This document shows positions 1 through 20,000 of a stretch of DNA of 20,000 nt, one piece after another. The notes beneath the pieces were generated by a model. It saw nothing but the letters and a program-made list of their open reading frames with translations. It made no database searches and was not told the origin of the DNA. The translations under genes were made by a program, and so were the position numbers. The DNA is from an uncultured virus (IMG/VR IMGVR_UViG_2897109615_000002) (lineage: Duplodnaviria > Heunggongvirae > Uroviricota > Caudoviricetes), in IMG/VR virus record IMGVR_UViG_2897109615_000002, positions 107,162 to 127,161 of that record; one strand, given 5' to 3'. How positions within the stretch are numbered: position 1 is the stretch's first letter; every line of letters starts with the position of its first letter.

Positions 1-8
1 GTGGTTGG

Positions 9-635
9 ATGATTTGGGCTATCATTCTAATTTTAGTGGTTGGCGCTTTCATTATTATTGGGATTAGCGCTTCAGACAAACAAAAAGAAATAGACAAAAA
101 AAGAGCCGGAGAGATTGTTACGGTTGGGAATTTCCCTTCTAATTATAAGTCCATCATAAATCCAGATAAAAATGCAAAGCTTACTTTAATTGATCCAGAA
201 GATAAATTTGTAATTCACAGCTTCAAACAGGATGGAACATTAGAAGAGAGAATTGTCCCCTTCAGCAAAATAATTCAAGCTGAAGTTACAATTGATGATA
301 ACACAGTTACAAAAGTGTCCAAAGGAAGTCAAATAACAGGCGCTGTTGTTGGTGGGTTAGCAGCAGGAAGTATTGGAGCGTTAGTTGGCGGGCTATCTTC
401 TAATAAGACAGAAACAAAGTACTTCAAAAGAATTGATTTAAAATTAAAGCTCGATGATTTCTCTTCCCCTATTTACAGATTTGATTTCCTACCGAGTAAA
501 GATGAATTTGGCCTAGAGAATGTTAAAGGGTTTAAACAGGATGATCCGAAAGTTAAAGATGCTTTATCAAATGCTGAAATATGGCAAGGTATTATGGAGA
601 TAGCAATACGGAAAGCAAACAAAGTCGCTCAATAA
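9..635 (+). CDS. Single-pass membrane protein at the yomJ position; candidate superinfection exclusion/immunity protein
   Basis: N-terminal hydrophobic helix (MIWAIILILVVGAFIIIGIS) and a glycine-zipper segment (GAVVGGLAAGSIGALVGG). It lies directly upstream of yomI and is followed by its own terminator. Function is inferred from position only. Confidence 0.6.
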   Translation: MIWAIILILVVGAFIIIGISASDKQKEIDKKRAGEIVTVGNFPSNYKSIINPDKNAKLTLIDPEDKFVIHSFKQDGTLEERIVPFSKIIQAEVTIDDNTVTKVSKGSQITGAVVGGLAAGSIGALVGGLSSNKTETKYFKRIDLKLKLDDFSSPIYRFDFLPSKDEFGLENVKGFKQDDPKVKDALSNAEIWQGIMEIAIRKANKVAQ

Positions 636-649
636 TGAGTGGCTTTTTT
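621..649 (+). terminator. Rho-independent terminator after ORF 9-635
   Basis: AAAGTCGCTCA-ATAA-TGAGTGGCTTT hairpin (with G-U pairs) running into a T tract and overlapping the stop codon. Confidence 0.7.
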
Positions 650-698
650 ATGTGCCCTAAAAATCACTCTCCCCTACTCGAAAGGATGTGACCTATAT

Positions 699-3600
699 TT
701 GAGTCAAGATTTAAAGATCATACTCACACCCAAAGCTGATACTTCTTCAAAAACTGTCGAACAGTTAAATCAGCAAATTAAATCTTTAGAGAAAAAGCTA
801 AATTCCCTTAATTTAAAGACCAATATTGATGCCTCTGCTTTAAAGACTCTCAACGAATTCTCCTCTGCAGTTGACACTTATCAAAAACATCTCAAATCCT
901 TCAATCAAACAGTTAAAGAAACTACAACGATTACCAGAAATGCTGATGGCACTGTTGAAAAGCTTACGCAGCAGTATAAGAAAAATGGCGAAATCATTCA
1001 GCGTGAAACAAAGACCATAGACAATCGTAATCAATCATTACGTGAACAAACACAAGAAGTTAACAGGCTTGCTCAAGCCACTGAAAAACTTGGTCAGGTA
1101 CAGAAAAGAACAGAACAAAAGAATTCTCAAGGACAAACAACGAGAGTTACTCAAAAGAACCGCAATGGCTTCGATGATATAACTTATACGACTGACCCAA
1201 AAACAAACGCTACTTCATCAAAAGTAACAACGAATTATGATCAACAACGAAACGCTATTGAACAATTAAAGCTGGATTTAGAAAAACTTAGACAACAAGG
1301 AATTGTAACCGATACTACCCTCTCTTCTCTTGGCCGGAAATTAAACACTGCTCAAACAGCACAACAAATTGAAGCATTACAAAACAGAATTAAGATGCTC
1401 GATGATAAGTCTGCTGCTGTGGCGAAAAATAATGAACTCAGAAAAACTATTGAGTTGTATCAACGCCAAGCGCAGGTAAACGTACAAAACCTTAATACAC
1501 GTTACGGCGATACAATGGGTGCCGGCAATAGACAAGCTACTCAAGATTATTTAAATGCAGTAAATAGTCTTAATGTAAGTGCCGGCGGTAGTAATATCAG
1601 ATCTCAAATGCAAAGCTTGAACATGCAATTCAGGGAATTAGCTTCAAATGCTCAAACAGCGTCTAGTCAAGCCTCGTCTTTTGGTGCGGAGCTAACTCAA
1701 GCTTTCAAAAGCATGTCTACATATTTAATCTCCGGTTCTTTGTTCTATGGTGCTATATCTGGGCTCAAGGAAATGGTCTCCCAGGCTGTTGAAATTGATA
1801 CTCTAATGACAAACATCAGACGTGTAATGAATGAGCCTGATTATAAGTACAATGAGCTACTCGAGGAATCAATAAACCTAGGAGACACCCTTTCAAACAA
1901 GATCACTGACATACTTCAAATGACTGGCGATTTCGGGCGTATGGGGTTCGATGAAAGTGAACTGTCCACTCTAACAAAAACCGCTCAGGTACTTCAAAAC
2001 GTCTCTGACTTGACTCCTGACGACACAGTTAACACTTTAACTGCCGCAATGTTAAACTTCAATATTGCTGCGAATGATTCTATCTCAATTGCAGATAAGC
2101 TTAATGAAGTCGATAACAACTATGCTGTAACTACTCTTGACCTAGCGAATTCGATTCGAAAAGCAGGAAGCACCGCTTCCACTTTTGGCGTTGAATTAAA
2201 CGATCTGATTGGTTATACTACAGCAATTGCAAGTACCACCCGTGAATCAGGAAACATTGTTGGTAACTCACTTAAAACCATTTTTGCACGTATTGGGAAT
2301 AATGACAGCTCAATTAAAGCCTTAGAACAGATTGGTATTTCTGTGAAAACTGCCAGTGGTGAGGCGAAATCTGCTACTGATTTAATTAACGAGTTAGCAG
2401 ACAAATGGAATACCCTCAGCGATGCTCAAAAACAAAATACCTCAATAGGTGTAGCGGGCATTTATCAGCTTTCTAGATTTAATGCCTTGATGAATAATTT
2501 CTCCATATCACAAAATGCAGCGACCACTGCAGCTAATTCCGCAGGAAGCGCTTGGAGTGAACAGCAGAAATACGCTGACAGTTTACAGGCAAGATTAAAC
2601 AGGCTGTCAAACGCATTTACAGAAATGTCGGTTGCCTCAAGTGAAGCCTTCATCTCTAATAGCATTGTTGTTTTTGCAGATGCACTTAAAGGATTAATGC
2701 AAACAAGTGCTCAAATTACTAAAACAGTCGGGCTCCTCCCTCAAGTTTTTGGTTCTGCGACAACTGCAATCCTGCTTTTCAACACCTCTCTTCGTACAGC
2801 TACCATCTCAACTGGAATGTCTGCAATATCAACCCTTAAAAATCTTGTCTTAAACTTTAATGCTGTTGGGCTTGGTGCAACAACAGCTTCAGCTAAAACT
2901 GCAGTTTGGACACGAGTGGTTAATGCTTCAAGCGTTGCGATGAGCAATCTAAAGAAAGTCGCAGTCTCGACAAGCGCTTTTTTAGCAGGCAGTTTTCTTC
3001 CAATGGCAGCTATGGTTGGACTTGGCGTCGTTATTGAGAAACTCATTTCCTCTTATTCTGAATTAAAACAAGCTAGGGAAGACTTTGAACAAGCTAAAAC
3101 TACTAGCATTGAAGCAATTACAACCAATAAAGATGAAACTGATAAACTGATTAGCCAATACAAAGAACTGCAAAAGGCTAAAGATGGCGGGGCTTTATCA
3201 GCCAATCAGGAGCAAGAATACCTACAAGTAACACAACAATTAGCACAAACATTCCCGAATTTGATCGCTGGTTATGATTCTCAAGGGCAAGCAATCTTAA
3301 AGAAAAACCAAGCACTTAAGGATGCTATAAAGTACACTGAAGACCTTAGTAATTTAAACAAAAAAGACATTCAAACAGGTGCCAATAGTAACTTTAAGCA
3401 AAGCTTAAAAGACATTGATAAACTCAATGATAAGATTAAACAGTATAAGCAGGTTGCTGATTATTATAAAAACGGCAAGAGCTGGGATATTTTCTCTTCT
3501 GAAAATGACAAAAAAAATCAAGGTATTAAAGCTGAACAAGATGCACTACGTACTGAACAAGAGCTATCCAGCTCACAGGCTAAAATTAGAGAGCAAGTGC

Positions 3601-5099
3601 AACAGACAATTGATGCCTTTAACTCAATAAAGATAAATCCGAATCTTTCAAGGGAAATATCTAACGCATTCGATAAAATCGACTTCAGCAAAATGAATGC
3701 AGATGAACTTGAGTCATTTTCAATAAATGTTTCGAAATACATGGATAATATCCAAAAAGCTCTGCAATCGGGCAATAAAAATAATTTTGATTCCGCCTCT
3801 AAAAGCTTAGAACAGCTCGTTAATCAATATATGAGTGGCAAAGATAAAGCTAATGGTTTGGCTTTATCTTATGATGACCTTAAAACTGCCATTGACTCTA
3901 CAAATGATTCTGCACAAACTGCAAAAGTAACATGGGATGAAAATGGTGAAGGTGTAGATGCATTAGGTGAGCAAGTCGGGAATTTATCTGACAAGCTCAA
4001 AGAGGCTAAAGGTGATTTTGAAGCAATTAAAGGAATCATCGATGATTTAGTTGAATCGAAACAAAATGATGCTGCTATATCTGCCATTCAAAATGAAGCT
4101 TATGACACTATGTCTGACAGCATCTCCCCTTTAAATAGCCTCCTTGAGAAAATGTCTGAAGGTAAAAGTATATCTGCAACAGAAGCCATGAAGCTTATTC
4201 AGAAAGAACATGATCTTGCTGATGCAATTTCAGTTGAAAATGGTGTTGTAAAAATCAACAGAAATGCAGTTGTTAAGCTTCGGGACACAAAACTCAAAGC
4301 TTACAATGATATGCAACAATCTGTAAGACAAGATCTAATTAATCAGGCTAATGCATTAAACAAAAAGATTAATATGTATAAGTCTGAAGTCAAGGCTATC
4401 AAGACTGTTCAAGACGCTTATAAAATGAAGTCTGAGCTTGAAGATAACAAGAAAAAGATATACGACGAACTAAAAAAAGGGAACAGTGGTGCGCTGCAGT
4501 TCCTACCGAAAACACAGGATGATTTAAATCAGGTCACTGATATCACTGATCAGCTTAAAGAGCTTGATAAACTAGCCGATTTGGCTTCAACTTCCCTATC
4601 TGAAACAGGAACATCTCTTGATGACCTGTCTTCTTCAAGTGATAAAGCCTCTGAGGAAATGAAAACATCTATGTATGTGGCTGATAAATACAAGGAAGCT
4701 CTGGAGAAAGTCAACGCTGAAGTTGAAAAGTACAATAAGCAGGTAAACGACTATCCAAAGTATTCTCAAAGTTATCGAAATGCCCTGCAGAAAGAAATTA
4801 AAGCTCTCCAACAAAAGAAAAAGCTTATGCAGGAGCAAGCCAAACTCCTCAAGGATCAAATTAAGTCAGGGAACATTACACAATACGGTATTGTAACCTC
4901 TTCCCTCTCCGCTGGTTCATCTTCTGGTAGTTCTTATACTTCCGGTGGCGGGTCTTACTCCGGTAAATACTCCAGTTACATTAATTCTGCGGCAAGTAAA
5001 TACGGTGTTGATCCAGCTCTAATTGCAGCTGTGATTCAGCAAGAATCTGGTTTCAATGCAAGAGCTCGTTCTGGAGCTGGAGCTGCTGGTTTGATGCAG
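699..5099 (+). CDS. yomI: Tape measure protein / peptidoglycan hydrolase YomI (CwlP), exon 1 (1467 codons)
   Basis: SD-like AAAGGATGTG (681-690) precedes an in-frame TTG at 699. Contains a TP901-type tape measure core, hydrophobic central segments and long coiled coils. It ends in the first half of the lytic transglycosylase: AAVIQQES (catalytic Glu codon 5043-5045) ... GAAGLMQ. Confidence 0.92.
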
Positions 5100-5370
5100 G
5101 TGCGACCGTAAGGTCATGTAAGAAATTTTCTTTAGCAAGAAACAGGTACGATCACGTCTCCTGTCATCACTCAACTTATCCGGGAAGGAAACTGAACGGG
5201 GAGTGTAGCATGTTGAGAAAGCCATAAGTTATCGAAATACCACGGTACGACTGAATGGCAAGATGAAAAGTTGTAAACAAGGATGAAAGCTAAACTGCTT
5301 AAACGATAGTCCGAGGTGATTAAAGGGCCATCTATAACGGAAGGTATTTATAAACGTTATACAACCAATA

Positions 5371-5399
5371 CCCTATTGATTAATTGCATGTCAATCGGG
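5371..5399 (+). other. Intron domain I EBS1/delta stem-loop
   Basis: Stem CCCTATTGA/TCAATCGGG. The loop contains TAATTGCAT (5381-5389), complementary to the ligated junction ATGCAG|TTG with two G-U pairs. It lies ~285 nt into the intron, similar to EBS1 in LtrB. Confidence 0.75.
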
Positions 5400-5657
5400 A
5401 GTGATCTAAAGGTTGACCGTCTTCAATAAGAAGAAAAGGACGAACGTCGCATCCGAAATTACAACGCGCTTGTTCTTACATGTGCTAAACGGTGATTACC
5501 TAAGTTGGAATGCTTAATAGCTATGGCATTTAGTGCCTGAATATCCAATAAGGTAACGGAGTTTCCGTAGTAGTCCGAGGTAGGGAAAGCCTACCACATG
5601 GCGAAGGGAAACAGCTTATCATGTCTTACACAAAAATGGAAAGGAGCGTGAGGCTCT

Positions 5658-7481
5658 ATGAGAAGTCCACAAGTCGTGTTAGACAGTCTAGCGAGACAAA
5701 CAACTCGTTCGGATTATAAATTTAAACGTCTATATAGAAATTTGTACAACACGGAATTTTATCTCTTAGCCTATTCAAACATCTATTCTAAAGAAGGAAA
5801 TATGACAGAAGGTGCCGACGGTCAAACTATCGACGGTATGAGCCTAGAACGCATTGAGAATTTGATTAACAGTCTTAAAGATCACAGCTATCAACCAAAA
5901 CCATCGAAACGAACATATATCCCAAAGAAGAACGGGAAAAAACGTCCATTGGGTATACCATCATTCGAAGATAAGTTGCTACAGGAAGTAGTGAGAATGC
6001 TTCTTTCAAGCATCTATGACAAAACGTTTTCCACAGTGTCCCACGGGTTTCGGCCTAATCGAAGTTGTCATACTGCTCTAACCCAGGCAAAAAATAAATT
6101 CACTGGTACTAAGTGGTTCATAGAAGGCGATATAAAAGGTTTCTTTGACAACATAGATCATCATATCCTTATAAACATTCTCAGAAGGAAAATTGATGAC
6201 GAAAACTTTATTAGTCTCATATGGAAATTCCTCAGAGCAGGCTTTCTTGAAGATTGGGTGTATCGTAAAACTTACAGTGGAACACCTCAAGGTGGGATCA
6301 TAAGCCCCATACTGTCGAATATCTACTTGAATGAACTGGATCAGTTCATCGAGAAATATAAAACATCTTTCGACAAAGGTAATTCTCGCAAGAGATTGAC
6401 AGAGTACCGCACAAAAGAAACGCGGCTCTTCCGAGCGAGAAATAAATACAAAAACAATTGGGACGACATGAACGAACAAGAAAAAGAAGATGCAATAGTT
6501 CACCTTAAACAACTTAAAAATGAAATGATGGAATTACCATATAAAGACCCTATGGACGATGGTTTTAAAAGGTTGCAATACGTGCGATACGCTGATGATT
6601 TCATTATCGGTGTTATTGGTAGCAAAGAGGACTGTGAAAGAATTAAAAAAGACATCACAGAATATCTTATCCAAGAGCTCAAAGTCGAGCTATCTCAAGA
6701 GAAAACACTAATCACCCACTCATCCAACAGAGCAAGATTCTTGGGATATGACATAAAGGTCAGTCATGATCCTTTAACTTCAAAACGCACCAGTAGTGGA
6801 CACAAGCAACGAACCAGATCAATGGTTTGTGAACTTCTTGTCCCTCATGAAGCGTGGAGAAACAAGCTTATTGAATACAAAGCGATAAGAATAGATTCGA
6901 AGAATCAGAAATGGAAATCAATGCACAGATCCCATCTTCTTCAAAATGATGACTTAGAGATCCTTGCGATATACAATGCTGAAATCAGAGGGTTATACAA
7001 CTATTATCGCTTAGCAAATAATGCATACAAGCTTCATCGCTTTAGTTACATTATGGAATACAGCATGTACAAAACATTTGCTTGTAAGTACAAATCAAGC
7101 GTTAGCAAAATCATCAGTAAGTATAGTGTGAATGGCAAATTTGCCGTAAGGTATCAGACGAAGAATGGGCAAAGAATTTCCTACTTTTACAATGATGGGT
7201 TTAGAAAGCAAACCGAAATTTCCAAAGATATCTCTATAGACGCCGTCCCGATGGGACGAGGAATTATTTATAATAGAACGAGTTTGATTGATAGACTTTT
7301 AGCGGAAAAATGCGAATGGTGCAATAGTACAAACGTGCCACTTGAAATTCATCACGTTAGGAAGCTAAAAGACCTAAAAGGCAAGAAAAGATGGGAAAAG
7401 CGCATGGTTGAAAGAAAACGTAAAACCATGGCGCTTTGTAAAGACTGCCATCTCAAATTGCACAACGGAAAGCTAGATTGA
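5658..7481 (+). CDS. ltrA: Group II intron-encoded protein: reverse transcriptase/maturase with C-terminal HNH endonuclease (LtrA-like)
   Basis: RT motifs RPLGIP, SHGFRPNRSCHTAL, EGDIKGFFDNIDH, GTPQGGIISPILSNIYL, YVRYADD (YADD 6588-6599) and FLGY. X domain EIRGLYNYY. Endonuclease domain CEWC...EIHHVRKLKDL...CKDCHLKLH. Confidence 0.96.
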   Translation: MRSPQVVLDSLARQTTRSDYKFKRLYRNLYNTEFYLLAYSNIYSKEGNMTEGADGQTIDGMSLERIENLINSLKDHSYQPKPSKRTYIPKKNGKKRPLGIPSFEDKLLQEVVRMLLSSIYDKTFSTVSHGFRPNRSCHTALTQAKNKFTGTKWFIEGDIKGFFDNIDHHILINILRRKIDDENFISLIWKFLRAGFLEDWVYRKTYSGTPQGGIISPILSNIYLNELDQFIEKYKTSFDKGNSRKRLTEYRTKETRLFRARNKYKNNWDDMNEQEKEDAIVHLKQLKNEMMELPYKDPMDDGFKRLQYVRYADDFIIGVIGSKEDCERIKKDITEYLIQELKVELSQEKTLITHSSNRARFLGYDIKVSHDPLTSKRTSSGHKQRTRSMVCELLVPHEAWRNKLIEYKAIRIDSKNQKWKSMHRSHLLQNDDLEILAIYNAEIRGLYNYYRLANNAYKLHRFSYIMEYSMYKTFACKYKSSVSKIISKYSVNGKFAVRYQTKNGQRISYFYNDGFRKQTEISKDISIDAVPMGRGIIYNRTSLIDRLLAEKCEWCNSTNVPLEIHHVRKLKDLKGKKRWEKRMVERKRKTMALCKDCHLKLHNGKLD

Positions 7482-7489
7482 TAAGTGGA

Positions 7490-7584
7490 GAGCCGTATAC
7501 ATCGAGAGGTGTACGTACGGTTCGGAGAGGAGTTCTTGGAAACCTAGCATAGAGATATGCCAAGGCGCCGGGTTCTTACTCTAC
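7490..7584 (+). ncRNA. Group II intron catalytic domain V and branch domain VI
   Basis: 34-nt DV GAGCCGTAT-ACATC-GAGA-GGTGT-AC-GTACGGTTC with AGC triad, GNRA loop and AC bulge. The DVI stem has a bulged A 7 nt from the 3' end (IIA spacing), and the intron ends in AC. Confidence 0.93.
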
Positions 7585-10074
7585 TTGATGCCATCCACAG
7601 CTAAGAGCTTGGGTGTAAGCAATGTTTATGATCCTTATCAGAGCATTATGGGTGGTACGAAATATCTAGCCCAACAACTAAGCAAATTTGGTGGCAATGT
7701 TGAGAAAGCACTTGCTGCTTATAACGCAGGGCCTGGTAATGTAATTAAATATGGCGGCGTCCCTCCCTTCAAAGAAACTCAGAATTATGTTCAGAAGATC
7801 ATGTCAAACTACACCAAGTCAATGACTTCCGCTAATTCCTCCATTGCAAGCTACTACACGAAGAACAGCGCTTTTAGAATAAGTTCTAAGTATGGTGCAC
7901 AAGATGGCGCTTACCGATCAACTCCACATAAAGGTGTCGACTTCGCAGCAAAAGCTGGAACCGCAATCAAATCGGTTCAGAGTGGGAAAGTTCAAATTGC
8001 TGGCTATAGTAAAACTGCCGGTAACTGGGTTGTCATTCAGCAGGATGATGGAAAAGTTGCTAAGTATATGCATATGCTTGATACCCCTTCTGTTAAAGCC
8101 GGTCAAACTGTTAAAGCTGGTCAGACCATCGGTAAAGTTGGCAGTACGGGTAATTCAACAGGAAATCACCTTCATCTTCAAATTGAGGAAAACGGAAAGA
8201 CCATTGACCCTGAGAAGTATTTAAAAGGTGTCGGTACATCTATTTCAGATGCATCTCAAGCTGAAGCAGAACGACAGCAAGCAATAGCACAAGCCAAATC
8301 CGATCTTCTCTCCCTCCAAGGTGACATTGACTCAGTAAACGATCAGATACAAGAGCTCAGATATGAGATCGTTCAATCGAAGCTCGATGAGTATGACAAA
8401 CGTATTGGTGATTTTGATGTAAGAATCGCTAAAGACAAAGCCCTCGCTAGTCATTATCTGAGCGATAGTAAAGAGTTCCGTAAGTATACAAACGATCAGA
8501 AAAAAGCTTTAACTGAACAGCAAAAGATTCAGAGTCAGAAGGTTTCTTTTATTGAAAAAGAAATCAAAACAAACAAAACTTTGAATGCTGCTCAAAGAGC
8601 ACAGCTTGCTGAGGAATTAAAACAAGCTAAGATTGATCTCATCAATTTCCAAGAAGAAGTAAGAGAACTTCAGGGACAGCTCATCCAATCCAAAGTTGAT
8701 GAAACGCTTAACGGCATAGAGAAATCAACCAAGAAAACTGAATCCAAGCTTAAAGATGTTGGAAACAAAATATCCATGACCGAGGAAGATAAAGACAAGG
8801 TTAAATATTATAGCCAACAGATTAAGCTTATTCAGCAACAGCAGACTGAAGCGAAGAAGTATATCAAACAGTTGGAAGCACAAAAGAAAGCTGCCAAAGG
8901 GTTCCCGGATATTCAGAAACAAATTACTGAAGAAATCGAGAACTGGAAAGACAAGCAGAAGGATTACAATCTGGAGCTTTACAACACAAAGAAATCAATC
9001 AAAGATGTGTACAAATCCCTTGCTGATGAAGTTGTCTCCATCTACAAAGAGATGTACGAAAAGATGCGTGATATTGAATTAAAAGCGCATCAAAAAGCTA
9101 CGCAAGACTTGATTGATGAGATTGATAAAACTGATGATGAAGCTAAATACCAAAAAGAGCTCAAAGAAAAGAATCAGGCTATTCAGGAAACCAAAGATAA
9201 ACTAAACAAACTATCCCTTGATGACTCTGATGAAGCAAAATCACAGGTTAAAGACTTGGAAAAGCAACTTCAAGAACAGCAAGAAGCATTAGATGAGTTT
9301 CTTAAAGATCGTGAAAACAGTAAACGAAAAGAATCGTTACAAGATCAGCTTCAAAAAGATGAAGATTCAATTAACAAGAAATATGATGATCTCGTCAATG
9401 ATGAGCGTGGGTTTAAGGAACTTGAGAAAAAGCTAATGGATGGGAAGATTACTGATATTGCTAAGCAACTGAATGAATTCTCTAAGTTCATTAACAGCAA
9501 TATGGAGTCCATTGGGAAAAGCATCTCTAATAACCTTATCGATAAGCTTAAAGAAGCCTCTAATGCCCTTAATACTGTGACCAAAGGCAATAAAACTGGA
9601 AAAAAGGTATCTTCTTTTGCATCGGGTGGATACACAGGAACAGGACTCGGCGCAGGTAAGCTCGCCTTCCTTCATGATAAAGAGCTTATCCTAAATAAAA
9701 CAGATACTGAAAATATGCTTGAAACTGTAAAGCAAGTTCGCAATCTGTCTAATAACGATTTGAATAATGAAACACCTAAATGGGGGCAAGGTGGAAAATT
9801 AGCAGCTTTGATTAACAAAGGGATTACCTCTATTCCATCAATAATTCCGAATATTAATCAATCCAGTCTTTCTAATAGTTTGATACCGAGTATTCAAAGC
9901 CTCTCTTCCCCACCAGATGCTACTAAGTCAGTAAACGGCACTGTAAACAACAATAATTTTAAAGCTACATTTAACATTAATGAATCAGAAAATCCTCAGA
10001 AAACAGCTGATTTTGTATTCAATAAATTTGCAAATGGTCTTAAAAACAAGGGCATAAATTTCAACAACTCATGA
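7585..10074 (+). CDS. yomI: YomI (CwlP) exon 2: rest of lytic transglycosylase, M23 peptidase, coiled-coil C-terminus
   Basis: LMPSTA...ALAAYNAGPGNV...ETQNYV completes the SLT fold. M23 motifs HKGVD (7927) and HLH (8167-8175) follow, then a typical tape measure C-terminal FASGGYTG...LHDKELIL motif. Confidence 0.92.
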   Translation: MMPSTAKSLGVSNVYDPYQSIMGGTKYLAQQLSKFGGNVEKALAAYNAGPGNVIKYGGVPPFKETQNYVQKIMSNYTKSMTSANSSIASYYTKNSAFRISSKYGAQDGAYRSTPHKGVDFAAKAGTAIKSVQSGKVQIAGYSKTAGNWVVIQQDDGKVAKYMHMLDTPSVKAGQTVKAGQTIGKVGSTGNSTGNHLHLQIEENGKTIDPEKYLKGVGTSISDASQAEAERQQAIAQAKSDLLSLQGDIDSVNDQIQELRYEIVQSKLDEYDKRIGDFDVRIAKDKALASHYLSDSKEFRKYTNDQKKALTEQQKIQSQKVSFIEKEIKTNKTLNAAQRAQLAEELKQAKIDLINFQEEVRELQGQLIQSKVDETLNGIEKSTKKTESKLKDVGNKISMTEEDKDKVKYYSQQIKLIQQQQTEAKKYIKQLEAQKKAAKGFPDIQKQITEEIENWKDKQKDYNLELYNTKKSIKDVYKSLADEVVSIYKEMYEKMRDIELKAHQKATQDLIDEIDKTDDEAKYQKELKEKNQAIQETKDKLNKLSLDDSDEAKSQVKDLEKQLQEQQEALDEFLKDRENSKRKESLQDQLQKDEDSINKKYDDLVNDERGFKELEKKLMDGKITDIAKQLNEFSKFINSNMESIGKSISNNLIDKLKEASNALNTVTKGNKTGKKVSSFASGGYTGTGLGAGKLAFLHDKELILNKTDTENMLETVKQVRNLSNNDLNNETPKWGQGGKLAALINKGITSIPSIIPNINQSSLSNSLIPSIQSLSSPPDATKSVNGTVNNNNFKATFNINESENPQKTADFVFNKFANGLKNKGINFNNS

Positions 10075-10105
10075 GCCAGTGTATATGCTGGCTCTTCTTA
10101 TTTTT
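10073..10105 (+). terminator. Terminator-like hairpin between yomI and yomH
   Basis: GAGCCAGT-GTATAT-GCTGGCTC followed by TTCTTATTTTT. Confidence 0.5.
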
Positions 10106-10118
10106 GAGGTGATAAAAA

Positions 10119-14191
<4,073 letters not shown>

Positions 14192-14211
14192 GAAAGGACG
14201 GTGAATTTAGT

Positions 14212-15027
14212 TTGGATTTTCCTCAGCTCTATAACGACCCTACACTTTCTCAAAAAAGGAAGGGTTCAATCGATGACCCTTATTTAAGCTATAGTGAAAC
14301 TTTAACTGTTTACAATGGTCGAGTCTTACTTACAGAAGTACCTAACCGTGAGTACAGAGTCGAGGTTAGTGGTGACAGTAAAGAATGGCGAGAAATTGAA
14401 GATGGTGAATTAGAAGACAACTACTTTAAGGTTGATTATCTTATGGGAGTTGTCTTTTTCAATGGTTCAAATGAAGGCAAATCACTTACTTTTACATATC
14501 AAGGAGAAGGCGCATCCTTCTTCCCTGCCTCAAGAATTTGGATTAAACGACAAGGAAATATGGTCATTGAAACGCTTCAAGGCTTAATTGATGATGCTGA
14601 AGATGCCATTATTCGTATCAATGAACGTATTGCTGAATGTGAACGTGTCACCAAGCGATGTATTGAAATAACAAATTGGTGTAGACAAGCAACATCAGAT
14701 TATGAATATGTAGTTGAAAACACTAGGAAGATTTACTTGCCGTTTGTGTACACCTATCAGGATTTATTAAACACTTATCCTTCCCCTCAAATTGGTTGGA
14801 CTGTCACTGTAAAAGAAACAGGTATTGAATATAGATGGGATGGTTTCGACTGGATAAATATTAGCATCTCAGATAAGTATGATGGTTTCAACATTGTTTC
14901 TAGCTATGTAGAGCCTTACAACATCAGGTCAGTATGGTTGAGAACGAACAATGCTCCCAAAAAGATGAGGATAAAACCATCTGTAGAACCCCCTGACGGA
15001 AGCATGGTTTGGATTAGAAAAGGATAA
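14212..15027 (+). CDS. yomF: Tail/baseplate-associated protein YomF
   Basis: 271 aa, TTG start with SD, syntenic with SPbeta yomF. Contains a YPSPQIGWTV...YRWDG motif common in baseplate and fibre adaptor proteins. Confidence 0.65.
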   Translation: MDFPQLYNDPTLSQKRKGSIDDPYLSYSETLTVYNGRVLLTEVPNREYRVEVSGDSKEWREIEDGELEDNYFKVDYLMGVVFFNGSNEGKSLTFTYQGEGASFFPASRIWIKRQGNMVIETLQGLIDDAEDAIIRINERIAECERVTKRCIEITNWCRQATSDYEYVVENTRKIYLPFVYTYQDLLNTYPSPQIGWTVTVKETGIEYRWDGFDWINISISDKYDGFNIVSSYVEPYNIRSVWLRTNNAPKKMRIKPSVEPPDGSMVWIRKG

Positions 15028-15040
15028 GGAGGAGTATATA

Positions 15041-17593
15041 TTGAACGACAATTTAATTCCCGTAAACACAATGGGTTATATGGACGAAGAAACAGAGCAA
15101 TGGATACCCATTGATGCTATAGGGTTAAAATCAAATAATATCAGATATACTGCAGACGATATTCAAGAGGCTTTTGATAAAGCTTCTAAGGATATTAAAA
15201 ACGTAATAAGCACAGTCGATTCTGGTTTAACAGATATCACAAACACTATTGGAGACATTTCAAAAATCCCTGCCTCCGGCGCAACTGTTGTTGATAAAGT
15301 TTTAAATGAATTTATCAGACGAAGTGTTAATGTTCAGGATTTCGGAGCTAAGGGTGACGGGGTTACTGATGACACTAAAGCTTTTGAAGCTGCTTTTGCA
15401 AGTGGGAAACGAGAGGTTTTTGTTCCTGCAGGCATTTACATGGTTCAAGGATTGCACATCCCCTCTTATGTCAGACTTTACGGTGTTGGTTCAGGGTCTA
15501 TTATCAAACTTCATCCTTCAGCTACTGGAACATCTTGCGTTCTAACAAACAGTGACTACACTAACGGAAACGAATATATCTTAATTGAAGACTTAGACCT
15601 TGATTGGAATTTAGACAAAAAGGATAACATCATTACAAACGGCACAAATGCAAACTGTGTGGGCATTGTTAACTCTAAATTTGTTCGGGTTAGAAACGTC
15701 AATGCTCGTAATCCAGGTGTACACGGTTTTGATGTAAGCTCCCCTGTTTGGAATTCTTCCACTGATACTAATGGAGCTGAAAAATATCAACCCAACGGTA
15801 GCAAATATGTGTGGATTGAAAATTGTACTGCAACTAATTATGGTGACGATGGCTTCACAACTCACTATTCTGATTACATCTTCTTCACTAACTGTTACGC
15901 CTATGACGCAAATGGATCTGCGCACAGCAAAGGAGCCTCGAATTCAAACGGTTTTGAAATTGATGATGGCTCTAAAAACGTGTGGCTTGTGAACTGTTAC
16001 AGCCGAAAAAACTGTAGAGGTTTTGAAGTTAAGGCTCACAACAGAGCACCAGCAGCAAGAAACGTAAACTTAATTAACTGCTATTCCGAAAATGATATCC
16101 GTGCATTTGACTTTAGACACATCGGCTTCCACCTAGCTTCTGAAAAACCCTCCCCAAATGCATTTGACATTAATGTCGTTAACTGCACTGCACAACATCC
16201 TATTTTCAGTGACCTTTATCAAGGTTTAAATCCTCGCGCACTTGTTATTTCCGCTTATAGAAATGTCAACGTATCAAACTTCAACGCAATTGGTGACCCG
16301 ACATATGATTACAAAAATACTACAGTAATCTCTACTCAATATAAGAGCAGAAATATCAACCTAAGCAACATCACTGTTTCGGGGTTTACAACAGCAAGTA
16401 ACGATATCTATGTAATCGGTGGAGCTCAAAAATCAGACAATGTAAACATCTCAAATGTAACCATTGACCAATCTGCTTTAGTAGGTATTGCTGTTGGAAG
16501 TAAAGTTGATTCAGTTAATATCAGTAACGTTAACATGACGGGAACAAACAAAGCAGGTTCAATAGGTGTTTATTGCACTAACTCACAGGCCAATATTAGC
16601 GCTGCGATGTGTAAACAATACGCTACTCCCAGTAAAATTGCCGGAAAAACCTACACGTTTATCCCGAATAATTTCAAAGGCGGTCTACGCGGGGCTACGA
16701 CTTCTGGCTATGCTAAAACAAATACTAGTGCAGTATTAGCTTCATCGGGTGAGCCTCAAGCACTTGGGGATGCTACTTTAGTTGGTGCCACTACTGGAGG
16801 ATGCGTTGCAAAGGGAACAAGAACCAACGTTTTGGTTCATCAGGCGGAAGCTCTGTAGACGGATCTCGTAGCGGTGTTTACAACTCCAATGATTCTCACA
16901 TCGAGGGGCAAAATGTATCACGTGAAATCCACGCTTCTGGCGGTGTAAAGCTTGGTGAAAATGATCGCTATATGGTGGTTGGCGGATATGGCGCTACTCC
17001 CTCTAGAGCAAATATTAAATGGATGCTAAACTCCATGAATGGAGATATAACATCTGCAGGGAAGATGAATGGTGGAGCAACCTTTAGTGATTACGCTGAG
17101 TATTTTGAAAGCCTTGACGGAAAAGCAATTCCGACAGGGACAATTGTCACTCTTGAAGGAGCTAAAATTCGCCCAGCGAGAAAAGGTGAAGATGTACACG
17201 GAGTAATTCCGAAACTGCAGGAACTATATTAGGCGGAGCTGATATTCACTGGCAAGGCAGGTATTTAAAGAACGAGTTCGGTGGATACATATATGAAGAT
17301 GTGGTCAACCAGAAACTGGTGATGTTAAGAAACTGCCTAAAGTAAACCCTGAGTGGATTGAAAAAATAGATTACGTCCCTCGTGAAGAACGTCCTGAATG
17401 GAATATAGTAGGATTGCTTGGACAGGTTTATGTGAAAGTGGACAGTACTGTTTCTGTGGGAGATCGAATTGAAGGTAATTATGGAATCGGCACAAAAACA
17501 GAAGACAGGTTTTACTCTTGGAAGGCTATGGAGATTGTAACTCCATATTCAGACAAGCTCGGTTATGGCATTGCCATCTGCTTAATTAAGTAA
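15041..17593 (+). CDS. Beta-helix tail spike/appendage (pectate-lyase-like, yomE position) with C-terminal Peptidase_G2-type intramolecular chaperone; three single-base deletions in this sequence
   Basis: VNVQDFGAKGDGVTDDTKAF beta-helix start with parallel beta-helix repeats. The downstream frames encode DYAEYFES, HWQGRYLKNEFGG and YVPREERPEWNIVGLLGQVYVK, resembling the phi29 gp12 C-terminal domain. Adding 1 nt each at ~16833, ~17208 and ~17310 gives one 851-aa ORF ending at TAA 17591-17593. Confidence 0.8.
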
Positions 17594-17692
17594 CCCTTAA
17601 AATTAAAGGAGGTGGTTATGTTCTAGTTAAAATATAAATTTTATTCAATTTACAGCATTCAAAAACAGAGATAACAAGAGCATACGTGAGAT

Positions 17693-17729
17693 AAAGAGAG
17701 ATTGGGATTTGTCCCCTTCTCTCTTTTTT
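17693..17729 (+). terminator. Rho-independent terminator upstream of endolysin
   Basis: AAAGAGAGA-TT-GGG-ATTTGT-CCC-CT-TCTCTCTTT hairpin running into a T tract. Confidence 0.6.
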
Positions 17730-17764
17730 GTGCTCAAATTTAATTTTTAGGAGAGATGTTTAAT

Positions 17765-18664
17765 ATGGCTATTCAAGTAAGAGAAAATCTTGTCTCAACC
17801 AGCAAATACTCTATTAAGTGTCCGTATACGTTATCAGCCTCTTATATTACATTTCATAACACAGCCAATGATGCATCAGCAGACGCTGAAATTCGCTACA
17901 TGATCGGCAACAACAATGAAGTTTCTTATCACTTCGCCGTTGATGATGAAGAGGTCGTCCAAGGCTTACCTACAAATCGAAACGCATGGCACACTGGTGA
18001 TGGATCAGGTGCGAATTCAGGAAACCGTACTTCTATTGGTGTAGAGGTTTGCTACTCCAAATCAGGTGGAGAGCGTTACAGAAAAGCTGAAGCGTTGGCT
18101 ATTAAGTTTATTGCACAACTCCTTAAAGAACGTGGCTGGGGTGTAGATCGAGTTAAAAAGCATCAAGACTGGTCTGGCAAGTACTGCCCGCATCGAGTTC
18201 TTGATGAAGGCCGTTGGAATGCTGTTAAAGCTGCTATTGCTGCTGAATTGAAAGCACTGGACGGAAATACTTCTTCCTCATCTTCAAAGCCAACAAACGT
18301 GTTGGGGTATATCAAACGCATGCAAACTCTAAAGGTGCTACATACAGGGTTACAAATAAATGTGAAATACATTAAAAGTGCTGAACTTGGACAATCAACC
18401 CAAAGCCTAAATCCACTTCTAAGCCTAAAAGCAGTGGTATCAAATCTGTAGGCAAAATTAAAATTGTCGGTGTACAAAGCGCTGCAATCGTTATGGACAG
18501 ACCCGATAAAAAACAAAGCGAAGAATCTCGGCACTGTGAAGCTAGGTGACACACTCAGCATTTCTGGCTCAGTGAAAGGGTCAAACAATGCTAAGGGTTA
18601 CTGGGAAGTTATCTACAAAGGTAAACGCGGCTACATCTCAGGACAATTTGGGTCAAAAATCTAA
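17765..18664 (+). CDS. Endolysin: N-acetylmuramoyl-L-alanine amidase (Amidase_2, XlyA/CwlA-like) with SH3-like cell-wall-binding region; interrupted by a compensating indel pair
   Basis: Amidase motifs ITFHNTAN, SYHFAVDD, AWHTGDG, IGVEVC and KHQDWSGKYCP. ORFs 17756 and 18464 share a frame. The intervening 18403-18510 reads KPKSTSKPKSSGIKSVGKIKIVGVQSAAIVMDRPDK in a shifted frame. The C-terminus GYWEVIYKGKRGYISG is SH3b-like. ATG 17765 fits the SD spacing better than 17756. Confidence 0.85.
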
Positions 18665-18703
18665 ATATATTTAGGATGATTGTAGCTCAAATCAATAATT
18701 ATT

Positions 18704-18736
18704 TAGGAGGTGATGTGTCATTACCTCCTATTTTTT
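18704..18736 (+). terminator. Rho-independent terminator after endolysin
   Basis: 12-bp stem TAGGAGGTGATG/CATTACCTCCTA, 3-nt loop, then TTTTTT. Confidence 0.7.
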
Positions 18737-18743
18737 ATGGAGG

Positions 18744-19124
18744 ATGATTGCATTGTGGCTGAAAAAAAATTATGAAGTTTTAAAGACCGAGGTCGCTCAT
18801 ATAAAAGAACGTCTTAAAGAACAAGCAGAAGATAGAAAAATCATGTTAGAAACACAAAAAACAACAAGTGAATCGCTCATTAGGCTTACAACTGTTGTTG
18901 AGAATCAGGAAAAAAACCTTGTTGAAACAAAAAATTTGTTCACCACTGAGATAGCTGGATTAAGAAATGAATTTCAGCAAGTTAATCAGTCGCAAACAAA
19001 GTGGCTTCAAAACTTATTAGAAGGAACATTCGGCAAGACATTAAAGATTTTAGTTTTAATTATTCTCTTACTGCTTGGTGCAGAGATCGCTGGTGTTGAT
19101 ATCACTAAATTAGCTAATTTATAA
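18744..19124 (+). CDS. Coiled-coil protein with C-terminal transmembrane helix; probable holin accessory protein (XhlA/BhlA-like role)
   Basis: Lies between endolysin and holin and has a TM segment ILVLIILLLLGA. The start is uncertain: ATG 18744 abuts the SD, and in-frame TTG 18753 fits better. Confidence 0.6.
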   Translation: MIALWLKKNYEVLKTEVAHIKERLKEQAEDRKIMLETQKTTSESLIRLTTVVENQEKNLVETKNLFTTEIAGLRNEFQQVNQSQTKWLQNLLEGTFGKTLKILVLIILLLLGAEIAGVDITKLANL

Positions 19125-19136
19125 GGAGACGATTTA

Positions 19137-19387
19137 ATGACTAAAATTAACTGGAAAGTAAGACTAAAAAAGAAAACATTCCTGGTTGCAATCTTCTCTG
19201 CAACTCTTTTGTTTGCACAAGCTATTGCATCTGCTTTTGGATACGATATTTCTGTATTTAGCGATGATCTTACTGAGAAATTTAATGCTTTGCTTACATT
19301 TCTAACTGCAATGGGGTTGTAGTGGATCCAACCACTACAGGTATCTCAGACAGCGATCAAGCAATGGAATACACAGAACCAAAATAA
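19137..19387 (+). CDS. Holin, phiLC3 family; single-base deletion at 19313-19316
   Basis: N-terminal INWKVRLKKKTFLVA. The family signature GVVVDPTTTGISDSDQAMEYTEPK continues in a shifted frame to TAA 19385-19387. One extra base at the G4 run gives 83 aa. Confidence 0.85.
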
Positions 19388-19390
19388 CTT

Positions 19391-19413
19391 GGGGAGTTCA
19401 CCTCCCCTTTTTT
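19391..19413 (+). terminator. Rho-independent terminator after holin
   Basis: GGGGAG-TTCAC-CTCCCC followed by TTTTTT. Confidence 0.75.
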
Positions 19414-19437
19414 CATTTTTAATTAAGAAAGGAATGA

Positions 19438-19728
19438 TTGTTGGTCATGCAAATAGGATCTGGATATATCGGGAGTCCAATGCTTGAGAAGTCAGAATCT
19501 AACCATGAAGTGATCCCTTCCCCACCAGTAGCTTGGACGATTAAATATTCTTTCTATAAATCAGCTTTTTCGAATGATCAGGAATGTCATGTATCAATCA
19601 ACGGTGGAATTCCTATCTATTTAAGAGCTGGGCAAGGTTTTCAAATGGACGCTCATGATTCACCTATCACAAGCTTCAAGATTTCTGAGTCAGGAATAAC
19701 ATATAACTTTTTGGGGGCGCATAAATGA
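19438..19728 (+). CDS. Hypothetical small beta-rich phage protein
   Basis: SD GAAAGGA upstream. The stop overlaps the next start (ATGA). The start may be 19438-19448. Confidence 0.6.
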   Translation: MLVMQIGSGYIGSPMLEKSESNHEVIPSPPVAWTIKYSFYKSAFSNDQECHVSINGGIPIYLRAGQGFQMDAHDSPITSFKISESGITYNFLGAHK

Positions 19729-20000
19729 GTTTCTTCAATCCAATGGTTAATGTCTCAATTGTCACTGGGAAGTCTGCTTATGATATTGCAGTAGACAATG
19801 GTTTTTCAGGAACTGTAGAGGAATGGTTAGCTTCACTAAAAGGAAAAGGCAGTACTGGAGCTACAGGTGCAACCGGGGTTAAAGGTGCTACTGGCGCTGC
19901 CGGTAAAGATGGAAAATCAGCATATGAATTAGCCGTTCAACAAGGTTTCACTGGAACATTAGATGAGTGGCTCGCTTCGTTAAAAGCAACAACAAACTGA
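19725..20000 (+). CDS. Small collagen-like protein with two GKSAY..EWLASLK repeats
   Basis: About 7 G-X-Y triplets flanked by 25-aa repeats at 19767-19841 and 19911-19985. Stop TGA at 19998-20000. Confidence 0.75.
   Translation: MSFFNPMVNVSIVTGKSAYDIAVDNGFSGTVEEWLASLKGKGSTGATGATGVKGATGAAGKDGKSAYELAVQQGFTGTLDEWLASLKATTN

Follow-up and report, generated by a model that had tools for sequence, protein, structure and literature searches.

The window, the whole stretch of 20,000 nucleotides that we analysed, carries an SPbeta yomI/CwlP-like tail tape-measure gene whose SLT domain is split at AGLMQ^LMP (the caret marks the point of insertion) by the sequence at 5100-7584. All features described here lie on the plus strand, and the inserted sequence has the sense orientation relative to its host gene. 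The 5' exon occupies 639-5099, in an open reading frame running from 639 to 5111, and ends within the SLT domain at ...AGLMQ. Its protein matches Pfam PhageMin_Tail and, with residues 1447-1487, positions 2-42 of the 117-position SLT profile (PF01464). The 3' exon (7585-10074) encodes the remainder of that domain (LMPST...AYNAGPGN; residues 2-68, profile positions 44-116 of 117), followed by Peptidase_M23, so that by Pfam the profile is broken between positions 42 and 44. The motifs QQESGF, AGLMQ^LMP and AAYNAGPGN are legible in the exons and place the domain in PF01464. The order of a tape-measure domain, SLT and then M23 marks the host protein as one of the YomI/CwlP type, as does its yomI orthology: across 338 residues, the 3'-exon protein shares 84% amino-acid identity with the YomI proteins of phages such as SPBc2, phi3T and the Goe phages. 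Further downstream there is a tail module.

In family 1 lytic transglycosylases the Glu of the E-S motif is catalytic. The corresponding conserved codon of the host gene lies at 5043-5045, where the sequence and the alignments set it against the E-[ST] of related genes. An earlier sequence-only reading of this DNA had taken the intron's target to be a conserved catalytic motif. This holds insofar as GLMQ is a conserved active-site motif, but the catalytic Glu itself is encoded 19 codons upstream of the splice site.

The insertion is an intact group IIA intron of 2485 nt, LtrA-like and endonuclease-bearing, within the SLT domain. It begins with GTGCGAC at 5100, its first five bases agreeing with the 5' GUGYG of mobile group II introns, and ends with ...CTCTAC at 7584. 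Domains V and VI (7488-7584) match Rfam RF00029 along the entire 77-position model, scoring 61.9 bits (gathering score 40). The intron-encoded protein (IEP; 5658-7481, 607 aa) combines a reverse transcriptase (RVT_1, 6.9e-38), maturase X (Intron_maturas2, 3.9e-14) and an HNH endonuclease (AI2M-like_HNH, 1.8e-21) by Pfam, and it matches LtrA of Ll.LtrB (PDB 5g2x) over its full length with an E value of 2.4e-162. The intron aligns end to end, its 5' part included, with related introns. The Rfam D1-D4 models gave no match in 5050-5750 at E up to 1, and the IIA assignment therefore rests on the IEP and on the delta bases adjoining EBS1. A delta directly 5' of EBS1 is the IIA layout, while a separate EBS3 characterises IIB and IIC introns. 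From the 5' part, RNAalifold recovered local helices only (130-220-nt excerpt).

Three pairings between intron and exons are proposed. EBS2, GGGCCA at 5325-5330, pairs 6/6 with IBS2, TGGTTT at 5087-5092 (exon positions -13 to -8), three of the pairs being G-U; EBS1, TTGCAT at 5384-5389, pairs 6/6, with one G-U, with IBS1, ATGCAG at 5094-5099 (-6 to -1), which comprises the Met-Gln codons of GLMQ; and delta AA (5382-5383) pairs with delta' TT, the 3' exon bases +1 and +2 (7585-7586). EBS1 and delta share the 11-nt loop TTAATTGCATG of a hairpin at 5375-5395 with the stem ATTGA/TCAAT, as identified by RNAalifold, loop alignments and exon controls. The sequence-only reading had quoted TGGTTT, ATGCAG and GGGCCA at these same places, the loop segment TAATTGCAT at 5381-5389 and, opening the 3' exon, TTG at 7585-7587, all of which we found as it gave them. 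Its two G-U-paired bases, G5099 and G7587, do fall on third codon positions, since the junction reads GCT GGT TTG ATG CAG^TTG ATG CCA.

Such short matches could be fortuitous, with the true exon-binding sites lying elsewhere in domain I. Taken singly, the sequence allows this: the window has 14 matches to the G-U-tolerant 9-mer pattern YRRYTGYRT where 10.55 are expected, which is chance level, and when the intron's 558-nt 5' part was shuffled 2000 times, 10% of the shuffles contained at least one; in that 5' part, a 6-mer of the EBS2 type occurs 11 times against 11.3 expected, again chance level. Neither the minimum-energy nor the alifold models clearly put EBS2 in a loop. Because the single-sequence statistics are not significant, the case for the pairings rests on comparison, for which we used about 60 related introns, 55 for EBS1 and delta (both exons known) and 63 for EBS2.

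Tested against its own junction, EBS1 plus delta formed 8/8 pairs in 30 of the 55 introns; against foreign junctions it did so in 53 of 2324 comparisons. Base +1 paired with delta in 46/55 introns and +2 in 36/55, compared with 47% and 30% in the cross controls. The third delta pair claimed by the sequence-only reading, T5381·G7587, fared otherwise: +3 paired in 26/55 introns, about chance, and we regard this pair as unsupported, whereas EBS1 and delta AA of the same proposed loop pairing stand. Compensatory changes were seen both in the stem that carries the EBS1 loop (5375-5379/5391-5395; 13 relatives, RNAalifold) and in EBS1/IBS1 itself, where L202 combines ACACAG with TTGTGT, and a C stands opposite G(-1) in L059/L203 and in L204. 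For EBS2, exon positions -12 to -8 paired with columns 5329 to 5325 in 97, 94, 65, 83 and 81% of the 63 introns, with 4-6 pair types at these positions; the GGGCCA candidate of the earlier reading is thereby borne out. In the register GGGCCA, EBS2 pairs 6/6 at the window and 4/6 at the allele in a second provirus (L083). An independent ectopic insertion (L003) fits the same EBS2, EBS1 and delta, its EBS2 pairing being 6/6 with one G-U. Covariation that falls, position by position, exactly on the proposed segments in 55-63 introns makes a chance origin of EBS1 and EBS2 extremely unlikely, and comparison of about 60 related introns confirms the predicted assignments of EBS1 TTGCAT, delta AA and EBS2 GGGCCA.

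Some details of the comparison deserve mention. With three G-U pairs among its six, the EBS2-IBS2 pairing of the window is weak, and that of the L083 allele is weaker still. Relative to the GHMQ relatives, the EBS2 register of the window lineage is shifted by one base, unless the loops are themselves misaligned by one position. Scoring EBS1 by MAFFT columns over all introns failed because the loop was misaligned between clades, and it was dropped in favour of sliding and anchored scoring. On the 130-220-nt excerpt, RNAalifold also paired part of EBS2 with invariant sequence upstream of it, a result that we set aside.

We asked where the relatives of this intron reside. Fifteen of the 16 loci whose IEP is at least 70% identical to that of the window are in SLT or lysozyme-like genes, at one homologous position, G(L/H)(M/T)Q^(L/F)M (L083, L004-L011, L059, whose exons are the same as those of L203, L115, L201, L202 and L204; the site of L006 is known from the 3' exon alone). 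In this set the insertion falls between the Gln codon and the next Leu or Phe codon. The SLT-site IEPs, the window's among them, form one clade (15/15 rows) with SH-aLRT support of 100, and of 100 in FastTree as well; several of its members are close copies and not independent. All 15 distinct relatives with IEPs 70-100% identical use this site; two of them belong to prophages, the other 13 to plasmids or chromosomes. The exons of the relatives carry SLT_2 together with NlpC/P60 or M23, and hhalign matches the two host types with each other right up to the final column of their 5' exons (probability 97.6%, E 2.7e-12). An ORF-less relative intron also occupies the SLT site, and in a T. daqui SLT gene with an ORF-less relative intron the SLT profile is broken at the same 42/44 point. 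The sequence-only reading had further predicted that an exon reading ATG CAA^TTA would pair perfectly; just this exon was found in the SLT gene holding the ORF-less relative L196. Since the members of the clade use the homologous site in SLT/lysozyme-like genes, the intron lineage appears to be specialised for this one motif. The check proposed earlier, whether the flanking exons of close IEP homologues sit at GLMQ^x of SLT genes and covary with EBS, thus came out in favour of the specialisation for transglycosylase genes that the same reading had put forward.

The relatives match SLT_2 with low scores, between 22.5 and 37 bits (cut-off 24.3). A PDB sequence search with the 3' exon of one relative gave a match confined to the NlpC/P60 part, and a CwlT-type N-terminal domain is suggested in that relative's host by architecture only. 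The plasmid copy L202 adjoins a TrbL/VirB6 gene; its target looks degenerate, the 3' exon being open for 46 codons only. Two plasmid introns of the B. cereus group (L205 and L206, 57-58% identity) were considered as members of the SLT-site set and rejected, as they occupy other sites. Many metagenome and viral loci at about 50% identity yielded no boundaries under our strict boundary patterns and stayed unclassified by target and unlabelled in the trees.

Not every copy lies in such a gene. L003, the closest one (98.9% nucleotide identity), is inserted antisense in the DDE domain of a Tn3 transposase, at CTGGCTCTTTGCAA^TTGATGC, on a contig of 2968 nt. The expectation that close homologues would be free of unrelated targets therefore fails for this copy, although it holds for the 15 of 16 loci in SLT/lysozyme-like genes. 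One might then regard the intron as a generalist retroelement that inserts at any short look-alike, the SLT genes being incidental; the recognised sequence is short, G-U-tolerant matches to it are common, and ectopic-looking sites also occur in the more distant relatives L028, L033-L035 and L205. What makes a lack of specialisation very unlikely is that the 15 of 16 loci, joined by an ORF-less relative, share one homologous codon boundary across many genera, and that sister clades are equally faithful to motifs of their own, namely RadC in one clade (21/21), and a Y-family polymerase, FtsK and DUF4138 in one clade each. L003 is one ectopic jump to a look-alike site.

A common site could also reflect ancestry rather than continued homing, if an intron had entered an ancestral SLT gene once, long ago, and the two had since been inherited vertically together. 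One origin would likewise give a single clade of SLT-site introns, and the host types, PF01464 SLT in the prophage and SLT_2-like elsewhere, do parallel the earliest branching within the IEP clade. Several observations nevertheless speak against co-descent. The IEPs are more alike than the host domains, and much more so, in all 78 of 78 pairs; between the window and its relatives, the IEP is 70-77% identical and the host domain 26-37%. In the one pair of alleles compared, the window and L083, the introns differ at 5 of 2485 bases (99.8% identical), while the exons differ at 33/942 and 59/1394 bases (about 4%). Moreover, host architectures vary, comprising a tape measure with M23, NlpC/P60, M23 and stand-alone forms; the intron is missing from four of four SPbeta-type phages examined, which have the uninterrupted site GGATTAATGCAA^CTGATGCC (in SPbeta yomI the junction reads ATGCAA^CTG and is mismatched at +1); and a near-identical ectopic copy exists. 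We consider co-descent improbable. That nearly the same intron occurs in two diverged alleles and again at one ectopic site suggests that it has been mobile recently, by retrohoming or retrotransposition.

Among viral contigs, a scan for the junction ATGCAR+GTGCGNCCNTAAGG returned the L083 provirus only, a relative of the window's own provirus. The earlier suggestion of movement among SLT genes of phages and conjugative elements is supported as to plasmid and prophage hosts; on the phage side, one prophage lineage only was found to carry the intron. The window intron may be spliced in vivo. A public RNA-library (metatranscriptome) contig of 6395 nt contains the exact 5099-7585 join, skipping 2485 nt with the ends GT..AC; it could be spliced mRNA, or a transcribed or contaminating intron-less allele. 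The RNA-library runs with the joined form carry an L083-like allele and may represent the same lineage.

The closest known system is Ll.LtrB of Lactococcus lactis, which homes into the relaxase gene ltrB, as passages of PMC1196294 echo. The likeness extends to the full-length IEP alignment with RT, X and HNH domains, to EBS2, EBS1 and an adjoining delta that pair with about 13 target bases, and to sense insertion at a conserved motif within a gene that a mobile element carries. The window intron differs in targeting G-x-M-Q^[LF]-M of lytic transglycosylase/lysozyme-like domains instead of a relaxase and in being carried by a prophage tail tape-measure gene. B.th.I1 of the Bacillus thuringiensis plasmid pAW63 is a group II intron that resembles it by type of host gene, since the gene interrupted there is that of a conjugative cell-wall hydrolase; the 44% identity reported for its IEP is to a B. 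megaterium IEP, and B.th.I1 may fall outside the SLT-site clade. Tourasse and Kolsto (2008; PMC2504315), in the portion of their text considered here, name radC, mutS and uvrD as hosts of group II introns in the B. cereus group and report none in identifiable prophages; the paper gives no transglycosylase target, the word 'transglycosylase' occurring 0 times in its text. The same genes (radC, mutS, uvrD/rep) host sister clades of the window's IEP, with the motifs PRE(V/I)^F(K/R)EA in RadC and FYEMF^F in MutS, and with UvrD as a further host. Group II introns were thought absent from phages until 2025, according to the portion of Merk, Jones and Eddy (2025; PMC12350094) considered here, which describes 20 phage group II introns and also hits in 9,229 IMG/VR contigs; these contigs may include the window's provirus. 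The words 'transglycosylase', 'tape measure' and 'tail' are absent from its main text, and its supplementary tables might list the window locus. Among phages, the IEP most similar to that of the window (56%) is encoded by the IIA intron of the SPbeta-type Bacillus phage BUCT083; that intron, however, lies in uvrX (Y-family polymerase), and the phage's own yomI site is empty.

Taken as a whole, the account that we judge highly probable is that of a recently mobile IIA intron from a lineage specialised for the SLT motif and moved horizontally. Its target DNA would be recognised mainly by RNA-DNA pairing (EBS2/IBS2, GGGCCA/TGGTTT; EBS1/IBS1, TTGCAT/ATGCAG; delta/delta', AA/TT), and the paired target bases are the codons of the conserved lytic transglycosylase motif G-L-M-Q^L. 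The members of the clade all use the site G-x-(M/T)-Q^(L/F)-M in SLT/lysozyme-like cell-wall hydrolase genes of plasmids, chromosomal elements and prophages. By likeness to Ll.LtrB/LtrA, in retrohoming the intron would reverse-splice into the top strand, the HNH domain would cut the bottom strand, and target-primed reverse transcription would follow. In this manner the lineage would have moved among distantly related genes with a common motif and, now and then, jumped to look-alike ectopic sites.

In conclusion, our analysis finds an intact group II intron interrupting a late structural gene that is essential to an SPbeta-like prophage, and offers an explanation of the route by which it arrived. 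The target of its clade is a short, strongly conserved coding motif common to phages and conjugative elements, and the compensatory pairs among the relatives provide a natural example of target specificity evolving through small changes of EBS. Because the mechanism is of the known Ll.LtrB type, the case brings no new principle and contributes instead to natural history and to the understanding of specificity. Annotators may take it as a warning, since tape-measure/transglycosylase and conjugative hydrolase genes split by this intron are annotated as separate or 'hypothetical' ORFs. SPbeta and B. subtilis offer a tractable laboratory system for retrohoming into phage genomes. The recent allele-to-allele transfer and the ectopic jump are the grounds for thinking the lineage still active, and we lean slightly towards a wider proposal, that the DNA encoding G-x-M-Q^[LF]-M-P serves as a portable landing pad on which a still-active IIA lineage shuttles between plasmid/ICE-like hydrolase genes and SPbeta-like tape-measure genes, across bacterial families. 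If true, this would be a retroelement linking the plasmid and phage gene pools by way of a common enzyme motif.

The group II intron lies at 5100-7584 in the same sense as its host gene, is 2485 nt long and begins with GTGCGAC. Its domains V and VI (7488-7584) match the full Rfam model RF00029 at 61.9 bits, and an ORF at 5658-7481 encodes an intron-encoded protein (IEP) of 607 aa with RVT_1, maturase and AI2M-like HNH domains. The alignment with LtrA of Ll.LtrB (PDB 5g2x, E 2.4e-162) covers the whole IEP. Because the Rfam D1-D4 models gave no match to the 5' part of the intron, its IIA label is based on the likeness of its protein to LtrA and on a delta element directly 5' of EBS1. The host ORF (639-5099 joined to 7585-10074) carries a phage tape-measure domain, a lytic transglycosylase (SLT, PF01464) domain and an M23 peptidase; the intron cuts the SLT domain at profile positions 42/44, within the codons GCT GGT TTG ATG CAG^TTG ATG CCA, that is AGLMQ^LMP (^ marks the insertion point). 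YomI is the SPbeta tape-measure protein and transglycosylase, and YomI of SPBc2, phi3T, Goe phages and others is 84% identical to the 3' exon protein. Tail and lysis genes follow the host gene, and the provirus record as a whole spans 127 kb. Further downstream, two ORFs that overlap, 15041-16858 and 16801-17232, correspond to successive stretches of a single PHROG family, pre-neck appendage protein (profile positions 121-631 and 608-742, respectively); 15041-17232 is thus a tail gene, frameshifted or deliberately split.

The intron boundaries are fixed by a metatranscriptome contig of 6395 nt in which 5099 is joined exactly to 7585, skipping 2485 nt with ends GT..AC; such a contig fits a spliced mRNA or an intron-less allele alike. 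When public runs were mapped on the window, the intron and both junctions were covered by contigs from three runs, two of DNA and one of RNA, with an almost invariant intron and exon alleles like those of L083, a second provirus. The SPbeta-type phages SPBc2, BUCT082, BUCT083 and Goe11 (4/4) have the uninterrupted site GGATTAATGCAA^CTGATGCC, where IBS1 is perfect and +1 is mismatched. Among viral contigs scanned for the junction pattern, the provirus of L083 gave the sole match, so carriage of the intron by phages looks narrow.

Genomes, plasmids, phages, viral contigs and metagenomes yielded the related introns compared here, including four of the five plasmid records with 60-80% identity; their boundaries were set by alignment to the ends of the window's intron. 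Of the 16 loci whose IEP shares 70% or more identity with that of the window, 15 have the intron at one homologous SLT-family site. The junction reads AGLMQ^LMP in L083, GHMQ^FMP in L004, L005, L007-L011, L059, L115, L201 and L204, and GHTQ^FM in L202; for L006 the 3' exon alone is known (FLPCSW). Profile-profile alignment of the 5' exon ends of GLMQ and GHMQ hosts extends to the very last column (probability 97.6%, E 2.7e-12), so the insertion point is homologous in both host types. Host proteins of the relatives give weak SLT_2 matches followed by NlpC/P60 or M23 domains, or stand alone, and one plasmid copy adjoins a TrbL/VirB6 gene. The exons of L059 are the same as those of plasmid L203; L059 itself is a MAG contig labelled Planctomycetaceae whose intron and exon flanks equal those of L203, the Metabacillus plasmid pB218, and it is probably mis-binned. 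In L202, a Priestia megaterium plasmid, the 3' exon (5428-5565) stays open for just 46 codons and the FMPCTW motif is lost; the intron's IEP is intact, whereas its hydrolase host may be undergoing decay.

The sequence-only reading had paired the loop TAATTGCAT (5381-5389), a candidate EBS1 plus delta, with IBS1 ATGCAG (5094-5099) and the first 3' exon bases TTG (7585-7587), and EBS2 GGGCCA (5325-5330) with IBS2 TGGTTT (5087-5092). All the strings it quoted are present at these positions. In the window the G-U-tolerant 9-mer occurs 14 times against 10.55 expected, not beyond chance, and shuffling the 558-nt 5' intron part produces at least one such 9-mer in 10% of cases; the number of EBS2-like 6-mers, 11, is no different from the 11.3 of shuffles. 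Since the pairings do not exceed chance in this sequence alone, comparative evidence is decisive. The EBS1 9-mer sits in a hairpin loop (stem 5375-5379/5391-5395) with compensatory stem changes among 13 relatives. Across 55 introns, the EBS1 and delta region forms 8/8 pairs with its own junction in 30 and at least 7/8 in 48, compared with 53 and 398, respectively, of 2324 control combinations that used junctions from different target classes. Position +1 is paired with the bases just before EBS1 in 46/55 introns (control 47%), and +2 in 36/55 (control 30%); the third delta pair, at +3, is found in 26/55, the chance level. Thus EBS1 and two delta pairs stand, and the third proposed delta pair does not. 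EBS1 and IBS1 change together: TTGTGT with ACACAG in L202, where EBS1 tracks the altered exon, CTGCAT with ATGCAG in L204, and CTGTAT with ATGCAG in L059/L203. As for EBS2, exon positions -12, -11, -10, -9 and -8 covary with the columns of 5329, 5328, 5327, 5326 and 5325 in 63 non-identical introns (97, 94, 65, 83 and 81% paired, respectively, with 4-6 pair types each). The proposed register, GGGCCA with -13..-8, is the best fit for the window lineage, forming 6/6 pairs, three of them G-U, at the window's own site, 4/6 at the second allele and 6/6, with a single G-U, where the same intron has inserted independently at an ectopic site. For the more distant GHMQ relatives, either the pairing that fits best is displaced by one base or the loops are misaligned by one. 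Immediately 5' to the EBS1 hairpin, 12/12 GHMQ-type relatives have an extra domain I hairpin of about 37 nt (alignment columns 85-121) that the window-lineage intron lacks (window 5366-5372).

The sole exception among the 16 loci, L003 in a genome labelled Thermoflavimicrobium daqui, carries an intron 98.9% identical to the window's, antisense in the DDE domain of a Tn3 transposase at CTGGCTCTTTGCAA^TTGATGC, which by its sequence is a look-alike of the SLT site. Elsewhere in T. daqui, an ORF-less 722-nt intron (L196; G001:C6, minus strand, 2099..1378) interrupts a separate PF01464 SLT gene at profile position 42/44, as in the window, within GARGVMQ^LMP. The exon predicted from the window to pair perfectly, ATG CAA^TTA, is found at this very intron. 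At the RNA level this intron most resembles members of the SLT-site clade, and it might be mobilised in trans by the IEP of another intron there. An SLT paralogue in the same genome has the motif and no intron (L200, 1362^1363). It also has a related intron in mutS (L197, FYEMF^FDD).

An IQ-TREE phylogeny of 42 IEPs groups the 15 proteins from SLT sites in a single clade (SH-aLRT 100), with the window and L083 sister to the remaining 13; a FastTree of 107 rows, about 46 of them lacking a target label as intron boundaries were not recovered, agrees on this clade. RadC-targeting introns (21 rows) likewise form one clade, other neighbouring clades are faithful to motifs of their own (Y-family polymerase, including Bacillus phage BUCT083; FtsK; DUF4138), and further targets nearby are SSB, MutS, UvrD, coupling protein, C5 methylase and NlpC/P60 hydrolase. 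Vertical descent of the intron together with its host gene is unlikely, because IEP identity exceeds host-domain identity in 78/78 pairs (70-77% versus 26-37% between the window and its relatives) and because the window and L083 differ at 5/2485 intron bases but at 33/942 and 59/1394 bases of the flanking exons. No tract of higher similarity was found beside the intron in these exons. These differences are signs of recent movement of the intron; its proposed specialisation for the transglycosylase motif is supported by the common site at 15/16 loci, the single clade and the EBS1/IBS1 co-changes.

Outside this clade, L101-L109, L119-L154 and other metagenome or viral loci form IEP subclades about 50% identical, with fixed junctions of their own, for example ...TTQIYA^ (phase 2, recombinase-like), W(K/E)(G/S)xAQ(D/E)QLQ^ and ...YIKYL^. 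On a B. thuringiensis plasmid (L205, 1943-4412), a Y-family-polymerase-targeting intron follows GGAAGAATTA^ in a non-coding or antisense context beside a highly repetitive ORF, and looks like a further ectopic insertion at a look-alike site. In BUCT083 (L001, 5238-5935), where the intron splits uvrX, a Y-family polymerase gene, the annotated frame of the 5' exon stops 15 nt before the intron, and the frame joining the 3' exon is open for just 17 codons, which suggests an upstream frameshift or a sequencing error.

The retrohoming route of Ll.LtrB/LtrA is a model for how this intron may move. By that likeness, the lariat, excised and bound to the IEP, would insert by reverse splicing between ATGCAG and TTG of the top strand, with EBS2, EBS1 and delta as guides. 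A nick by the HNH domain a few bases downstream in the bottom strand and copying of the intron by the reverse transcriptase would complete the insertion. The guide sequences match codons of a motif held nearly constant by selection, with G-U pairs at synonymous positions, so that the same intron could enter very different genes sharing the motif.

The first survey of phage group II introns (Merk, Jones and Eddy 2025; PMC12350094) describes the BUCT083 IIA intron and matches in 9,229 IMG/VR contigs, its main text making no mention of transglycosylase, tape measure or tail. Tourasse and Kolsto (2008; PMC2504315) report such introns from the genes radC, mutS and uvrD, and no case in prophages. 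The nearest precedent, by its type of host gene, is B.th.I1 of pAW63, which lies in a conjugative cell-wall hydrolase resembling ORF14 of Tn916 (Van der Auwera et al. 2005, PMC1196294; 2022 review, PMC9673590). Literature searched in transglycosylase, tape-measure, SPbeta and conjugative cell-wall hydrolase contexts yielded no description of an SLT-motif-specific group II intron lineage.

In conclusion, the observation made from the sequence alone is confirmed and its interpretation supported: this is a motif-homing IIA intron. Such introns are already known as a kind; the target family of this one is undescribed in the literature searched, and its carrier, a phage tape-measure gene, is unusual.

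Follow-up and report, generated by a model that had tools for sequence, protein, structure and literature searches.

A group II intron interrupting a gene for a cell-wall hydrolase, the product of orf14, is found in the conjugative transposon Tn5397 of Clostridioides difficile. According to the available text of PMC4430133, this intron is spliced in vivo and its intron-encoded protein (IEP) is required. In phages, by comparison, group II introns were deemed essentially absent before 2025; an earlier survey (Tourasse & Kolsto 2008, PMC2504315) detected, according to the part of it available, no group II intron in a recognisable prophage. The assertion of the earlier note on the present locus that such introns have seldom been described in phages is nevertheless out of date, given the survey of phage group II introns by Merk, Jones & Eddy (2025, PMC12350094). 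The accessible sections of that work present 20 curated cases from phages, among them a IIA intron of the SPbeta-like phage BUCT083, and report group II hits in 9,229 IMG/VR contigs.

The locus described here lies in a window of 20,000 nucleotides (the whole stretch of DNA that was analysed), in which the two parts of a phage tape measure gene flank an intron:

699..5099, + strand: exon 1 of a yomI/cwlP-like tape measure gene; 1467 codons, TTG start, ends ...GAGAAGLMQ
5100..7584, + strand: group II intron of 2485 nt; GTGCG at 5100-5104, ...CTAC end at 7584
5109..5111, + strand: in-frame TAA continuing the exon 1 frame, three codons inside the intron; the ORF runs from 639 to 5111
7585..10074, + strand: exon 2 of the tape measure gene; 829 codons plus stop, encoding the rest of the SLT-family domain and then Peptidase_M23; T7585 is delta'

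From its domains, homologues and neighbours, the host gene is identified as the YomI/CwlP-type tape measure gene of an SPbeta-like Bacillus prophage, with the intron on the sense strand. In the Pfam search, exon 1 encodes a PhageMin_Tail domain (411-601) followed by positions 2-42 of the SLT profile, and exon 2 resumes the same profile at positions 44-116 and continues with Peptidase_M23. The TTG start at 699 agrees with the N-terminus annotated for phi3T_24, with identity at 76 of 94 residues, and a protein search gave 84% identity to the phi3T and SPbeta-like homologues over the C-terminal 300 aa encoded by exon 1. The phi3T_24 protein, annotated as similar to SPbeta yomI, is 2294 aa long; the joined exons encode 1467 + 829 = 2296 aa, and both this length and the exon coordinates were correctly given in the earlier note. 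Downstream of the tape measure gene, Pfam identifies DUF6558 and YOMG_N proteins, i.e., yomH-/yomG-like tail genes.

The intron interrupts the SLT-family domain in phase 0, separating the codons for Q and L in GLMQ|LMP, as had been claimed. Aligned to 200 residues of the phi3T homologue, which lacks the intron, exon 1 reaches as far as residue 100 (GLMQ) and exon 2 takes over at residue 101 (LMP), so that phi3T is contiguous over the insertion point with zero residues lost or gained. The description of the interrupted sequence as a lytic transglycosylase motif holds in that an SLT-family motif is split, but the enzyme label does not, because two papers citing Sudiarta 2010, at least in their available text, list the corresponding SLT-family domain in SPbeta YomI (= CwlP) as a muramidase/lysozyme. 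Given that the TAA at 5109-5111 is in frame with exon 1, an unspliced mRNA would terminate the protein there.

A search for intron-less alleles, which had been suggested as a check, found them in abundance: 75 of the 77 related IMG/VR tape measure loci are uninterrupted exactly at GLMQ|LMP, whereas one of the remaining two bears the intron (it is on the same contig as the second provirus copy discussed below, L004) and the other has no upstream flank. Some empty alleles match the window letter for letter over the 15 nt before and the 12 nt after the insertion point. Megablast of 800 nt of flank from each side against 50,697 phage records returned zero matches; the relatives are only 75-78% identical at the DNA level. 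Among 11 loci compared over the 400 nt immediately flanking the site in either direction, none represents a near-identical intron-less "before" allele, the best being ~5% different. The locus is best read as a discrete insertion of 2485 nt at a site that nearly all related phages keep empty.

The elements of the intron and its recognition sequences in exon 1 are as follows:

5087..5091, + strand: candidate IBS2 TGGTT in exon 1; 5 bp, found by eye, with candidate EBS2
5094..5099, + strand: IBS1 ATGCAG in exon 1; pairs 6/6 with EBS1
5100..5657, + strand: ribozyme domains I to IVa, from a 20-sequence alignment; the IEP ribosome-binding site and start codon are at the 3' end
5363..5367, + strand: candidate EBS2 AACCA, found by eye; complementary to 5087-5091
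5383..5389, + strand: delta A5383 and EBS1 TTGCAT (5384-5389) in a hairpin loop of domain I
5658..7481, + strand: IEP of 607 aa with reverse transcriptase, maturase (X) and HNH endonuclease, from Pfam and the LtrA alignment
7490..7523, + strand: domain V with the AGC triad at 7491-7493, from the RF00029 alignment
7526..7584, + strand: domain VI with the predicted bulged branch A at 7578, from the RF00029 alignment, followed by the 3' end ...CUAC

Bacterial group II introns have the consensus ends 5' GUGYG and 3' AY, a domain V (DV) of 34 nt with the catalytic AGC triad, and a domain VI (DVI) with a bulged branch A 7-8 nt from the 3' end. The Rfam model of DV/DVI, RF00029, matches positions 7488-7584 with 61.9 bits (E 3e-10; gathering score 40) and is the sole gathering-level Rfam match across the window. 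In its alignment the unpaired UA of DVI corresponds to 7577-7578, so the branch point is assigned to A7578. This agrees with the branch point proposed in the earlier note, and the GTGCG...AC boundaries and canonical DV/DVI reported there are equally evident from the ends as read, the RF00029 score and the AGC at 7491-7493.

In contrast to RF00029, the Rfam models of domains D1-D4 (clan CL00102) have zero matches in the window, even at E <= 1. These models appear to miss this intron lineage, given that the published BUCT083 IIA intron likewise has "None" in the D1-D4 column (Merk et al. 2025, PMC12350094, in the portion available). The fold of domains I to IVa was instead derived from an alignment of 20 related introns. 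The consensus comprises 121 pairs, 60 of which are changed on both sides, with 98.3% of the cells paired; shuffled controls reach 37.8 +/- 2.9 such pairs (0 of 500 attain 60) and slid partners 9-16, values to be read with the caveat that the fold was predicted from the same alignment and that the 20 sequences are mutually related.

Within this fold, the stem of the EBS1 hairpin (alignment columns 321-350) shows compensatory changes in 8 of 10 pairs. Among 19 related introns that fall into four site classes, EBS1 pairs with the IBS1 of its own site at a mean of 5.68 of 6 positions, as against 2.23 of 6 in 220 cross-class pairings. Immediately upstream, delta A5383 pairs with delta' T7585; this A-T (A-U) pair is found in all 19 introns and, being invariant, provides no covariation. 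The location of delta directly 5' of EBS1 is a trait of IIA introns, IIB and IIC introns using a separate EBS3. The candidate EBS2-IBS2 pairing consists of 5 bp recognised by eye only and is weaker in the L004 allele, and the alignment yields no convincing EBS2 covariation in the sister clade.

The IEP matches RVT_1 (E 6.9e-38), Intron_maturas2 (3.9e-14) and an AI2M-like HNH domain (1.8e-21) in Pfam, and has the YADD and CxxC...HH...CxxCH motifs. It aligns full length with LtrA (5g2x_C; query 5-600, chain 5-593, E 2.4e-162), which is by far its top PDB match at 544.6 bits, compared with at most 150 bits for the reverse transcriptases of IIB and IIC introns. These domains, the similarity to LtrA and the placement of delta 5' of EBS1 bear out the original identification of an intact group IIA intron with a full RT-X-En ORF. 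The tests on the RNA, on the protein and on the empty sites are independent and concordant, far beyond what chance would produce. Accordingly classified from its sequence, the segment 5100-7584 is a structurally intact LtrA-like (IIA, "mitochondrial-like") bacterial group II intron, in which every sequence and structure part required for splicing and mobility appears to be present.

Taken together, we consider it probable, at roughly 85%, that an intact IIA intron in an SPbeta-like tape measure gene is spliced and capable of retrohoming. In this account, the IEP would be translated from the late transcript via its own ribosome-binding site in domain IVa and would bind the intron, while EBS1 (5384-5389) together with delta (5383) would hold both exons. 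The 2'-OH of A7578 would then attack the 5' splice site, and ligation of the exons would yield the 2296-aa tape measure protein. The excised lariat-IEP particle would reverse-splice into empty GLMQ|LMP sites in the DNA of co-resident SPbeta-like phages (retrohoming), and this would be the route by which the intron reached two alleles.

The RNA data bear on this account to a limited extent. In the contigs of RNA libraries X1, X3 and X5 there is no spliced exon joint, only unspliced or intron-only pieces; this check covers four of 24 listed runs, and contigs drop rare forms, so the result is no evidence of absence. The raw-read run, X21, was picked by its species label only and gave 0 reads on the stretch, and thus provides no test of splicing. 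In X3, the intron contig, which extends 23 nt upstream of the intron and 10 nt downstream of it, has a depth of 8.67, as against 2.4-3.7 for the contigs of the flanking exons. This contrast could reflect an excess of excised intron or the presence of the intron in several genomic contexts.

Of the alternatives, the one that survives best, although we regard it as rather unlikely, holds that the intron splices but that particles form without splicing, the 1467-aa N-terminal part serving as the ruler and the C-terminal muramidase/M23 portion helping only with penetration of the cell wall, so that loss of splicing would lower infectivity without abolishing virions. The PhageMin_Tail domain is confined to exon 1, the two lytic domains are located at the junction or beyond it, and, in the laboratory, some other tape measure proteins can do without their lytic motifs. 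However, tail length is set by the length of the tape measure, and in well-studied siphophages the C-terminus helps to start tail assembly at the tip; tails built on a product ~36% shorter (1470 vs 2296 aa) would probably be aberrant, and the full-length arrangement is kept in all 75 intron-less alleles. Compatible with dispensability, on the other hand, is the listing of virion-associated lysins, CwlP included, as accessory penetration enzymes in the available text of a review.

Less probable still is that the intron is dead or splicing-incompetent, with the tape measure gene knocked out, the prophage decaying and only the truncated 1470-aa product being made. The observations that would fit are the lack of the spliced form in the contigs of the three RNA libraries, a lysin ORF of 231 aa compared with 350 aa, and the state of the tail-spike gene of the window, which three 1-nt deletions, at about 16833, 17207 and 17308, split into three frames, whereas the sister provirus has it as an intact ORF of 849 aa. 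This prophage may thus be defective, or its assembly imperfect, irrespective of the intron, and single-base deletions could be assembly errors. Against this reading, all ribozyme and IEP features tested are intact, the tape measure exons are still open across 4.4 kb and 2.5 kb, and a 99.8% identical copy of the intron resides in a second provirus that is rated 100% complete and in which the tail-spike ORF is intact. If the provirus of the window is indeed decaying, selection for splicing may have ceased; given the broken tail-spike gene, the dependence of virion production on splicing is therefore only hypothetical for this provirus.

The copy in the second provirus (L004), inserted at the same site, is also the main evidence for mobility of the intron. 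The two introns differ at 5 of 2485 positions, whereas the surrounding exons have diverged by 3.4-6% (94-96.6% identical), with 83 of 2442 positions different in exon 1 and, over the 2490 positions of exon 2, 143 substitutions and 6 gap columns (Fisher p = 6e-34 for intron against exons). Such near identity of the intron in two diverged exon alleles points to recent retrohoming and supports the view of the earlier note that the phage is the vehicle of the intron. The exon differences nearest to the junction are at -7 and +24, which argues that there is no co-conversion tract. A further copy, 98.9% identical, is found in another assembly, antisense inside a Tn3-type transposase gene, and is interpreted as an ectopic hop; the intron is apparently still mobile.

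The contrary view, that the two alleles inherited an old insertion vertically and that the intron is just better conserved than the exons, with no recent mobility, accommodates the identical site of both copies and the purifying selection on a structured RNA and its IEP, but is very improbable because selection leaves synonymous change in place and yet the IEP ORF has 0 synonymous differences in 607 codons compared with 132 synonymous (and 18 non-synonymous) codon differences in about 1414 exon codons, and also in view of the empty sites in 75 of 77 related loci, some with target flanks identical to those of the window, and of the ectopic copy in the transposase gene. All 3 differences in the IEP ORF are non-synonymous, a pattern compatible with relaxed constraint in one of the copies.

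The closest relatives of the intron occupy the homologous G-x-M-Q|F-M-P site in genes for SLT-type peptidoglycan hydrolases of other Bacillales. Specifically, eight loci carry introns that are 72-76% identical, inserted at ...G(H/P)(M/L)Q|FMP..., and in the 6 of these that were scanned for exon 2 domains, SLT_2 is present in 6/6, NlpC/P60 in 3/6 and M23 in 1/6. One plasmid copy adjoins a gene annotated as "type IV secretion system protein", whereas the sister-clade loci L014 and L016 are located among ordinary chromosomal genes. Most ORFs neighbouring the sister-clade introns have no Pfam or NCBIfam match, and one has a sub-threshold match to "mobilome membrane protein" (41.6 bits, the cut-off being 120). 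A conjugative-element setting thus holds for some members of the lineage, not for all. The phage probably acquired the lineage, via the shared sequence of the catalytic motif, from a gene for a hydrolase on a conjugative element or a chromosome.

By extension, we would tentatively propose, as a possibility that we consider more doubtful than not, that the lineage is specialised on the nucleotide sequence for the G-x-M-Q|(F/L)-M-P catalytic motif of SLT-type peptidoglycan hydrolases, has crossed between types of mobile elements, from hydrolase genes on conjugative plasmids or elements (as well as stand-alone SLT genes of chromosomes) into the SPbeta-like tape measure gene, and now retrohomes from phage to phage. 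Should this be true, and should splicing be slow or dependent on host factors, the intron could gate tail assembly or give rise to a short ruler-only isoform beside the full-length lytic tape measure protein. With this locus, two matters become testable in a laboratory strain, namely retrohoming between co-resident phages and the possibility that splicing efficiency limits late expression, as it does conjugation in the case of Ll.LtrB. A practical point for annotation is that tape measure genes of this kind are called as two ORFs flanking a "retron-type RT".

Among described systems, a close one is the IIA intron in uvrX of BUCT083 (ON107264), which comes from the same phage genus and the same intron lineage. 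Megablast aligns 44% of the window intron to it at 72.6% identity, and blastn adds further pieces at 71-73%. Both have GTGCG/AC ends, the AGC triad and an RT-type IEP, and lack Rfam D1-D4 matches, but uvrX encodes a Y-family polymerase whereas the window intron resides in a tape measure gene, and the EBS1 sequences differ (TAGCTG in BUCT083, TTGCAT in the window), each fitting its own exon.

The model IIA intron, Ll.LtrB of Lactococcus lactis with its IEP LtrA, shares with the window intron the RT-X-HNH organization, the GTGCG...AC ends, delta directly 5' of EBS1 and an IEP start codon inside domain IV. Each also resides in a gene that its mobile element needs for transfer, in the case of Ll.LtrB the relaxase gene of conjugative elements (PMC1874635, in the part available) and here a phage tape measure gene, with a different target sequence. 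Splicing and retrohoming have been demonstrated by experiment for Ll.LtrB and are predicted from sequence for the window intron. The intron in orf14 of Tn5397 is likewise a group II intron with an RT/maturase in a gene of a mobile element (PMC4430133, as far as its available text goes), albeit of another element in another bacterium.

With respect to the host gene, a parallel is offered by TMP-IVS1/2/3, which interrupt tape measure genes in prophages of the Bacillus cereus group. As portrayed in the accessible text of Tourasse & Kolsto (2008, PMC2504315), these are in-frame elements of self-splicing type, with a stop codon shortly past the 5' splice site and carriage by phages between strains, traits that parallel those seen in or predicted for the window intron; they are, however, group I introns that home at the DNA level with co-conversion, whereas the window intron belongs to group II. 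Clostridium phage c-st, too, has a tail gene with a group II intron, in its case one for a minor tail protein (Table S1 of Merk et al. 2025, in the part available), but that is an ORF-less IIB intron of 683 nt, without an IEP and in another gene, in contrast to the IEP-encoding IIA intron of the window.

The tape measure intron is a clear further example of the phage group II introns first catalogued in 2025 and not a novel type of element. In the portions of PMC12350094 available, it is outside the 20 curated cases, although Table S2 includes the DV/DVI match of its sister copy, uncurated. What appears to be new, as judged from the genomic comparisons, is the occurrence of the same intron in a second provirus and the location of its nearest relatives at a homologous site of SLT-type hydrolase genes. 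To the catalogued introns, this locus adds a well-anchored case in a virion structural gene of genetically tractable phages (SPbeta and phi3T, with B. subtilis as the host), along with sequence evidence suggesting that an intron is now moving among phage alleles, and the shared enzyme motif links the introns of phages with those of conjugative elements.

The tape measure gene of this SPbeta-like Bacillus provirus is interrupted by a real, intact, LtrA-like group II intron (positions 5100–7584, 2485 nt). The IMG/VR provirus is 127,161 bp long and is rated 99% complete; the window is its final 20 kb, and the intron occurs once in the whole provirus. The splice-site sequence reads ...GGT TTG ATG CAG / GTGCGACCGTAA ... 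TTCTTACTCTAC / TTG ATG CCA..., and the elements concerned are the following.

Ending at TAA 5109–5111, plus strand: long ORF that takes in exon 1 (699–5099) (ORF listing)
5380–5390, plus strand: hairpin loop holding the exon-pairing element EBS1 (RNAalifold structure and pairing test)
5658–7481, plus strand: ORF of the intron-encoded protein (IEP), 607 aa (ORF listing)
7490–7523, plus strand: domain V (DV) (Rfam DV/DVI alignment)
7491–7493, plus strand: AGC of DV (Rfam DV/DVI alignment)
7585–10074, plus strand: third ORF, exon 2 (ORF listing)

The group II DV/DVI model is the only one in Rfam with a gathering-level match in the window (7488–7584; 61.9 bits, E 3e-10; gathering threshold 40). 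From the unpaired UA in DVI, the branch adenosine is A7578, exactly where the earlier note had put it. The IEP combines RVT_1 (E 6.9e-38), Intron_maturas2 (3.9e-14) and AI2M-like HNH (1.8e-21) domains, and both the YADD and the CxxC...HH...CxxCH endonuclease motif are present. Its residues 5–600 align with LtrA (PDB 5g2x_C, E 2.4e-162), which is encoded by the model IIA intron Ll.LtrB, whereas IIB and IIC reverse transcriptases match over the RT part only, at ~130–150 bits. Together with the host-gene comparison below, this bears out every detail of the initial observation, down to the sum for the joined product (1467 + 829 = 2296 aa).

The Rfam D1–D4 models do not match the intron even at E <= 1; Merk et al. 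(PMC12350094, Table S1) likewise enter 'None' under D1–D4 for the BUCT083 phage's IIA intron. For the ribozyme part, the 5' 560–640 nt were therefore aligned across 20 related introns, which represent four insertion-site classes, and RNAalifold yields 121 pairs on this alignment, with standard pairs in 98.3% of cells. Sixty pairs persist through changes on both sides, compared with 37.8 +/- 2.9 in shuffled controls (at least 60 in 0/500), and this number falls to 9–16 when the 3' partners are slid by 1–3 columns; these figures are somewhat flattering, given that the introns are relatives of one another and that the structure was derived from the alignment on which it is scored, but the margin over the controls is nevertheless large. 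EBS1 (TTGCAT, 5384–5389) pairs 6/6 with ATGCAG, the last six bases of exon 1, and A5383, just 5' of it, pairs with T7585, which is the IIA arrangement of delta. Across 19 introns, the EBS1 loop tracks the exon (for example, TAGCTG for ...CAGTTG in uvrX and AACTTC for ...GAAGTT at radC-type sites), with a mean EBS1–IBS1 pairing of 5.68/6 at the own site against 2.23/6 in 220 cross-class combinations. For EBS2–IBS2, there is a 5-bp candidate spotted by eye.

Exon 1 encodes PhageMin_Tail and positions 2–42 of the Pfam SLT profile, and exon 2 encodes positions 44–116 followed by Peptidase_M23, so that a single domain is split at one profile position. A search with the C-terminal 300 residues encoded by exon 1 matched 35 records, among which 24 are from Bacillus phages, at 80–90%; identity to the yomI homologues of SPbeta-like phages such as phi3T and BUCT083 is 84%. 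The genes 3' of the tape measure gene encode yomH- and yomG-like tail proteins. In phi3T, the homologue (phi3T_24) is one CDS of 2294 aa, annotated as similar to SPbeta yomI, the N-terminus of which is identical at 76/94 positions to the window read from TTG 699. Within a 200-residue stretch of this protein, residue 100 (...GLMQ) corresponds to the end of exon 1 and residue 101 (LMP...) to the start of exon 2, and the DNA alignment has a gap of 2485 nt at the intron. In family-1 lytic transglycosylases, GLMQ is taken to be motif II; what the Pfam profile positions bear out is its conservation. SPbeta YomI is CwlP, for which papers citing Sudiarta 2010 list a muramidase/lysozyme in the SLT-family domain and a DD-endopeptidase in the M23 domain. 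Hence, the 'lytic transglycosylase motif' of the earlier note carries the name of the Pfam family, not that of a measured activity.

The intron is rare. Among 50,697 phage records, megablast matches BUCT083 alone (72.6% over 44%, in uvrX), and when IMG/VR is scanned with the IEP as protein seed, one other provirus is retrieved (locus L004), with a 100% identical IEP. The IMG/VR scan with exon 2 recovered 77 tape measure loci, possibly not including the window's own record; the intron-less alleles that the earlier note had proposed to seek make up 75 of these, with GLMQ/LMP uninterrupted, whereas one carries the intron, on the same contig as L004, and one lacks the upstream flank.

Comparison of the window with L004
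Intron: 5/2485 differ, 99.8% identity
Exon 1: 83/2442 differ, 96.6% identity
Exon 2: 143 substitutions and 6 gap columns in 2490, 94.0% identity

The contrast between intron and exon divergence gives a Fisher p of 6e-34. Purifying selection cannot explain it, since the 607 codons of the IEP ORF show zero synonymous differences and the exon codon differences are mostly synonymous (132 against 18 non-synonymous). It can be accounted for if one allele or both acquired the intron horizontally in recent times. Exon differences come as close to the junction as 7 nt upstream and 24 nt downstream, so a co-conversion tract is absent, which is what RNA-mediated retrohoming should leave, in contrast to group I homing. 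L004-type intron and allele also appear in contigs of two RNA-library runs (X1 and X3), and pieces identical to the window-type intron in a third, a food-fermentation metatranscriptome (X5). We propose that the intron RNP would retrohome into unoccupied sites in the DNA of SPbeta-like phages resident in the same cell.

A 98.9% identical copy, 15 nt shorter and with an IEP of 602 aa, lies antisense in the DDE domain of a Tn3 transposase (profile 249–331 / 333–389) on a 2968-nt contig of a Thermoflavimicrobium daqui assembly (L008, 250–2719). Its insertion site resembles IBS1 plus the first seven bases of exon 2, and this copy is an ectopic hop. In part of its domain I (roughly window 5160–5260), this copy agrees with the uvrX intron of BUCT083 and not with the window, so that it may be a mosaic.

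The search for IEP relatives in one-genome-per-species contigs found 178, of which 80 were kept; the closest among these, after the ectopic copy, are the introns of L009–L016 and L064, which are 72–76% identical over their whole length. In all eight loci with both flanks (L009, L010, L012–L016, L064), from several Bacillales genera, the exon alignment runs on across the splice sites, and the exons read ...G-A-E-G-H-M-Q / F-M-P-C-T-W/F.... In the six scanned with Pfam, exon 2 always contains SLT_2, followed by NlpC/P60 in 3/6 and M23 in 1/6, and exon 1 has no match. Two plasmid copies (L094, L095; 73–75% identical) fit the same pattern: exon 2 of one is annotated 'M23 family metallopeptidase', and the other, on a Priestia megaterium plasmid, is directly 3' of 'ATP-binding protein' and 'type IV secretion system protein' genes. 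The chromosomal members L014 and L016 are flanked by ordinary metabolic genes. These sites place the tape measure intron in a sub-lineage located where SLT-type hydrolase genes encode the G-x-M-Q/(F/L)-M-P motif, and these genes are conjugation-associated, chromosomal and, with the present case, phage-borne; which way the intron moved between them is something we infer. Wider-family branches occupy RadC-like JAB genes (...HPREV/FKEA..., one member checked) and uvrX.

In a B. cereus-group contig (L041, ~4960–7460), the exon after a radC-site intron meets stop codons within ~70 codons and a second set of intron matches lies at 5808–7458; a second copy may follow close behind the first. The contig L064, labelled a Planctomycetaceae MAG, matches the Metabacillus plasmid pB218 (L094) in the order of its Bacillales-type intron, SLT/M23 gene and PemK toxin, and this bin may be contaminated.

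The tape measure intron is probably active. IEP-assisted lariat splicing of the late transcript would restore the 2296-aa protein, and translation of unspliced RNA would stop three codons into the intron. The condition of the provirus bears on what follows from this. The tail-spike ('pre-neck appendage') protein of phage SPR is a single 851-aa CDS, and that of the sister provirus is an intact 849-aa ORF (L174, 1509–4058, minus strand; 94% DNA identity), whereas the window homologue (15041–17593) falls into three frames (15041–16858, 16801–17232, 17414–17593) through single-base deletions near 16833, 17207 and 17308. The Amidase_2 lysin ORF (17756–18451) encodes 231 aa against 350 in the sister provirus (L174, 293–1345) and 348 in SPR, the alignment being broken beyond ~18300 by a gap of 147 nt and several short indels. 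The tail-spike frames reflect either a pseudogene in a defective prophage or assembly indel errors; in both cases, the dependence of virion production on splicing suggested by the earlier note cannot be taken from sequence. Outside the window, the same provirus has four minus-strand matches to the group I model RF00028 (G000:C1:9033–17871), two of which (88 and 63.5 bits) exceed the gathering score, and accordingly carries both intron types.

We consider this intron worth keeping in view as evidence for ongoing retrohoming between phage alleles and as an element that tracks a hydrolase catalytic motif across element types, in phages that are experimentally tractable. Group I introns have been described at three tape-measure-gene sites in B. 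cereus-group prophages by Tourasse and Kolsto (2008; PMC2504315), who found none of the group II type in a recognisable prophage and asked for the reason. The absence from prophages was overturned by Merk, Jones and Eddy (2025; PMC12350094), who curated 20 phage group II introns and report hits in 9,229 IMG/VR contigs. Three of the curated introns are IIA, that of BUCT083 uvrX among them, and another, of type IIB and without an ORF, lies in a minor tail gene of phage c-st. Their Table S2 contains a DV/DVI hit (13911–13815) on the contig of L004, i.e., the sister copy of the present intron, without host gene or curation. In the portions of the literature consulted, on group II introns with tape measure or with SPbeta, a tape measure gene is nowhere described as the host of a group II intron. 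In Cluster J mycobacteriophages, capsid and tail genes contain group I introns that are reported to be efficiently spliced during late expression (PMC3706429), which is a precedent for the tolerance of introns by structural genes.
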